Below are positions 1 through 64,000 of a stretch of 64,000 nt of DNA, piece by piece. Each line of letters opens with the position of its first letter. Position 1 is the stretch's first letter. This DNA is from Ktedonobacteraceae bacterium. GTDB taxonomy: Bacteria > Chloroflexota > Ktedonobacteria > Ktedonobacterales > Ktedonobacteraceae. The stretch spans positions 23,624 through 87,623 of the forward strand of contig DASRHT010000056.1 in assembly GCA_035650355.1 (NCBI GenBank), written 5' to 3'. The position numbers and the translations under genes are program-made. The notes under the pieces were generated by a model that was given only the letters and a program-made list of their open reading frames with translations, searched no databases and was not told the DNA's origin.

Positions 1-199
1 CAAGAGACATATCGACATCGAAAGAATCAGCCTTGACATCGTGGTTCATGCCAGTAACCTTGCCAGATTTTGGCGCAATGAGTACCGTTCTGGCTCCTGC
101 TTGCTCAAGAGCCTTCCGAGGCTCGGTCATCTCGACCTGCTCAAAATCGTCGGCCACGATAATGGCTACACGCATTCCATCTAATCGATTACCTTGCAT
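1..199 (-). CDS. DJ-1/PfpI family protein, N-terminal part only (gene runs off window start)
   Basis: Reverse-strand ATG at 197-199 with GAGAGGA RBS upstream. Translation MQGNRLDGMRVAIIVADDFEQVEMTEPRKALEQAGARTVLIAPKSGKVTGMNHDV resembles the PfpI/DJ-1 N-terminus. Absent from the ORF track because there is no stop in the window. Confidence 0.65.
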   Translation of the reverse strand, partial: MQGNRLDGMRVAIIVADDFEQVEMTEPRKALEQAGARTVLIAPKSGKVTGMNHDVKADSFDVDMSL

Positions 200-340
200 A
201 ACAAAATCCTCTCTAGTTCGTCACTTTCACCAACTACACGAGTACACGTATAACCCGAAAGATAGGTGACTCAGGCATACCCAGAAGCGTTTCGCTTGGT
301 GCCTCTTCTCATCAGGCTATTGCAAGGTTTGTTTCCGGCT

Positions 341-565
341 TTAAGGCTTTCTTCTGGCGCGGCGCATCGCCATGCGTTGGGCGGGGCTGCGTCTGGATTG
401 CAGTCTAAATGGCAGGTAAGGCAGGAGCAGGTACGCGAGGAGCAGCAGGATGGCGATGATGATGATAACGCGGACGAGCAGATCAATATTGCCCACAATC
501 TCCATGCCGACCAGGATGCCCACAAGAAAGCAGATGGCTCCAAAGATGAGCTGGCGCTTCGACAT
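341..565 (-). CDS. small hydrophobic membrane protein (hypothetical)
   Basis: 74-aa ORF with strong AAGGAGAG RBS just upstream (reverse complement of 566-590). Two hydrophobic segments and a basic C-terminal tail. Confidence 0.45.
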   Translation of the reverse strand: MSKRQLIFGAICFLVGILVGMEIVGNIDLLVRVIIIIAILLLLAYLLLPYLPFRLQSRRSPAQRMAMRRARRKP

Positions 566-669
566 CGGAACTCTCCTTCTCTCCGATTTCGCCCCGGCGC
601 TCCCTTCCCGCGCTGGTTTTTCAGATGGAGAGGAGTGGAAAACCGGCGCGAGAAGAGCATGCTCCGGCG

Positions 670-1590
670 CTAGAACTGGCGGATCAACTCGACAATACGC
701 CCGAACTGTTCAATGCTTGCGACGCTCAGAGGCTCAAGCGTCACGATCAAGTGAGAGGTGCCTACGCTGGCAAAGCTGTGAAGGCGGCGCGCGATCTCTT
801 CGGGGGAGCCTGTAATGACTTTTGTCTCGCCGGCATCCTCGCCGGGAGCCAGCAGTTTCACACTTGTGCCTACTGTTAACTCGACAGCCGCAGGATCGCG
901 TCCAGCAGCCGTACAGGCTTCTTTAAAACCATCATAACGCTCCTTCACGACTCCCGGCTCCATATGCCAGGCGGTGTTCCAGGCGTCGGCATAGCGGGCC
1001 GTCAATTGCAACATGCGCGGGCGACGACCGGCGATCAGAATTGGCGGACCGTTGCGCGACGGACCGCGAGGACGCAGCACGCAATTATGTACCTGGTAAT
1101 ACTGTCCCTGAAAATCAACCCGTCCCTCGCGCAGTAGCGGTGCGATAATCTGCATCGCCTCCTCAAAGCGACCGGCGAGATGATCGAAAGGGTAGCCGAA
1201 CGCCTCATACTCCGGCTGATGCCATCCGGCGCCAAGCCCCAGGATCAGGCGCCCGCCGCTAATCTCGTCGATGGTGTCAGCCATCTTTGCCACCATCGCA
1301 GGCGGACGAAACGAGGTGCAGATAACGATGGTCCCGAGCGTAATGTGTGTTGTCACCGCTGCCAGGGCGCTGAGCATGGTAAAAACTTCCCAGATGCCCG
1401 TCTCTTCTTGCTCGGGGAAGCGATAGATCAGATGGTCGCACAGCCAGAGGGAATCTAAACCCGCACGCTCGGCAGCCTGGGCCATCTCTCGCAATTCCTG
1501 GAACGTAGGCGTCTTGCCTTGCAGACCGCCCTCCGATGTGTCCAGTACAACGCCGATTTTCATTTTATTTTCCGATGGGCTCTGGGTCAT
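670..1590 (-). CDS. LLM-class (luciferase-like) flavin/F420-dependent oxidoreductase
   Basis: 306 aa. Segments KIGVVLD...AAERAGLDSLWLCDHL...GGRLILGLGAGW are typical of luciferase-like monooxygenase family proteins. Confidence 0.8.
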   Translation of the reverse strand: MTQSPSENKMKIGVVLDTSEGGLQGKTPTFQELREMAQAAERAGLDSLWLCDHLIYRFPEQEETGIWEVFTMLSALAAVTTHITLGTIVICTSFRPPAMVAKMADTIDEISGGRLILGLGAGWHQPEYEAFGYPFDHLAGRFEEAMQIIAPLLREGRVDFQGQYYQVHNCVLRPRGPSRNGPPILIAGRRPRMLQLTARYADAWNTAWHMEPGVVKERYDGFKEACTAAGRDPAAVELTVGTSVKLLAPGEDAGETKVITGSPEEIARRLHSFASVGTSHLIVTLEPLSVASIEQFGRIVELIRQF

Positions 1591-1679
1591 GCTTTTTGCC
1601 TTTCTGTCTTCGAACGAAACGCTGAAAATAAATAGAGACTCTATTATAGCTCACTTTGCAGCAGGGCTGTGGAGTAAAG

Positions 1680-1736
1680 TGCAACTGCCGTAGCGACCTT
1701 CCATAATGAATCGGGGAGGTCGCTACGGCAGTTGCA
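1680..1736. terminator. long hairpin (18-20 bp stem) between DinB and LLM genes
   Basis: GCAACTGCCGTAGCGACC (1681-1698) pairs perfectly with GGTCGCTACGGCAGTTGC (1718-1735). It lies directly 3' of the minus-strand gene ending at 1747. The U-tract is weak. Confidence 0.4.
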
Positions 1737-1746
1737 GCTACTCTAT

Positions 1747-2232
1747 CTAAAGATCGGGGGCTGCAAGGCCGTGGGCGCCAAGCGAGAAGGAGAGCTCGCC
1801 GCCATGATGCAGATCGTGCTCGATGACATGCCAGATGACCCACTGGCGCGTGATCTCATATGGCTCCCCATCGTCTTCACCCTTGAAGACGTAGGCCAGA
1901 TCGTCCGCCGTCCAGCGCTCCAGACATTGCTGCCATGCACGGAACGTAACCTCTAAGCCATGCACCAGTTCGGCTGTAGATGGAATAGCGCCACCATGTT
2001 CCCATGCGGCAATAGCGGCCACATCTGCACCGCCTTCGCCCATAAAGCCATGCAGCCAGCTCGCTCGCGTGCGTACAATATGCTTGGCGAGCAGGCCAAT
2101 CGAGCGCAGATTGGGCGATATCTTCAGCTCCAGTTGTTCTGCCGTCAGTGGCCTGATCGCCTTCACAAGAAGGTCCTGATAGATATCCCAGCCTTGATAG
2201 TAGTACCAGGGGGAAACCGCTTGCTGTCCCAT
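1747..2232 (-). CDS. DinB family protein
   Basis: 161 aa. C-terminal WHVIEHDLHHGGELSFSLG is a DinB/YfiT-like four-helix-bundle His motif. Confidence 0.8.
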   Translation of the reverse strand: MGQQAVSPWYYYQGWDIYQDLLVKAIRPLTAEQLELKISPNLRSIGLLAKHIVRTRASWLHGFMGEGGADVAAIAAWEHGGAIPSTAELVHGLEVTFRAWQQCLERWTADDLAYVFKGEDDGEPYEITRQWVIWHVIEHDLHHGGELSFSLGAHGLAAPDL

Positions 2233-2435
2233 ATCCTATCTCTCCTCAAATAGCTTACAAAACTTTGCCATGCCTGTTCCTGTAGAACATCTATTCAAGA
2301 GTATAACACATGGGACAAGAGACGCTTACGTGAGCTTTCAGAGTTTCTACCCTCCTAAAAAAGTGGGACATCCAGGAGACATCACTTCTGCATTTTCCCT
2401 TGCTATCCACTAATGCGGACTGTTTTGATGGAATT

Positions 2436-3224
2436 TCAGGCAGTTTTTGTTTTGAGCAGGGGTTGCAATTCGTCAGGGAGCGGACGATCCTCAATCCAGG
2501 CCCGAACCGTATCTGTAAACAACTCAGGAGCTTGCAGGTTCCAGACGTGGTTCACACCCGGTACGACCATGCCCTGTGCATGCTTGAGGGACGCCACTAC
2601 TTTCTTCACCCCCTGTTTGGCAAGCGCGTTTTCTTTCCCACCGACAACCACCAGTGTTGGCGCCTCCGATGTGCGGGGCAGCAATTGAGGCAGGTCTATC
2701 AACGCCTCTATAGAGCGGCGCGTAAAGGCCGGATTGACGGCCAGCAGTAGATCCTCACAGAACATGTCGCGATAAGCTTCTGGAATGCCGAGCATTTTAG
2801 CTGATAGGCGGAACTGCTGTTCAGGGAAGATGAAGCTAAGCGGAGAGGTTGAGATCGCCAGGATCAATTTCCCCATACCCTTGCCGAGAGGAGCGGCTGC
2901 GCTCGCCACCACATGATCAACGGCTACCGGAGCGATCTGCATGATAGCCAGCGCGAGGTCCGCGCCCAATGATAGCCCGACCAGGTGCGCGCGTTTGCTG
3001 GGAACCTTCTCATCGATCAGCGCTGCCACCTGCTTTGCAGCATCTTCGAGGCGAAACGGGCCTGTATGCAGACTTTTCCCCTGCTCCGGCAAATCTGGCG
3101 CCAGGCAATAATAGTCCGGCAACCGCTCCATCTGCGGCTGCCACATCCGTCCGCTCAAGCCAGCTCCGTGCAAAAAAACAATCGCGGGCGCTGTAGGCTC
3201 CCCGCTCTCATACGTAAACAACAT
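2436..3224 (-). CDS. alpha/beta hydrolase
   Basis: 262 aa. IVFLHGAGLSGRMW oxyanion region and GLSLGA nucleophile elbow. GAGGGAG RBS upstream. Confidence 0.85.
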   Translation of the reverse strand: MLFTYESGEPTAPAIVFLHGAGLSGRMWQPQMERLPDYYCLAPDLPEQGKSLHTGPFRLEDAAKQVAALIDEKVPSKRAHLVGLSLGADLALAIMQIAPVAVDHVVASAAAPLGKGMGKLILAISTSPLSFIFPEQQFRLSAKMLGIPEAYRDMFCEDLLLAVNPAFTRRSIEALIDLPQLLPRTSEAPTLVVVGGKENALAKQGVKKVVASLKHAQGMVVPGVNHVWNLQAPELFTDTVRAWIEDRPLPDELQPLLKTKTA

Positions 3225-3263
3225 CGCGCTCCCTCGCGTTTTTTAACAAGATCGCAGTAAACG

Positions 3264-3311
3264 CCGTAGGGACCCGATTTATCGCGTCCGAGCGCGGTTT
3301 ACCGCGTTCCC
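3264..3311. repeat. REP family 2 (CCGTAGGGACCCGATTTATCGCGTCC...GCGGTTTACCGCGTTCCC)
   Basis: Imperfect palindrome GGAC-CGAT..ATCG-GTCC. Related copies at 9954-9990, 34553-34590 (reverse), 52338-52370 (reverse), 57065-57105, 57512-57552 and 61295-61342. Confidence 0.85.
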
Positions 3312-3475
3312 ATCAGTCATCATCCCTCCCAAAACCGGCACACATACCTCATTATACCTCATCCATCAGGGCGCATATGCATAACAGGGAAACATACTAT
3401 AATTGACAGCAGTTTCTTGATCATGGTGTCATGATAGAGCAGAGATAAATAAGAGCAAAGAAGGGGACAGCGACG

Positions 3476-3967
3476 ATGGAGACGGAGATAGCAGCAAATA
3501 AAGCGATTATCCGCCGATTATTTGATGAGGCGCTCAACCAGAGACATCTGGAACTGCTGGACGAGCTATTTAGCGCAGACTTTGTGGATCACTCGACCCC
3601 GCAGCAACGACCAGGACCAGAAGGCGTCAAAGATTTTTTCGTCGAAGTACATCTCCACTTTCCAGATATAAAAGTGACAATCGAAGATATGATCGCCGAA
3701 GGCAATCGAGTCGTCGTGCGTACACTATGGCACAGCACCGCCCGAAACGCCGTAGGGACCTCCCACGATGAAGCGAGGAGCTCCAGCGCGTCCGCCCAGG
3801 ATAGCAAGCCATTCATTGCAGACAGCCTGAGCGAAGCTAGCGCGTCAGCAGCGTTGGCTGCCTGGAATAGCAAGCCGTTAAACGGATCGCTGATCCAGAT
3901 CTTCCACCTGGAAAACGGGCGGATTGTGGAGGAATGGAACGAGGGGAGCGGACTGGGGGAAGCATAA
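3476..3967 (+). CDS. SnoaL-like / ester-cyclase family protein carrying an internal repeat-derived insertion
   Basis: N-terminus NKAIIRRLFDEALNQRHLELLDELFSADFVDHS and C-terminus FHLENGRIVEEWNE are ester-cyclase-like. The central ~49 aa (ARNAVGTSHDEARSS...SEASASAALAAWNSKPLNG) is encoded by repeat DNA at 3740-3886. Confidence 0.7.
   Translation: METEIAANKAIIRRLFDEALNQRHLELLDELFSADFVDHSTPQQRPGPEGVKDFFVEVHLHFPDIKVTIEDMIAEGNRVVVRTLWHSTARNAVGTSHDEARSSSASAQDSKPFIADSLSEASASAALAAWNSKPLNGSLIQIFHLENGRIVEEWNEGSGLGEA
3818..3864. repeat. GCGAAGC-core palindromic element, copy A (inside CDS)
   Basis: GCAGACAGC-CTGAGCGAAGCTAGCGCGTCAGCAGCGTT-GGCTGCCTG, flanked by direct repeats ATAGCAAGCC (3801-3810 and 3867-3876). 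Homologous copies at 53948-53993 and 54797-54844. Confidence 0.85.
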
Positions 3968-4080
3968 GCCGCTCTGTCCAAAAGGACAGCCCGTAAACTG
4001 TCCTCTCGCACAATGTGCCGGTTCCTGCTTTCGAGGTAAAGTTACCGTAGTGGAAAAGTAGAACCTCGAAAGGAAATACC

Positions 4081-4812
4081 ATGACCCGGCAATCATTTGA
4101 ACAAGCTAATGAGAAGCATAACGCACTGATTACAGGCGCGTCACGAGGGCTAGGACTTGCCCTGGCGCGGCAACTGGCAAGACATGGCTGGCATCTTTTA
4201 ATTGACGCCCGCGGGGCAGAAGCGATAGAGCAGGCGCGAGCAGAACTGGCAGAGCTGACGACGGTGATAGCCATCCCCGGCGATGTCAGTGATCCGATGC
4301 ACAGGCGGGCATTAGTAGAGGCAGCTCAGCGCATGGGCGGGCTGGATCTGCTGGTCAACAACGCCAGCATCCTGGGTCCCAGCCCACAGCCCGCATTACT
4401 GGAATACCCTCTCGAAGTGCTTGAGAAGGTCTATCGCGTCAACCTCATCGCGCCTCTGGCGCTCATTCAGGCGCTCAAGCGACACCTCAAAGCAGAGGCA
4501 AGCATTATCAACATTACCAGCGACGCAGGGATCGAGGCATATCCGGGCTGGGGCGGCTATGGCTCCAGCAAGGCCGCGCTGGAACAGCTCTCCAACGTGC
4601 TGGCCGCCGAAAATCCCGAGTACCGCGTCTACTGGGTTGATCCGGGCGATATGCGCACACAAATGCACCAGGAAGCATTTCCAGGGGAAGACATCAGCGA
4701 CCGCCCCTTGCCCGAAGAGAGCGTACCGGGGCTGCTCGCCTTGATCACAGGAACATATGCGAGCGGACGCTATGTAGCCCGTTCGCTCGCCACGCAAACA
4801 GCAGAGCAATGA
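4081..4812 (+). CDS. SDR family oxidoreductase
   Basis: 243 aa. TGASRGLG cofactor motif, NNAS, and YGSSK catalytic Tyr-x3-Lys. Confidence 0.9.
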   Translation: MTRQSFEQANEKHNALITGASRGLGLALARQLARHGWHLLIDARGAEAIEQARAELAELTTVIAIPGDVSDPMHRRALVEAAQRMGGLDLLVNNASILGPSPQPALLEYPLEVLEKVYRVNLIAPLALIQALKRHLKAEASIINITSDAGIEAYPGWGGYGSSKAALEQLSNVLAAENPEYRVYWVDPGDMRTQMHQEAFPGEDISDRPLPEESVPGLLALITGTYASGRYVARSLATQTAEQ

Positions 4813-5924
4813 CCATGATACAATCACAATTTTTAGATCCGCTTTACCGCAGCGATGCCGGGGTATACAAAAAACAAGAGCTAGATTTTATATTGCCACC
4901 CGAACTGGAGGCGCATATGCCGCCGGAGGCGCGAGGGCTGGCGCGGGACGAGGTGCGGCTGATGGTCTCGTACCGCTCAGATGATCGCGTGGTGCATACG
5001 CGTTTTCGCCAGATCGGCGACTTTCTGCAAGCCGGAGATCTGCTGGTCATCAATACCAGTGGCACAATGAAGGCCGCGCTCACCGCCCGGTGTGAGAACG
5101 GCATGCCGGTCGAGTTGCACCTCTCGACCCACCTGCCCGCCGACCTGTGGCTGGTCGAAGTGCGTACGCAGGGTGAGAAGGGAACCCGGCCCTTCTATGG
5201 GATCAAGATGGGTGAGACGCTCCAACTGGCGGAGGGGGCCAGTGCCACCCTGCATGTGCCATACCGCCATCAGGAGAATGCTCAGGGGCGGAATCGCTTG
5301 TGGATTGCCACCCTGCACCTGCCATATATGTTGCAGGAGTACCTTGCGCGCAACGGTTTCCCGATTCGTTACAGCTATGTGCCGCAGGAGTGGCCGATAG
5401 ATTACTACCAGACGGTCTACGTTTCAGAGATGGGCAGCGCGGAAATGCCATCAGCCGGGCGAGCCTTTACCACCGAACTGATCACCAGCTTGATCTCGCA
5501 TGGAGTGCAGGTTGCTCCTTTGCTTTTGCATACCGGCGTTGCCAGCCTGGAGGATCACGAGCCGCCGTACGAAGAGTATTATCGTGTCACTCCAGAGACT
5601 GCGCGCATTGTCAACACGACCAGAGCAGCCGGAAGACGGATCGTAGCCGTGGGAACAACCGTGATCCGCGCGCTTGAAACCATCACCGATGCTGACGGAG
5701 TGACGCACGCCGGCGAGGGCTGGACCAGTGTCGTCATCACACCTGAACGCGGCATACGAGCGGTCAATGGCCTTTTAACTGGATTACACGAGCCGCAGGC
5801 CACCCATCTCTTTATGCTTGAGGCGCTTGCCAGCGTAGAGCATCTCAGGAAAACCTACCAGGAAGCTATAGAGAAGGGCTATCTCTGGCACGAGTTCGGC
5901 GATCTGCATTTGCTGTTACCGTGA
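4809..5924 (+). CDS. QueA-like S-adenosylmethionine:tRNA ribosyltransferase-isomerase family protein
   Basis: 371 aa. ELDFILPPELEAHMPPEARGLARDEVRLMV and LVINTSGT resemble the QueA N-terminus, with AVGTTVIRALE toward the C-terminus. ATGA overlap with the upstream SDR gene. Confidence 0.7.
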   Translation: MTMIQSQFLDPLYRSDAGVYKKQELDFILPPELEAHMPPEARGLARDEVRLMVSYRSDDRVVHTRFRQIGDFLQAGDLLVINTSGTMKAALTARCENGMPVELHLSTHLPADLWLVEVRTQGEKGTRPFYGIKMGETLQLAEGASATLHVPYRHQENAQGRNRLWIATLHLPYMLQEYLARNGFPIRYSYVPQEWPIDYYQTVYVSEMGSAEMPSAGRAFTTELITSLISHGVQVAPLLLHTGVASLEDHEPPYEEYYRVTPETARIVNTTRAAGRRIVAVGTTVIRALETITDADGVTHAGEGWTSVVITPERGIRAVNGLLTGLHEPQATHLFMLEALASVEHLRKTYQEAIEKGYLWHEFGDLHLLLP

Positions 5925-5964
5925 CATCATCCTGCCACAGGGCAAGAGGCCCCACACGGCACCA

Positions 5965-5992
5965 GTAGGGCAACCGCGAGGGATTGCCCCTA
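5965..5992. repeat. REP family 1 (GTAGGGCAACCGCGAGGGATTGCCCCTA)
   Basis: Palindrome GGGCAA..TTGCCC bracketed by GTAG/CTA. The same type occurs at 46074-46141. Confidence 0.85.
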
Positions 5993-6075
5993 GCCAGACG
6001 CCCTGCCCGTTGGCCCATGACCCCCTCTGCCTTGTGGCGGTGCCTGCGATGGTGGATCATGGCTGGGACGGATGG

Positions 6076-6106
6076 GTAGGGGCAATGCCTTGCGCTTGCC
6101 CTGTAG
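6076..6106. repeat. REP family 1 (GTAGGGGCAATGCCTTGCGCTTGCCCTGTAG)
   Basis: Palindromic GTAGGGGCA...TGCCCT.TAC element. Similar copies at 42819-42848 and 34640-34670. Confidence 0.85.
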
Positions 6107-6189
6107 CGGTGCTCTGGACGAAGGAAGGTGTTCATCTGCATCATGTCGTCGCCACAGCAGGGGGTCACGGGGGAATGGGATAGATTTTT

Positions 6190-7218
6190 TTACTTGCGCA
6201 TTTGAATCAGGGTCATAGCCCAGGCGCTCAGTTCGGGACATTGGGAGAGATCGGTTGAACTCCATGCCTGGTCGAAGAGGCGTAACGCCGGGGGGCAGAT
6301 ATTCCACAGTGCGTCGCGCACAACGCGCCAGCGCGGAGTGTTGATCTGCTGCAAATCTTCCAATGGGAAAAGCGACTCGGCGTTGGGGGGAGTGAGCTTC
6401 TGGACGCGGGCATCGCACCATGTCAGCATCTCCGTGATGATGATCGCACCAGAGAAGCGGTCGCCATCGGGTCGCCAGTAACCGCGCCGGTCCAGAGAGC
6501 GATGCTGGTAGCCAGGAGAGCCCTGGCTGCATTGTTGAGGAATGGGACTATTGGGCATGTAGAGATTTTCCAGGTCCAGCAGCTCAACCAGGTTGAACGC
6601 GGGCATGAGCAGCACATTGCTGCCGGCGATATCCGTATGCGCCAGCGAGTGGGCCTCTAAATCCCAGAGCACCTGGGCCATCGCAATCGCCAGCTTCAAG
6701 GCGACCTGCGGCGTATAGGGTTCGTTGTCGGGACCGGTGGCGCGGTTCGCCAGGAAGCCCGCCCAGCTCTGTCCGCTCAGCCAGGGCATCAAGACCGCGT
6801 ATTCCAGGCCGGGATGGGCAGCGATCAGCGCGGGATGCGTCGCCTTCGTGAAGCAGACGCGCCTGCCCAGGCTGAGTCCGGGCAGGTGGGCGTAGGGGGC
6901 CAGCGCATTGGTCGAACGGAGGATATGTTTACCGCGAAAAGGTGTTTTGCTCACTTTCAGCGTCCAGATCTTGCCGCTCGCCACTTCGCGCAGTTGATAT
7001 ACCATCGCCTCCCCGCCCTCGATGGCAAACACTTCCTCCTGATCATCAGGAAAAAGAGGGTGTTGCACAAAAGTGAACTGGGCCGCACCTATATTCAGAG
7101 TCAGCCCCAGATGTGGGCGAAAATCTGCCACTGGTCGTTCATCCTTTTTAGTGTATTTCCACTTGACATCTTCAGGTATAGTATGTATATCCTTCCTCAA
7201 GGGGCGGCGAGAGCGCAT
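6190..7218 (-). CDS. atypical protein-kinase-like protein
   Basis: 342 aa. WTLKVSK (VAIK-like Lys), HTDIAGSNVLL (HxD..N catalytic loop), DLENLY (DFG-like) and SPGYQ (APE-like). Sits 43 bp downstream of a vWA gene on the same strand. Confidence 0.6.
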   Translation of the reverse strand: MRSRRPLRKDIHTIPEDVKWKYTKKDERPVADFRPHLGLTLNIGAAQFTFVQHPLFPDDQEEVFAIEGGEAMVYQLREVASGKIWTLKVSKTPFRGKHILRSTNALAPYAHLPGLSLGRRVCFTKATHPALIAAHPGLEYAVLMPWLSGQSWAGFLANRATGPDNEPYTPQVALKLAIAMAQVLWDLEAHSLAHTDIAGSNVLLMPAFNLVELLDLENLYMPNSPIPQQCSQGSPGYQHRSLDRRGYWRPDGDRFSGAIIITEMLTWCDARVQKLTPPNAESLFPLEDLQQINTPRWRVVRDALWNICPPALRLFDQAWSSTDLSQCPELSAWAMTLIQMRK

Positions 7219-7260
7219 GGCTATCTCGACCCGCTTGAGGTACTGAAATATCGGCGGGTG

Positions 7261-8034
7261 TTACTTTAATTGCGTGGCTGCCGAGACAGAGAAAGCCAGA
7301 CGGATCAGATCGCTATGGGTGCCTGGAAAGAACAGGGCCGCCCCCTGCTGCAAGGCGTAGTCATGACTGTTGATATTCTGCCGGTAGCTCTCAGGCAGGG
7401 GCGATGAAAGACGATAGAGGAAGCGAGCATATTCATCGACCAGGTCGTTTTCCCGCATGACTCCCCCCCAACGATGCCAGTCCCGCACCCTTTTGCGCAA
7501 CATACGCTCCCCCACATAGACATTTTCCACCAGCACCGTACCATCATCGACGCTCATCCCCTGGATACGGCGCACGAAAGGCGTAGGATCGACGGTAGAC
7601 AAGCGTCCATCGGTGAGATGGCAGACCAGAGGAGCGGGACCGCGCCGGAAGTCGTTGATGTAGGTGAGTAAGAGCCTTTCGGCGGCGGCAAACGCGGCTG
7701 CTGTATCCGTCATCCCTCCCGCGCTAATCTCCGGCATCCCCTGGCGCAGCAACGTGGGCAAATCGCAGATACCATTCAACACATCGACCACGCGAGAGCT
7801 ATAAGCGAAGAGGGCGAGTTTATAACGGCTTTGTGGAATCCCATCCCGAATGGAGCGCCGCACCATATCTTTCATTACTTCATATAATGCCTTATTTACC
7901 AGTGCGATTTTGGTTGTATCGCCGCACAACTCGTTCATTGAATCGCTGGCATCAATGAGGTAGATAATGAGAGCGGGCGTAGTTGCTGTTGCAGCGCGTG
8001 TATACATAAACGACCATCTTCCGCCAATCAGCAT
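7261..8034 (-). CDS. vWA domain-containing protein
   Basis: 257 aa. LIIYLIDASDSM is a MIDAS DxSxS motif, followed by a Rossmann-like alternation. Alternative start at 8007 (MYTRAAT). Confidence 0.8.
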   Translation of the reverse strand: MLIGGRWSFMYTRAATATTPALIIYLIDASDSMNELCGDTTKIALVNKALYEVMKDMVRRSIRDGIPQSRYKLALFAYSSRVVDVLNGICDLPTLLRQGMPEISAGGMTDTAAAFAAAERLLLTYINDFRRGPAPLVCHLTDGRLSTVDPTPFVRRIQGMSVDDGTVLVENVYVGERMLRKRVRDWHRWGGVMRENDLVDEYARFLYRLSSPLPESYRQNINSHDYALQQGAALFFPGTHSDLIRLAFSVSAATQLK

Positions 8035-8141
8035 GATTCTGGAACAAACGCCTTCCCTGAAGCCCGGCTTCTGCGTTTAATTCAGTATATAATTGGCTAG
8101 GAACGCTGTCAACTCCACTACGCCCGCTCTAAATAGAAGCC

Positions 8142-8171
8142 TTGACGCCATATCCTTGAGCAGGATATAGT
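8142..8171 (+). promoter_or_regulatory. candidate sigma-70-type promoter (TTGACG-18-TATAGT)
   Basis: TTGACG at 8142-8147 and TATAGT at 8166-8171. No plus-strand CDS follows for 540 nt. Confidence 0.3.
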
Positions 8172-8381
8172 TACTTTGTGAACATTTCCGTTACTTAGAG
8201 ACCGAGGTGAGTTGCAGTATGGCCGACATGATGGGGCCGCGTGCCAGTACCTCCTGGTACGTCTATCTCTTGAGCAAACGGGCGCTGCTCCGCTATGCAG
8301 TCGCCCAGGGCCATACTATGCCCTTTTTCAGGGAACCAACAGTCAAACCTCCCTGCTAAAGCGCAGCTAGCAGTACGCAAC

Positions 8382-8417
8382 AGCCGTGGGCGATTCGCAG
8401 CCTCACGGCTTTTTTTA
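8382..8417 (+). terminator. intrinsic-terminator-like hairpin + T7 run
   Basis: AGCCGTG (8382-8388) pairs with CACGGCT (8404-8410), followed by TTTTTTT (8411-8417). Confidence 0.45.
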
Positions 8418-8448
8418 TTGCTCCAATGAAATGCAGGCAGGAGCAAGC

Positions 8449-8624
8449 GGGGCAGGGGCAAGCCCGGCCCCTACAGGGTGTGGTCAATTGGATGGCGACA
8501 GGGCAGGGGCAAGCCCGGCCCCTACAGGGTGTGGTCAAATAGGATGGCGACAGGGGCAAGCGTGGCCCCTACAGGATGTGGTCAATAGGGTGGCGACAGG
8601 GCAGGGGCAAGCCCGGCCCCTACA
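8449..8624. repeat. tandem array (about 3.5 x 52 bp) of REP family 1 units
   Basis: Unit GGGGCAGGGGCAAGCCCGGCCCCTACAGGGTGTGGTCAATTGGATGGCGACA at 8449, 8501, 8553 (46-bp variant) and 8599 (partial). Confidence 0.9.
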
Positions 8625-8711
8625 TCTTTTCACTGCCGTGAGGCGCAGATGCATGCGTGCAGCCTTTTTATGTTTCGTGACCTCACTTTAGGCGGTGAAA
8701 GGATAGACTGT

Positions 8712-9959
8712 ATGCCGGAAAATGTGCATAGTTTTGCCAGGTGTCCGTCTGGACCGTGGAGCGTGTTGCGTAATCGCGATTACGCGTTGTTTTTCTGGGG
8801 CCAGTTGATCTCATCGGCGGGTACAGAGATGCAGGTTGTAGCTGTGGCCTGGCAGGTGTATATAGTAACGCACTCGGCGGTGGCGCTTGGCGTGATCGGC
8901 CTGATGCGGGCTATTCCGCGCCTGCTCTTCTCGCTGGTGGGCGGCGTGCTGGCCGATGTACTAGATCGGCGCAAGATGCTGATGGCGATAAACCTGACGA
9001 TGATGGGTTTTTCCGCAGTGCTTGCCTTTTGTACCAATCTCCACGTCATTAACGTGGTAATCATCTACAGCGTCATTCTGCTGAGCGCAACCGTCTCTGC
9101 CTTCGATTTCCCCACGCGTCAGGCCATCATCCCTTCGCTGGTCACGCGCGATCAGATGGCGAGCGCGCTCTCGCTCAGCGCCACCATAACGCAACTGGCA
9201 TTTATTGCCGGCCCTACTCTTGGTGGTTTCGCCATTGGCTGGCTGGGTCTGGCTGCCACTTACTGGTTTGACGTGATCTCCTATCTCGCTGTCATCGGCT
9301 CACTCTGCTTGATGGTTGTGCCGCGTGTGCCGGTGGAGAAACGGGCTCGACCAGGCTTTGGCGCGCTCTTCGATGGCATGCGCTTCTTACGTACCAGCCA
9401 GATCATCCTCTCGGTGCTGATCCTGGACTTTTGCGCCAACTTCTTTGGTGAAGCGAGCGCCATGCTGCCGGTCTATGCCCAGAATATCATGCATATTGGC
9501 CCGCAGGGGCTTGGCCTGCTGTTGGCTGCACCCGCGCTTGGTGCTGTAGCTCTTGCACCATTTACCGGCGTGTTTGCGCGTATCAAGCGTCGAGGGGTGG
9601 GGGTGATGCTAGCGCCTGTTGTCTGGGGATTGTGTATCGCGGCCTTTGGTTTCCTGCCCAATCCGCCCTGGCTCGGTGTACTTTTCCTGGCTGGCTCTGG
9701 AGCCGCGGACATGGCGAGCATAGTGCTGCGCGGCCTGATCATCCAGGCGGCCACGCCTGACGCGTATCGCGGGCGAGTTGGTGCAGTAAGCGCGATATTT
9801 GTCCTCGGCGGCCCTATGCTCGGCCAGTTTGAATCGGGCCTAATCGGCGGCCTCTTCTCCCCCACGATCTCCGTGGTCGGCGGCGGCCTTGCCTGTGTGC
9901 TTGTCTCGCTGCTGATTGCTGCCGTTGTGCCAGATCTGATCAGGGTGTCCGCTCCGTAG
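8712..9959 (+). CDS. MFS transporter
   Basis: About 415 aa with 12 hydrophobic segments. The N-terminal region (WSVLRNRDYALFFWGQLISSAGTEM) and GGVLADVLDRRKM are typical of enterobactin-exporter-like MFS. The ORF opens at 8649, but that upstream part overlaps the REP array, so ATG 8712 is preferred. Confidence 0.8.
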   Translation: MPENVHSFARCPSGPWSVLRNRDYALFFWGQLISSAGTEMQVVAVAWQVYIVTHSAVALGVIGLMRAIPRLLFSLVGGVLADVLDRRKMLMAINLTMMGFSAVLAFCTNLHVINVVIIYSVILLSATVSAFDFPTRQAIIPSLVTRDQMASALSLSATITQLAFIAGPTLGGFAIGWLGLAATYWFDVISYLAVIGSLCLMVVPRVPVEKRARPGFGALFDGMRFLRTSQIILSVLILDFCANFFGEASAMLPVYAQNIMHIGPQGLGLLLAAPALGAVALAPFTGVFARIKRRGVGVMLAPVVWGLCIAAFGFLPNPPWLGVLFLAGSGAADMASIVLRGLIIQAATPDAYRGRVGAVSAIFVLGGPMLGQFESGLIGGLFSPTISVVGGGLACVLVSLLIAAVVPDLIRVSAP

Positions 9960-9990
9960 GGACGAGATTGATCGCGTCCGCTTCAGCGCC

Positions 9991-10048
9991 CCCTTTCCCA
10001 AAACACCCATCTGGCCCCAACGAAGGCATGGCGTGTTTTGGGAAAGGG
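9991..10048. terminator. bidirectional terminator-like hairpin between convergent genes
   Basis: CCCTTTCCCAAAACAC (9991-10006) is a perfect inverted repeat of GTGTTTTGGGAAAGGG (10033-10048). Confidence 0.5.
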
Positions 10049-10098
10049 ACGCTCCCTTTCTTCAATTACATTTGTCTCCAGGTCAAGGATGGAGATCC

Positions 10099-10623
10099 TC
10101 ACCAGGTATAGAAATCGTTTGCCCCATAAGTTCCCAATGCCAGGGAAAGCTCGCCTCCGTGGTGGATCTCATGCTCTATGACATGCCAGACAATCCACTG
10201 GCGTGTATGCGGAGGCGCTTCTTCTAATCCTTGATTCCGTAGCCACGCCTGATGAGAGGCTGGAGGGGAAAAAAGCTGCTCTAGATCAGCGGATGTCCAG
10301 CGGTCCAGGGCGGAGGAGATCACATGCCAGCTCTTCTCAAACATGGCGACCAGTGAAGCAGCCTTGTACACGGTTGGCTCGTCGTTGTCCTCATCGTCGT
10401 TCCAGTCAAGGTTGGGATCTCCTTCACTCATCCAGAGGTGGAACCAGTTGAAGCGCGCCCCGAGCATATGGTCGAGAAGCTCGCCTATCGAACGCTGATG
10501 TGGTCCAAGAGGGAGGGCCAGTTGTTCAGATGAAAGCGTTGCAATGGTTTGGACCAGGGCGCGTTGATAGTGCTCCCAACCTGATTTGTAAAACGTAGCG
10601 AGGGGAGATACCTGTTCTGTCAT
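10099..10623 (-). CDS. DinB family protein
   Basis: WHVIEHEIHHGGELSLALG C-terminal motif. ATG 10623 has an AAGGAG RBS 9 nt upstream. The ORF extends to 10659. Confidence 0.8.
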   Translation of the reverse strand: MTEQVSPLATFYKSGWEHYQRALVQTIATLSSEQLALPLGPHQRSIGELLDHMLGARFNWFHLWMSEGDPNLDWNDDEDNDEPTVYKAASLVAMFEKSWHVISSALDRWTSADLEQLFSPPASHQAWLRNQGLEEAPPHTRQWIVWHVIEHEIHHGGELSLALGTYGANDFYTW

Positions 10624-10848
10624 AGCTGTCTGCTCCTTGCTTCTGTACTGCGTTCCCATCTCCAGGAACGTACGTTATTGTAGCAAGGAGCAGGGGCCGA
10701 AACTTCTTTTATTTTGCTCTTTTCCTGCATGGACAGATGCAAAAAGTGGCACGTCTTCCCGGTACGAAGGTTAGAGAAGCTTCATCGTTGACATTGTGAT
10801 GGCTGTAATGTTACCGTCAGTAATGGTAATTGTATTTGGAACAGACAA

Positions 10849-11226
10849 TTGAGGGTTTTCACCAGCCCCATATTTATGCATGAGGAGAGACGATTGGATA
10901 CGTACTACCACCCCAAAGACCTGGCACATTTTCCTGATATCGGTAAGGATGCTCCTGAATTATGGCAGAAGTTTCTGGCATGGTATAACGCTGTCTTTGC
11001 AGAAGGGGCGCTTTCGGAGCGCGAGAAGGCTCTGATTGCGCTGGCCGTTGCTCATACCGTCCAGTGCCCATATTGCATCGATGCCTATAGCTCAGCTTGC
11101 CTCGAAAAAGGTTCCGATATTGAGCAGATGACCGAGGCGATCCATGTGGCGGCGGCGATCCGCGGCGGCTCCTCGCTCGTCCACGGCGTACAGATGCGCA
11201 ACCACGTTGATAAAGTCTCGATGTAA
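10849..11226 (+). CDS. carboxymuconolactone-decarboxylase-like / arsenosugar-biosynthesis-associated peroxidase-like protein
   Basis: ALIALAVAHTVQCPYCIDAY is an AhpD-like CxxC motif. Sits immediately upstream of the ArsS-type radical SAM gene. Alternative start ATG 10876. Confidence 0.7.
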   Translation: MRVFTSPIFMHEERRLDTYYHPKDLAHFPDIGKDAPELWQKFLAWYNAVFAEGALSEREKALIALAVAHTVQCPYCIDAYSSACLEKGSDIEQMTEAIHVAAAIRGGSSLVHGVQMRNHVDKVSM

Positions 11227-11257
11227 GTACGCTTCCCCTTTCTGAGGAGTTTCTCAT

Positions 11258-12301
11258 ATGGCAAAAGTCCTTCCCACGCTGAGGAAGCAGCAGCATCCCC
11301 TTGCCGATAGCACCTATCAACGCCGACTACTGGACGATCTGTCGCTGCGTCCCTTTGCGGAAGCGGCGGCGAGCGCGGGCCATCGTCCGCTCAAGGCTGC
11401 CGGGATCAGCGTTTTGCAGCTCAACGTTGGGAAACGCTGTAATCAGACCTGTGCTCACTGCCATGTGGATGCCGGGCCTGAACGCAAGGAGGTGATGACG
11501 CGCGAGGTGCTGGAGGCGGCGCTGAACTTTCTGGCGCAGAGCGATATTCCAACGCTCGATATCACCGGAGGCGCGCCCGAGATGCATCCCGATTTCCGCG
11601 AGATCGTCGAACGCGCTACAGCTCTGGGGCGCCATGTGATGGACCGCTGCAATCTCTCCATTACACGCCTGCCCAATTACTCCTACCTGCCCGAATTTCT
11701 GGCTGAGCATCGCGTCGAGGTGGTCGCATCTCTCCCGTCCTACGCCGTCAAAACAACCGATACGCAGCGCGGCGAGGGGGTTTTTGAAGATTCGATTGCC
11801 GCCCTCCAGCATTTCAATCGCCTGGGCTACGGCAAAGAGGAGAGCGGCTTGATTCTCAACCTGGTGACCAATCCGGTGGGGGCTTTTCTCCCCGGCAACC
11901 AGCACTCTTTAGAACGCGACTGGAAGGCGCAGATGAAGAGGCGTTATGGTATAGAGTTTAATCACCTCTACACCATCACCAATATGCCGATCAGCCGCTT
12001 TCTGGATTTCCTGCTGCGCTCCGGCAATCTCGAAGCGTACCTAGAGAAGCTGGTGACGGCATTTAATCCCGCGACCGTTGAGGGCCTGATGTGTCGCACG
12101 ACGCTCTCTATCGGCTGGGATGGACGGCTCTATGATTGCGACTTCAATCAGATGCTCGACTTAGGGGTGGGGCCGCAGGCTCCCCAGACTATTTTTGAGG
12201 CAACGCCGGAAAGCCTGTCCCAACGGGTGATCCAGTTGGGACAGCATTGCTATGGCTGCACAGCCGGACTCGGCTCCAGTTGTGGAGGCGCGACCGTTTA
12301 G
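11258..12301 (+). CDS. arsS: radical SAM / Cys-rich domain protein, ArsS type
   Basis: 347 aa. CNQTCAHCH radical-SAM cluster motif and C-terminal Cys-rich tail HCYGCTAGLGSSCGGA, the position where some homologs carry Sec. Confidence 0.75.
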   Translation: MAKVLPTLRKQQHPLADSTYQRRLLDDLSLRPFAEAAASAGHRPLKAAGISVLQLNVGKRCNQTCAHCHVDAGPERKEVMTREVLEAALNFLAQSDIPTLDITGGAPEMHPDFREIVERATALGRHVMDRCNLSITRLPNYSYLPEFLAEHRVEVVASLPSYAVKTTDTQRGEGVFEDSIAALQHFNRLGYGKEESGLILNLVTNPVGAFLPGNQHSLERDWKAQMKRRYGIEFNHLYTITNMPISRFLDFLLRSGNLEAYLEKLVTAFNPATVEGLMCRTTLSIGWDGRLYDCDFNQMLDLGVGPQAPQTIFEATPESLSQRVIQLGQHCYGCTAGLGSSCGGATV

Positions 12302-13119
12302 CTGGCGATGTCCTGCCTGCGCTTGCGCCCCACAACGATCTGCCGCGTCCCTTTGCCGAACGGCCTCCAATCGTAGTCGCCATAGATGGCCTCGATGCTG
12401 AAATTGGTCGCCAGGAAGAGGAGCTGCAATTCGCGCGGGAAGAACATGTGCATGTCGAGCCTGGTCATGTAGCGTTCGTTTTCTCCGGCGCGGAAGAATT
12501 TTTCATGCGTCCAGATGATGTGCTGGAGCTGCTCAATCGGATCATACTTGCGACTGGTGTAGAGCAGCATGGTAAATTCGTCATCTGGACCTTCGATTTC
12601 GTCCTCCATATAGACGTGCGACGGGCGATTAAGCGCGTCACTCAGGTAATCAATATCGGGAATAAAAGTATCAACGACAAAGCGACCACCAGGAGCCAGG
12701 TGATCGTAAGTATTGTTAAAGGTTTCAAGCTGCTGCTCAATTTCGTAGAGGTGCGCAATAGAGTTGAAGGGAAGGAAAATCAGATCGAAGGCGCCCTTTT
12801 CGGCAAGCTGATACTTGCACATGTCGCCTTCGTGGAGGATGACGCGCTGTCGCACGGACTCGGGTTCGCGCTCTAATTTGCGAGCGTAAACGGCCAGCAT
12901 CTCTGACGAGATGTCCAGCCCTTCCAGTTGAAAATCGCCCGGTCCACGCAACAGCTCCAGACCAATTCGACCGGTGCCGCACGCCAGCTCCAGCACGCGT
13001 CGGGGCGTGTAGCGCATCACCAGTTCACGCCAGAAGGGGAGGTCCAGCTCCGATTGGCCCTGATACTCCAGGTCATAATCGCTGGGCCGCTCGTAGAACT
13101 CCCCCAGATTGTAAGACAT
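12298..13119 (-). CDS. class I SAM-dependent methyltransferase
   Basis: 273 aa. VLELACGTGRIGLEL is motif I. Its stop codon overlaps the arsS stop convergently. Confidence 0.85.
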   Translation of the reverse strand: MSYNLGEFYERPSDYDLEYQGQSELDLPFWRELVMRYTPRRVLELACGTGRIGLELLRGPGDFQLEGLDISSEMLAVYARKLEREPESVRQRVILHEGDMCKYQLAEKGAFDLIFLPFNSIAHLYEIEQQLETFNNTYDHLAPGGRFVVDTFIPDIDYLSDALNRPSHVYMEDEIEGPDDEFTMLLYTSRKYDPIEQLQHIIWTHEKFFRAGENERYMTRLDMHMFFPRELQLLFLATNFSIEAIYGDYDWRPFGKGTRQIVVGRKRRQDIAS

Positions 13120-13457
13120 ACTGTGTTACCTCATCGAGAAAAAAACCGTATAAAGTTGTGTAATAAAGAGTACAGCGGAAATACTGCTGAGCATATACCG
13201 CTGTAGAGCTTAGCACATCGGTACGGCGCTATGCAAGATATCGCAGGGGGGTGTCAGGGAGCAAAATACTTCTACCCACCTCTTGATTCTTTACTACGCC
13301 CATAGCAGAAGAATTGAGCACTCCATATCAATTTTTTTGGATGTATTCATAGAGACCTCTAATAGTGATGTACTATCATTGATATGTTGCTGTATTTATG
13401 CTACATTTTGTGGTAGAATCGATAAAATGCAGGAGGAGAGTCGTTAAGAGGTGACCA

Positions 13458-13715
13458 ATGACAAATTCATCAGAACAAACCATTTATAACCGTTTACCGG
13501 TCTTACGTGCGGAACGCGGGCTTTCTCGGCATGACCTTGCGGACATTTTAGGTATTAACTATCAAACTCTGGGCTATCTGGAGCGCGGCGAATATAGTCC
13601 CAGCCTCGAACTTGCTTTTCGCATCAGCGAGTATTTTAGCCTGCCCATCGAGGCCATTTTCTCGCGCAAGCCTTTCAAACCCTTGAGCGATGAAGTATAC
13701 GGGCGTAGAGTATAG
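13458..13715 (+). CDS. XRE-family helix-turn-helix transcriptional regulator
   Basis: 85 aa. LRAERGLSRHDLADILGINYQTLGYLERGEYSPSLELAFRIS is an HTH_3-type motif. Confidence 0.85.
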   Translation: MTNSSEQTIYNRLPVLRAERGLSRHDLADILGINYQTLGYLERGEYSPSLELAFRISEYFSLPIEAIFSRKPFKPLSDEVYGRRV

Positions 13716-13904
13716 GTATGTGATTATCTTTATGAAAGGAAAAATTCTCCTGCTGCATGGTCTAAGCTCGCCCTCGATACTCACAATGGACCTGTGACCT
13801 GCTACAATATAAGGAAGTTACCAGGCCCCCAGCAATCCTGGCGAACATTCCTTACAGGCGAAAACGATCCGAGACGAAAAACATTGTGAGAAGAGAGTAG
13901 AGAT

Positions 13905-15335
13905 ATGACTTACACCTCCATTCAAGAGGCGGCGACAGAAATACGGTCTGGCCTGATCACTCCCACCGAACTGGTGCTGGAGACACTGGAACAGATCGAT
14001 GCACACGACAACGAGATTCAGGCTTTTACCACAGTGATGCGCGAGCAGGCATTGGCGGACGCGGAGCAGGCTGAGCGCGAAATACGTACCGGACTCTATA
14101 GAAGTCCGCTGCATGGTATTCCCGTTGCGGTCAAAGATCTGGTGGCTGTTAAAGGCGTGCGTATGACGGCGGGCTCCAGGGTGCTGGCCGATCATATTGC
14201 GCAGGAAGATGCGACCGTGGTCGAGCTATTGCGCAAAAATGGCGCTATTATCATTGGCAAGACCAACACGTTCGAGTTCGCCTATGGTCCCTACTCGCCT
14301 CCAACACGCAACCCGTGGGACCTTGCTCGCACAACCGGCGGCTCCAGCGGCGGCTCGGCGGCTGCGGTTGTGGCGGGAATGTGTCTGGGAGCCATTGGCA
14401 CGGATACCGGCGGCTCGATTCGCATTCCTGCGGCGTGCTGTGGTGCGACCGGTCTGAAGCCGACCTATGGACGCGTGAGCTGCTACGGCGTCGTTCCCCT
14501 GAGCTGGTCGCTTGATCATGTTGGACCAATCGGACGTAGCGCCGAGGATTGCGCGCTGCTGTTCGACGCCATCGCTGGCTACGATCCGCGCGACCCCAAT
14601 AGCGTTTCCGGTCCGCCTCTTACCCCAGGTCGCTCGACCGCAACATTAATCGGCGGCGCAGAGAAACGCGGCCCGCTCTCGCTTCAGGGGATCAAATTGG
14701 GCGTGCCCCAGGAAGCGTTTGTGGCGCCGCTCGACCCGGAGGTGCAGCTTGCCTGGCGGGCCGCGCTCCTTGTGTTGGAGGAAGAGGGCGCGCAGGTCAT
14801 CAATGTGGATATGCCACGCCCCACGATGGAGCTGTACCGCACTATCCAGAAGCCGGAGGCTACGCTGGCTCATCTCCAAAAAGGCTGGCTCTCGGAACGC
14901 CGCGATCTCTATACCGAGAGCGTGCTTACCCGGCTTTTAGAGGGCCAGGAGATAGCTGCCGTCGATTACCTGGCTGCTCTGCACGAACGCCGCATCCTCT
15001 CCAGCCGTTTTCGGGCCATCATGCAAGATGTAGACGCCTTCATTCTGCCCACGCTGCCGGTCCCCGCGATCCTCTCGGAGCAGGCGGCGCAGGATATTGA
15101 GATCGGTGGCGTGACCGAGAACGCAACGGTAGCCTATCTGCGCCTGACCATGCCCTTCAACCTCACCGGACTCCCGACAGCCTCCTTCCCCTGTGGCTTT
15201 ACCACCAATGGCTTACCCATTGGCTTACAGGCGGCAGGCAAGCCGTTCGAGGAGGGCACCGTCCTGCGCATCGCCCATGCCTATCAGCAATTGACCGACT
15301 GGCACCGTCGGGAGGCGCCCCTGATCAAAGCTTGA
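13905..15335 (+). CDS. amidase (amidase-signature family)
   Basis: 476 aa. [11 protein letters not shown] signature and [15 protein letters not shown]. Confidence 0.9.
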
Positions 15336-15552
15336 GCGCCCTTTTAACAATACTGTCATCATCGCGTCTTTAACATGGTACCGGTTAATACAGCGTCTGT
15401 CATTTTTCTGGCACAGATGTAATGTCACCTGGCACATGGCCTCCGCTATACTTGAACTATCAGCGGTGCGCTGGGAAACAAGGGATGTGGAGCCTTCCGA
15501 GACGGCGGAAGGCGACCTGTTTCCCGCCGCCAGGTAAGAGAGGAACAACACC

Positions 15553-15726
15553 ATGTTAATCACACTTTTCGCCATCATCTTCCTTGTAAGCCTCTTCCTG
15601 GCTCTGATCGGAGGGCTGTTCTTCCATATGCGTCTGTTCCCCAAGCCCACCTACAGAACGCTGGTAGCCCGCCCTATTGAGGATGCGACTCATACCTCCC
15701 GACTGCATGCAGTCATCTTTCAGTAA
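15553..15726 (+). CDS. 57-aa hydrophobic peptide (hypothetical)
   Basis: ATG 15553 preceded by a GAGAGG RBS. MLITLFAIIFLVSLFLALIGGLFF is one TM segment. Below the ORF-track size cutoff. Confidence 0.35.
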   Translation: MLITLFAIIFLVSLFLALIGGLFFHMRLFPKPTYRTLVARPIEDATHTSRLHAVIFQ

Positions 15727-15773
15727 TGTGAACGAGGAGGAGGAGTAACCAGGAACGTTTAGTTGAGCATGTC

Positions 15774-16052
15774 TTGCGGCGTGCTACATGCCCAACTAAA
15801 CGGGCGGAAAGAGGCCCGTTCCGCTATGAGCGTGGGCTGCTTAGTCATCAATGGCGCGATGCAAAGAAGAGCACCTGGAAGCGCGAATTGTGTGCGCTTC
15901 GCTGGAATGAGATACTATCTCTTCAATCTCAGACTACTTCTAATCAAGGATACAGCCAGTTCTCCTTCTCGGTCAAAACCAGAGACGGGGACAAGATTGA
16001 CCTGAGTCTTGGGAAAGAAGAACTCGCCGAATATATTGAGCGGCACATTTGA
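15774..16052 (+). CDS. hypothetical protein
   Basis: 92-aa ORF only. No recognizable motif. Confidence 0.25.
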   Translation: MRRATCPTKRAERGPFRYERGLLSHQWRDAKKSTWKRELCALRWNEILSLQSQTTSNQGYSQFSFSVKTRDGDKIDLSLGKEELAEYIERHI

Positions 16053-16095
16053 GGTCAGTACAGTGATGGATCAAGCTGCAATGACGGCAGGCCGG

Positions 16096-16263
16096 TTATT
16101 CATGGTGATTAAAAAGAAATGCAGCCGCTAGAAAGGTGCCTACCACCATGATGCCGAGGGCCACGTACGTGTTGAAGTGGTATGAGAGCTGAGCAAAAGC
16201 GGTGCCCAGCACAAGCGCCAGCAGAAAGATGCCCGAGAGAATCACACGAGTGGGTGCGCTCAT
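16096..16263 (-). CDS. small two-TM membrane protein (hypothetical)
   Basis: ATG 16263 has a GGAAGGAGG RBS 10 nt upstream. Sequence MSAPTRVILSGIFLLALVLG...IMVVGTFLAAAFLF. Confidence 0.5.
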   Translation of the reverse strand: MSAPTRVILSGIFLLALVLGTAFAQLSYHFNTYVALGIMVVGTFLAAAFLFNHHE

Positions 16264-16410
16264 CTGTATTGTGCCTCCTTCCTGCAAAATTAAAGCTCTG
16301 CCTGTCATGATTTATACAGATAACCTGGCAATATGGCAAATCTCTGTGACTAAATAGCTATAGCTGACGTCTGTCCTGCTTTCCTGGCATGATAGAGAAA
16401 AGGGATCAGA

Positions 16411-16602
16411 ATGAAGTTCCAGATCACGTATCGTTTGACTCATCCTGAATACCTGCCGACCGTTGCTCATGCGGTTATCTCGGCTCATACCCATCAGCAG
16501 CTTGATGTCTCGTTGACCAGGCTGGCAGCTAAGTGGCGAGATCAGGGTTACGCTTTCCACGTCCTGGCGATCAGGAAACGCGGGCCATCGCGGCAGAGAT
16601 GA
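16411..16602 (+). CDS. hypothetical protein
   Basis: 63-aa ORF with a weak AAAGGGA RBS. No motif recognized. Confidence 0.3.
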   Translation: MKFQITYRLTHPEYLPTVAHAVISAHTHQQLDVSLTRLAAKWRDQGYAFHVLAIRKRGPSRQR

Positions 16603-16604
16603 CT

Positions 16605-17264
16605 TCAGCGATCCAGGCGCTTCTGCCCGTATGATTTGACCCAGAAATCGTGCAATGCCGTGGTCTCCTCCGGCGAGAGAAAAATGGGTGTGCCGAGCTG
16701 CCTGGCGATGGTGTAGATTTTCGCGTTATCCTCGAGGGCGTGGGCCGCCGAAAAGGTAGCTGCGAGATTTGCTCCCACCACCATCGCCCCGTGATTGCCC
16801 CAGATGACGGCATTGCCGTTGCCCAGTACCTGCGCGATATGTTCGGCGAATTCCGCCGTACCCGACCTCTTGTAAGGCGCAATCGGCACCTCTCCGCCCA
16901 GGCAGAGGGCAGAGTCGGCCAGGACAACCGGGATGGACTGGTAGACCACGCCAAAGGCGGTGGCATAAGGGGAATGGGTGTGCATGACGCAATGAATGTC
17001 GCTGCGTCGGCGCAAAATGCAGGTGTGCAGCGGCGTCTCGACGGTGGGTCGCCATTTGCCCTCGATCACCGCTCCATGCTGATCCACCACCACGATATCT
17101 TCTGCCGTTAGGGTCTGGTAGTCGGCCCCGCTCGGCGTGACGCAGATCAGCCCGCTCTCAAGATCGCGTGCGCTCAGGTTGCCCTGCGTGGCCTGGACAA
17201 GCTGGCTATCGTACATTTTTCCGGCGTAACGCACAACCTCGGCGCGCAAATCAGCTAATAACAT
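16605..17264 (-). CDS. class II aldolase/adducin family protein
   Basis: 219 aa. GNLSARD...ICVTPSG...VMHTHSPYATAF motifs are of L-fuculose-phosphate-aldolase type. Confidence 0.85.
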   Translation of the reverse strand: MLLADLRAEVVRYAGKMYDSQLVQATQGNLSARDLESGLICVTPSGADYQTLTAEDIVVVDQHGAVIEGKWRPTVETPLHTCILRRRSDIHCVMHTHSPYATAFGVVYQSIPVVLADSALCLGGEVPIAPYKRSGTAEFAEHIAQVLGNGNAVIWGNHGAMVVGANLAATFSAAHALEDNAKIYTIARQLGTPIFLSPEETTALHDFWVKSYGQKRLDR

Positions 17265-17356
17265 GTGTCGCTCCCTTCACAATAAAACAGGGGCAAGCTG
17301 TAGCAATCGAGTGCCGCTCGCACTGCTACCTTGCCCCTGTTCGCGCTTATCTTGAC

Positions 17357-17665
17357 CTATGCCGATTCACGGTGAGGGAGTTCTTCCCGGTGCCGCTGGC
17401 AGAGGTTGACTCCCGCCCTATCATCATATTCTACCTCCTCCTCAGATTTACAGCGAACGCACCTTCGAGGAGGCGTGAGGATGGGCGGATACCAGTTCTT
17501 CTGGAAGACCAGCGTCAGCGGCTCGCTCCCCGGAACCTGTAAGACAAGATTCCCTTCGGGATCAATGCTGGCATGCTCCGATACATCCACCTTTTTCCCC
17601 TCAGGATCAAGAGCCTGGACGTTTTTGAAAAATTTTCGGATGAATTCCTCGTATGATTGTTTCAT
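17357..17665 (-). CDS. hypothetical protein
   Basis: ORF to 17722, but its 5' part is REP DNA. ATG 17665 (MKQSYEEF) has GGAG upstream. C-terminal CVRC...C..H may bind zinc. Confidence 0.4.
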   Translation of the reverse strand: MKQSYEEFIRKFFKNVQALDPEGKKVDVSEHASIDPEGNLVLQVPGSEPLTLVFQKNWYPPILTPPRRCVRCKSEEEVEYDDRAGVNLCQRHREELPHRESA

Positions 17666-17710
17666 GACTTTGTACTCCATGTACCTCTTTGTACTGCATG
17701 CTGCCGGTGA

Positions 17711-17735
17711 GGGCAAGGGCAAGCCAGGCCCCTAC
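17711..17735. repeat. REP family 1 copy
   Basis: GGGCAAGGGCAAGCCAGGCCCCTAC. Confidence 0.8.
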
Positions 17736-17750
17736 CCGTGGCATGCTGGC

Positions 17751-17804
17751 GATCAAACAAAGGCAAGCCTGAATAATGCTGACGATCAAACAAAGGCAAG
17801 CCTG
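17751..17804. repeat. 21-bp direct repeat x2 (GATCAAACAAAGGCAAGCCTG), 33-bp period
   Basis: Copies at 17751-17771 and 17784-17804. Confidence 0.85.
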
Positions 17805-18325
17805 TGGCATATCAGCAAGGGTCGAGGTATCACGTATGGGCGCGTACTTCTTTTTTATGTGCTGTATTGTTGTGGGGGGAACAATGATTACAACCCGACC
17901 AACATACAGTTTATTCCTTGCTTCCTTCTTTATCCTATCGGTAGGAGAAAGGTGTGATTATAGCAGCCGCTTGCTTTGTGTTAACGAACGTTCCCTTCTC
18001 TAGTACCTCCCTTTCCACAAGGTAAATAACTTTTTCAAGGTATTTATGTGATGAACGCTGCAGGAAAGCTATGAATCACTCTCTAGTCCTTTTTTCTCCC
18101 TCCCCTCCCATTTTTGGAACAAGTCCTTGCGGATCGAAGTATAAATAGAACCACTTACAGCGTAGTTCTGAGGAGAGAAAGCGCGCTGCGCTACTCCTAT
18201 ACATCGGAAAGGCGCCAGGGGCATTATCGGCAAGTAGGAAGCATTTAATAGGTAATACCCGTTGTATTAGCAAATGAATTGATGGATTTCTTGATTTTTA
18301 TACTGATATATGGTAGGTTATTTAT

Positions 18326-18360
18326 GTATTAGTAATCTTATACATAAGGTTTACTAATAC
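18326..18360. promoter_or_regulatory. 10-bp inverted repeat in AT-rich region upstream of precursor genes (candidate operator)
   Basis: GTATTAGTAA (18326-18335) - 15 nt - TTACTAATAC (18351-18360). The surrounding 18280-18420 is conspicuously AT-rich compared with its flanks. Confidence 0.35.
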
Positions 18361-18425
18361 TAATAATAGTAAAGTATTAATGTGTAATGTAAAAAACAAT
18401 TGAAGTAAAATGGAGGAAATCTTTG

Positions 18426-18671
18426 ATGAGTTCTTCTGCCGTCTCGCAACTCAGTGGTATGCAAGGAGACCTGGCAAACTCCCCTGGTATGCTTGACTTG
18501 ACCGATGAGGATCTGGCTCAGGTCGCGGGGGCCGATGGGTGGTGGAATATAGAGCGCATGGGGCGCATGCGTGAAGAGTGTCGCTGTGGCCGTCGTATCC
18601 GCTTTAGCTTGACCCGCTTACGTGTGGAGTACCGGCTGGACTTCCTGCACTATAACCTGAGGGTCAACTAA
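18426..18671 (+). CDS. double-glycine(GA)-leader peptide precursor A, Arg-rich cationic core
   Basis: GGAGG at 18412-18416 and ATG at 18426 (alternative ATG 18489 would give the 15-aa leader MLDLTDEDLAQVAGA). LTDEDLAQVAGA fits the LSxxELxxIxGG/GA leader consensus. The 45-aa core DGWWNIERMGRMREECRCGRRIRF... has 11 Arg and 2 Cys. Confidence 0.65.
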   Translation: MSSSAVSQLSGMQGDLANSPGMLDLTDEDLAQVAGADGWWNIERMGRMREECRCGRRIRFSLTRLRVEYRLDFLHYNLRVN

Positions 18672-18719
18672 CCGCAACATGCAATGACTCCATTAAAGTG
18701 AGATGAAAGGAGCTTTTCC

Positions 18720-19034
18720 GTGAGCTTTTTCGATGTGACCACCAATGCGCGCCAGGGTTTCAGTATTGAACTGACAGATGAGGAGTTGAAGCTGGTGACA
18801 GGAGCCCGTGGCGGACATAACAACCACGGCAACCATAATCATCATAACCACAACAATCATCACAATCACAACAATCATCATAACCATCATAACCATCATA
18901 ACCACAACAACAATCATAACCACAACAATCATCATAACCGGCAAGTCAACCACAACAACAATAATAACAATAACTGCCATCGGCATCACCGTCACCATAA
19001 CCAGTTCTTTTGCAATAACAATGACAATGATTAG
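18720..19034 (+). CDS. double-glycine(GA)-leader peptide precursor B, His/Asn-rich core
   Basis: AAGGAG at 18707-18712 and GTG at 18720. The leader ...IELTDEELKLVTGA is paralogous to that of precursor A. The 75-aa core has about 26 His, 33 Asn and 2 Cys. Confidence 0.65.
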   Translation: MSFFDVTTNARQGFSIELTDEELKLVTGARGGHNNHGNHNHHNHNNHHNHNNHHNHHNHHNHNNNHNHNNHHNRQVNHNNNNNNNCHRHHRHHNQFFCNNNDND

Positions 19035-19087
19035 TTAATGCAAATGGGTGACCGAATAATGTCTGGCCAGTTTTGTTGATCTGGATC

Positions 19088-19118
19088 TACAAAGGCTCTC
19101 AAGGAAGGAGCCTTTGTA
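19088..19118 (+). terminator. 11-bp-stem hairpin after precursor B (possible partial terminator/attenuator)
   Basis: TACAAAGGCTC (19088-19098) pairs with GAGCCTTTGTA (19108-19118). No strong U-tract. Confidence 0.4.
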
Positions 19119-19206
19119 AGTTACCCGTTCTTGCTATATTTATTCTAAAATCTCTTTGCAATGCAATTATGCTGTATCAATACTATAGTAAAAAAGGGTG
19201 GTTGGT

Positions 19207-19791
19207 ATGTCGCATGATCGTCGTTCACTCTTTCGCGAAGATGCGATAAGGCGGTATATGCAAAGGCGGGAGAAGGATGTTTTCCCGCGCCTGGTATCTC
19301 CCCCTGTTTTTCTCTGTGCGTGGCTCCTGTTCGGGCTATTGTTGCTGGCCGGCTTAGTCGCCTGGTGGGCAGAAATTCCAACATTCGTCGATGGCTCCGG
19401 GATCGTCCTGACGCCAGAACAAACGCGCCGCTTCCCAAACGCTGCAACATCCATCCTGATTTTTTTACCGCAGGTATATGCTGCACAAATACATACAGGC
19501 CAGCCGGTCCGCATTCAGGTTGACGCCGATGAACCAGAAATTCTCAGCAGGATTGAGCATATTGAACCAGGAATTATCAGTCCCGCCGCTGCCCGTCAAC
19601 GCTATGCGCTCGATAGCGAGGAGGGGCAAGCTATCGATCAACCCTCTATTGTTATTCTGGCGCAGCCTCGGCAGAAGCTGGATTCCAGTGTATATGCAGG
19701 CAGCCTGGTTCAGGCTCAAGTCCAGGTTGGCTCGCGTCGTGTACTCTCGCTCTTTCCAGGTCTGGATGGGTTGATGTTGATAAGAGGTTAA
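19207..19791 (+). CDS. short HlyD-like (membrane-fusion/bacteriocin secretion accessory-like) protein
   Basis: N-terminal SLFREDAIRRYMQ resembles the LFRxEAL start of HlyD-family accessory proteins, followed by one TM (VFLCAWLLFGLLLLAGLVAWW). At about 195 aa it has no long coiled coil. The stop lies 3 nt before the exporter ATG. Confidence 0.5.
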   Translation: MSHDRRSLFREDAIRRYMQRREKDVFPRLVSPPVFLCAWLLFGLLLLAGLVAWWAEIPTFVDGSGIVLTPEQTRRFPNAATSILIFLPQVYAAQIHTGQPVRIQVDADEPEILSRIEHIEPGIISPAAARQRYALDSEEGQAIDQPSIVILAQPRQKLDSSVYAGSLVQAQVQVGSRRVLSLFPGLDGLMLIRG

Positions 19792-19794
19792 ACG

Positions 19795-22008
19795 ATGAAC
19801 GCAACGAAAAAGCAACGCTCAACGCTATGGGCAAGCATTCGAGGCAGGTTTCGCCGCCGCGTGCCACAGCTTATGCAGATGAACGCCGTAGAGTGTGGGG
19901 CCGCCTGCCTGGCGATGATTCTCTGCTATTATGGGCGCAAAACCAGCGTCTCGGAGATATCGGAGTATCATGGTGTTGGGCGCGACGGGCTTTCGGCCCT
20001 CTCCATTGTCAATGCGGCCCGCAGCTATGGCTTGCGCGTGAGAGCCGTCTCCGTGCAAGAGAACGACCTGCGCTTCGTGCGCCTGCCCGCCATTGTTCAC
20101 TGGCAATTCAATCACTTCCTGGTTGTTGAGCGCTGGACTCCCCGCTATGTGGATGTGGTTGACCCTGCCGCCGGTTACAAGCGCATGACGGCGGAGGAGT
20201 TTGACGAGGGCTTTACTGGCGTCATACTGATGATGGAGCCGGGCGTCCACTTTGCCCGTCGCTCGCGCCGTCCTGGTATCTCGTTGCGCGCTTATGTGGT
20301 GCAATATATAAAACAGGTGCCGCTGGTGCTGGTACAGATCATTGGCGCCTCGCTCCTGCTGCAAGTCTTTGGGCTCTCAGTACCTATCCTGACCAAAGTG
20401 GTGATAGATCAGGTGATACCACATGGGATGACTGCTATTCTGCCCTTGCTGGGTGTTGGTCTGCTGATCATGATGTTGGCCGAGCTGGTCATCGTGCTGC
20501 TGCGCGCATTCCTGTTAATCTATCTCGAAGGATGCATCGATACCCAGATCCTGCCAGGCTTTCTTGAACATCTCCTTACCCTGCCGCTGCGCTTTTTCCA
20601 GCAGCGCTCCAGCGGCGATATTATGACGCGTATCTCCAGCAATGCTGCTATTCGCGGTATTATCGGCAGCAATCTTATCTCAACCTTTCTAGATGGCAGC
20701 CTGATTATCATCTACTGGTTCATTTTGCTTTCACAATCATTTGTCTTTAGTATGATCGTGCTGGGTATTGGTTCGCTCCAGGTATTGCTGTTGCTGTGTA
20801 CGGCGTCGAAGTTTCGCGTTTTATCGAGCCGCGAACTGGAGGCGGCGGGCAAAACACAGGGCTACATGACCGAGATGCTCACGGGCATAACGACGATCAA
20901 AGCAGCCGGAGCCGAGCAGCGGGCATTCGAACGCTGGTCCAACCTGTTTTTTGAGCAACTGAACGTCACTTTGCGCATGGATTACCTTTCCTCGACCGTT
21001 AGCATCTTTATGGGAACGTTGCAGACGCTCTCTCCCCTGCTCCTACTCTGGGTCGGAACTATTGATGTGCTCAATGGCACGATGCAGATCGGCACGATGC
21101 TGGCATTGAACGCGCTGGCAACCGCATTCCTGGCCCCTCTAAGCTCGCTGGTGAGCAGCGGACAGCAATTGCAACTGGTACGTGCGCACCTCGACCGCAT
21201 CGCCGATGTAGCGGAGGCCGAGGCGGAGCAGGATGTGCAGGCGGTACGCTATCCTCCACGCCTGTCAGGAAAGATCCGGCTGGAGCATGTATGTTTTCAA
21301 TACGACGCCAACGCGCCAATGACACTGGCGGACATCAACCTGAGCCTTGAGCCGGGGCAACGCATCGCCATTGTTGGACGGACAGGCTCGGGTAAGAGCA
21401 CGCTCGGCAAACTTCTGCTGGGCTTATGCATTCCCAGCAGCGGCGAGATCTTCTATGATGATATCTCCCTGCTCGATCTCAACTACCAGGCCGTGCGTAC
21501 GCAATGCGGCGTGGTTATGCAGGATGCGAGCATTTTCAGCGGCTCGATCCGGCAAAATATCGCCTTCAATAACCCCGATACTGACATGGAGTGTGTTATC
21601 AACGCGGCGCGAGCGGCGGCGCTACACGAAGATATTGTGCAGTGGCCAATGGGATACGAGACCTTTGTGGCGGAAAGAGGCAATGCGCTCTCGGGCGGCC
21701 AGCGTCAGCGCCTGGCTATTGCCCGCGCGCTGGCCCACAACCCGGCGATCCTGCTGCTCGACGAGGCCACCAGTTCCCTGGACGTCAGCACCGAGCGTAT
21801 TGTCGAGCAAAATCTCGATGCGCTCTCATGCACCCAGATCATCATCGCCCATCGCCTGAGCACTATTCGCAACGCGGACGTCATTCTCGTACTTGATCAG
21901 GGACGAATTGTGGAGCGCGGCACGCATCAAGAGCTACTGGCAAAAAACGGCCACTACGCCGATCTCATTCATGACCAGTTGGCGCAGGAGGCACTGAAAG
22001 CGTCGTAA
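19795..22008 (+). CDS. peptidase-C39-domain ABC transporter (peptide-cleaving/exporting PCAT type)
   Basis: 737 aa. QMNAVECGAACLAMILCYYG carries the C39 catalytic Cys, with HWQFNHFLVV for the His. Six TM segments. Walker A GRTGSGKST, signature LSGGQRQR, Walker B ILLLDEATS. Confidence 0.9.
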   Translation: MNATKKQRSTLWASIRGRFRRRVPQLMQMNAVECGAACLAMILCYYGRKTSVSEISEYHGVGRDGLSALSIVNAARSYGLRVRAVSVQENDLRFVRLPAIVHWQFNHFLVVERWTPRYVDVVDPAAGYKRMTAEEFDEGFTGVILMMEPGVHFARRSRRPGISLRAYVVQYIKQVPLVLVQIIGASLLLQVFGLSVPILTKVVIDQVIPHGMTAILPLLGVGLLIMMLAELVIVLLRAFLLIYLEGCIDTQILPGFLEHLLTLPLRFFQQRSSGDIMTRISSNAAIRGIIGSNLISTFLDGSLIIIYWFILLSQSFVFSMIVLGIGSLQVLLLLCTASKFRVLSSRELEAAGKTQGYMTEMLTGITTIKAAGAEQRAFERWSNLFFEQLNVTLRMDYLSSTVSIFMGTLQTLSPLLLLWVGTIDVLNGTMQIGTMLALNALATAFLAPLSSLVSSGQQLQLVRAHLDRIADVAEAEAEQDVQAVRYPPRLSGKIRLEHVCFQYDANAPMTLADINLSLEPGQRIAIVGRTGSGKSTLGKLLLGLCIPSSGEIFYDDISLLDLNYQAVRTQCGVVMQDASIFSGSIRQNIAFNNPDTDMECVINAARAAALHEDIVQWPMGYETFVAERGNALSGGQRQRLAIARALAHNPAILLLDEATSSLDVSTERIVEQNLDALSCTQIIIAHRLSTIRNADVILVLDQGRIVERGTHQELLAKNGHYADLIHDQLAQEALKAS

Positions 22009-22023
22009 AAGGGATGAGGGGTA

Positions 22024-23175
22024 TCAGCCTCCTTTGACGTTGGACAGGTTGCCGGAGTTTTTCCCATTATCTCCGTTGCTCCCGTTCTTCCCGCCGCCGT
22101 TGCCACCTCTGCTGCCGCCTCCTCCTCCATCATTATGTCTATGGCCGTTATCATTTTTGTTGCCCTGGTCATCTTTTGGCACAACCAGGGTGATCGCATT
22201 CGTTTGCGCCGCGGTGCCATCGGAATTAAGAATGCCAATCGTATGGGGCGATTGCGTGTTCTGCCAGGGTATGACGAAAACGTAAACGCCATTTTGAAAA
22301 GAGCCTGTGTTGGTCACAACGCGATTATCAATAAGCAACTGCGCGCCATTGGAGAGATTGCTGCCGGTGAGGCTAATCATGGCCTGTTCCTGGGGATGGA
22401 AGGAGAGCACCATGAAAACGCTCTGTAGATGTGGCACGGTATCGCCCAACTGCGCCAGCCTGGCAGTCGTTTGCAGGCGCTCATCGATAGTTAACAGGGG
22501 GAGCAGCCCCCGCAACGTGGTGCGCATCTCACTGCGGGTTTGAGCCAGTTCGTCCGACAGGCGGTCCCGGTCAGCTCCGGCAGGTAATGTATTAATGATC
22601 TGGACAATCATGTCGATCTGCTGGTCTATATCCGCCAGGTCCTGGTAATAGGCTGTTGTATCGGCAGGGGTAGTCAGGCTGGTCAGCGATTTGAGGCGGT
22701 CAAGAACGATCTGGCGGCACACTTCGGCGCGATCCAGGGGGGAGTGCGCCAGGGAGATCTGTACATTTTGTTCCCAGTTCTTCACCACATACAACGGGCT
22801 GGTAGGGCCGGAAGCCTGCGCCACCGCTAACACGCCAGTTCCCAGCAGCAGGCACAGCAGCGTAATACTGGCGATAAGCAACGCGCGCCGGGGCTGCCAG
22901 GCCGGCCAGGGAAGCCAGCTCCATCGCGAGAGCGCCAACCTTTTCTGCTGTAACTGCGCATTCCGCAGCAGCAGACGTTGCTCCAGGTGCCTGGCAAAGA
23001 CAGGCGATGCTTCTAAAGAGGGTGCGGATTGTATACGATCCGCCAGCTTGACCAGTTCATCTACTTCTGGATCATTGCCGAGAGCATCGAGTAATTGGCC
23101 CTGTTGTTCCGTGTTGTGCCAAAAAGTAATCTGTTGTTCAAGCCGATCATTGAGCCGGTCAGGAAGTGGTCTCAT
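22024..23175 (-). CDS. putative anti-sigma factor (single-pass membrane protein with extracytoplasmic domain and Gly/Asn-rich tail)
   Basis: Overlaps the upstream ECF sigma gene by 17 nt. TM LLIASITLLCLLLGTGVLAVA. C-terminus KDDQGNKNDNGHRHNDGGGGGSRGGNGGGKNGSNGDNGKNSGN. Confidence 0.6.
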   Translation of the reverse strand: MRPLPDRLNDRLEQQITFWHNTEQQGQLLDALGNDPEVDELVKLADRIQSAPSLEASPVFARHLEQRLLLRNAQLQQKRLALSRWSWLPWPAWQPRRALLIASITLLCLLLGTGVLAVAQASGPTSPLYVVKNWEQNVQISLAHSPLDRAEVCRQIVLDRLKSLTSLTTPADTTAYYQDLADIDQQIDMIVQIINTLPAGADRDRLSDELAQTRSEMRTTLRGLLPLLTIDERLQTTARLAQLGDTVPHLQSVFMVLSFHPQEQAMISLTGSNLSNGAQLLIDNRVVTNTGSFQNGVYVFVIPWQNTQSPHTIGILNSDGTAAQTNAITLVVPKDDQGNKNDNGHRHNDGGGGGSRGGNGGGKNGSNGDNGKNSGNLSNVKGG

Positions 23176-23923
23176 CGTACTTCCTCCTGGTGTGAGCGTA
23201 GTGGTGCGCGTGGTTAAAGGGAAGCCTCCCTATAGCTTCGGTCTCAAAACTCTCAATAGAGCCAGTTGCAAAATTGGAGCGCGGATCATTGGGCTGCGAG
23301 TTCTTCTCTTTAAGCAAACGATGCAGGCTCTGTAACGCACGGAATTGCAAGGCTTTGACCGCATTGGCTTTCTTGCCGGTCATGCGTGCAACGGTGGCTA
23401 CATCATATCCCATAATCAAGCGACCAACCAGCACCTGTCGCTGTTCTTCCGTCAGGGCGTTAATAGCTTGAACGACAGTTTGCCATTCCGCGCGGGCCTC
23501 CGCCTGTAGGACGGGATCGGCCTCCGCTTGAGTTGTATAGCCTATTTCGTCACCTTCCCCTGAAACAGGATCGAGAGGAACAAATGCTGGCTGGTTTTCG
23601 CGTTTGCGGTAGTAGCCAGCAATGGTATTGCGTGCAATTTGTAAAAGCCAGGCAGCAAACCCTGCCGCGTCATTGGTTCTGACGCGGTGAATGCTCTCGA
23701 CCATGCTTAAAAAGACCTCCGAGGTCAGATCCTCTGCCGTAGCGCGATCTGGAACCCGAGTGGCGATGTATCCAAATATGCCAGGAAGAAACTGGCGGTA
23801 TAACGTGCTCAGAGACTCCGATTCGCCCTGCCGCGCCTGGTCGAGCAGGCGGCTAAATACAGGAGATCCATGACCTTGATCAGAAGCGCCGCCTTCGGAG
23901 GAACTCCGCCTGGAAAACATCAA
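23159..23923 (-). CDS. ECF-type RNA polymerase sigma-70 family factor
   Basis: 254 aa. Region 2 (DLTSEVFLSMVESIHRV...FAAWLLQIARN) and region 4 (LTEEQRQVLVGRLIMGYDVATVARMTGKKANAVKALQFRAL). Confidence 0.85.
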   Translation of the reverse strand: MMFSRRSSSEGGASDQGHGSPVFSRLLDQARQGESESLSTLYRQFLPGIFGYIATRVPDRATAEDLTSEVFLSMVESIHRVRTNDAAGFAAWLLQIARNTIAGYYRKRENQPAFVPLDPVSGEGDEIGYTTQAEADPVLQAEARAEWQTVVQAINALTEEQRQVLVGRLIMGYDVATVARMTGKKANAVKALQFRALQSLHRLLKEKNSQPNDPRSNFATGSIESFETEAIGRLPFNHAHHYAHTRRKYDETTS

Positions 23924-24269
23924 TCAGAGTACTCTCCTGTGAGTTGCTATCTATGATAAATGGCTGAATATGCAAAATGATTGGAGACCCGCATACCGTC
24001 TCTGCCTTGTTGCTAGTCCGGCAGGGAAAAAGATGGGGGCCCGGCAGAGGTCTCCTTATATTTAGATGCAATATTCCCCGTTGTGGTTACGGGTAAGACG
24101 CAATATGATCGATATTGCCTAATTTTGGGCAGACCGTAACCAATTTCTGGCAAAACACAACCTTACTTATGACAAGCATCGGATGGTCAGGCTGCTTATT
24201 CCCCGGTAAACAGGAGACCATTCGATACCTGAGATATTTAGCAGATGTGCCAGAGAAAGGAAACGTATT

Positions 24270-24920
24270 GTGAGAATTATTAGCACCCTCAGTACCCTGC
24301 TCAAAGGTAAGGTATTAGCAGCCATTCTTGTTGGTGTCTTCGTCGCTGGCGGAAGTGTGGCGGTGATGGCCGCTACGCCAATGGGACAAAACGCTGTTCC
24401 CCCAACCAGCAACACAGCAAAAGCTGCTGTAACCGCACATCCTACCACTGAGCCTAGACAGGAAGATAAGGGGCAAAATGATGATGGGGCAGATAAAGAC
24501 AGTAAGAATACTACTAACAACCAGACGACCGGTTGCCCTGCCCTTCCTCAAATCCAGCAACTCGCGTCCGAATTCGGTCTTAGCACTGCCGCGACCAGCA
24601 ATACTATCAAGACGATCTGCGCGCTCCATGATGGCACGTTCAAAGGGACTACCAGTGCAGGAGCCGCCGTCTCTTCCACCCGTGTCTTTGGCGTCGGTGA
24701 AATCGAGGCGTTGCTTGCCCTATCTAAATTTACGGCTACGCATAGCGGTACGAACATGACGGATGCCAACGTCCAGACGCTGCTGGCGAACGTCTTGCAG
24801 CAATGTGGCTCGAAATCGCTGATCGACTGCGTGAAGGATGTTATCCCGAATTTCCATCCGACGAATGGCAACGGCAACGGCAACGGTGATGGCGATCATG
24901 GCAATCACGGAAAATATTAG
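24270..24920 (+). CDS. secreted/membrane-anchored hypothetical protein with NGNGNGNGDGDHGNHG tail
   Basis: GTG start with an AAAGGA RBS. N-terminal TM/signal segment VLAAILVGVFVAGGSVAVMAA. Four Cys. Divergent from the ECF sigma gene. Confidence 0.55.
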   Translation: MRIISTLSTLLKGKVLAAILVGVFVAGGSVAVMAATPMGQNAVPPTSNTAKAAVTAHPTTEPRQEDKGQNDDGADKDSKNTTNNQTTGCPALPQIQQLASEFGLSTAATSNTIKTICALHDGTFKGTTSAGAAVSSTRVFGVGEIEALLALSKFTATHSGTNMTDANVQTLLANVLQQCGSKSLIDCVKDVIPNFHPTNGNGNGNGDGDHGNHGKY

Positions 24921-24985
24921 CAATAGTGGAGGAAAGAGGACAGACATATTTTTTCTTCACGTACCCTGGCACATGACGCGAACTG

Positions 24986-25013
24986 GTAGGGGCGAGGCTC
25001 GCCCTCGCCCTGC
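24986..25013. repeat. REP family 1 copy
   Basis: GTAGGGGCGAGGCTCGCCCTCGCCCTGC. Confidence 0.8.
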
Positions 25014-25150
25014 TGACCACCCGTATTGCAAACTGTACCAGTGTTGTCTTGCCTGTTCCCAGTATCCGGCCAACCTGCTCTCCTCCCCCTATAGGGAGAC
25101 TGGCTGGCCGGATCACGTCTGGCGTACTTTGACCTGTACGAATCTCTCAA

Positions 25151-26143
25151 TCACTCCTCAGACGCTTGCATGATGTCCCGCACTTCTTTCCCGACCTGCT
25201 CGACCTGGTGACGGGCGTAGCGGTGGCGCATGGTCAGAAAACTGGGGCGGCCAACCTGATTTTCGAGCATCCAGTTGCGCGCAAAGAGCCCGTTCTGTAT
25301 CTCCTGCAATACCTGGCGCATCTCCTCGCGCGTGCGCCGATTGATGAGGCGCGGACCCGCGACGTAAGCGCCATATTCGGCGGTGTCGCTGATGGCCCGG
25401 TGCATGTAGTCCATGCCGCCCTGGCATAGCAGGTCAACGACCAGCTTCACCTCATGCACACACTCGATATATGCTACTTCCGGTTGGTAGCCAGCCGCGA
25501 TCAACGTCTCGAAGCCAGCCAGCACGAGTTCGGTCATGCCTCCGCACAGCACCGCCTGCTCGCCAAAAAGATCGGTCTCGGTCTCTTCGCCGATGGTGGT
25601 GCGCAGCGCGCCCGTACGCGTGCAGCCAATCGCACGGGCGTATGCCAATGCGAGTGCCTCGGTCTGGCCGCTGGCATCCTGATGCACCGCCCAGAGGGCA
25701 AAGAGGCCGGAGCCTTTTGTATACAACCGCCGCAGCGTGTGACCAGGACCTTTGGGCGCGACCATTGCCACATCAATGTCGGCGGGAGGAACGATTTGAG
25801 AATAGTGCAGGCTGAATCCGTGGCACGTCATTAGCATTTTGCCAGGGGTTAAGCCTGGACGAATCTCGCGCTCGAATATCTCTCTGTGGTCCTGGTCTGG
25901 AGCCAGGATCATGATGATATCGGCCCGAGCCGCTGCTTCGGTGGAGGTCATCACCGCGAAGCCATCAGCCTCGGCCCGCTGACGGCTCTTGCTATCGGCA
26001 GGTAAGCCAACAATGACATCGCAGCCGCTATCCCGCAGGTTGAGCGCGTGCGCGTGCCCTTGATTGCCGTAGCCGATGGCCGCTATTCTCTTCTGTTGCA
26101 GCAAAGACAGGTTGGTGTCGGCATCATAATAGATATGCGCCAC
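25151..26143 (-). CDS. ilvC: ketol-acid reductoisomerase
   Basis: 330 aa. IAAIGYGNQGHAHALNLRDSG NADP-binding motif and overall class I KARI layout. Confidence 0.93.
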   Translation of the reverse strand: MAHIYYDADTNLSLLQQKRIAAIGYGNQGHAHALNLRDSGCDVIVGLPADSKSRQRAEADGFAVMTSTEAAARADIIMILAPDQDHREIFEREIRPGLTPGKMLMTCHGFSLHYSQIVPPADIDVAMVAPKGPGHTLRRLYTKGSGLFALWAVHQDASGQTEALALAYARAIGCTRTGALRTTIGEETETDLFGEQAVLCGGMTELVLAGFETLIAAGYQPEVAYIECVHEVKLVVDLLCQGGMDYMHRAISDTAEYGAYVAGPRLINRRTREEMRQVLQEIQNGLFARNWMLENQVGRPSFLTMRHRYARHQVEQVGKEVRDIMQASEE

Positions 26144-26171
26144 GATCCTATTTTCCTTTCATTCAGGGCTA

Positions 26172-26264
26172 CCGTAGGGGCAGGGCTAGCCCCTGCCCTG
26201 CTCGTCACTGCCCTGGTTTACCGTAGGGGCTGACAGGGCTGGCTCCTGCCCTGTTAGCCCCTAC
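26172..26264. repeat. two REP family 1 palindromes between ilvC and panB
   Basis: CCGTAGGGGCAGGGCTAGCCCCTGCCCTGC (26172-26201) and GTAGGGGCTGACAGGGC..GCCCTGTTAGCCCCTAC (26223-26264). The second contains the panB stop codon. Confidence 0.9.
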
Positions 26265-27118
26265 CGATGATCGTCTCGCTGGGCGTAGAGAGAAAGCGAT
26301 TCCGCCTCTGTTTCGTTCATATGATAGCTCTCGGCTGCCGAGGGGTATTCTCCCGATTGCACATCGGCAAAAAAGTGCTGAAGCGCCTCGGTGGCGGTAT
26401 CAAATAAACGAGCATACTGGCGGACAAACTTTGCCATCCGCGCATCGTGGAAGCCCAGCACGTCGTGGAATACCAGCACCTGCCCATCACAATGCGGCCC
26501 CGCGCCAATGCCAATGGTGGGGACCTGCACTTCTCTGGTGATCATCTGCGCCAGCACGTCGGGGATGCCTTCCAGAATAATGCTGAAGACGCCTGCGTTG
26601 GCCAGCGCGTGCGCGTCAGCCAGCAGTTCGCGCGCGGCATCCGCTTTTTTGCCCTGCACCTTAAAGCCTCCCATCGAGTGGAACGATTGCGGCGTCAGCC
26701 CCAGGTGTCCCATGACGGGGATCTCGGCTGCCAGTAGCGCCTCGATCATGGGTAAACGCTTGCGTCCGCCCTCTAATTTCACTGCGCTCACCCCGCCCTC
26801 GCGAATCAGGCGTCCGGCGTTGCGCACCGTTTCTTCTGCCGACAGATGAAAGCTCAGCCAGGGCATATCGCCGACCACCAGGGCCTGTGGTTTCGTGCGG
26901 GTCACAGCCGCGCTATGATAGACTATCGTATCGACGGTCACGGGTAGCGTATTCTCATATTCTAGTATGACCGTGCCCAAAGAGTCGCCTACCAGGATAA
27001 TATCCGCCTCAGCCCGGTCCGCGATGCGCGCTGAGGGACCATCATAAGCCGTGACCATCCTGATCCTGGGGCCGCCTTTGCGAGCCAGGATCGACGGCAC
27101 AGTGACTTTTTCTCGCAT
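26261..27118 (-). CDS. panB: 3-methyl-2-oxobutanoate hydroxymethyltransferase
   Basis: MVTAYD...ILVGDSLG...KLEGG motifs. ATG 27118 (MREKVTVPSILARK) is preferred over the longer ORF start at 27226, which would overlap panC. Confidence 0.9.
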   Translation of the reverse strand: MREKVTVPSILARKGGPRIRMVTAYDGPSARIADRAEADIILVGDSLGTVILEYENTLPVTVDTIVYHSAAVTRTKPQALVVGDMPWLSFHLSAEETVRNAGRLIREGGVSAVKLEGGRKRLPMIEALLAAEIPVMGHLGLTPQSFHSMGGFKVQGKKADAARELLADAHALANAGVFSIILEGIPDVLAQMITREVQVPTIGIGAGPHCDGQVLVFHDVLGFHDARMAKFVRQYARLFDTATEALQHFFADVQSGEYPSAAESYHMNETEAESLSLYAQRDDHR

Positions 27119-27192
27119 GATTATTCCTTTCTGATATCCCTGTGATATGAAAATGACGATGTATGGATAACAAACGAGCGACAAACAGGCAA

Positions 27193-28077
27193 TCAACGCT
27201 CTGAAACTGCAATACCGGTATCCCAACTGCCATCGGTGCGCAGTAAGAAATTATCGATTAGACGCACCTGACCAATGTTGGCGGCGATAACCAGCAGTGC
27301 CGGGGCACGCAGCGTCTCCAGAGGCGTGAAACTGCCGGGATCGCGCACCTGGGCATAATCGAGGGAAATCTCCGGTTCCGCGTCGATAACATTTATCATA
27401 GCCCGTTCCACCAGTTGGGGATCTTCCTGGAGATGCGCGTCAAAAACCTGTCGCCCGGCCTGTAATGCGCGGTAAAGCGCCGTAGCGGTCGCGCGGGACT
27501 GTGGATCGAGATAGGAGTTTCGGCTACTCATTGCCAGACCATCTGGCTCACGCACCGTTGGCATGATGATGAGTTGGACCGGGAGGTTAAGATCGGCAAC
27601 CATCCGCGTGATAACTGCAACCTGCTGGGCATCCTTTTGACCAAAATAGGCCCTGTGTGGTCGCACAAGCTCGAACAGTTTGAGTACCACCGTCGCAACG
27701 CCCCGGAAATGCCCCGGTCGATGCGTCCCCTCGCACGCCGTCGCCAGTGGACCCGTTGGCTCTACATAGGTCACGAAACCGGGCGGATAGATCTGGTTGG
27801 CGGGCGGGACAAACACATGATCCACTCTTTCAGCTTCAAGTAGTTGCAGGTCACGCGATAAATTACGAGGGTAACGTTCCAGGTCTTCCTGTGGACCAAA
27901 TTGCGTTGGATTCACAAAAATACTTGCTACCAGCCGCGAATTTTCCTTGCGTGCGCGCCGCATCAGTGAAAGATGCCCCTCATGCAGATAGCCCATCGTT
28001 GGCACAAAGCCAACGTCATCACCTGCCCACTGCCGGGACGCGCTAATCATCTCCTGAACCGTTTTAACAACTTCCAT
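27193..28077 (-). CDS. panC: pantoate--beta-alanine ligase
   Basis: GFVPTMGYLHEGHLSLM (HIGH-like) and FGQKDAQQ motifs. ATG 28077 is preferred over 28164. Confidence 0.9.
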   Translation of the reverse strand: MEVVKTVQEMISASRQWAGDDVGFVPTMGYLHEGHLSLMRRARKENSRLVASIFVNPTQFGPQEDLERYPRNLSRDLQLLEAERVDHVFVPPANQIYPPGFVTYVEPTGPLATACEGTHRPGHFRGVATVVLKLFELVRPHRAYFGQKDAQQVAVITRMVADLNLPVQLIIMPTVREPDGLAMSSRNSYLDPQSRATATALYRALQAGRQVFDAHLQEDPQLVERAMINVIDAEPEISLDYAQVRDPGSFTPLETLRAPALLVIAANIGQVRLIDNFLLRTDGSWDTGIAVSER

Positions 28078-28531
28078 GCAAAATGCGCCCCCTAAATAAA
28101 GTAACACTTCTTTTGAAGAATTGTAACCGTGGAACGTATATGTATTAGGTAAACCTAATATCAAGCAAGCAATGCTGACTTCACCCTGTTGATCATTAAT
28201 CTGGTTACCACTTTGAGATGTCAGATACCTCCGTCCATGCCTTCCTGGGGGAGATATGCGGACTACTCATTACTGATGAACGCATTCGTAATTTATCCCA
28301 TACTCAAGGTGCATGGCAAATCAAAAGGAAAGGAGCGTATCAGCGTAGATACGAGCATTGCCTGAGAGTCTGGCCTGATTATTTACGATAGCATCACCCG
28401 TGCCAACGGTGCTAAAATCCTTACCTCAGCGAGACAAGCAACTGTGACGTCGTGTACCCTTTTTTTGTCCCATCAACTATAGATGATATGGGATAAATTG
28501 GTCGATCCCTTACGAAAGGTTTTCGCTAGTT

Positions 28532-29698
28532 ATGAGCGCAAAAGGGAAAAATATGTATATACCAGGGAAAACCTTGCTGCGCGATGAGGTTCTCACTCAG
28601 CCCATTGCCTGGTATCGTACCATGCGCACCACTCATCCAGTTTATTACCATCCAGAGGACGATCTCTGGGAGGTATTTACTTATTCCGAAGTACAACGCG
28701 TACTTACAGATTACAAAACTTTCTCATCAGAATTTATTCCTGCGAACGCAATGTTGCGTCTCAGTCTTGTTCATCTTGATCCCCCCGGTCACCGGCAGTT
28801 ACGCAACCTGGTTGCCCACACATTTACCCAGCGCAGCGTGGCACGCCTGGCTCCCCGCATCGCGACGATTGTCCATGAGCTGCTTGGCAAGGTGGCCTGT
28901 AAGGGCGGGATGGACGTGGTCAACGATCTAGCCTATCCTCTGCCGGTGCGCGTCATCGCCGAAATGCTAGGAGTGCCACCAGAAGATCACGCCCGCTTCA
29001 AATGCTGGTCCGATGAGGTGATTGAGGGGGCAGGGGATATCAATGCAAAACCACACCTGGCTATGGAACAATATTTTTGTGAGATGCTGGAGCGGCGCAA
29101 AAGGGAGCCTTGTAACGATCTAATCAGCGAGCTGCTGGCTGCCCGCATCGGTGGCGAACAGCTTACCAAAGACCAGCTACTGGGTTTCTGCATGGTTCTG
29201 CTGGTGGCAGGCAATGTCACAACGACCCATTTAATTAGTAACGCTATCATCTGCCTCGACGAGCATCCTGAAGCCATGATGCAACTGCGCCAGAAGCCAG
29301 CGCTGATCCCCGACGCGATTGAAGAGATCATGCGCTACCGCTCCTCCGTACGTTTGATGACGCGGCTCGCGATCAGAGATACGGTGTTGCTGGGCCGGGA
29401 GATCAAAGCAGGCCAGATGGTTATCCCCTGGATTGCGTCCGCCAACCTTGATGAGCAGCAATTCCCCCATGCGGATGTATTTGATATTACACGCTCGCCG
29501 CATAATCACCTGGCTTTTGGCTATGGCATCCATTTCTGCCTGGGAGCGCCCTTAGCGCGTCTTGAGACGAGGATCGCCCTGGAAGCCATGCTGACCCATT
29601 TCCCGACCATGCGGCGCGTGCGCGATATCCCGCTGGAACCATTCCCGAGCCTTATTTTGAACGGGGTCAAACGCTTGCAGATCACTTTCCGATCTTAA
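28532..29698 (+). CDS. cytochrome P450
   Basis: 388 aa. FGYGIHFCLGAPLAR heme-thiolate loop, EEIMRY (ExxR), and AGNVTT I-helix. Confidence 0.92.
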   Translation: MSAKGKNMYIPGKTLLRDEVLTQPIAWYRTMRTTHPVYYHPEDDLWEVFTYSEVQRVLTDYKTFSSEFIPANAMLRLSLVHLDPPGHRQLRNLVAHTFTQRSVARLAPRIATIVHELLGKVACKGGMDVVNDLAYPLPVRVIAEMLGVPPEDHARFKCWSDEVIEGAGDINAKPHLAMEQYFCEMLERRKREPCNDLISELLAARIGGEQLTKDQLLGFCMVLLVAGNVTTTHLISNAIICLDEHPEAMMQLRQKPALIPDAIEEIMRYRSSVRLMTRLAIRDTVLLGREIKAGQMVIPWIASANLDEQQFPHADVFDITRSPHNHLAFGYGIHFCLGAPLARLETRIALEAMLTHFPTMRRVRDIPLEPFPSLILNGVKRLQITFRS

Positions 29699-29727
29699 CA
29701 ATACTCCTTCGTGGTCACCTCCTTACG

Positions 29728-29766
29728 CGAGAGCCACTACCGTTTGGGCGACGGTGGTGGCTCTCG
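29728..29766 (+). terminator. hairpin 3' of P450 gene
   Basis: CGAGAGCCACTACCG (29728-29742) pairs with CGGTGGTGGCTCTCG (29752-29766) with one mismatch. Confidence 0.45.
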
Positions 29767-29898
29767 TGCTTCACTCAATACTTGACTTTGCAATAGCAAT
29801 ATGTTATATGACTAATAGCTAATAGCAATATTCTAAGCTAAACAGAAAATGAAGCTGGAGAGGCGCGACGTTATCCTAAAATTTGAAGGAGCCAAAAA

Positions 29899-30201
29899 AT
29901 GAAGTCCATAAAACTACTTATCGGTCTGGGGTTTATCGTTGCGGGTTTTGTTATCGGCGGGCTCATCCCTATTGGTAGAGGGAATGCGGCTCTTATCGGT
30001 ACCCTCGTGGGTATTGTCGCCTGCTGCCTGTTAATTGATTACAAGAAGAAGCTGCCGACTACCTACACATTGACCCAGGCTCACCAGGACAACGACGGCA
30101 TCAACGAGCAGGCGATTGAAAACGCCACTCTCAAAGCGCGAGAGGCTGCTATGCGTGGCGGTCAGCTTCAAGGAGAACGTATACCGTTTAGCAGGCTCTA
30201 A
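29899..30201 (+). CDS. small membrane protein (hypothetical)
   Basis: GAAGGAG RBS. Two TM segments (LLIGLGFIVAGFVIGGLI and LIGTLVGIVACCLLI). Confidence 0.55.
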   Translation: MKSIKLLIGLGFIVAGFVIGGLIPIGRGNAALIGTLVGIVACCLLIDYKKKLPTTYTLTQAHQDNDGINEQAIENATLKAREAAMRGGQLQGERIPFSRL

Positions 30202-30205
30202 GTGG

Positions 30206-31504
30206 CTACGGTTGATCAGCCCGGGCATGCTCAAACGCTGGATAGACTGGGAGCTGTTGCGCATACGCGGGCCAGCGTTCGCGTAATGTGGCTGCCATTG
30301 TTTGAAACAAGGAGCCGAGCGCTTCCAGATAACCATACTCTGCGGTAGTCTGGGCAAAACGCTCAAAACGGGCCAGGATGCGTTGGCGCATTTTGTAAGG
30401 TTCCCAATAGCGATCTCCGGTTGGGAACTGGGCAACGGCATCGAACTGGCAAAGCAGCAGCACCCAGTAGGCGCAGGCATGCACCAGTCCTCTGGCGAAA
30501 CGCTGGTCATCCATAGATTGCGGGCACGCTGCGACTAATTCTGCTCGATACGCCTGCTCAATGCGCAGAACCAATGAGTGCGGCAACGTCATCGCCTCCC
30601 AGCAGGTAGGAAAGGAGATGCGTGCATACACGATATCGAGAAGCGCGTGCCGATAGTCCCCATTCTCAAAATCAATCAGCCTGGCAACATTTCCGGTCAT
30701 CAGACAGTTCCCGCCGGGACAGGGATCTCCGTGCGTATATGCCAGGAATGGACCCGGCGCATAAAGAGCCTGAATGACCGTCTCCAGGTCTGCGGCTGCG
30801 GCGCGCGATATGGTGAGAGAGAGCGCGTCGGCTGCCTGGCGCAAGACAAAGCGCATCCAGTGGAAGCTGGCGAAACCCGCCTGCCTGACCTCCTCCGGTA
30901 GCGTCTGCACCAGCTTTTCGTATGTCTCGTGATTGCGTTGCCAGTGGGGAACCCATCCCCAGGAAGGCCGATGGGGCGCAATGGCTTCACGGATATCCCT
31001 GAACTTTGCCTCTTTGCCCATCGTGCTGGCATGTAATCTCCCCAGCACCGCTGCCCACAGCAAAAGCGCCTCTTCTGCCTGGCGCGGATCTTTCCCTTTG
31101 AGAACAGAACCGAGATCCTTTTTGGTTTTGAGGTCTTCCATCACAAGAAGATCCGCCGGGCAATCCGGCGTCGCGCGCCTTGCTGCATAGAAACGCGGAA
31201 CGATGAGTGTGTCACTGGCAACTTCATTGAGAAACTGTAGCCCGGCCCAATCATTGAAAAAGCGGTAACGGGTCGATGGATAGCTTGCGTCTTTAGCCTC
31301 GTCCATCTCATTGGCGGGCAGTCGTTTGACGATCAGGCTGCTTCCCAGTTCAGCCGGTCCTGCGCGCACAACAAAACGGCAAATATTGGGGCGGTCCGGT
31401 ATCCGGTGCGGACGAGCCAGCGATACAGGCGCATGGTAGGTATTTGCAAGTAACTCCTCCACTTGTCGGCGTAACTGTGCGGTCTCGCGTCGATGCAGTA
31501 TCAT
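30206..31504 (-). CDS. phosphotransferase (APH/choline-kinase-like) family protein
   Basis: 432 aa. YTHGDPCPGGNCLM (HGD..N catalytic loop) and LIDFENGDY (DFx metal-binding). Confidence 0.7.
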   Translation of the reverse strand: MILHRRETAQLRRQVEELLANTYHAPVSLARPHRIPDRPNICRFVVRAGPAELGSSLIVKRLPANEMDEAKDASYPSTRYRFFNDWAGLQFLNEVASDTLIVPRFYAARRATPDCPADLLVMEDLKTKKDLGSVLKGKDPRQAEEALLLWAAVLGRLHASTMGKEAKFRDIREAIAPHRPSWGWVPHWQRNHETYEKLVQTLPEEVRQAGFASFHWMRFVLRQAADALSLTISRAAAADLETVIQALYAPGPFLAYTHGDPCPGGNCLMTGNVARLIDFENGDYRHALLDIVYARISFPTCWEAMTLPHSLVLRIEQAYRAELVAACPQSMDDQRFARGLVHACAYWVLLLCQFDAVAQFPTGDRYWEPYKMRQRILARFERFAQTTAEYGYLEALGSLFQTMAATLRERWPAYAQQLPVYPAFEHARADQP

Positions 31505-31518
31505 GTTCTCTCCCGGTT

Positions 31519-32160
31519 TTACGGCTTGTCGATGCCCAATCTCGCCGCCACATCAGGTGCGGTCACAGGATAAACCTGTTCGCGAGGGGTAACTAGCTGC
31601 TGATAATCATGCGCCTGAACATGTTGATATTGCTGGCGAACAAAATCGGAGATATCCTCAATCTCGATAATCCATTCGCGGGCGTACCGTGCCAGCACCG
31701 GACCACGCATTCCGAGTTGGATGGCGCGCCGTTCCATCTTTGCCCCGACCGGATCATGATCGGGGTCCCATTGCAATCGCACGGATGATTGCTCAACCGC
31801 TTGCTTCCATGCTTCCTCGCTCGCATACGTCTCCGCCACATAGTGCGAATGAACCGCCTCCGCCAGCAAGCTATCAAAAGCGGATCGTTTGAGCCGCACC
31901 GCCAACGTCACCTCCTGCCCCTCTTTACTCCCCCAACCGCTTCTGTACATCATCCATAGAAAATTCGGTTTCACCCAGGACATCCGCGAAAGAGAAAACT
32001 CGCCTCCAAAATATCCATGCCGGGCCGCGAAATGCCCAATCGCGGGCCGGTATGCCTGATAGACAATAATCGAGTCGTCATCATACTGCGCCAGAATGTG
32101 GCGACCCGTACGGGGCCAGCGGGCGAGTTGGGTGAGATAAGGTTCGGTGGTAAGATGCAT
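31519..32160 (-). CDS. DUF4291-like protein
   Basis: 213 aa. ILAQYDDDSIIVYQAYRP and SRMSWVKPNFLWMMYRSGW match my recollection of DUF4291. No known function. Confidence 0.6.
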   Translation of the reverse strand: MHLTTEPYLTQLARWPRTGRHILAQYDDDSIIVYQAYRPAIGHFAARHGYFGGEFSLSRMSWVKPNFLWMMYRSGWGSKEGQEVTLAVRLKRSAFDSLLAEAVHSHYVAETYASEEAWKQAVEQSSVRLQWDPDHDPVGAKMERRAIQLGMRGPVLARYAREWIIEIEDISDFVRQQYQHVQAHDYQQLVTPREQVYPVTAPDVAARLGIDKP

Positions 32161-32233
32161 TCACATTGCCTCTTTACAAAAGTAATCTTCAACGCTTAGT
32201 AAAGCCATTACTTCTTTCTATACCGCTGCTGCT

Positions 32234-32659
32234 TTACTCATTGGGTGTCTGGAACTGAAAGAAGGAAGCATCGACTACCTGAGCCCACTCCCCCTCGTGT
32301 TTTTCATAGACGGAAACCCAGGCGCACCGGAACGAGAAGTCTCGTTCCTCCGAAAGCGCCACTTCCTGAGAAGCTTGTACGCGTATCTCCCCAATCACCC
32401 ATGCCATGCTGGCATCCGCGGAGAGATGAATGATTGGGGCCGTTATCTCATGGATGGCAGCAAAATGCGTTCGCCGGAAATACTGATCGATGGCAGGCAA
32501 CGCTTCCTCTTTGCTACGAAGCCGGATTCCTCCAGCGCGGACATCATACCACTGGGAGGCATATGCCGCCAGAAACGCTCCAGCGTCTTTCTCCAAATGG
32601 GCTTGCAAAGCAGTTCTGTGCAGTTGCAAGAGCCTGGCTTTTTCTTGCTCGCTGTTCAT
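32234..32659 (-). CDS. NTF2-like / SnoaL-DUF4440 family protein
   Basis: 141 aa, cone-like alpha+beta pattern. No catalytic motif identified. Confidence 0.5.
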   Translation of the reverse strand: MNSEQEKARLLQLHRTALQAHLEKDAGAFLAAYASQWYDVRAGGIRLRSKEEALPAIDQYFRRTHFAAIHEITAPIIHLSADASMAWVIGEIRVQASQEVALSEERDFSFRCAWVSVYEKHEGEWAQVVDASFFQFQTPNE

Positions 32660-32871
32660 ACGGTCTCCTCTGCACCTGTGTTCTCAACCAGGAACATCTC
32701 TCTTCTCCAGATGAGTGAAAGATGGATTGCTGAGAATCAGTATCTCACAAAAAGCAAGTGACTGGCACCATGATCATAAGCAGGCGCAGCCATATGAACA
32801 ATCCCGTTTCATTGAGCAATTTACTGATCAGCTTGTCCTCAAAGCTGTGTCTGAGCCAGACAATACTGGCG

Positions 32872-32935
32872 ATTAAAAATCCCTCCTGACTTAGATCGAG
32901 TTGTTCTGTTTCTAACTCAATCTAAGCCAGGAGGG
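32872..32935 (-). terminator. intrinsic terminator of the 32990-34177 gene
   Basis: CCCTCCTGACTTAGAT..ATCTAAGCCAGGAGGG long stem (32881-32935), followed on the minus strand by ATTTTTAATC. Confidence 0.6.
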
Positions 32936-32989
32936 GTTTTGTCAGATCATCCATCCCTTTTGTCAAGTTCGGGATGACCCGCCACCCTA

Positions 32990-34177
32990 TTAATTGGCGC
33001 TGAGTACGTCCAGGGTATTGGTATTGTCGTCGGTAAAAAAGACCTTGAGATTGCCTTGCTGATCTTTTACTGCGCCGATGCCGAAGAGGGCTGAGCCGTT
33101 GCCATTGGCGGGATCGACCGGCACGTTATCCAATTGACGCACACCGATGGCCTTGCTGTGTGCCATGTCCACTTCCACCAGGTTGTTGTCGTTGAGATTG
33201 ACGACCAGCACAGCATTAGTATCAAGCGGATTGAGAGCGAAGCCGCCGGGAGTGTTGAGAGGCTTGCCCTGAAATACTGTCATGCCCTTGTCGGTTGATT
33301 TGTTGGCTGTGGTATTGAGTGTGGTACTATTGGGAAAGGCGGCGATGCGGTTATTGGCAGGATCGAGCGCGAGCAGCACATCGTTGTGTTGGTGGCCCTG
33401 AATGGTCAGCGAGGGGGTCCAGATCAGGCCGATCTTCGTTTTCTCAACCATTTTGGTCAACTGGCCAACCTGGAATACCTTGAAGGTGAGCTTGCCATTG
33501 ACAACGACGAGATCAATGCGGTCAATCGTGGCATCTAAGGCATTGCTGGCGAAGAAAGACGCGATTGAGCCATCGATAGGATTTTTGCGCCCCTGATTAA
33601 ACGCCATACCCCAGGGATGGTTGAAGAGAGGGTTGGTCAGGGTGAATTCAACCGTGCCATTGGGGCGGAAGACTTGTACGTTATTGCCAGCAAGATTGGC
33701 GACCCAATCAGTGCCGGTCGTGGTATTGATGGCCTGCATGGCAGGTCCTTTGGTGTTAGCGTCGGGCGTGTTGAAGATATGGGCCGGCCCTTTGGCGTTC
33801 GGGAAGCGCACAATGACGCCGCCATCATGATTATTGCCAATATCGGTGACCACAACATCGCCAGTCTTCAGACCGTTGGACAGATTTGATGCGGGAGTAT
33901 TGGCGGGAACAATAGCGATTCCATAAGGATTGGGGTCAACGGGGACTGTTTTGCCATTGGCATCGATAACAAACGCGGTACTGCCCACTTCTGAGATGCG
34001 CGTCAAGCCAGCGATATGGATGACTGCATTATCTCGATCATGGTTGTTGCCTTTAGCGGCGGCCCAGGGTACGTAGCCACGGAACTGGCTGGCGAAGGCT
34101 GGAATGATTGAGAATGCCATTACAGCAACCAGGAGTATTGCGCTGGCAATCAGGGCTAGCAGATTTCGCTTGATCAT
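32990..34177 (-). CDS. secreted repeat protein, probably beta-propeller (hypothetical)
   Basis: ATG 34177 gives the signal-like N-terminus MIKRNLLALIASAILLVAVMAFSIIPAFA. Recurrent NN..V..F/D motifs. The longer ORF start at 34294 is unlikely. Confidence 0.55.
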   Translation of the reverse strand: MIKRNLLALIASAILLVAVMAFSIIPAFASQFRGYVPWAAAKGNNHDRDNAVIHIAGLTRISEVGSTAFVIDANGKTVPVDPNPYGIAIVPANTPASNLSNGLKTGDVVVTDIGNNHDGGVIVRFPNAKGPAHIFNTPDANTKGPAMQAINTTTGTDWVANLAGNNVQVFRPNGTVEFTLTNPLFNHPWGMAFNQGRKNPIDGSIASFFASNALDATIDRIDLVVVNGKLTFKVFQVGQLTKMVEKTKIGLIWTPSLTIQGHQHNDVLLALDPANNRIAAFPNSTTLNTTANKSTDKGMTVFQGKPLNTPGGFALNPLDTNAVLVVNLNDNNLVEVDMAHSKAIGVRQLDNVPVDPANGNGSALFGIGAVKDQQGNLKVFFTDDNTNTLDVLSAN

Positions 34178-34700
34178 GCAAGATTTCCTACTTTCTTTCA
34201 CTTCTGCGTTTGGATGCCTCCCTAAAAGGGGGAAGCATCTGTGAGTATAGGGCGGGGAGTCACCGCCGATACTTGTAGGCGCCGATAAAGGCAAGAGTAT
34301 CTGTAAGCGTGCGAACTCGATTAGAAGAGTAGCATGGAAAATAGCGTGTCATCATACATTGGCGCAAGTTTAATGAAAAAGTACCAATACGTGGTTGAGA
34401 AGTCTTAACCGTAAAAATCGCTCAATAGAGAAATGGTAACTCTTTCTCAGGGGATTGAAAAAACGAGACAGCGATTACGTGAGCGTTGATGCTCAACCTC
34501 GTTGGACGCGGAATTCATTGGAGAAGCCACATCGATGCTGGTGCAAAGATAGGCGCTAAAGCGGACGCGGTAAACCAGGTCGGTACGGTAATGGCGGCGT
34601 TTCAGGTGGAAGAGTTAGGGGCAAGGGGTGGCGTGGGGATGGGCGGGGGCCTTGCGCTTGCCCTGCGGATTAGGAGGGGGCTTGTCCTTAGGAAAAGGGC

Positions 34701-34754
34701 TTGACAGCAGTGAGTATTGGTATTATCCTCTTTACTAAATGGTCATTTAGTAAA
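34701..34754 (+). promoter_or_regulatory. candidate promoter plus 24-bp palindromic operator
   Basis: TTGACA at 34701-34706 and TATCCT at 34724-34729. Palindrome TTTACTAAATG-GT-CATTTAGTAAA at 34731-34754. Confidence 0.4.
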
Positions 34755-34895
34755 CTGATTGGTGCTGCTTTGAAAGTATACCGCGCTCCAACGCTCCCAC
34801 GATGAAGCGGGGAGTGACAGGGCAACCGCAAGGGATATCTTGCAATTCCGCCTGCCAACGCTCCTACGATCAATCGGGGAGCTACCGCGTCTAGC

Positions 34896-34921
34896 AGGGC
34901 AGGGGCAAGCCCTGCCCCTAC
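34896..34921. repeat. REP family 1 copy between operator and tetR-family gene
   Basis: AGGGCAGGGGCAAGCCCTGCCCCTAC. Confidence 0.85.
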
Positions 34922-34979
34922 GGCGGGCGGCAAAGAAGGCCCCTACGGAGCGCGGCATCGAAGTAGAAGGGAATACGGT

Positions 34980-35624
34980 GTGGCAAAGAACGGCTCGGAT
35001 CACTTTTCGTCGGCTCTTGACCGGGAAACGCGGCGGCAGATCCTTAAAGTTGCCGAGGAACTTTTTCTTGCTCGCGGCTATAAAGGCGTCTCGATGAAGG
35101 ATGTCGCAGAGGCGGTTCAGGTCACGCCCGCAGCCCTCTATTACCATTTTCCGCAGGGCAAGGAAGACCTCTTTATGAGTACGATCCAGGCCCTGTTCGA
35201 AGAATGGGCGGCAGGCGTCTCGCGCGCCATCGCGCCCGCTCAGGAGATTCGCGAACGCTTGCAATTGCTTACCGAGTACTTGCTGACGCTGCCGGTCAAC
35301 CATTTTCCAACTCTGGCACAGGATGCGCACGAACATATGAAGGACCGCGAGAAACAGCGCGCCATCTTTCACCAGTTGCGCGAGATGTTTATGCGCCAGA
35401 TCATTGACGTTTTTCAACAGGCAAAGGACGCTGGCGAGATCCGTGCCGATATCTCCATTCCTGTGCTGGCCAACATGTACCAGGGCATGATCATTGCATC
35501 ATTGCAACAGAAGCATATCTCAGCCAAAAAAGCTGAAGTTGTAGAGGTATCGGAACTGTCCGCGACGCTTATTTCAGTACTATTGGATGGCATCAAACAG
35601 CCCGTGCAACCAGATAGCTTTTAA
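34980..35624 (+). CDS. TetR/AcrR family transcriptional regulator
   Basis: 214 aa. RRQILKVAEELFLARGYKGVSMKDVAEAVQVTPAALYYHF is a TetR_N HTH. Confidence 0.9.
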   Translation: MAKNGSDHFSSALDRETRRQILKVAEELFLARGYKGVSMKDVAEAVQVTPAALYYHFPQGKEDLFMSTIQALFEEWAAGVSRAIAPAQEIRERLQLLTEYLLTLPVNHFPTLAQDAHEHMKDREKQRAIFHQLREMFMRQIIDVFQQAKDAGEIRADISIPVLANMYQGMIIASLQQKHISAKKAEVVEVSELSATLISVLLDGIKQPVQPDSF

Positions 35625-35648
35625 ATACGTATTAGTTTTTAAATCTAA

Positions 35649-35668
35649 CTTATTAAACGTTTAGTAAG
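35649..35668. promoter_or_regulatory. second operator-like palindrome upstream of RND gene
   Basis: CTTATTAAAC/GTTTAGTAAG (one mismatch) shares the TTTAGTAA half-site with 34731-34754. Confidence 0.4.
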
Positions 35669-35706
35669 TCCGGCACACGGAGGATATTCAGAAGGAGCAT
35701 ACTATT

Positions 35707-38700
35707 ATGTCCTTTCTTTCCAGGTTAAGCCTGGCGAATAAAAGTATCGTGGCCCTTGCCACTATCGCGATTCTGCTCTTTGGCGCGGTCGTGATCCCTT
35801 CTCTCAAACGGGAGCTGCTGCCGTCGATAGCCTTTCCCGCCGTCTCTGTTGTCAGCGTCTACCCTGGCGCTTCCCCTGCCAGCGTTGAGCAAGATGTGAC
35901 CAATCCGCTGGAAAAAAACTTTCAGGGTATCGCAGGACTTCAGCAGCTCACATCCTTTTCCAATGAGGGCGTCTCGATCATTATTGCCGAATATGATTTT
36001 AATACTGATCTGGATAAAGCCAGCCAGAATTTGACCCAACTGATCAGCAAAACGCAATCAAGCCTGCCCGCCAATGTCACGCCGCAGGTTCAAACATTCA
36101 ATATTTCAGATCAGCCGATCATTCGCCTGGCTGTGACCTCTTCCGCCAATCAGCAGGATCTGGCAACGCAGCTCAATCAGAATGTCGTTCCGGTGTTGCA
36201 GGGCATTGATGGCGTCGCCAATGTCACCCTCACGGGGGTACGCAATCAGATCGTGACGGTGGCGCTTGATCTGAAGAAGTTGCAGGATAACGGGTTGAGC
36301 GTCACCCAGGTCCAGGGCGCGCTCCAGGCCAATAACCTGACGCTGCCGGCGGGCGAGGTCAACAACAACGACCAGACCGTAGCCATACGCGTTGGCAACA
36401 CCCTGAACTCGCTCGACGATCTGAAAAATCTGGTCGTCGGCTTGCACACCTCCATACCGGCAGGCGTGGGTGGGGGAACAACGATCCCGGGTATTCCTGG
36501 TAGAACGGGACAGGGCGCATTTAACGTTGCACCATCCGCTCCACCCACTCCCGTCAGGCTCAAGGATGTGGCGACGGTGACGCAAGATCTGGCTCCCTCC
36601 ACCACATTGACCCGTACCAACGGCAAGCCGAGCCTGGGCCTTTTAATCACCAAGACCTCCAGCGGCAATACTGTTACCATCTCGCAAGCGATCAACGACA
36701 AGCTACCGGACCTGGAAAAGCAGCTCGGCTCCGATGCGAAAATCACGGTCATTTCGGACCAGGCTCCCACCATTCAGTCCTCTATTAACGATCTGGTGCG
36801 GGAGGGGCTGGTCGGAGCCGGCTTTGCCATTCTCGTCATCCTGCTTTTCCTGCTCTCGATCCGCTCGACGCTGGTGACGGCCATCTCTATTCCCCTTTCG
36901 GTTGTGATTGCTTTGATCGGGCTGTGGGTTGGCAACTATTCGCTAAACGTGCTGACGCTGGGCGGGCTGACGATTGCCATCGGGCGCGTGGTTGACGACT
37001 CGATTGTCGTGCTGGAGAACATTTATCGCCATATGCATCTTGGCGAAGACAAGCTCACCGCTGTGCTCCAGGGGGTGCGCGAGGTCGCCGGAGCGATTAC
37101 CGCTTCGACCATCACCACCGTCGCGGTCTTTCTGCCCATCGCCTTTACCACCGGCATCGTGGGCGAATTTTTCCAGCCGTTCTCCATCGCCGTGACGGTT
37201 GCCCTGCTGGCCTCGCTCTTCGTGGCCCTGACCATCATTCCCGTACTGGCCTACTGGTTTATGAAACCGCCAAAGCGGCGTCAGGAGCAAAATGGACATG
37301 AGCGGCTCACGATTTTGGAGCGGGCGTACATTCCTCTAGTGCGCACGGTGACGCGTTTTCGCGTGCTGACGCTGCTCGTGGCCTTGCTGCTGCTCGTCGG
37401 CACCTTCTCGCTCTACCCTTTCCTGGAGACCAACCTCTTCGGCAATGCGACGCAGAATACGTTCAGCATCAATCTTCAGCTCCCTGCCAGTAGCAGCCTG
37501 GAGCGCACCGACGCTGCCGCACAAAAAGTCGAGAATGTGTTAGCGGGCATCCAGGGGATTCAGACGTATCAGGTGACGGTGGGATCGAATGGTTCCGTCT
37601 TGTCCCTGTCGTCCAGCGGCTCCAATAGCGCCTCTTTCGCCGTGACGACCGATCCCAACGCCGATCAAAATGCGATCCAGCAGAAAGTGCGCGATCAGCT
37701 TAAAAACCTGACCGATATCGGCACCTTTACCCTTTCCAGCCAGGGAGGAGGCGGCAATAACTCGGCTATTGCCGTCAACGTCCAGGCGAACGACGATCAG
37801 ACGTTGCGCCAGGCCACGCAGCAGGTGTTCAACGCCGTCTCGCAGGCTCCTGATCTAACCGACGTGACAAGCTCTCTCACCGATGCTGCACCATTGATAG
37901 ATGTGCGTGTGGACGCTCAAAAGGCTGCCAGTCACGGCATGACTGCCGCGCAGGTTGGTCAGACCTTGCGCGACATCTATACCGGCACAACCGTGACCCA
38001 TGTGACACTGAATGGGACGCTACAGGATGTCGATCTCAAATTGGGCACGCCCGCGAACACCGTTCAGGGCATCCAGGATATGCTCATTCCCACCACGACC
38101 GGCAATGTGCGGCTCGGCGATCTGGCCGATGTCACTCAGACCACCGGCCCCACGCAGATAACGCATATCGCCACTAACCGGACCGCGACGATCAACGCCA
38201 CCGTTACCAGTCAGAACGTCGGAGCTGTCAGCATTGATGTACAGAACCGCGTCAACAAATTGAGCCTGCCGAGCGGCGCCACCGTTTCGCTGGGTGGCGT
38301 GACGACTCAGCAGCAGCAGGCATTCCAGAGCCTGGGACTGGCCCTGCTGGCGGCGATAGTGCTGGTCTATGTCGTCATGGTCGCGACCTTCCGCAGCTTA
38401 TTGCAGCCGTTGATTCTGATGATCGCGATCCCCTTCGCGGCTACTGGCTCCATTCTGCTGTTGCTGGCGACGCATACCGCGCTGGGTCTGCCCTCGCTGA
38501 TCGGCGTATTGATGCTGGTCGGGATTGTCGTCACCAACGCCATTGTCTTACTCGACCTGGTTAATCAGTATCGCAACCGGGGGTTGGATGCGCGTGCAGC
38601 CGTAGTCGAGGGGGGCCGTCGCCGCGTTCGCCCCATCCTGATGACGGCCATCGCCACGATCCTGGCCCTGATCCCGATGGCGCTCAACCTCGGCGGCTCC

Positions 38701-39003
38701 AGCGGCTTCTTATCCGGCCCTCTCGCCATCGTGGTGATCGGCGGGTTAACGTCATCGACCTTCCTGACGTTGCTCATCGTGCCCACGCTTTACGTCATCG
38801 TAGAAGATATCCGCGAGCGTTCGCGCCGCAAGCAGCCGGCAGTCGTCGGCCAGAACGGAGCGGTTGTGGTTGAAAGCGATCTGCAAAGGGCGCTCATGCT
38901 GGAGGAGGAATACCGCCAGCTCAAGCAGGAAGTCGAATCCCTGCGTCAAGAGCGCGACGTTCTCAAAAAGGCCATCGCCATCTTCTCGCGCGGCAATATG
39001 TGA
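35707..39003 (+). CDS. RND-superfamily efflux permease (AcrB/HAE-type) with C-terminal coiled-coil extension
   Basis: 1098 aa, 12 TM segments and two large loops. RLELLPSIAFPAVSVVSVYPGASP and GLTIAIGRVVDDSIVVLENI are typical. The last ~45 aa resemble the IS3 OrfA leucine zipper. Confidence 0.9.
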   Translation: MSFLSRLSLANKSIVALATIAILLFGAVVIPSLKRELLPSIAFPAVSVVSVYPGASPASVEQDVTNPLEKNFQGIAGLQQLTSFSNEGVSIIIAEYDFNTDLDKASQNLTQLISKTQSSLPANVTPQVQTFNISDQPIIRLAVTSSANQQDLATQLNQNVVPVLQGIDGVANVTLTGVRNQIVTVALDLKKLQDNGLSVTQVQGALQANNLTLPAGEVNNNDQTVAIRVGNTLNSLDDLKNLVVGLHTSIPAGVGGGTTIPGIPGRTGQGAFNVAPSAPPTPVRLKDVATVTQDLAPSTTLTRTNGKPSLGLLITKTSSGNTVTISQAINDKLPDLEKQLGSDAKITVISDQAPTIQSSINDLVREGLVGAGFAILVILLFLLSIRSTLVTAISIPLSVVIALIGLWVGNYSLNVLTLGGLTIAIGRVVDDSIVVLENIYRHMHLGEDKLTAVLQGVREVAGAITASTITTVAVFLPIAFTTGIVGEFFQPFSIAVTVALLASLFVALTIIPVLAYWFMKPPKRRQEQNGHERLTILERAYIPLVRTVTRFRVLTLLVALLLLVGTFSLYPFLETNLFGNATQNTFSINLQLPASSSLERTDAAAQKVENVLAGIQGIQTYQVTVGSNGSVLSLSSSGSNSASFAVTTDPNADQNAIQQKVRDQLKNLTDIGTFTLSSQGGGGNNSAIAVNVQANDDQTLRQATQQVFNAVSQAPDLTDVTSSLTDAAPLIDVRVDAQKAASHGMTAAQVGQTLRDIYTGTTVTHVTLNGTLQDVDLKLGTPANTVQGIQDMLIPTTTGNVRLGDLADVTQTTGPTQITHIATNRTATINATVTSQNVGAVSIDVQNRVNKLSLPSGATVSLGGVTTQQQQAFQSLGLALLAAIVLVYVVMVATFRSLLQPLILMIAIPFAATGSILLLLATHTALGLPSLIGVLMLVGIVVTNAIVLLDLVNQYRNRGLDARAAVVEGGRRRVRPILMTAIATILALIPMALNLGGSSGFLSGPLAIVVIGGLTSSTFLTLLIVPTLYVIVEDIRERSRRKQPAVVGQNGAVVVESDLQRALMLEEEYRQLKQEVESLRQERDVLKKAIAIFSRGNM

Positions 39004-39012
39004 TAGGAACAA

Positions 39013-39468
39013 GTGACTCATGTGAGGTTAAAAAGCTCTCTCATGAGACCATTAAGGAATGCCCACAAGTCCCGCCAGGATTTGTGGGCATATTTGGCGA
39101 GGCGCTACCACAACCTATTGTTGCTTTCGTGGATGTGTGTTATTATGCTCCTGCTACTGCTGTGGATCGCGCTTGCTTTTGTGAGGATCAGGTTAATGAG
39201 TCCAATGATCATAACGTATATCGGATTTGTTGTCGCTATTTTGATTTTGCTCTGGGGTGTGCTCGTAGTGAGCCGGAGATATTTATGGCGCGGAAACTCT
39301 CGTCCTGAGGCTGCGGATGTGTGGATTCCCTTGAAACCCAATGAGCTTCATCCTTTGAACGAACCTGTGTCGGATGAGGATGAACCTGATAAAGAAGCTC
39401 TCAAAATAGACTTGCATACACGGGCGCAACAAAACGGCCACTATTCTGAAAGCAAAAAGAGTTTGTAA
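39013..39468 (+). CDS. membrane protein (hypothetical)
   Basis: 151-aa ORF with two TM segments and an acidic C-terminus. No motif recognized. Confidence 0.4.
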   Translation: MTHVRLKSSLMRPLRNAHKSRQDLWAYLARRYHNLLLLSWMCVIMLLLLLWIALAFVRIRLMSPMIITYIGFVVAILILLWGVLVVSRRYLWRGNSRPEAADVWIPLKPNELHPLNEPVSDEDEPDKEALKIDLHTRAQQNGHYSESKKSL

Positions 39469-39550
39469 AGATCGTCGTTCGTCATGCGGAAAAACTGGCG
39501 TTGATGTATGCGCTCTGGGTGAAAGCAGCATACATCATTCTTCTCTATAC

Positions 39551-40171
39551 TCACTCTCTGGGTTCTTCAAACAGGCGCGTCACTTCCGCCAGTACGTCGT
39601 CTACGTTGAGTTCGGCCTGATGCGCGCTCTCATCCCGCCTGATGGCCGTCAATGGTTCGGTCGAGGCCATCGGATCGTCGTCTAGCGGCATATGCTGAAA
39701 ATATTCCCATTCGCAGGCTTGCAGAGCCTCTTCTACAGAACTATTACTGTAGAGAATGCGCGACAGTAAGGTATGATACATCCCCACCGTTTGCATCATG
39801 GCACTACAGGCCAGGCGGAATTGCTCAAAACTAATCCGGCCAGCAGCCAGAGGAATAGCCTCTTCCAGCCGCACTTCCCCATCGTTCAGATCAAGCCCGA
39901 ACTTGCCCATAGCGATGCGATAGTTCACCGCCATCAACGCTTCGAGGCATTGCAGCCGTTTCTTTGTCGTCACCACGTCAATATGTGGCACAATCAGCAC
40001 CAGTTTCCGTAGCTCTCCTCGCTGTTGAAAACATACGACCATCTGCCACTGCTCCAGGTTATTATGAAAGATCAGTTTGACGGTTTCTTGCTTATGATCG
40101 ATATGCACAACTTTTAAGTTCATCTGAAGCAGGTATTCTCCAATGTGCGATATGCCAAACTTATCAGTCAT
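39551..40171 (-). CDS. hypothetical protein (possibly YbjN / secretion-chaperone-like fold)
   Basis: ATG 40171 (MTDKFGISHIGEYL). Assignment rests on weak recollection of the pattern only. Confidence 0.4.
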   Translation of the reverse strand: MTDKFGISHIGEYLLQMNLKVVHIDHKQETVKLIFHNNLEQWQMVVCFQQRGELRKLVLIVPHIDVVTTKKRLQCLEALMAVNYRIAMGKFGLDLNDGEVRLEEAIPLAAGRISFEQFRLACSAMMQTVGMYHTLLSRILYSNSSVEEALQACEWEYFQHMPLDDDPMASTEPLTAIRRDESAHQAELNVDDVLAEVTRLFEEPRE

Positions 40172-40323
40172 GAAGGGTTCCTTCTCTGCATAAGCTATCG
40201 ATAGCATAGAAGACGAGAAAGCTGCTATGGTGATAACGCTTCCCTCTCCATCTATACTATACCATAAATGTTCTACCCATACTATTTATGAGGCCCACGG
40301 TCGCCTGGCTTTCCTGCATAAGC

Positions 40324-41418
40324 TCACAGGCGGATGCGCGCCATTGCTTGCTTGTATGCTTCGTGATCGAGCCGGAAGGCATCTGCGTTAGTGCCCCGTT
40401 CCCCAGCTAGAAAGTTCGCCAGTAATTGTGCTGGTACAACGGTGAGCAGCGGCGTAAGCTCTTCGGGAAAATCGGGTTCGATGGAGAGAGGGAAACTGCT
40501 CCAGCCTTCGCCCTTCAATAAAGCTGCTGTTGGCTCGTCGGGCGCGTCACCGATCAGCCAGACGCGTGAACCGATCTCATTGAGCGCCAGGAGCAGATCG
40601 GCCATGCGTGGCTGAGCCGGTCCTTTCACGTTGATCGGAATAAGCAGATCACTGGCTTCGAAGGCCACCAGTGGCCCGTGAATCGCCTGTTCTAGCTCAA
40701 AGCCTTCTGCGGTGACGTAGGCCGCTTCTTTGGCTTTAAGAGCGCCTTCCGGAGCCGTAATCGCGTTTGGTCCCGCTCCTATGAAATAGAGACGCCGTCG
40801 TTGCTGTACGGCCTCCTGTGCGATTGTTTGTACTTCCGCCTCGCGTGCCAGGCTACGCTCCATCAAGGACGGCATCAGGCTCAGCCCCTCTTCCAGCCGC
40901 CGGGCCTGTTGCTCATTTCCGGTGAGCTTTGCCAGTTGGATCGCGATCTGGGCCACGCGGGTCAACGTCGCGGTGTAGCTGATGGAGTGGGTCGAAGATA
41001 GCTCCTGCTCCACCGTCTCCAGCGTGATATCAGCTCCAGCCATTTTTGAGTTTTTCCCGGTAATCCCAATCACCGGAACCTTTTCCTCTTTGGCGCGCTG
41101 TAAGGCCAGGCCGCCCTGCTGCTTGTTGCCGCGATGGCTAATCACGATGACGACATCATTTTTATGAAGGGGGCGCGGATACTGTACCAGTTCAAAGGAG
41201 CGAACCGCCCAGGCTTCGGCTCCCGCAGCTCGCAGGATATATTCACCGACGGTTGCAGCGTGAAAGCTGGTGCCAATGCCTGCCAGCAGAACGCGGCCCG
41301 CCTGTGCTATCTGTTTTGCTGCCTGCTCTGCCCCGTCCCAATCTTGCAGCAGGCCCCGAATCGCCTCTGGCTGGGCATGAATGGATTGGTAAAGCCTGGT
41401 GGGTGTCTCAGCCGTCAT
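40324..41418 (-). CDS. SIS (sugar isomerase) two-domain protein, GlmS-C/FrlB-like
   Basis: 364 aa. LLAGIGTSFHAA and VIVISHRGN are SIS motifs. There is no glutaminase domain. Confidence 0.8.
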   Translation of the reverse strand: MTAETPTRLYQSIHAQPEAIRGLLQDWDGAEQAAKQIAQAGRVLLAGIGTSFHAATVGEYILRAAGAEAWAVRSFELVQYPRPLHKNDVVIVISHRGNKQQGGLALQRAKEEKVPVIGITGKNSKMAGADITLETVEQELSSTHSISYTATLTRVAQIAIQLAKLTGNEQQARRLEEGLSLMPSLMERSLAREAEVQTIAQEAVQQRRRLYFIGAGPNAITAPEGALKAKEAAYVTAEGFELEQAIHGPLVAFEASDLLIPINVKGPAQPRMADLLLALNEIGSRVWLIGDAPDEPTAALLKGEGWSSFPLSIEPDFPEELTPLLTVVPAQLLANFLAGERGTNADAFRLDHEAYKQAMARIRL

Positions 41419-41458
41419 ATATCATCCTTTTCTAGCTGATCCATAAGTTCATCTAAAG

Positions 41459-41484
41459 TATATTTTTAGCATGCTAAAAATATA
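41459..41484. promoter_or_regulatory. perfect 26-bp palindrome in divergent intergenic region
   Basis: TATATTTTTAGCATGCTAAAAATATA equals its own reverse complement. Confidence 0.5.
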
Positions 41485-41734
41485 ACATATCTATCACCTT
41501 TTGGCCACAGCCAAAAGGAGGGAAAAAAGGGAGAATAGCACAGCCAAAAGGGTTGTAGATACCGGGCGGCGTGACTATCTGCCTGTCTGGAGCGTATATT
41601 ACATATAATACACTCTTGCGCTACTACTTTTTTCCGGTAGTATTTGTGTCAGGTTGTGCGGGTTGCTTTGTTCTACGTCCAGAGATCATAAAAGGGGTCG
41701 TTGCCATATTTTTTAAGGGAGAAGGAGCATACTC

Positions 41735-42796
41735 ATGACGGGATTAGCGCATAATCAGGCTCCTGGTTATCAGGTTATGGATATGCAACAAATGACGTTT
41801 GAAGAGCGGGTCCAGCTTGGAGCTGAGAACGCTGTACGCTGTATGGGCGTCACCGAAAAGGACCGCGTTTTTATTTTAACCGACTACTATCGCGAAGGGA
41901 TTGCGCGGCGTGTTGCCGCGGCTGCCCTTGCGCGTCATGCCGCTGTGACGGTACGTTTTCTGGAGCACTATGGCTCTCGTCCCCTCACCGTTTTCAGCGA
42001 CGAGCTACGCAACGAACTGCTCCAGGCTCACCCTACCGTCACTTTTTATATCGCCACCGCTCAGCCGGGTGAGATCGCGTTTCGTATCCCCTTGCTGCCC
42101 TTCCTCGCAAAAGAGCTGAAGGTGCGTCATGGGCATATGATTGGTATTGACGAGAACTTAATGGCCGAGGGAATGTGCGCGGATTATGACGAAGTATTTA
42201 CCTTGACCAACCAGGTCTATGAGCTTGTGCGCCAGGCAAAGACCATTCATGTAACTTCGGCTAAAGGGAGCGACGTTACCGCCACCTTCCACGAGCACTG
42301 GCACTGGATACCCTGTCACGGACGCTATCACGAGCAGGGGAAATGGGGGAATCTGCCCGAAGGCGAGGTTTTTACAGCGCCTGCAACAGTTGACGGCGTG
42401 CTGGTCTGCGACGTGCTGGGCGATTATTTTTCTGAAAAGTATGGTGTGCTGACAACGCCCCTGGTGCTGAGAGTAAAGGATGGCTACGTTACCGAAGTCA
42501 CGAGCGAGAATAAGGCCCTGGCGCAGGAGGTACACGATTATCTCTTCTCGGTCCCTAATGGCAATCGCGCGGGCGAGTTCGCCATTGGAACGCTAACCAG
42601 CTTGAAACGGCTGGTCGGGAATTTGCTGCAAGATGAAAAGATGCCCGGCCTGCATGTTGCCTTTGGCAATCCTTATCCAGAATTTACTGGCGCTGATTGG
42701 AACGCCGCCATCCATGTGGATGTGATCCCGTACTGCTGCACCATCGAAATCGATGGTCGCGTCATTATGCGCGACGGAGAATTTCTGCTCGGATAG
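41735..42796 (+). CDS. M29-family aminopeptidase (AmpS/aminopeptidase T-like)
   Basis: 353 aa. NLPEGEVFTAP, GEFAIGT and LHVAFG motifs. Confidence 0.75.
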   Translation: MTGLAHNQAPGYQVMDMQQMTFEERVQLGAENAVRCMGVTEKDRVFILTDYYREGIARRVAAAALARHAAVTVRFLEHYGSRPLTVFSDELRNELLQAHPTVTFYIATAQPGEIAFRIPLLPFLAKELKVRHGHMIGIDENLMAEGMCADYDEVFTLTNQVYELVRQAKTIHVTSAKGSDVTATFHEHWHWIPCHGRYHEQGKWGNLPEGEVFTAPATVDGVLVCDVLGDYFSEKYGVLTTPLVLRVKDGYVTEVTSENKALAQEVHDYLFSVPNGNRAGEFAIGTLTSLKRLVGNLLQDEKMPGLHVAFGNPYPEFTGADWNAAIHVDVIPYCCTIEIDGRVIMRDGEFLLG

Positions 42797-42818
42797 ACGT
42801 TCATCTTTATAGAAAAGC

Positions 42819-42848
42819 GTAGGGGCAGCGCCTTGCGCCTGCCCTCTA
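42819..42848. repeat. REP family 1 copy
   Basis: GTAGGGGCAGCGCCTTGCGCCTGCCCTCTA. Confidence 0.85.
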
Positions 42849-42943
42849 AATTAGCGTTGTAGAGATTCTGTGCCGATTATATAATCAGGATCTCCAGAGG
42901 CTGCGCTTGTCTCTAGTAGGGGGAGCAAGAGAGGAGCTGAGGC

Positions 42944-44665
42944 GTGACTATATCCAGGGGACAACATCTCATTGGCAAGGTCTTGGGCTCATGCGTCTTA
43001 GAAAAACTGCTGGGTTATGGCGGCTCCAGCGCCGTGTTTCTTGCCCAGCAACGGCAGCCGGAACGGAAAGTGGCGGTCAAGGTCTTTCTTCCTCGTGCGG
43101 CTATGGATGCGCGTATGCAGCGCGAGTTTTACCGCCGTTTCCTGCGCGAGGCCGATGCCGCCAGCAAGCTTGATCACCCCAGTATTTTGCCGATTTACTC
43201 CTATGGCGAACAGGACGGCCTGCCCTATATTGTCATGCCCTACATGCCCGGGGGAACGCTGGGGGAGTATATTGCTCAACGCGGCCCGCTTTCCTTAGAG
43301 GAGGTGCAATGGTATCTTGAGCAGGTGGCGGCTGCCCTGGATTATGCCCATGAACATGGGTGCGTCCACTGCGATGTGAAGCCTGCTAATATGCTGCTGG
43401 ACGATGAGGGGCATCTCATGCTCTCGGACTTTGGCATTGCCCGTGTGACACAAACGGGAGAAGATGGCAGACCAGCAGGCGTCAAAAGTTCCGAGGCGCT
43501 GGTCGGAACCCCTGACTATATCTCGCCTGAACAGGCGCTAGGGCGACCGCTTGATGGCCGCTCTGACGTGTATTCGCTGGGCATTACCCTCTTTTATTTG
43601 CTGGCGAAACAATTCCCGTTTAAAGCCGATTCAACGCTTGCCCTTGCTCTCTTACATGTGCATGAGCCTCCGCCGTCTCTGGCGTTGTTGCGGGCAGATG
43701 TGACGCCTGCCATTGACCGCGTCATCCACAAAGCTCTGGCGAAGGAGCCGGAGGGACGCTTTCAATCGGCAAGCGCCTTCATTAAGGCATTTGCCGAGGC
43801 CGTCGCCGCCGCGAGACAGGAAGCAAAAGCAACCAGCCATGATGGGCAGGCGAAAATAGTAGCAGGCTTGCCACGCGACACCTCTGAGGCTCAGCGCGTA
43901 TTTATGCCATTTAAGCCTGTGGTAAAAGTCAAGCCCGTTGCTACTTACAAAGCCAATCCTGCTCATATCATGCGCTTTGCGGGGATTGTGTTTTTGATCC
44001 TGCTGCTGATCGGCACTACCAGCTTCGCCGTGCGATCCATTATGACGCAGATCCTGGCTGGTCGAGCTGGCGCAACAGCCGGAGCGCAGACTTCGATTGT
44101 GACAGGCATCAATAATCCCGAGGTCGATCAACTGAGCAATCGTACGAACTGGCCGCTCAGCAGCACATTTTTCTATGATACTCCGCAGAACCATTATCAT
44201 ATTCTCAATAAATCGGAGAAAAATGTTGCGCTCGCATTCTACACCGATCATCAGTTTAGCAATTTTCGCCTCAACGTTACGATTCAGGAAGTCCGCAACG
44301 CGACCGATGGCGCAGGCTATTATGGCGTCGTCTTCCGCTCTGCCGCCGATCAAACCCACTATTACCTCTTTGAAGTCAGTAGAGAGATGGGGGGCCAGTA
44401 TGCCTTCTGGCTCTACGATGGACAGTGGAAGTCCATCGCTACCGGCCCCGCCCCTATGTTGCAGGCCGATCCTGGGAAAAGCAATATGCTCACCATAGAA
44501 GCGAATAAAAACACCTTTACCTTCCAGATCAATGGTCAGCCGGTGCATGCTCCCATCACCGATACCTCGAACGCCCCTCTGACAACGGGACAGATTGGCC
44601 TGTATGTTGAAGACAATGGCGCCGAGGTGGCATTCTGGCACCTCTTTATCGATCCCCTGTCTTGA
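42944..44665 (+). CDS. serine/threonine protein kinase with TM and extracytoplasmic lectin/DUF1080-like domain
   Basis: 573 aa. VAVKVF, HCDVKPANMLL, DFGIA and GTPDYISPE motifs. TM IMRFAGIVFLILLLIGTTSFAV. The C-terminal ~190 aa are beta-rich. Confidence 0.9.
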   Translation: MTISRGQHLIGKVLGSCVLEKLLGYGGSSAVFLAQQRQPERKVAVKVFLPRAAMDARMQREFYRRFLREADAASKLDHPSILPIYSYGEQDGLPYIVMPYMPGGTLGEYIAQRGPLSLEEVQWYLEQVAAALDYAHEHGCVHCDVKPANMLLDDEGHLMLSDFGIARVTQTGEDGRPAGVKSSEALVGTPDYISPEQALGRPLDGRSDVYSLGITLFYLLAKQFPFKADSTLALALLHVHEPPPSLALLRADVTPAIDRVIHKALAKEPEGRFQSASAFIKAFAEAVAAARQEAKATSHDGQAKIVAGLPRDTSEAQRVFMPFKPVVKVKPVATYKANPAHIMRFAGIVFLILLLIGTTSFAVRSIMTQILAGRAGATAGAQTSIVTGINNPEVDQLSNRTNWPLSSTFFYDTPQNHYHILNKSEKNVALAFYTDHQFSNFRLNVTIQEVRNATDGAGYYGVVFRSAADQTHYYLFEVSREMGGQYAFWLYDGQWKSIATGPAPMLQADPGKSNMLTIEANKNTFTFQINGQPVHAPITDTSNAPLTTGQIGLYVEDNGAEVAFWHLFIDPLS

Positions 44666-44930
44666 ATCTGATCCTCTCTTTCTCCATACAAAAGGGGAAA
44701 TCTCCTGTGTTGTTGCTCATCAGCGCCAATTGATTATTTTTCTTATTGCGAATTACTTGCAATTACGAAATTTAGATGGTATGCTTTTACTTGTCGCAGG
44801 ATGTGCTGATAGCACCGTGTAATAGCTTTTCAGCATGTTAATTGCAGATGAGTCCACAACTGAGGTGTTTTGTATACAGATAGAGTTTTGCTAGTCTTCA
44901 AGCGTATCGTTGCGCCTTGCAGGAGGGTTT

Positions 44931-46037
44931 ATGAGCAGTAACTTTGGTATTTCGGCAATCTCGCGTGTTTTTAGTGATAGCTCGAAAGATTTGCGTACCA
45001 AGATCATCGGGATATATATCCTCCTGATTGCCTTCAACATGCTTGCCTGGGCGCTTGCCATTGTTGGCTTTGCGACGCAATACCCTGCGCTGCTCGGCAC
45101 CGCGCTGCTGGCTTACACTTTTGGGCTGCGTCACTCTGTTGATGCAGACCATATTTCAGCGATTGACAATGTAACCCGTAAGTTGATGCAGGAGGAGAAG
45201 CGACCGGTTGCTGTGGGCTTTTTCTTCTCGCTAGGTCACTCCACCATTGTTGTGGCGTTGACTATTGCTATTGCGCTCGCAGCTACTTTTATCGAAGGGA
45301 GCATTCCTGCGCTTAAAAATGCCGGTGGCTTGATTGGTACATCGGTTTCGGCGCTCTTCCTCTTTTTGATCGCGATCATCAATATGCTGGTGCTCTGGGA
45401 AATCTTCGCGGCCTTTCAGAAAGTGAAGCGAGGAGAAGAGTATAACGATCAATCGCTGGATGAGTTTTTGAACCAGCGCGGGCTGATGGGGCGTTTCTTC
45501 CGTCCGTTACTCAGAATCGTCGATTCTAGCTGGAAAATGTACCTGGTGGGTTTGCTCTTTGGCCTGGGCTTTGATACCGCAACAGAAGTTGGCATTCTGA
45601 GCATTTCGGCGGCAGAAGCCAGCAAAGGCTTGCCCATTCTCTTTATCCTCATCTTCCCGGCATTATTCACGGCTGGCATGTGCTTGCTGGATACTACAGA
45701 CGGCATTTTAATGCTGGGTGCCTATGGCTGGGCGTTTGTTAAGCCGGTGCGCAAGCTCTATTATAACCTGAACATTACCCTGGTCTCCGTCCTGGTGGCT
45801 CTGGTAATTGGCGCTATTGAGGTGCTCAGTATTATCGCGATGGAGTTTAATCTGAGCGGTGGCATCTGGGGTAGGCTTGGCAATCTGGATTTTGGCATCC
45901 TCGGCGGCGTTATCATCGGACTATTCGTTGTAAGCTGGATAGTTTCGACCATCATCTACAAGGTGAAAAAATACGATGATATCGAGGTCAACGTCGCGCC
46001 TCAGCCTAAAGAACTGGTTAGCAGCGGTGGTCAGTAG
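44931..46037 (+). CDS. NiCoT (HoxN/HupN/NixA) family nickel/cobalt transporter
   Basis: RHSVDADHISAIDNVTR signature (HxxDADHI), LGFDTATEV, and 8 TM segments. AGGAGGG RBS before ATG 44931 (the ORF opens at 44910). Confidence 0.85.
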   Translation: MSSNFGISAISRVFSDSSKDLRTKIIGIYILLIAFNMLAWALAIVGFATQYPALLGTALLAYTFGLRHSVDADHISAIDNVTRKLMQEEKRPVAVGFFFSLGHSTIVVALTIAIALAATFIEGSIPALKNAGGLIGTSVSALFLFLIAIINMLVLWEIFAAFQKVKRGEEYNDQSLDEFLNQRGLMGRFFRPLLRIVDSSWKMYLVGLLFGLGFDTATEVGILSISAAEASKGLPILFILIFPALFTAGMCLLDTTDGILMLGAYGWAFVKPVRKLYYNLNITLVSVLVALVIGAIEVLSIIAMEFNLSGGIWGRLGNLDFGILGGVIIGLFVVSWIVSTIIYKVKKYDDIEVNVAPQPKELVSSGGQ

Positions 46038-46064
46038 GGGGCAGGCGCGAGGCACTGCCCCTAC
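46034..46064. repeat. REP family 1 copy containing the NiCoT stop codon
   Basis: GTAGGGGGCAGGCGCGAGGCACTGCCCCTAC. TAG at 46035-46037 is the stop codon. Confidence 0.9.
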
Positions 46065-46073
46065 AGAAGATTG

Positions 46074-46141
46074 GTAGGGGCAATCCCTCGCGGTTGCCCA
46101 GCCTCTACGCTACAATGGTCAATCTCTCACGGTTGCCCCTA
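46074..46141. repeat. REP family 1 pair containing the ABC-F stop codon
   Basis: GGTAGGGGCAATCCCTCGCGGTTGCCC ... CTCACGGTTGCCCCTA. The reverse complement of 46139-46141 is TAG. Confidence 0.85.
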
Positions 46142-47746
46142 TGCCCTTTCTAACAATTTGTCATATTTTGTGTCGTATGGCGCGAGACGTCCTTCAGGCA
46201 TGAACAGGAGCGTGTCCGGCTTCAGGTGACGGACGAACTCGAGGTCGTGGGTGACGGCGATGATAGTGCCGTTGTAGCTGCCCAGCGCTTCACCAATGAT
46301 GTTACGAGACATAGCATCAAGGTGCGTGCTTGGCTCGTCGAGCACTAACAGGTTAGGGCCGTCGAGCACCATCTTTGCCAGCGCCAGGCGCGTTTTCTCG
46401 CCTCCGCTGAGCGTCCCGATCTGCTGAAAGGCGCGGTCGCCGCTGAACAGGAAACGTCCGAGGATGCCTCTGACACGCTTCGGATCGTCCGGCAGGATCG
46501 CGCTGGCCTCATGAAACACGGTGTTTTCATAATCAAGCCCCTCGTTCTCCTGCGCGTAATAGCCGATGCGTACGCGATCACCCATAATGACCTTGCCCGC
46601 GTTAAGCGGCGTGATATCGAGCAGCGTGCGCAGGAGCGTCGTTTTACCAGCTCCGTTCAGCCCGACAATGACAAGACGCTGTTTGCGCTCAATATGGAAG
46701 CTGATATTGTGGAAAATCTCCTTGTTGCCGTAACGCTTGCTCAGATGTTCCGCGCGGATGACGAGCTGGCTGCTCTGCTGGCGTACCGGAAAGTCGATTT
46801 TGATGCGGCGACTCTGCTGGGGGAGCTGTGGCTTGCTCGCCTCCAACGTCGCGATGCGCTTATCGACTGCGATACGCTGGCTCACACGCGTTGCACCGTA
46901 GCCGCGCAACCTGTCGGAGGTTTTGCGCAGGCGTGCGATCTCTCGCTCCTGGAACTTCTTTGTGCGTTCCATCAATGCCAGCGCGTCACCTGTGACAGTC
47001 AGGTAGTTGGAGTAGGTGCCGCGATACTCTTCCAGTTTGTGGGTGAACTCGTTGAGGCGCAGCACTTTATTGATGCTGCGGTCAAGCAGGTCCAGGTCGT
47101 GCGAGATGATGAGCAATGCCCCGCTATAGCTCTCCAGAAATTCCATCAGCCACGCGGTCGCCTCAACATCCAGGAAGTTCGTCGGCTCGTCGAGCAGCAG
47201 CAGGTCGGGCGACTGGAACAATAAACGCACCAGGGCGAGCTTGGTTTTTTGCCCGCCGCTCAGCGTGCTAACCGCGCGATCCAGCGTTACACCGCCGATA
47301 TTCAGTCCGTCGATAAGCTGTTCGCTGCGGGCATCGGCGTCGTAGTAGCCTAGTTGTTCAAGCTTATCCTGCGTCTGGGCGAAATGGTCCAGCAGGGTCG
47401 GCAGGCTGCTATTGCCCGCCTCAGCGATTTTTACCGCCAGGGCCTCATATTGCCGGATGACCGTATCAAGTCCAGTGCTGCTGTAGATGAAGTCGCGTAC
47501 CGTGCTACCCTCGGCGACGGTGGTTTCATGCGCGACGTCCTGTGACAGGTAGCCGAAACTGCGTGGCCGCATCACCGTACCGCCATCTGGCTCCTGCAAG
47601 CCCGCGATAATTTTGAGCAGAGAACTTTTGCCTGCGCCGTTGACCCCGATCAGACCGGCTTTCTCGCCAGGTGCGACGGTGAATGAGACATCGTCCAGGA
47701 TCAGGCGTGGCTCATAGGAAAGCATAATATGATTAACCTGTAGCAT
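46139..47746 (-). CDS. ABC-F family ATPase (two ABC domains, no TM)
   Basis: 535 aa. GVNGAGKSS and GLNGAGKTT Walker A motifs. LSGGQKTKL and LSGGEKTRL signatures. Confidence 0.9.
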   Translation of the reverse strand: MLQVNHIMLSYEPRLILDDVSFTVAPGEKAGLIGVNGAGKSSLLKIIAGLQEPDGGTVMRPRSFGYLSQDVAHETTVAEGSTVRDFIYSSTGLDTVIRQYEALAVKIAEAGNSSLPTLLDHFAQTQDKLEQLGYYDADARSEQLIDGLNIGGVTLDRAVSTLSGGQKTKLALVRLLFQSPDLLLLDEPTNFLDVEATAWLMEFLESYSGALLIISHDLDLLDRSINKVLRLNEFTHKLEEYRGTYSNYLTVTGDALALMERTKKFQEREIARLRKTSDRLRGYGATRVSQRIAVDKRIATLEASKPQLPQQSRRIKIDFPVRQQSSQLVIRAEHLSKRYGNKEIFHNISFHIERKQRLVIVGLNGAGKTTLLRTLLDITPLNAGKVIMGDRVRIGYYAQENEGLDYENTVFHEASAILPDDPKRVRGILGRFLFSGDRAFQQIGTLSGGEKTRLALAKMVLDGPNLLVLDEPSTHLDAMSRNIIGEALGSYNGTIIAVTHDLEFVRHLKPDTLLFMPEGRLAPYDTKYDKLLERA

Positions 47747-48341
47747 TATATAGTTATCCTTTGTGTGCTTCTTTCAGGGTTAGACAGTCATACATCAAGG
47801 TAGCGAACGCCTGGCTATGCGTGTGCTACGTGTGCGCGAGAGATGGGCATATTTGCTCTCGCGCGGGCAATTGCGGTACGGGAAGCACACGGTGCCGTGG
47901 AACAATCGGTAGCAGCGAGAGGATCGATGCCCGGCGACACACGCCTTCCATGCAAAGGGGCAACCTGTCTGGTGCCTTGAGAGGAGGAATTAGACTGAGA
48001 AGATGCGCAAACTAACGGAATCCGCCACTCGCTCGATCTGGATCGAGTGAGCAAGTAATTGCATCACGCCTTTTTCCTGCCGCATAAGCCCGGCGTGGGT
48101 CACTTATGCGGCTGAGCCAATTGTGAGCAGAAATTCCCGTAACATGTCTTTGTTCCTCGATATTGCTGAAGTTATGTCAAATCTGTGAGCAATGGTAACA
48201 TTACGGGCGCGTAAAGTCAAGGTTTGTACCTGCGCTTTCGCTCATCGCAAGTGCGTTCGTGTGAAGAAAACAGCAGAATCAGCGTATTCCTGGTGAGGAA
48301 ACAGAGAATTGGGGCAGTACATTGATGCGATAGGAGTAAAT

Positions 48342-49781
48342 ATGCAGCAGGGACAATATTTTTCGCAAGATAGCAGCCTTTTCAGATGGTTGTTAGCAAC
48401 CCGGCAGGGGGCGCGCCTTCCTGCGAGGCGTGTGCTGCTATTCGCTGGGATCATTATTGTGCTGTTAGCAGGGGGGATACTGGCCTGGCCTGGTATCCGT
48501 GACAGGCTATTCGCTCCGCCCGTTCAGCCGCAGCTATCTCAGCAGACGGTTATGTTTGGCGTTGATGCGCAGCATACGCACGCCATTCCCGCGGAACACA
48601 CGCTCACGCCGCAAACGGTCTCCCATCTCGTTGCCGATTGGACCTCGTCTCCGACCGGAGGCAGCCTCTTCTCTTCGCCAGTGATCGCGGATGCAACGGT
48701 CTTTGTTGGTTCGCTTGATGGCCGTCTGTATGCTTACAGGAGTACGGGCTGCGCTCGATCTTTCTGCGCTCCTCTATGGACCTCAACTCAAACGGGAGCG
48801 CGCATTTTTTCCTCTCCCGCCGTTTCGAATGGCGTCGTCTATATCGGCTCGTACGATGGCAGGCTGTATGCGTTTAAAGCGGAGGGATGCGGCCATGCCA
48901 TCTGTTCCCCGTTGTGGACCTCAATTGACGTACATAGTCCGGTCAGTTCGTCACCGACGATTGGGCAAGGAGTTATCTATTTCAATACGGATGCAGGCGT
49001 ACTCTATGCGTTCCGGGCAACGGGCTGCGGTGCGAATGTCTGTTCTCCGCTATGGTTTTCAGCCGCGATGCGTACCCCTTGCGGTCAAGCAAACTGCTTT
49101 CCAGTTCCCACCTCTTCAGATACGCATGATGGCTTCTCCTCTTCCCCTGCCCTGCTGAATGGGGTGGTTTATGCAGGTTCTTTTGATGGGCGGCTTTATG
49201 CCTTTGACGCGAGCGGCTGCGCCAGTTATCCCTGCACACCACGCTGGTATACCACACCTGCTCAAGGTACGGTTACTGCTTCGCCAGCTATTGCGGCCAA
49301 TACTGTCTTTGTGAGTTCGAATGATGGCGTCCTTTCCGCTTTTGACGCTTGGGGATGCGCTCATGCGCCCTGCTCGCCGCTGTGGTCGTCGAATTCGATG
49401 ACTGTCCCGCTGGCATCCTCACCGGCTGTCGTCAGCAATGTCGTCTACATCGGCTCCTGGGATCATCGATTGTATGCCTTCAGTGCCAGCGGTTGTGGCA
49501 AGCCTGTGTGTCAACCATTGTGGAGCTCGATAGCGACCGATAGCATCATCGAATCTTCTCCGACGGTAGCGGGAGGCGTGGTGTATATCGGTTCGGTGGA
49601 TGAGCATTTGTACGCCTTCAACGCGTCGGGCTGTCCGACCTCTCCGTGCTCACCTCTCTGGACCTCGCCAGCGCTTGGAGAGAGCATCGAGTCCTCGGCG
49701 ACGGTAGCTAATGGAGCGGTATACGTCGCTTCACTTGACCATAAGCTCTATGCGTTCCACTTGCCATCTGGCGGCTCGTAA
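48342..49781 (+). CDS. PQQ-like beta-propeller repeat protein, membrane-anchored
   Basis: AGGAG RBS before ATG 48342. TM LLFAGIIIVLLAGGILAW. Seven repeats of G.(V/I)Y.GS.DG.LYAF...GC....C.PLW. Confidence 0.8.
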   Translation: MQQGQYFSQDSSLFRWLLATRQGARLPARRVLLFAGIIIVLLAGGILAWPGIRDRLFAPPVQPQLSQQTVMFGVDAQHTHAIPAEHTLTPQTVSHLVADWTSSPTGGSLFSSPVIADATVFVGSLDGRLYAYRSTGCARSFCAPLWTSTQTGARIFSSPAVSNGVVYIGSYDGRLYAFKAEGCGHAICSPLWTSIDVHSPVSSSPTIGQGVIYFNTDAGVLYAFRATGCGANVCSPLWFSAAMRTPCGQANCFPVPTSSDTHDGFSSSPALLNGVVYAGSFDGRLYAFDASGCASYPCTPRWYTTPAQGTVTASPAIAANTVFVSSNDGVLSAFDAWGCAHAPCSPLWSSNSMTVPLASSPAVVSNVVYIGSWDHRLYAFSASGCGKPVCQPLWSSIATDSIIESSPTVAGGVVYIGSVDEHLYAFNASGCPTSPCSPLWTSPALGESIESSATVANGAVYVASLDHKLYAFHLPSGGS

Positions 49782-49795
49782 GGCCGTGTATCTCC

Positions 49796-50890
49796 TCAGG
49801 GAATTGGATGCGCCTGGAAAAAGTTCCATATAATCGCCTGGAAAGGGCGACCTGCGAGCGGGCCAGGCCAGGAGTGGCCGCCTCCTTCGATACGATAATG
49901 CACAATTGCGGTTCCATCCTGGCAACCGGTCCACTGCTCGCCCATCACCTGAGGAGTGTGCAGAAAGACCTGGGGAGCAGGATTGCAGCCGTCGCGCCCG
50001 GCCCATTCCTGCAACCATTGAGGGATCGGCGGCAGCGGCCATGACGGGTCCAGGTCGGGAGAGAAGCCGTTATACGGTAAAAGTGCGTCAGCGGTACCAT
50101 GAATATTAAGGACTGATATTGGTCGGCTTGGATGACAGCCACCGGGGATCGTATAAAAGTTGCCGGAAACCGGAGCCACCGCCGCAATGCGATTCGCCAG
50201 GCGGCATGAAAGCATATTGCTCATCCCACCCCCGCTGGAAAAGCCGGTGGCGAAGATGCGATGTGGATCGATACAGAACTTGTTTTGCAGATCATCAAGC
50301 ATAAGATTTACAGCGTGAACGTCATCGATCCCATAATCAATCGGGCCGACATCGGCCCAGAAGGTCTGTCCAGTAATGGCATCAGGCAATCCCTGTCCAT
50401 AGACAACAATGAAGTTGTCTTGCTCTGCAAGAGCCGTGAAGCCCGAGTTACGATCTTCGCCGGCAGCAGTGCCGCCAGCGCCGTGAAGATAGAGGACAAG
50501 AGGGGTAGGAAGATTATTATGGTAAGCGGAGGGTATATGGACGCGATAGAGACGGGTATGTTGATCCAGCGCCTCCGCCGGATTGACGGCAAAGGTTTGA
50601 TCGGCACTCGTCCCCGGCGTTACCGGAGAGGCGTGTCCACACCCCTGTGAAGCTGTCAGACGATTCGCGAGGGCGCTGTTGCTATGAGAGGCAGGTCGAG
50701 CGAGCAGGGGCGAGGAGAAGCCAGAGCCAGCGAGAAAAATGCAGCATCCTAGCATAATGCTGGCCCAAAGACCACTGTATCCGCTAAATAATTTGCGTAT
50801 CGCACCGATGCGAGCGCCTGTCATGGGACGTCTGGGCATTCTTGTAGCACGTATAAGCTTCTCTCCCATTGCATGCATGAAAGGAAACAA
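49796..50890 (-). CDS. PHB-depolymerase-family / LpqC-like secreted esterase
   Basis: LVLYLHGAGGTA and GFSSGGGMS nucleophile elbow. Signal/TM segment near the N-terminus. Confidence 0.7.
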   Translation of the reverse strand: MFPFMHAMGEKLIRATRMPRRPMTGARIGAIRKLFSGYSGLWASIMLGCCIFLAGSGFSSPLLARPASHSNSALANRLTASQGCGHASPVTPGTSADQTFAVNPAEALDQHTRLYRVHIPSAYHNNLPTPLVLYLHGAGGTAAGEDRNSGFTALAEQDNFIVVYGQGLPDAITGQTFWADVGPIDYGIDDVHAVNLMLDDLQNKFCIDPHRIFATGFSSGGGMSNMLSCRLANRIAAVAPVSGNFYTIPGGCHPSRPISVLNIHGTADALLPYNGFSPDLDPSWPLPPIPQWLQEWAGRDGCNPAPQVFLHTPQVMGEQWTGCQDGTAIVHYRIEGGGHSWPGPLAGRPFQAIIWNFFQAHPIP

Positions 50891-50978
50891 GAAGGCAGAA
50901 TTTCTGCTGGTTTATTTGCTACAGTATTTACGTTCTCGTGAGGGAAAAATTCACAACCTCTGTTTGAGACTGGACCGG

Positions 50979-51686
50979 TTATCTCACCCAGATGGGCATT
51001 TCTTCGTGGTCGATGCCAAAGTGATGGGCAACTTCGTGCAGCACCGTTTTGCGTACCTGGTCGCGAATGCGCTGCGCGTCACCGTGGCAGTAGTATTCGA
51101 TGTTATCTTGATAGATGGTAATGCGTTTGGGGAAAAGCGATTGCTGGTATCCTTCGCCGGTGATGGAAACTCCCTGATAGAGTCCCAGCAAGATATGCCC
51201 TTCTTCTGTGCCGACGCGCTCCAGCGTCTCTTCGTCTGGCTTGCTCTCTATCAGCACCGCCACATTCTGCATATAGTCGTGGAACTCTGCGGGGATTGAG
51301 GCCAGCGCCTCCTGCACGAGCAGCTCAAATGGTGTGAGGGCAGAGGGCTCTGGCTCGTTGTCCTCTGCCTGATTTTCATCGGCGAGCTCGTCTGGCTCCG
51401 CATCTTCTTCAGCTTCCACGTCTTTGCCTTCATCTGTCAATGTTTGGAGGAATTTTGACACGCGAGAATTTTTCTCTAGCAGGACGACGCCGAACGTGCC
51501 GAAGACGAGCATGCCTAAGAGGAGCAGCAATTGTACGAATTCGCTAGAAGAGCTGTTGAGGAAGACGGCAAGCAGGATAGCCGCGATCAAAAAGCTCACA
51601 ACGGCGAAGAAGGGGCGCGCGCCAGCTTCTCCTCTGATGTCTGCATATTCATCTGGCTCATCATCGCCTGTGCTTTTCTGCTGCAT
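50979..51686 (-). CDS. zincin-like metallopeptidase family protein (DUF1025-type) with N-terminal membrane/acidic extension
   Basis: C-terminal VLHEVAHHFGIDHEEM (HExxH). Two N-terminal TM segments and a Glu/Asp-rich linker. Confidence 0.65.
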   Translation of the reverse strand: MQQKSTGDDEPDEYADIRGEAGARPFFAVVSFLIAAILLAVFLNSSSSEFVQLLLLLGMLVFGTFGVVLLEKNSRVSKFLQTLTDEGKDVEAEEDAEPDELADENQAEDNEPEPSALTPFELLVQEALASIPAEFHDYMQNVAVLIESKPDEETLERVGTEEGHILLGLYQGVSITGEGYQQSLFPKRITIYQDNIEYYCHGDAQRIRDQVRKTVLHEVAHHFGIDHEEMPIWVR

Positions 51687-51767
51687 AGCGTATCTCCGGC
51701 CCGCACATGAAAGCGCATGATTTTTATTAAAACCATCTATTATTGTAGACGTGTTCGCGAGGTGGAA

Positions 51768-52148
51768 TCAAATTTCAGAAAGGTTTTCCTCAAAAATCAG
51801 GATATTGCGAAAAGGATCACAGAGCCAAAATCCTTTCGTCCCCCAGGATGTCGCCTGGATCGGAGACCTAAGAGCGCCAGTTGGCAAATACTGCTGATAC
51901 AATCCCTCGATATTGGTGACGCCAATATAACACACTCTGCACCCCTCCTGTGGTGGTTTGTGTGCGGGATCGGAGACATTGAATTGCAAAGCAATCCCAT
52001 CCCGTTCGATAATGGCAAATCCCTCGTCGTGGTAGGAGGTCGCAAAGCCGAGTTGTCCATAAAAGGCCAGAGCTTGCTCCATATCCCCGACCAGAAAACG
52101 GGGAGCCACTGAATCGAGGGTGGGCTGCTGTTCTTGGGATGCTGACAT
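51768..52148 (-). CDS. VOC (glyoxalase/bleomycin-resistance) family protein
   Basis: VGDMEQALAFYGQLGF...GFWLCDPFRNILIF. ATG 52148 is preferred (the ORF extends to 52187). Confidence 0.7.
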   Translation of the reverse strand: MSASQEQQPTLDSVAPRFLVGDMEQALAFYGQLGFATSYHDEGFAIIERDGIALQFNVSDPAHKPPQEGCRVCYIGVTNIEGLYQQYLPTGALRSPIQATSWGTKGFWLCDPFRNILIFEENLSEI

Positions 52149-52756
52149 ACGTTCCTGTTCCTTTCTGCTGCAAATACTGGTATTCATGTGAAGGTATTCT
52201 TCCGAACGTACCGAGAAACGGCAACGCGAGCTTTTCTTTTTCTCCCTCCAGTTTACAAAATATTGATGGGAAAAGCCAGGCGGGAGCGGCTTTTCCAGGG
52301 AACGCGTCTTGTCATCTTCCAGACAAGGATGAGCGCTGAAGCGGACGCGATCAATCGGGTCGGTACGAAGATTGAAGCGTTTGAGGCGCGATCAATGTAT
52401 GCGTGACGTTTGCCATTAGGAGCTGAATGCCAGGAATAATGAGGTTGCGGTTCTTGCAGGCGGGATCAGGGCTGTAGCGGTAGGCATCGAGGGCGGCTAC
52501 CCAGTAGATTGCTCCGCTGGCGAATACCACGGCGTTTGATGGGGCGATATAGATGATGTGCCTGCCTCAAGTCCTGCGTATACAGCAGGAAGCGGCGATG
52601 CTGAGTAATACGGCCAGTGTGGTTGCGCTTATCAGCACAACGGCTTTCATCTCAATATATTTGCTCTTTTTTTGGCTTCATCACAATATCCTGTGTTTTC
52701 TCTTGCTATCTTTCAGAATAGAGATAGCAAAAAAATTTGCAACATCCCGGCTACCG

Positions 52757-53035
52757 AAAATCTGCTCAGGGTTTCTCAAAAGTCGCTGCACGCGCTGACT
52801 CCTCGCGCCTTCGGCGCTCACAGGGAGAGGAAGGTGCTGGCGGTGGGCGCAGCCCACCGCCAGCACCTTCCTCTCGAACGGCTCGCTTGCGAGCCGTTCT
52901 GTCTGAAAAGACCACTTTTGCGAAGCCCTGAGCAGATTTTCAGGGCTTCGCAAAAGTCGCTGCACGCTCTGACGGCTCGCTTGCGAGCCGTTCTGTCTGA
53001 AAAGGCCACTTTTGAGAAGCCCTGAAAATCTGCTG
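52757..53035. repeat. nested/composite palindromic repeat block
   Basis: An 84-bp hairpin unit (52941-53024) is duplicated at 52767-52930, where it carries an 80-bp insert. Perfect 17-bp inverted repeat 52914-52930 / 52941-52957. Perfect 15-bp inverted repeat 52757-52771 / 52927-52941. Confidence 0.85.
52827..52873. repeat. perfect 22-bp-stem palindrome
   Basis: GAGGAAGGTGCTGGCGGTGGGC-GCA-GCCCACCGCCAGCACCTTCCTC. Confidence 0.9.
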
Positions 53036-53043
53036 AAAAAGGC

Positions 53044-53073
53044 TTGACAAAAAAGATGAAAGCGTGGTATATC
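53044..53073 (+). promoter_or_regulatory. candidate promoter of the lys leader (TTGACA-18-TGgTATATC)
   Basis: TTGACA at 53044-53049 and extended -10 TGGTATATC at 53065-53073. T-box Stem I starts about 25 nt downstream. Confidence 0.5.
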
Positions 53074-53097
53074 TTTGACAGCAGAAATATAGACAAA

Positions 53098-53390
53098 AGC
53101 TTTGAAGGGACGAGTAGCAGTTCCCGTGGCTTCCAGAGAGTGGGCGGCTGGTGGAAAGCCCATAGTACACAAACTGCGAAAAAGAACCCTAAGCTGCGAG
53201 AAGAAATCGCGAGACGCGAGAGTAGAACTGCGCCGGACGCCTCCGTAATCGGGCACGCTGGTAGGGGTACATTACGATGGCCCATACCCACTGAGGTTGA
53301 CGCCGTGAGGCATCAGCGAATGAAGGTGGTACCACAAGAGTAAATAACGCTCTTTGTCCTTCCCAAGAGGATAAAGGGCTTTTTTGTTGG
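53098..53390 (+). promoter_or_regulatory. T-box riboswitch leader 1, Lys (AAA) specifier
   Basis: Stem I: GAAGGGACGAGTA, AGAGAG bulge, GGTGGAAAG distal loop. GCAGTT pairs with AACTGC, then GAA-AAA-G (codon 53181-53183). T-box sequence AATGAAGGTGGTACCACAAGAG at 53319-53340. Terminator 53349-53386 plus T6. Confidence 0.8.
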
Positions 53391-53483
53391 CCTGAATCGA
53401 GTCGCCATAAGAGCGTGCCTGATTCTGAGTGTCTTCACCCTTTCGTAGCGCAGTTCGCGCGGCTTTGCCGCGCAAGGAGGGTT

Positions 53484-53532
53484 GTGTGAGTTGTGGAAAT
53501 ATGCGCTTCGCGCATATTTCCACAACTCACAC
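53484..53532. repeat. perfect 23-bp-stem hairpin between the two T-boxes
   Basis: GTGTGAGTTGTGGAAATATGCGC-TTC-GCGCATATTTCCACAACTCACAC. Confidence 0.9.
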
Positions 53533-53632
53533 AGAAGAGCATCGCAGACGCGAGATCCGGTCGCTCATGCAGGGAATCAGGTACACACTAAAACAACATA
53601 TATATAAACCACAATTGCATAGTGAAAAGCTG

Positions 53633-53910
53633 TGAAGGGACGAGTAACGGGAACTGCGGCATGCAGAGAGCGGACGGCAGGTGAAAGGTCCGTATGCGCA
53701 ACCCGTGAAAAAAAACCGGATGCTGCCAGAAGAAATCGCGAGATGCGAGAGTAGAACTGCGCCGGCTTGCTCCCCGTGACCGGAGCGCGTACTAACTGCT
53801 GTACGTTTGAGGTCGATGCTGCGAGGCATCGGCGAATGAAGGTGGTACCACGAGAGCAATGATCGCTCTTCGTCCTTCCAATGTTGGAGGATGAAGAGCA
53901 TTTTTATTTG
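53633..53910 (+). promoter_or_regulatory. T-box riboswitch leader 2, Lys (AAA) specifier
   Basis: GAAGGGACGAGTA, AGAGAG, GGTGAAAGG. ACGGG pairs with CCCGT, then GAA-AAA-A (codon 53710-53712). AATGAAGGTGGTACCACGAGAG at 53835-53856. Terminator GCTCTTCGTCCT..AGGATGAAGAGC plus ATTTTTATTT (53865-53910). Confidence 0.8.
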
Positions 53911-53947
53911 GTTCAGTTGAAATTTGTCTACACATAATACTTCGATT

Positions 53948-53993
53948 CCGCACTCCTGAGCGAAGCTAGCGCGTTAGCAGCGTTGGAGCGCGG
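53948..53993. repeat. GCGAAGC-core palindromic element, copy B (lysW 5' UTR)
   Basis: CCGCACTC-CTGAGCGAAGCTAGCGCGTTAGCAGCGTT-GGAGCGCGG. Confidence 0.85.
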
Positions 53994-54026
53994 AAAGTTT
54001 AAGGGTAGTAAAGGAGAAAAACGAAC

Positions 54027-54188
54027 ATGGCACAGTGTCCCGAATGCGAAGCCGAGATGAGCCTGCAAGGTCTGATGATTGGCGAGATTATCTACTGTCC
54101 CGACTGTAATGCGGAACTGGAGGTGCTGAACCTGGAACAGCCCCAGGTGGGGCTGGCTCCGCAGGTCGAAGAAGATTGGGGAGAATAA
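54027..54188 (+). CDS. lysW: alpha-aminoadipate/glutamate carrier protein LysW
   Basis: 53 aa, below the ORF-track cutoff. MAQCPECEAEM...YCPDCNAEL zinc ribbon and C-terminal EEDWGE tail. AAGGAG RBS. Confidence 0.88.
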   Translation: MAQCPECEAEMSLQGLMIGEIIYCPDCNAELEVLNLEQPQVGLAPQVEEDWGE

Positions 54189-54262
54189 GCAGAATTTTGA
54201 TATTCCGCCAGCTTGAACGATAGCATACGGCTGTATTCAAGCTGGCAAGGAGAGTAACGACG

Positions 54263-55192
54263 ATGCGTTTAGCTATTCTAACATCCCGCATTCGTGTGGA
54301 AGAGAAGTTGTTGATCGAGGCCATGCGGAGGCGCGCTATCGATTTTGATGTGATCGATGATGAAGAACTGCTCTTTGATCTCGCCCGGCCTGATGAGCGC
54401 TGGCGAGCGTACGATGCTGTGCTTTGTCGCAGCGTGAGCCAGTCGCGCGGGCTGGCGGCGCTGCACATCCTGGAGCACATGGGCATTATCGTCTTTAATT
54501 CGGCGGCGGTGACTGCACGCTGTAATGACAAGTTGCTCACGACGCTGGCACTCATGCGCGCGGGCGTTCCCACTCCTCGCACGATGCTGGCATTCGATGC
54601 GCAGCGAGCCGTGCAGGGAATTGAAGAGCTGGGCTATCCGGTTGTGCTCAAGCCCGTGACAGGTTCCTGGGGGCGGCTGCTGGCGCGCATTAATGATCGC
54701 GATGCGGCTGAAGCGGTGCTTGAGCATCAGGAGACGCTTGGCTCGTACCAGCACCACATTCACTATATTCAGCAGTATATCGCCAAGCAATTCGTTGCAG
54801 ACGACCTGAGCGAAGCTAGCTGCGAGAGCGGCGTTGGTCGTCTGAATAGCAAGCTACAACGCGATATTCGCGCCTTCGTCGTGGGTGATCGTACGATCTG
54901 CGCCATCTATCGCACCAGCGAACATTGGGTTACCAATACCGCACGCGGCGCGGTTGCCAGCAATTGCCCCATCTCTGCCGAACTGGATCGCCTCTGCACG
55001 CAGGCGGCGCAGGCGGTGGGCGGCGGTATCCTGGCAATCGATGTACTGGAGGACCCGGAGCGGGGCCTGCTGGTCAACGAGATCAATGCGACGATGGAGT
55101 TTCGCAATAGCATCGCGCCAACGGGCGTCGATATCCCTGATGCGATGCTGGATTATGTGCTGAGCCATGTGCGGGAAGGAGTGGCGCTATGA
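54263..55192 (+). CDS. lysX: RimK-type ATP-grasp ligase LysX (alpha-aminoadipate--LysW ligase) with 23-codon repeat insertion
   Basis: MRLAILTSRIRVEEKLLIEA..., GYPVVLKPVTGSWGR, and RDIRAFVVGDRTICAIYR. The extra segment FVADDLSEASCESGVGRLNSKLQ is encoded by 54791-54859. Confidence 0.88.
   Translation: MRLAILTSRIRVEEKLLIEAMRRRAIDFDVIDDEELLFDLARPDERWRAYDAVLCRSVSQSRGLAALHILEHMGIIVFNSAAVTARCNDKLLTTLALMRAGVPTPRTMLAFDAQRAVQGIEELGYPVVLKPVTGSWGRLLARINDRDAAEAVLEHQETLGSYQHHIHYIQQYIAKQFVADDLSEASCESGVGRLNSKLQRDIRAFVVGDRTICAIYRTSEHWVTNTARGAVASNCPISAELDRLCTQAAQAVGGGILAIDVLEDPERGLLVNEINATMEFRNSIAPTGVDIPDAMLDYVLSHVREGVAL
54797..54844. repeat. GCGAAGC-core palindromic element, copy C (inside lysX)
   Basis: GCAGACGAC-CTGAGCGAAGCTAGCTGCGAGAGCGGCGTT-GGTCGTCTG with a perfect 9-bp stem, followed by AATAGCAAGC as in copy A. 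Confidence 0.9.
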
Positions 55193-56250
55193 GTCAATTG
55201 CGCGTCGCTATTGTCGGCGGATCGGGCTATACAGGCGGCGAGCTGATCCGCCTGCTGCTCTTCCATCCTCAGGTTGAACTGGCGCAGGTGGCATCAAGCA
55301 GCCATGCGGGGCAGTACGTCCATAGCGTCCATCCCAACCTGCGCACGCTCTGCACGCTCAGATTTTGTCATCCAGACGACCTGACGTCATGTGATACGTT
55401 GTTTCTATGTTTGCCGCATGGCGTATCCAGCCAGGATATTGAGCGTTACCGCGGCATTGCCACACGCGTGATCGATCTTTCGGCTGACTTCCGCTTGCGT
55501 TCCGCCGCGCTCTATCAACGCTGGTACGGTGCGCCCCACAACAGGCCGGACCTACTGGCAGAGGCGGTCTATGGCCTGCCCGAACTGCATCGTGAGGAAC
55601 TGCCGGACGCGACGTTTGTCAGTGGCACTGGCTGCATGGCGACCGCCGCTATTCTGGGGCTGGCTCCCCTCTATCGCAGCGGCATCGTCAACATCGCCAT
55701 CCCGCTCGTCGTAGAAGCCAAAGTCGGCTCTTCGGCTGCTGGAGCAACGCCGGGGGCTGGCAGCCATCATCCCGATAGAAGCGGGGCCGTGCGCTCATTT
55801 CAGCCAACCGGCCATCGTCACAGCGCCGAACTGATTCAGGAGCTTGGCACTATCTCCGGTGGCGAGCTTCAGCAGCCCGTCGCCTTCTCCGCCACGGCCA
55901 TTGAACTGGTGCGCGGCGTGCTGATCACGGCTCATGTCTTTGTGCGCGAAAGCCTGGATGAACGCATGCTCTGGCGCATCTATCGCGCAGCCTATCAGCG
56001 CGAACCGTTTATCCGCCTGGTCAAAGAGCGCAGTGGCATCTATCGCTATCCTGAGCCAAAGATCCTGGCGGGCAGCAATTTCTGCGATATCGGCTTTGAA
56101 TACGACGGCGAGCAGCGACGCGTGGTGGTGATGGCGGCTCTGGATAACCTGATGAAGGGCGCGGCAGGCAACGGCGTGCAGGCACTCAATAGCATGTATG
56201 GCTGGGATGAGACGCTTGGATTGAGCTTCCCTGGCCTGCATCCCATCTAA
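55189..56250 (+). CDS. lysY: [LysW]-aminoadipate-6-phosphate reductase (ArgC-like) LysY
   Basis: 353 aa. VAIVGGSGYTGGELIRLL and an ArgC-family catalytic Cys region. ATGA overlap with lysX. Confidence 0.85.
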   Translation: MSQLRVAIVGGSGYTGGELIRLLLFHPQVELAQVASSSHAGQYVHSVHPNLRTLCTLRFCHPDDLTSCDTLFLCLPHGVSSQDIERYRGIATRVIDLSADFRLRSAALYQRWYGAPHNRPDLLAEAVYGLPELHREELPDATFVSGTGCMATAAILGLAPLYRSGIVNIAIPLVVEAKVGSSAAGATPGAGSHHPDRSGAVRSFQPTGHRHSAELIQELGTISGGELQQPVAFSATAIELVRGVLITAHVFVRESLDERMLWRIYRAAYQREPFIRLVKERSGIYRYPEPKILAGSNFCDIGFEYDGEQRRVVVMAALDNLMKGAAGNGVQALNSMYGWDETLGLSFPGLHPI

Positions 56251-56262
56251 AAGGAGCAGACG

Positions 56263-57060
56263 ATGACGCTTGTTGTAAAGATTGGCGGCGGAGCTGGCAT
56301 CGCCACATCGAACATTGTACGCGAGATTGCCCGCTATAGAGCGCAAGGGCAACAGATCGTGTTGCTGCATGGCGGCTCCGACCTCACCAATACGCTCTCT
56401 GAGCAGATGGGGCATGCCGTGCGCACGATTACTTCGCCGACGGGTATGACCAGTCGCTACACCGATAGCGAGACCTTGCGCATCTTCGCGATGGCGACGG
56501 CGGGGCAGATCAACACCGAACTGGTGGCGCTTTTGCAGCAGCAGGGGGTCAACGCACTTGGCCTCGCTGGTGTGGATGGGCGCTTGCTGGTGGGACGACG
56601 CAAGGCCATTGTGCGCTCGGTAACGCCGGATGGTCGCACGCAGATCTTGCGCGATGACTATACCGGCCAGGTTGAGCAGGTCAATGGCGAACTTTTAAGG
56701 CAATTGCTCGATATGGGCTATACTCCCGTGATTGCCCCACTGGCCTTGAGCTACGAGGGCGAGCGCCTCAACGTCGATGGGGACCGCGCCGCCGCTGCCG
56801 TCGCCTCAGCCTTGCAAGCCGACGCGCTGGTAATTATGACCAACGTGCCAGGTCTGCTCGCCGATCCACACAATCCCGCCACGCTCATTCGCACCATTCC
56901 AGCACAGCAGCTTGCTGAATACATGGATTACGCCCGGGGCCGCATGCGCAAGAAATTGCTAGGAGCGCAAGAAGCCCTGCGTGGAGGCGTCCCGCACGTC
57001 TATATCGGCTGTGACTCGCTGGCGGCGGTTCTTAGTGGGGAAGGAACGGTGATTGCGTAA
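56263..57060 (+). CDS. lysZ: [LysW]-aminoadipate kinase (ArgB-like) LysZ
   Basis: 265 aa. VVKIGGGAG, VLLHGGS and the amino-acid-kinase fold pattern. Confidence 0.85.
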   Translation: MTLVVKIGGGAGIATSNIVREIARYRAQGQQIVLLHGGSDLTNTLSEQMGHAVRTITSPTGMTSRYTDSETLRIFAMATAGQINTELVALLQQQGVNALGLAGVDGRLLVGRRKAIVRSVTPDGRTQILRDDYTGQVEQVNGELLRQLLDMGYTPVIAPLALSYEGERLNVDGDRAAAAVASALQADALVIMTNVPGLLADPHNPATLIRTIPAQQLAEYMDYARGRMRKKLLGAQEALRGGVPHVYIGCDSLAAVLSGEGTVIA

Positions 57061-57064
57061 GATT

Positions 57065-57552
57065 TCGTAGGGTCCCGCTTTAGCGCGACCGGCGCGATTT
57101 ATCGCGTTCCCCACGAGAAAACACGGTTTCACCATCGAACTGATGATGCTCAGCACCGCATTTGCATTTGTCGTACAGGATGATTTTGAAGAGAAAGCGA
57201 CACGGGTGATTTTGGGAAAGCGAGCTGATTGTGGACAGAGTGGCTTGCACCGTCCTGCTTGTACGGATGAGGCCAGATGGAAAGCGAGCTGATTGTGGAC
57301 AAAATGGCTTGCACCGTCCTGCTTGTAGGCATGAGGCCAGATGGAAAGCGAGCTGATTGTGGACAAAATGGCTTGCAACAGGGATATTTTCGTGGGGACG
57401 AGCTGATTGCGAATGGAGCGGATCATAGCATGATGATTTTAATTTGGGATAACCATATTGGTAACGGTTGGGCATTGAGGGCGAGATTTGAGGGTTGCGA
57501 AGGGTGGGTAGGCGATAAATCGCGCCGGTCGCGCTAAAGCGGGACCCTACGA
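57065..57552. mobile_element. MITE-like non-autonomous element with 41-bp perfect terminal inverted repeats
   Basis: 57065-57105 (TCGTAGGGTCCCGCTTTAGCGCGACCGGCGCGATTTATCGC) is the exact reverse complement of 57512-57552. No credible ORF inside. Sits between lysZ and lysJ. Confidence 0.65.
57216..57420. repeat. 63-bp tandem repeat, about 3 copies, inside the MITE-like element
   Basis: GGAAAGCGAGCTGATTGTGGACA(A/G)A(A/G)TGGCTTGCACCGTCCTGCTTGTA..GATGAGGCCAGAT recurs at 57216, 57279 and 57342. Confidence 0.9.
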
Positions 57553-57594
57553 GGGTTACGACGAAGGTTGCGTTGATATAGAAAGGAAAGACAC

Positions 57595-60180
57595 ATGACT
57601 AACATCATAGATCTGGAGAATACCTACACCAGCGGGGTGTACAGCAAGCGCCCGGTGGCGATTGTGCGCGGGGCGAAGGCGACGCTATGGGATGATGAGG
57701 GGCGAGCGTATATTGATTGCGCGGCGGGGCATGGCGTGGCTAATATCGGGCATGGACGTTCTGAGATAGCGGCTGCGTTGTCGGCTCAAGCGCTGCGGCT
57801 GGTGACGTGCCCCGAAATTCTCTATAACGATACGCGTGCTCACTTGCTGGAACGGCTCGTCCGTCTGACGCCGGAGGGACTTGATCGGGTGTTTCTGTGC
57901 AATAGCGGGACGGAGGCGATTGAGGGGGCGCTCAAGCTCGCTCGTCTGGTGACGGGACGGACGGGGATTGTGGCGACGTTGCGCGGCTTTCATGGACGCA
58001 GCATGGGCGCGCTTTCAGCAACGTGGGAGCCGCATTATCGCGAGCCATTCGCGCCGCTGGTGCCAGGGGTGACGCATATTCGTTACAACAATCTGGCTGC
58101 GGCTGAAAATGCCATCACTGAAGAGACGGCTGCCGTACTGATCGAGCTGGTGCAGGGCGAGGGCGGTGTGCATATCGCGACGGATGACTATATTCATGGG
58201 CTGGCGAGGCTGTGTCGCGAGCGGGGCGCGCTGCTGATTGTCGATGAGGTGCAGACTGGCTTTGGGCGCACCGGTCGCCTCTTCGCCTGCAACCATTATG
58301 ATCTATCGCCTGACATCCTCTGCCTCGCCAAATCGCTGGCCGGCGGCGTACCGATGGGGGCGATCTGCCTGGGGCCGCGCGTGACCGAGAGCGGGCGCAT
58401 CAGCAAAGGCGTGCATGGCAGCACCTTTGGCGGCAATCCGCTGGCCTGCGCTGCTGCACTGGCAACGCTCGACATTATCGAGAGAGAGGCGTTGCCGCAG
58501 AGGAGCGCCGAACTGGGTGCGTATGCTCTGGAGCGGTTGCGCGCATTGCAATCGCCGCTCATTCGCGAGGTGCGTGGTTGCGGTCTGATGATCGGCATCG
58601 AACTAACGCGGCGCGTCCAACCTTATCTTGAGACATTATGTGAACGCGGCATTCTCGCGCTGCCTGCCGGTCCCAACGTCCTGCGCCTCCTGCCCCCGTT
58701 AGTGATCGAACGGGAACAGCTAGATCATGTGCTGGACGTTGTGGCGGAACTATTGCAGGAGGGGGCGCGTGTAGGGGCAGGGCTTGCCCCTGCCCAGCCC
58801 CCTGACGTTGTGGAGGAACTATTGCAGGGGGCTGCGCGTGTAGGGGCAGGGCTTGCCCCTGCCCAGCCCGTTTCCCCTATCCCAGATGCGCCCGCCCAGG
58901 GTACATGCCTGCTACCCAGCAGGGCGGGGGCAAGCCCCGCCCCTACAGAAAACAGGGAGATCGCGTTACTGCATGGGATGCTGACCATTCCGAGCTATTC
59001 CGGTCAGGAGGGGGCGCTGGCGCATTATCTGGTTGAGCAGGCGCAGCAGATGGGGTTGCATGCATATGTGGATGAGGCTGGTAATTTTGTTGCCAGCACG
59101 ACGGAAAGCCATGCAAGTGAGCAACCGTTGGTTCTGCTGGGGCATATGGATACCGTGCGGGGCCATGTTCCGATCAGGTTCGAGGATGGCAAGCTGTATG
59201 GGCGCGGCGCGGTCGATGCTAAGGGGCCGTTGGCAGCGTTTATCTGTGCGGCGGCTCGCATCGCTCATTCGGGGGCAACGCAACGGCCCGTGATTGTGAT
59301 CGGTGCGGTCGAGGAGGAGGCGGCGACGTCGCGGGGCGCGCGTGCGGTGGTGGCGCGGTATCAGCCGGTGGGCTGCGTGATTGGCGAGCCGAGTGGGAGC
59401 CAGGCTGTGACGATTGGCTACAAGGGCCGCTTGCTGGTCGAATGCCATGTGACGCGTCCGCTGGCCCACACTGCCGGTCCGCTGCCATTCAGTTGCGAGG
59501 TGGCGACGACCTTCTGGGAGCGTGTGCGTACACACGCCGACGCATGGAACCGGCGTCATGCCAGTGGTGCGGACAGTAGAGGCTTTATGGCTCTTACGCC
59601 TTCTTTACGCAACATCAATAGCGTGCAGGATGGGCTTGAAGAGCAGACGCGGCTATTGATCGGCTATCGGTTGCCGCCAAATTGCGATATAGTAGAGATA
59701 CGCACGCAGCTAAGCGATTGGGCCGATGAGCTTGACCTGCGCCTGATGTTTTCGGGGGAAGAGGCCGCGTTCCAGACGACGCGCACAACGCCACTGGCGC
59801 GGGCCTTCATCGGCGCTATTCGAGCGAGCGGCGGGCAGCCAGGCTTCAAGTATAAAACGGGTACGTCGGATATGAATGTCGTGGGTCCGGTATGGTTCCA
59901 ACATGCGCAATTTCAGTATCCTCAAACGGATCGTGCTTTGGCACCGGCTCTCACCGCTCCTGAGGGAGAGTATACTCATGAAACCTTGAGGAGTCAAGCG
60001 GAGATGCGTAGGGGACCGAACATCATTGCATATGGGCCAGGAGACTCGCGCCTGGATCACACTCCTCAGGAGCATATCGAGCTTAGCGAGTATCTCCAGG
60101 CTATCGATGTGCTTGAACATGTACTGATGGGCGTTGCAGCGCAGAGGGAGATAGGTCATGAGATCGCCAGCTATTCTTGA
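57595..60180 (+). CDS. lysJ-lysK: fusion of LysJ ([LysW]-aminoadipate semialdehyde aminotransferase, class III) and LysK ([LysW]-lysine hydrolase, M20/ArgE-like)
   Basis: 861-aa single ORF. N-terminal ~395 aa carry DEVQTGFGRTG and LAKSLAGGVPMGA. The linker LQEGARVGAGLAPAQPPDVVEELLQGAARVGAGLAPAQP...RAGASPAPT is encoded by REPs. The C-terminal part carries LLGHMDTV, GRGAVDAKGP and YGPGDSRLDHTPQEHIEL. Confidence 0.8.
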   Translation: MTNIIDLENTYTSGVYSKRPVAIVRGAKATLWDDEGRAYIDCAAGHGVANIGHGRSEIAAALSAQALRLVTCPEILYNDTRAHLLERLVRLTPEGLDRVFLCNSGTEAIEGALKLARLVTGRTGIVATLRGFHGRSMGALSATWEPHYREPFAPLVPGVTHIRYNNLAAAENAITEETAAVLIELVQGEGGVHIATDDYIHGLARLCRERGALLIVDEVQTGFGRTGRLFACNHYDLSPDILCLAKSLAGGVPMGAICLGPRVTESGRISKGVHGSTFGGNPLACAAALATLDIIEREALPQRSAELGAYALERLRALQSPLIREVRGCGLMIGIELTRRVQPYLETLCERGILALPAGPNVLRLLPPLVIEREQLDHVLDVVAELLQEGARVGAGLAPAQPPDVVEELLQGAARVGAGLAPAQPVSPIPDAPAQGTCLLPSRAGASPAPTENREIALLHGMLTIPSYSGQEGALAHYLVEQAQQMGLHAYVDEAGNFVASTTESHASEQPLVLLGHMDTVRGHVPIRFEDGKLYGRGAVDAKGPLAAFICAAARIAHSGATQRPVIVIGAVEEEAATSRGARAVVARYQPVGCVIGEPSGSQAVTIGYKGRLLVECHVTRPLAHTAGPLPFSCEVATTFWERVRTHADAWNRRHASGADSRGFMALTPSLRNINSVQDGLEEQTRLLIGYRLPPNCDIVEIRTQLSDWADELDLRLMFSGEEAAFQTTRTTPLARAFIGAIRASGGQPGFKYKTGTSDMNVVGPVWFQHAQFQYPQTDRALAPALTAPEGEYTHETLRSQAEMRRGPNIIAYGPGDSRLDHTPQEHIELSEYLQAIDVLEHVLMGVAAQREIGHEIASYS
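58735..58872. repeat. 69-bp in-frame tandem duplication (x2), each copy carrying a REP family 1 palindrome
   Basis: GACGTTGTGG(C/A)GGAACTATTGCAGG...GTAGGGGCAGGGCTTGCCCCTGCCCAGCCC at 58735 and 58804. REP cores at 58771-58795 and 58840-58864. Confidence 0.9.
58921..58946. repeat. REP family 1 copy (opposite orientation) in the lysJ-lysK linker
   Basis: AGGGCGGGGGCAAGCCCCGCCCCTAC. Confidence 0.85.
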
Positions 60181-61300
60181 TTCGACATTGCGCGAGGGGG
60201 AGCAGTTCGTGGGCGCTTACTTCACCCTTGAGCAACGCCTGAGCATCGTGCGGCTGCTGGACGCTATCGGCGTGGAGTTGATTGAGGTGCCTTCGCCGAT
60301 TGCTTCGCCGGAGACGCAGGGTGCCGTACAGGCCATTTGCAAAGCTGGTTTGCGCGCTCGCATCGTCGCGCACGTTCGCTGCATGGAGGCTGACGTGCAG
60401 GCTGCCCTGGCGACGCCCGTGTATGGGCTGAATCTCTTCTATGGCACCTCAAGCGAGCTGCGCAGCTATAGTCATGGCCGCGACATCGATCAGGTCATCG
60501 TCGCTGCGGTTCCGCTGATCTGCTCTATTCGCGCCGCCGGTCGGTACGTGCGTTTCTCGGCAGAGGATGCCTTTCGCAGCGATCTGGTAGACCTGCTAAC
60601 GGTCTTTGACGCGGTGGTGGAGGCAGGCGTGCAGCGGATCGGGCTGCCGGATACTGTCGGCATCGCGACTCCTCGTCAGGTGGAGCACCTCGTGCGCCTC
60701 TGCGCTGAACGCTATCCCAACGTCGGCATTGAGTTTCATGGGCATAACGATACCGGTTGTGCGATTGCTAACACCGTCGCGGCGCTGGAGAGTGGCGCGG
60801 ATTGCCTTGACGTGACCGTGCTAGGCATTGGTGAGCGCAACGGCATCGCCTCGCTTAGCGGCCTGGTGGCGCAACTCTATTCGCACCATCCCGAACTACT
60901 GGCAGCGTACGACCTGACCCGTCTCGTCGAGCTTGATCAGTACGTGGCGCGGTGCCTCAATCTGACCATTCCCTTTAATATCCCGATCACCGCTCCAGGC
61001 GCTTTTACGCATAGAGCAGGTGTGCATACCAGAGCCATCCTGCAAAATCCGCGCGCGTACGAGGCGCTCGATCCGGGCGATTTTGGCCTGGAGCGGCAGA
61101 TCGATATCGGCTCTCGTTTCACCGGACGCCACGCCGTCGCCCATCGCGCGGCCATCCTGGGGTTCAGATTGAGCAACGAGGAAATCGCCAATCTCACCAG
61201 CGCGCTCAAGGCCAGAGCCGAGCGGGGCGCGCTCAACCTGGAAGAGGTCGATGCTTTTATGCGAGAGTGGCATGCATCCATTCATGCCGTAATTCCGTAG
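60158..61300 (+). CDS. hcs: homocitrate synthase (LeuA/HCS family, no LeuA regulatory domain)
   Basis: 380 aa. ILDSTLREGEQ, HGHNDTGCAIAN, and context with lysW-Z. Overlaps the lysJ-lysK end by 23 nt. Confidence 0.8.
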   Translation: MRSPAILDSTLREGEQFVGAYFTLEQRLSIVRLLDAIGVELIEVPSPIASPETQGAVQAICKAGLRARIVAHVRCMEADVQAALATPVYGLNLFYGTSSELRSYSHGRDIDQVIVAAVPLICSIRAAGRYVRFSAEDAFRSDLVDLLTVFDAVVEAGVQRIGLPDTVGIATPRQVEHLVRLCAERYPNVGIEFHGHNDTGCAIANTVAALESGADCLDVTVLGIGERNGIASLSGLVAQLYSHHPELLAAYDLTRLVELDQYVARCLNLTIPFNIPITAPGAFTHRAGVHTRAILQNPRAYEALDPGDFGLERQIDIGSRFTGRHAVAHRAAILGFRLSNEEIANLTSALKARAERGALNLEEVDAFMREWHASIHAVIP

Positions 61301-61342
61301 GGACCCGATTTATCGCGTCCGGCGCGATTTATCGCGTTCCCC
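61295..61342. repeat. REP family 2 copy containing the hcs stop codon
   Basis: CCGTAGGGACCCGATTTATCGCGTCCGGCGCGATTTATCGCGTTCCCC. TAG at 61298-61300 is the stop. Confidence 0.9.
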
Positions 61343-61365
61343 AACATTAAAAGAAGGAGCCAATC

Positions 61366-62616
61366 ATGGGAACGCTAACGGAAGAGATTTTTAGTTACAA
61401 GCTGGGTCGCGCGGTTCACGAGGGGGAGACGGTGGTGGTGGATGTCGATCATGTGATGAGCCATGATACTTCGACGCCACTGGCAATCAAGGCTTTTCGC
61501 GAACTGACGCGGCACACTAACGGGCGCGTCTTCGCTGCCGACCGCTCGCATATCGTGTTCGATCATATTATTCCCGCCGCTACCATCGCCGCTGCGACCC
61601 TGCATCGCGATATTCGCGGTTTTGCGAGCGAGCAGGGGATAGCGGTCTTGCAAGAGGGCATCTGTCACCAGGTCATGCCGGAGCGCGGCTTTGTGATCCC
61701 CGGCTCGATCATCGTTGGCGGCGACAGTCATACCTGCACCTATGGCGCGCTGGGAGCCTTCGCCACCGGCATGGGTTCGACCGATATAGCCGTGGCCTAT
61801 GCCACCGGACGCACCTGGTTTCGCGTCCCCTCCACGATCAATGTGCATCTCACCGGGACGCTGCCCTTCGGCGTCTATGCCAAAGATATGACCCTGGAGA
61901 TCGTGCGCCAGGTCGGCGTGGACGGAGCTAATTATCGCGCCATCGAGTACACGGGGGAAGTTGTTGAGCGCATGTCCGTGAGCGAACGCTTCACCTTCTG
62001 CAATATGGCGATTGAGATGGGCGGAAAGGCTGGCCTGATTGCGCCCGATGCGATTACGCAGGAATGGCTCAAGGGGCGAACTGAGCGCGAATATCCCATG
62101 CTGGCCGCGCATAACCCGCAATACGAGCGCGTCATAGAGATCGATGTGTCGAAGCTGCCGCCGCTCATCGCCTGTCCGCCTGATGTCAATAATGTCGCGG
62201 CGGTAACAGAGGTCGAAGATGTCAAAATCGATCAGGTCTTTCTTGGCACCTGCACCAATGGGCGGCTTGATGATCTGGCTATCGCTGCCAAGCTGCTGCA
62301 AGGGCGGACGATTCATCCGAGCTTGCGCATGGTGGTGATTCCGGCTTCGCGCGAGGTGTATCTGGAGGCGATGAGGCTTGGCTACCTGGAAACATTCGTC
62401 CAGGCGGGTGCGTCCGTGGGGACGCCTGGCTGCGGTCCCTGCATTGGTCGGCATATGGGCGTGCTGGCCCCAGGAGAGCGCGCGCTCACGACGATGAACC
62501 GCAACTTCACCGGACGCATGGGCGACCCGACGGCTGAAATCTATCTCGGTAGCCCCGCCACAGTTGCCGCGACCGCGCTGACCGGTCATATCACCGACCC
62601 GCGCACGTTTCTTTAG
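61366..62616 (+). CDS. hacA: homoaconitase / 3-isopropylmalate dehydratase large subunit
   Basis: 416 aa. VGGDSHTCTYGALGAF, and GTCTNGR plus GCGPCIG Fe-S ligand motifs. Confidence 0.88.
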   Translation: MGTLTEEIFSYKLGRAVHEGETVVVDVDHVMSHDTSTPLAIKAFRELTRHTNGRVFAADRSHIVFDHIIPAATIAAATLHRDIRGFASEQGIAVLQEGICHQVMPERGFVIPGSIIVGGDSHTCTYGALGAFATGMGSTDIAVAYATGRTWFRVPSTINVHLTGTLPFGVYAKDMTLEIVRQVGVDGANYRAIEYTGEVVERMSVSERFTFCNMAIEMGGKAGLIAPDAITQEWLKGRTEREYPMLAAHNPQYERVIEIDVSKLPPLIACPPDVNNVAAVTEVEDVKIDQVFLGTCTNGRLDDLAIAAKLLQGRTIHPSLRMVVIPASREVYLEAMRLGYLETFVQAGASVGTPGCGPCIGRHMGVLAPGERALTTMNRNFTGRMGDPTAEIYLGSPATVAATALTGHITDPRTFL

Positions 62617-62637
62617 AAGGGAAGGGAGAATACTACC

Positions 62638-63129
62638 ATGAGCCGTATCTGGATGCTTGGCGATAATGTCAATACCGATGTGATCATTCCTGGGCGCTAT
62701 AATATCACGACCGACCGGACGGAACTGGCGCGTCATTGTCTCTGCGAAGTCCTGCCACAGTTCCCGCAGCAGGTGCAGGCGGGCGATGTGATTATGGCGG
62801 GGCATAATTTCGGCTGCGGGTCGTCGCGCGAGCATGCTCCGATTGCGATTGCGGGCTGTGGCGTACAGGTAGTCATCGCACGCAGCTTTGCCCGCATTTT
62901 CTATCGCAACGCCGTCAATATCGGCCTGCCCGTGCTGATCTGCGAGGATGCTGTGCTGGCAAGCTCGGATGGCGACGAGATCAGCGTCGATCTGGAGACG
63001 GGCGTCATTCGCAACCTGACAACGGAGCGCAGCTTCCAGGCAGAGCCGCTCAATCCCTTTGTGGCGCGCATTGTGGCTGCGGGCGGGATTATCAATTATG
63101 TCATTGCACAGGGAGGAACGTTGCAATGA
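62638..63129 (+). CDS. hacB: homoaconitase / 3-isopropylmalate dehydratase small subunit
   Basis: 163 aa. LGDNVNTDVIIPGRY and NFGCGSSREHAP. Confidence 0.88.
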   Translation: MSRIWMLGDNVNTDVIIPGRYNITTDRTELARHCLCEVLPQFPQQVQAGDVIMAGHNFGCGSSREHAPIAIAGCGVQVVIARSFARIFYRNAVNIGLPVLICEDAVLASSDGDEISVDLETGVIRNLTTERSFQAEPLNPFVARIVAAGGIINYVIAQGGTLQ

Positions 63130-64000
63130 ATCATCGCATGTTTCAATCGCCGCCCCATGTGTGCGTGATTGGGGGCGATGATGCCGCACCGGAGGCCATG
63201 CGCCCCACGGTGGCGCTCTTGCGCGAACTGGTGCCTGCTATTCGCTTTGTGGAGACGCCAGGCGGGCGCGAGGCGCAGGAGCGTTACGGCGAACCGTTTC
63301 CGGCAGAGGTACAGGCCGCCATCGATGCCGCCGATTGCACCCTCTTTGGCGCGACGGGAGGACCGAGCAGGCCGATTTTGTGGTATCTGCGCTGGAACAA
63401 GGAGACCTATATCAACGTGCGGCCCGTGCGCTGGTCGCCTGGGTACCGCAGCCCGATGGCGCATCCAGAGCGCATCGATTATGTCATCGCCCGCGACAAC
63501 CTGGAGGGCATGTACCCGCCGCGCGAGGGCGATATTGTGGAACTGGCGAGCCTTGCCAGCAGCGCGACGTGGTGGCAGGCTCCTCCCGTTGACAAGGCGG
63601 GAACGTATGCTTTACGCGTTGTGACCGATGAGCAGATGCAGCGCCTGGCTCAGGCTGCCTGCGAACTGGCATTGCAGCGCCAGGCCGAAGGCTATCCCGG
63701 TCGCGTCACTCTCGGCGCGAAGTACTCGATCATGCCGCGTACCGATGGGCGTTTTCGCACGCTGGTGCGGGATACCGTCAGCCAGTACCCCAGCTTGAGC
63801 TATCAGGAATATCTCATTGACGATCTGGGCCGTCGCATGGTTGCTGCGCCGGAGACGCTCGATGTTGTCGTGCTTTCCAACGAGCATGGCGACATCCTGG
63901 CAGACGTTGCCAGCGGCACCATCGGCGGCCTCGGCCTCTGCCCAAGCGCCTGCTATGGCGAGGATTACGCGTATTTCGAGCCGGTGCATGGTTCCGCGCC
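63126..64000 (+). CDS. hicdh: homoisocitrate/isopropylmalate dehydrogenase family protein (3' end beyond window)
   Basis: ATG 63126 overlaps the hacB stop (ATGA). The frame is open to the window end and so is not in the ORF track. Sequence VCVIGGDDAAPE..., ARDNLEGMY, NEHGDILADVASG and FEPVHGSA. Confidence 0.8.
   Translation, partial: MNHRMFQSPPHVCVIGGDDAAPEAMRPTVALLRELVPAIRFVETPGGREAQERYGEPFPAEVQAAIDAADCTLFGATGGPSRPILWYLRWNKETYINVRPVRWSPGYRSPMAHPERIDYVIARDNLEGMYPPREGDIVELASLASSATWWQAPPVDKAGTYALRVVTDEQMQRLAQAACELALQRQAEGYPGRVTLGAKYSIMPRTDGRFRTLVRDTVSQYPSLSYQEYLIDDLGRRMVAAPETLDVVVLSNEHGDILADVASGTIGGLGLCPSACYGEDYAYFEPVHGSA

Follow-up and report, generated by a model that had tools for sequence, protein, structure and literature searches.

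A LysJ-LysK fusion gene of the Ktedonobacterales with REP palindromes and a tandem duplication in its interdomain linker

In Thermus, in the Chloroflexota outside the Ktedonobacterales and in archaea, the aminotransferase LysJ and the [LysW]-lysine hydrolase LysK are two proteins, whereas in the 64-kb window studied here (the whole stretch of Ktedonobacteraceae DNA that was analysed) a single frame encodes both, joined by a linker of about 60 residues that is predicted to be disordered. How did the two come to be joined? The first-pass annotation of this DNA proposed that the repeats lying between the two parts had created the fusion. The alternatives are that the single frame is an artefact of sequencing or assembly, or that the repeats entered the linker of a gene that was already fused. 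The gene and its neighbors are as follows:

54027-54188, plus strand: lysW, upstream of lysJK (Pfam)
54263-55192, plus strand: lysX, upstream of lysJK (Pfam)
55189-56250, plus strand: lysY, upstream of lysJK (Pfam)
56263-57060, plus strand: lysZ, upstream of lysJK (Pfam)
57595-60180, plus strand: lysJK, LysJ-type aminotransferase and LysK-type [LysW]-lysine hydrolase (ORF list, Pfam, NCBIfam, PDB sequence matches, 120 of the 120 best homologues)
57595-58764, plus strand: LysJ domain, residues 1-390 (1vef match, AF2 secondary structure, invariant K246 and D217)
58948-60177, plus strand: LysK (M20) domain, residues 452-861 (4q7a and 5xoy matches, PRK04443, AF2 model, invariant residues)
60158-61300, plus strand: homocitrate synthase, downstream of lysJK (Pfam)
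61366-62616, plus strand: homoaconitase large subunit, downstream of lysJK (Pfam)
62638-63129, plus strand: homoaconitase small subunit, downstream of lysJK (Pfam)

The lysJK gene appears in the ORF list of the window as one uninterrupted frame of 861 aa, and this ORF together with its domain matches bears out the earlier claim that a single open frame joins LysJ to LysK. The N-terminal part is covered by the Pfam Aminotran_3 domain (residues 20-385, E 2.8e-110) and aligns with the solved structure of Thermus LysJ (1vef) over residues 4-386 with 413 bits, and the AF2 model places its C-terminal helix at residues 373-396. The C-terminal part contains a Peptidase_M20 domain (residues 514-845) and matches the LysK structures 5xoy (residues 456-767) and 4q7a (residues 452-767), with the first LysK helix modeled at residues 454-464. 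The domain edges given from the bare sequence were both correct, the aminotransferase end LDHVLDVVAELLQEG corresponding to residues 376-390 (nt 58720-58764) and the hydrolase start EIALL... to residue 454 onwards. Across 92 homologues the PLP lysine K246 and D217 of the LysJ domain are invariant, as are the columns H517, D519, D541, E574, E575, E598 and H822 of the LysK domain, which we take, from M20 enzymes generally, to be metal-binding or catalytic residues.

Among the NCBIfam models, LysJ_Th_th is the best match of the LysJ domain, but at 468 bits it lies below the equivalog cut-off of 700, and the domain also passes the argD subfamily model TIGR00707 (424.1 versus 410.05); the LysJ assignment therefore rests on the best match and the gene context. 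The LysK domain passes the equivalog model NF003367 (PRK04443; 366.5 bits versus 363), the match being split into two stretches because of an insertion within the M20 domain:

59896-60012, plus strand: second in-frame insertion, 39 aa (FQHAQFQYPQT...EMRR), inside the M20 domain (alignments)

This insertion is common only to the homologue P0001, and partly to P0020, and residues 754-807 have pLDDT values below 50 in the AF2 model. It was considered as a repeat element and rejected, as it occurs only once in the window and lacks an inverted repeat. With regard to gene context, lysW, lysX, lysY and lysZ lie directly upstream of lysJK, in an order identical to that of its relatives, and the homocitrate and homoaconitase genes lie directly downstream, the homocitrate synthase start overlapping the lysJK stop by 23 nt. 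The resulting lysW-X-Y-Z-J-K cluster with homocitrate and homoaconitate genes corresponds to the LysW carrier-protein pathway of Thermus thermophilus, whose LysJ (1vef) and LysK (5xoy) provide full-length matches to the two domains. The lysJK gene thus belongs to the LysW-dependent aminoadipate pathway to lysine.

The DNA between the two domains contains the following features:

58735-58803, plus strand: copy 1 of the 69-bp duplication (DVVAELLQEGARVGAGLAPAQPP), the genuine LysJ helix end plus a REP (TRF, repeat search)
58771-58795, plus strand: REP family-1 palindrome in plus orientation, copy 1, read VGAGLAPA (pattern search, 0 mismatches)
58804-58872, plus strand: copy 2 of the 69-bp duplication (DVVEELLQGAARVGAGLAPAQPV), missing in all relatives examined (TRF, codon alignment with loci L001, L005, L006 and L007)
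58840-58864, plus strand: REP family-1 palindrome in plus orientation, copy 2, a product of the duplication (pattern search, 0 mismatches)
58870-58920, plus strand: what is left of the linker that preceded the REPs (VSPIPDAPAQGTCLLPS) (linkers aligned at the DNA and codon level)
58922-58946, minus strand: REP family-1 palindrome in minus orientation, read AGASPAPT, the oldest of the three (pattern search; common to P0001 and P0004)

Most of the linker consists of REPs together with a 69-bp stretch of the LysJ 3' end that is duplicated in frame, as had been noticed from the sequence and as TRF and the pattern search bear out. TRF reports the tandem duplication at 58735-58869 with a period of 69, 2.0 copies, 93% matches, 0 indels and a score of 242, and the repeat search finds the copies in agreement at 62 of 66 positions; since 69 bp amount to 23 codons, the reading frame is preserved. 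The palindrome GTAGGGGCAGGGCTTGCCCCTGCCC occurs at 58771(+), 58840(+) and 58922(-), and an inverted-repeat search shows the unit to be self-complementary. In translation, residues 391-402 and 414-425 are both ARVGAGLAPAQP, and residues 443-451 are RAGASPAPT. In the window as a whole there are 9-10 copies of this family, against 0.00 expected from 100 shuffles, the remaining ones sitting outside Pfam-supported genes. Translation confirms that the GTAGGG of the repeat is read GTA-GGG in the lysJK frame. The TAG it contains had been described as the stop codon of five other genes; it does serve as a stop elsewhere in the window, but the long frames that it closes number four (ends at 9956, 26264 on the minus strand, 46034 and 61297).

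A linker composed mostly of REPs and a duplication is what one would expect had insertion of a REP, or the 69-bp duplication, or both, removed a stop and bridged the frames of separate lysJ and lysK genes in this genome; as the TAG of GTAGGG ends other frames in the window, shifting the frame at a REP might in principle have abolished a stop. The homologues speak otherwise. All of the 120 best database homologues (764-883 aa), which come from several Ktedonobacterales families including Ktedonosporobacter, Dictyobacter, Reticulibacter and Ktedonobacteraceae, are LysJ-LysK fusions, and many of them have short linkers devoid of repeats. A REP-free short linker is seen both in the close relatives P0002 and P0003 and in the distant P0022 and P0052, all of them fused. 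The nearest relative, P0001, is fused and has REPs but lacks the duplication. Furthermore, a remnant of the older linker (VSPIPDAP...) persists between the REPs of the window gene, and linker alignments at the DNA and codon level show this segment, VSPIPDAPAQGTCLLPS, to be homologous to AVSPAHVGPAPDAYLQPP of P0004 and AVSPAHVSPTQD of P0003. Contrary to the first-pass proposal, a local origin of the fusion by repeat insertion is thus extremely improbable, and the fused relatives without REPs, together with the duplication-free P0001, indicate that the repeats entered a pre-existing linker.

When 1.8 billion representatives are clustered at 50% identity, there is only a single full-length fused cluster. 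Beyond this group, among the genome-scan matches listed, lysJ and lysK are adjacent but in separate frames in Anaerolineae, Chloroflexia, Acidobacteria and archaea. Apparent fusions in Anaerolineae, Acidobacteria and archaea, in which query residues 1-850 were matched, resolved on a frame check into two adjacent ORFs each. In the Ktedonospora locus the C-terminus of LysJ is connected to LysK via a linker. This phyletic distribution indicates that the fusion is old and common to the whole bacterial order. Searches of a literature library on the LysJ-LysK fusion, its linker or Ktedonobacter REPs returned nothing relevant.

Errors are frequent in GC-rich hairpins and short tandem repeats, and a hidden frameshift or stop, with two genes or a single copy of the 69-bp unit as the true state, has to be weighed. 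The exact duplication junction had no match in metagenome contigs in a pattern search, nor is it present in any other assembly searched, and a looser pattern around the minus-strand REP recovered from the metagenome contigs only a P0001-type locus (L090). The genome of the window itself is neither among the genome-scan matches listed nor among the protein hits. A frameshift does occur in one relative, the Ktedonospora locus L012, though it is located within the lysJ domain. Set against this, the frame of the window gene is the one expected from every homologue, and each difference in length from the relatives is divisible by three. The identical P0001 protein is encoded on 19 independent contigs, among which its REP-bearing linker does not vary. 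The 69-bp duplication is known from the window alone, but 4 of the 66 positions compared differ between its copies. Artefacts of collapse or expansion do not generate such differences, and these four argue against an assembly artefact. Taken together, these observations make such an error very improbable. The frame is intact in 104 homologues over PPLVI-to-Met distances that range from 40 to 132 aa, and its retention across such variable linkers argues that LysK relies on translation from LysJ. A bifunctional enzyme, as the earlier annotation had envisaged, is accordingly rated likely: the conservation of the frame points to a single chain of about 92 kDa as the most likely product, which would catalyze both of the final LysW-tethered steps.

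Comparison of linker DNA across relatives permits a relative dating of the repeats. The minus-strand REP is present in the window, L001 and L005, with about half of it remaining in L006; the plus-strand REP is found in the window and L001 only; and the 69-bp duplication in the window only. Identity between the two 69-bp copies is 94%, as against 83% at third codon positions between the window and L001. The likely sequence of events, as read from these alignments, is thus fusion, followed by the minus-strand REP, the plus-strand REP and finally the 69-bp duplication.

The linker differs sharply from the domains in its tolerance of such events. Residues 396-450 have pLDDT values below 50 and no secondary structure in the AF2 model, which was built with 92 homologues and shows confident domains on either side. 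Inserts of at least 8 aa occur in 28 and 35 sequences at two linker positions, whereas about ten sites inside the domains have such inserts in just 1-3 sequences each, which makes the linker the main site of in-frame insertion across the clade. Peptides of the REP type were found in 38 of 104 linkers, including 14 of the 15 longest and none of the 32 shortest, an enrichment inflated by the fact that the motifs were defined after inspection of the linkers. Likewise, GTAGGG/CCCTAC hexamers reach 11.4 per kb in the linkers versus 0.24 per kb in domain-coding DNA of nine genes, a ratio inflated in turn as four of the nine loci were picked for their repeat-like linkers. At the DNA level other lineages display different REP families in the linker, and one has its own 93-bp linker duplication. 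On the contig of L089, the spacer between hacA and hacB contains the linker REP as well. The DNA encoding the GRPQGSP-type linker peptide is a GTAGGG-type palindrome, found also in the linker of another lineage. The GDHKG-type and GRPQGSP-type sequences have no second copy in the 16-22 kb flanks of their own contigs, and the status of the GDHKG-type motif as a repeat is unconfirmed by its own 22-kb flanks.

Recurrence of REPs in the lysJK linker of several lineages might also point to a function. The hairpins, and long-range pairing of 29 nt between plus and minus copies, could slow ribosomes between the domains, adjust the output of LysK, provide a mark for processing or aid internal initiation, with LysJ and LysK levels partly uncoupled as a result; another possibility is selection on the length of the linker for the hand-off of LysW. 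In line with this, the minimum free energy computed for the linker RNA is -135.7 kcal/mol, somewhat below that of shuffles (z = -2.5), the 29-nt arms are 90% complementary, and M462 is nearly invariant among the 92 homologues. An AGGGAG lies 18 nt upstream of M462, and some internal initiation may occur there; this spacing is nevertheless beyond that typical of a ribosome-binding site, and a start at M462 would cut into the conserved first helix (residues 454-464). A search of the linker for promoters, terminators and known RNAs returned none, and the region 58500-59200 is without promoter-like or terminator-like sites. Moreover, about one third of the homologues have short linkers free of repeats, and the families, positions and orientations of the REPs vary by lineage, as neutral accretion predicts. 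A functional role for the linker repeats thus appears unlikely, and we infer that they are neutral.

The repeats themselves are best understood by comparison with two known classes of element. Classical REP/BIME sequences of Enterobacteria and Pseudomonas are GTAG-headed imperfect palindromes that are extragenic and mobilized by RAYT transposases. The elements of the window resemble them in their GTAG(GG) head and GC-rich imperfect palindrome, in being present in many, mostly intergenic copies that often abut stop codons, and in forming clusters of alternating orientation. They depart from them in that classical REPs are extragenic by definition, whereas the three copies at 58771, 58840 and 58922 lie within the lysJK ORF and are translated. 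In-frame insertions in protein-coding genes are described for the Rickettsia palindromic elements, or RPEs (Ogata et al. 2000 and 2002, as cited in PMC10969869). As far as that account of them extends, RPEs share with the lysJK repeats the property of being short, multi-copy palindromic repeats in ORFs, translated in frame at sites where the fold tolerates them, in host proteins that remain conserved and presumably functional; correspondingly, in lysJK the frame is kept, both domains are conserved and the repeats fall in the region predicted to be disordered. On the same account, RPEs are of about 150 bp (about 100-150 bp) with a conserved peptide of their own, whereas the lysJK REP units are of about 25-30 bp, coding for 8-10 residues, and constitute no peptide module of that size. 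RPEs are there scattered over many unrelated genes of a reduced intracellular genome, whereas the lysJK REPs pile up in one interdomain linker in many lineages, and their host is a free-living member of the Chloroflexota whose genome is probably very large. By analogy, the in-frame REPs of lysJK can be regarded as the same kind of event in a different family, with RPEs as the closest precedent.

These comparisons are most simply accounted for by a conserved bifunctional LysJK whose disordered linker tolerates selfish palindromic DNA, an overall explanation to which we assign a probability of roughly 0.8. Adjacent lysJ and lysK genes would have been joined into one frame once, in the ancestor of the Ktedonobacterales, leaving a disordered linker constrained by frame alone and under no sequence constraint. 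To small GTAGGG-headed REPs the linker-coding DNA would then be like intergenic DNA, in which they land. As these REPs are open in five of their six frames and yield peptides rich in Ala, Gly and Pro, copies that keep the frame would be tolerated. In the lineage of the window, a minus-strand REP would have been inserted first, followed by a plus-strand REP at the extreme end of the LysJ C-terminal helix, and then by the tandem duplication of 69 bp (23 codons) comprising the helix end and the plus-strand REP, probably by slippage or template switching at the hairpin, to give the present linker of about 60 aa.

A wider proposal is that linker length throughout the order arose mainly through repeated, independent REP capture and local duplication, and that the cell possibly makes use of the hairpins or of linker length, for instance as an interdomain translation pause or to tune how LysJ passes the LysW-tethered intermediate on to LysK. 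We consider this combined proposal unlikely; if true, a single enzyme would form a natural series in which the linker core ranges from about 15 aa to about 105 aa.

For annotation, lysJK should be treated as one gene, neither a pseudogene nor a misassembly, and named bifunctional LysJ/LysK. Public names at present cover just one half of the fusion. Entries with the same two-domain architecture (64-85% identity) are listed as 'Multifunctional fusion protein' in UniRef and '[LysW]-lysine hydrolase' in NCBI (Ktedonosporobacter rubrisoli, Dictyobacter formicarum and Reticulibacter mediterranei); their linkers differ, and the 69-bp duplication is in none of those examined. None of these results overturns current understanding. 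The locus offers a clean, dated case of selfish palindromic DNA absorbed where the fold is indifferent, namely in an interdomain linker, and its recurrence in many related lineages means that repeat insertion, decay and duplication can be traced stepwise. That the final two carrier-protein-dependent steps are fused throughout the clade suggests an advantage in coupling them, and the natural range of linker lengths supplies ready-made variants with which this advantage could be tested.

The lysJK gene of the window, its junctional repeats and their positions are as follows.

57595..60180, plus strand: lysJK, a single ORF of 861 aa
58735-58869: 69-bp tandem unit, 2.0 copies, 93% matches, no indels (Tandem Repeats Finder)
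58771 (plus), 58840 (plus) and 58922 (minus): 25-nt family-1 palindrome GTAGGGGCAGGGCTTGCCCCTGCCC (pattern search)

In Pfam searches, residues 20-385 of the product match the class-III aminotransferases and residues 514-845 the M20 peptidases. Comparison with solved structures matched residues 4-386 to Thermus LysJ (1vef, 413 bits) and residues 452/456-767 to the LysK-type deacetylase/hydrolases 4q7a and 5xoy. Among the NCBIfam models, the [LysW]-lysine hydrolase is narrowly passed (366.5 versus a curated cut-off of 363), and the argD subfamily model is passed too; the top aminotransferase model is that of Thermus LysJ, yet its score of 468 does not reach the strict cut-off of 700. As lysW, lysX, lysY and lysZ lie 5' of the gene, and homocitrate synthase with two homoaconitase subunits 3' of it, the neighborhood is a LysW-dependent aminoadipate lysine cluster. 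In an alignment with 92 fused homologues, no variation is seen at the PLP lysine or at the metal-binding and catalytic positions of the M20 domain. Homocitrate synthase begins 23 nt before lysJK ends (60158-60180), and GAGGGAG precedes its start codon; the overlap is also found in relatives, suggesting translational coupling. The 534-bp lysZ-lysJK spacer (57061-57594) contains a 64-bp tandem repeat (2.5 copies, 57215-57377, 95% matches) flanked by two inverted REPs of family 2, at 57067 (plus) and 57545-57550 (minus); in relatives an ORF of 73 aa, which lacks a Pfam match, is called in the spacer.

The first-pass annotation described lysJ and lysK as fused in one frame through translated REPs (small GTAGGG-headed palindromes) and a 69-bp duplication, and the ORF, domain and repeat searches bear this out in all checkable details. 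The two 69-bp copies are identical at 62 of 66 positions. Residues 391-402 and 414-425 are the translated plus-strand REPs, ARVGAGLAPAQP, and residues 443-451 (RAGASPAPT) come from the minus-strand REP. The family-1 unit can be read through in five of its six frames, and only the one that reads TAG is closed. The whole window has 9-10 copies of the palindrome where shuffles expect none, including four minus-strand copies spaced by ~50 bp directly upstream of an MFS transporter gene (8450-8623). The same annotation held that the TAG of GTAGGG closes five other genes; in a minor departure from this, four such long frames rather than five occur in the window, of 456, 329, 380 and 381 codons (stops at 9956, 26264 on the minus strand, 46034 and 61297; the MFS transporter and homocitrate synthase are among them). 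REPs thus lie against the ends of genes or provide them.

The further proposal that the repeats created the fusion is contradicted by its phyletic distribution. The best 120 homologues in a large protein collection all contain both domains (764-883 aa, 64-85% identity); they derive from Ktedonosporobacter, Dictyobacter, Reticulibacter and many Ktedonobacteraceae metagenome bins, and part of them bear the name 'Multifunctional fusion protein'. Under automatic names, the fusion is already present in public databases. In Ktedonospora formicarum, too, the LysJ C-terminus joins LysK via a linker; at ~3800-3990 of its locus (L012) the frame changes after ...STFGGNP in the lysJ part, so that the gene reads as two overlapping ORFs in this assembly, owing either to an error in sequencing or to decay into a pseudogene. 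An exhaustive search of 50%-identity representatives recovered one full-length fused cluster (P0121). In the other matches of 650-990 aa just one of the two query domains was matched, and the remainder were mostly ~400-aa aminotransferases or ~370-390-aa LysK-like proteins. Apparent full-length fusions in Anaerolineae, Chloroflexia, Acidobacteria and several archaea, among the matches listed from a scan of species genomes, proved on inspection of frames to be adjoining but separate lysJ and lysK ORFs. Taken together, the fused homologues and the separate ORFs outside the clade indicate that the fusion is shared by several families, at the least, within the order Ktedonobacterales, as judged by taxonomy, and that the repeats of this genome did not give rise to it, which corrects its proposed origin. 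The search of representatives also returned further architectures (representatives P0136, P0140, P0173, P0193, P0205 and P0233), including a group of 650-720 aa with a C-terminal LysJ/ArgD-like domain and a protein of 704 aa whose residues 331-661 are LysK-like; there are thus other fusions in the LysJ/LysK pathway family.

To order the events at the junction, the linker DNA of the four closest relatives was aligned by codon with that of the window. In P0002 (locus L007) and P0003 (L006) the linkers are short, AVAPALHALILQSTITAHTENRE and AVSPAHVSPTQDSPAATDNRE, and lack an intact palindrome. P0004 (L005) has the AVSPAHVGPAPDAYLQPP segment, as in the short linkers, followed by a minus-strand REP. 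The nearest relative, P0001 (L001; nucleotide identity 91.2% overall and 83.2% for third codon positions), lacks the duplication but carries both the minus-strand REP and a single plus-strand REP, in which GTCGGG replaces GTAGGG. In the window linker, two plus-strand copies, which stem from the duplication, are followed by the old segment VSPIPDAPAQGTCLLPS, and this in turn by the minus-strand REP. The most parsimonious order is fusion, minus-strand REP, plus-strand REP and finally the 69-bp duplication, of which no second instance was found in the other assemblies searched. The duplicated copies are 94% identical, and hence less diverged than the third positions of the window and L001, which fits a duplication later than their split; it probably arose via slippage or template switching at a hairpin. 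That an artefact conceals two genes is unlikely, as all differences in linker length between the window and its relatives are multiples of three, and the REP-bearing P0001 protein is identical on 19 independent contigs, so that such a linker cannot be put down to a single faulty assembly. Were translation to start within the gene, at the nearly invariant M462, the conserved first LysK helix would be truncated, and the sole Shine-Dalgarno-like motif lies 18 nt off.

An AlphaFold2 model built on the 92 fused homologues shows confident domains, with the LysJ C-terminal helix spanning 373-396 and the first helix of LysK spanning 454-464, while residues 396-450 have pLDDT <50 and no secondary structure; the linker is accordingly predicted to be disordered. 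Between the conserved PPLVI motif and the conserved LysK Met there are 40-132 aa in 104 homologues (median 58.5; 91 in the window). Alignment mapping found in-frame inserts of at least 8 aa in 28 and 35 sequences at two linker positions, versus just 1-3 sequences at each of about ten intradomain sites; it is in the linker that insertions build up.

Many long linkers hold peptides translated from GTAGGG-type palindromes. VGTRFIAS and DAINRVPT correspond to both strands of the window's family-2 REP, GTAGGGACCCGATTTATCGCGTCC, and units of this type occur in the L089 (P0008) linker and again, on that contig, in the spacer between hacA and hacB. The L088 (P0033) linker has its own ~93-bp tandem duplication (11241-11414; 81 nt aligned, 89% identity) with two different REPs per copy, and P0033 also has GDHKA and further inserts within both domains. 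In L091 (P0060), GRPQGSPL is encoded by GGGCGACCGCAAGGGTCGCCCCTAC. REP-type peptide motifs, defined post hoc from the linkers, are found in 38 of 104 linkers (none of the 32 shortest, 14 of the 15 longest) with a single match across all domain sequence, and the GTAGGG/CCCTAC hexamer reaches 11.4 per kb in linkers versus 0.24 per kb in the rest of nine genes, four of whose loci were chosen for repeat-like linkers; the size of these enrichments is thus overstated, though their direction is clear.

Other insertions lie outside the linker. A 39-aa in-frame insertion (FQHAQFQYPQTDRALAPALTAPEGEYTHETLRSQAEMRR; 59896-60012) directly before the conserved NI(V/I)AYGPGD motif of the M20 domain has pLDDT <50, with no further copy in the window and no inverted repeat; P0001 alone shares it, P0020 having just its ends (FQYPQTEMHR). 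A SnoaL-like ORF (3449-3964, plus strand) has a ~40-aa in-frame insertion at ~3745-3870, which begins at the repeat head GTAGGGACC and includes FIADSLSEAS. Similar peptides form two 22-aa insertions in the P0001 LysK domain (FLADDLSEAS..., FFAESLSEAS...) and one near the P0002 C-terminus, which suggests another repeat family entering coding sequences in frame.

The linker repeats may conceivably have a function, given that the linker RNA has a folding energy of -135.7 kcal/mol (z = -2.5) and its plus- and minus-strand copies can pair across 29 nt. Against this, short repeat-free linkers are common, repeat families and positions vary by lineage, and the linker contains no promoter-like site, terminator-like site or known RNA family. 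The repeats would rather be tolerated passengers, and the frames used by the family-1 REPs give Ala/Gly/Pro-rich peptides apt for a flexible linker. lysJK combines a single conserved frame, a pair of catalytic domains that are both intact, a partly REP-made linker of predicted disorder and a lineage-specific duplication; its product would be one ~92-kDa polypeptide that transaminates LysW-aminoadipate semialdehyde and then frees lysine from LysW.

We found no paper on a LysJ-LysK fusion or on Ktedonobacterial REPs in the literature searched. Classical REPs are GTAG-headed, and the lysJK linker units resemble them. The closest precedent is provided by the Rickettsia palindromic elements, which are in-frame insertions in conserved genes (PMC10969869), just as the window has in-frame palindromes in a conserved gene; however, the lysJK units are far shorter and are concentrated in one linker, clade-wide. 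The linkers of this clade form a neat natural series in which the growth of a linker through selfish DNA can be studied.
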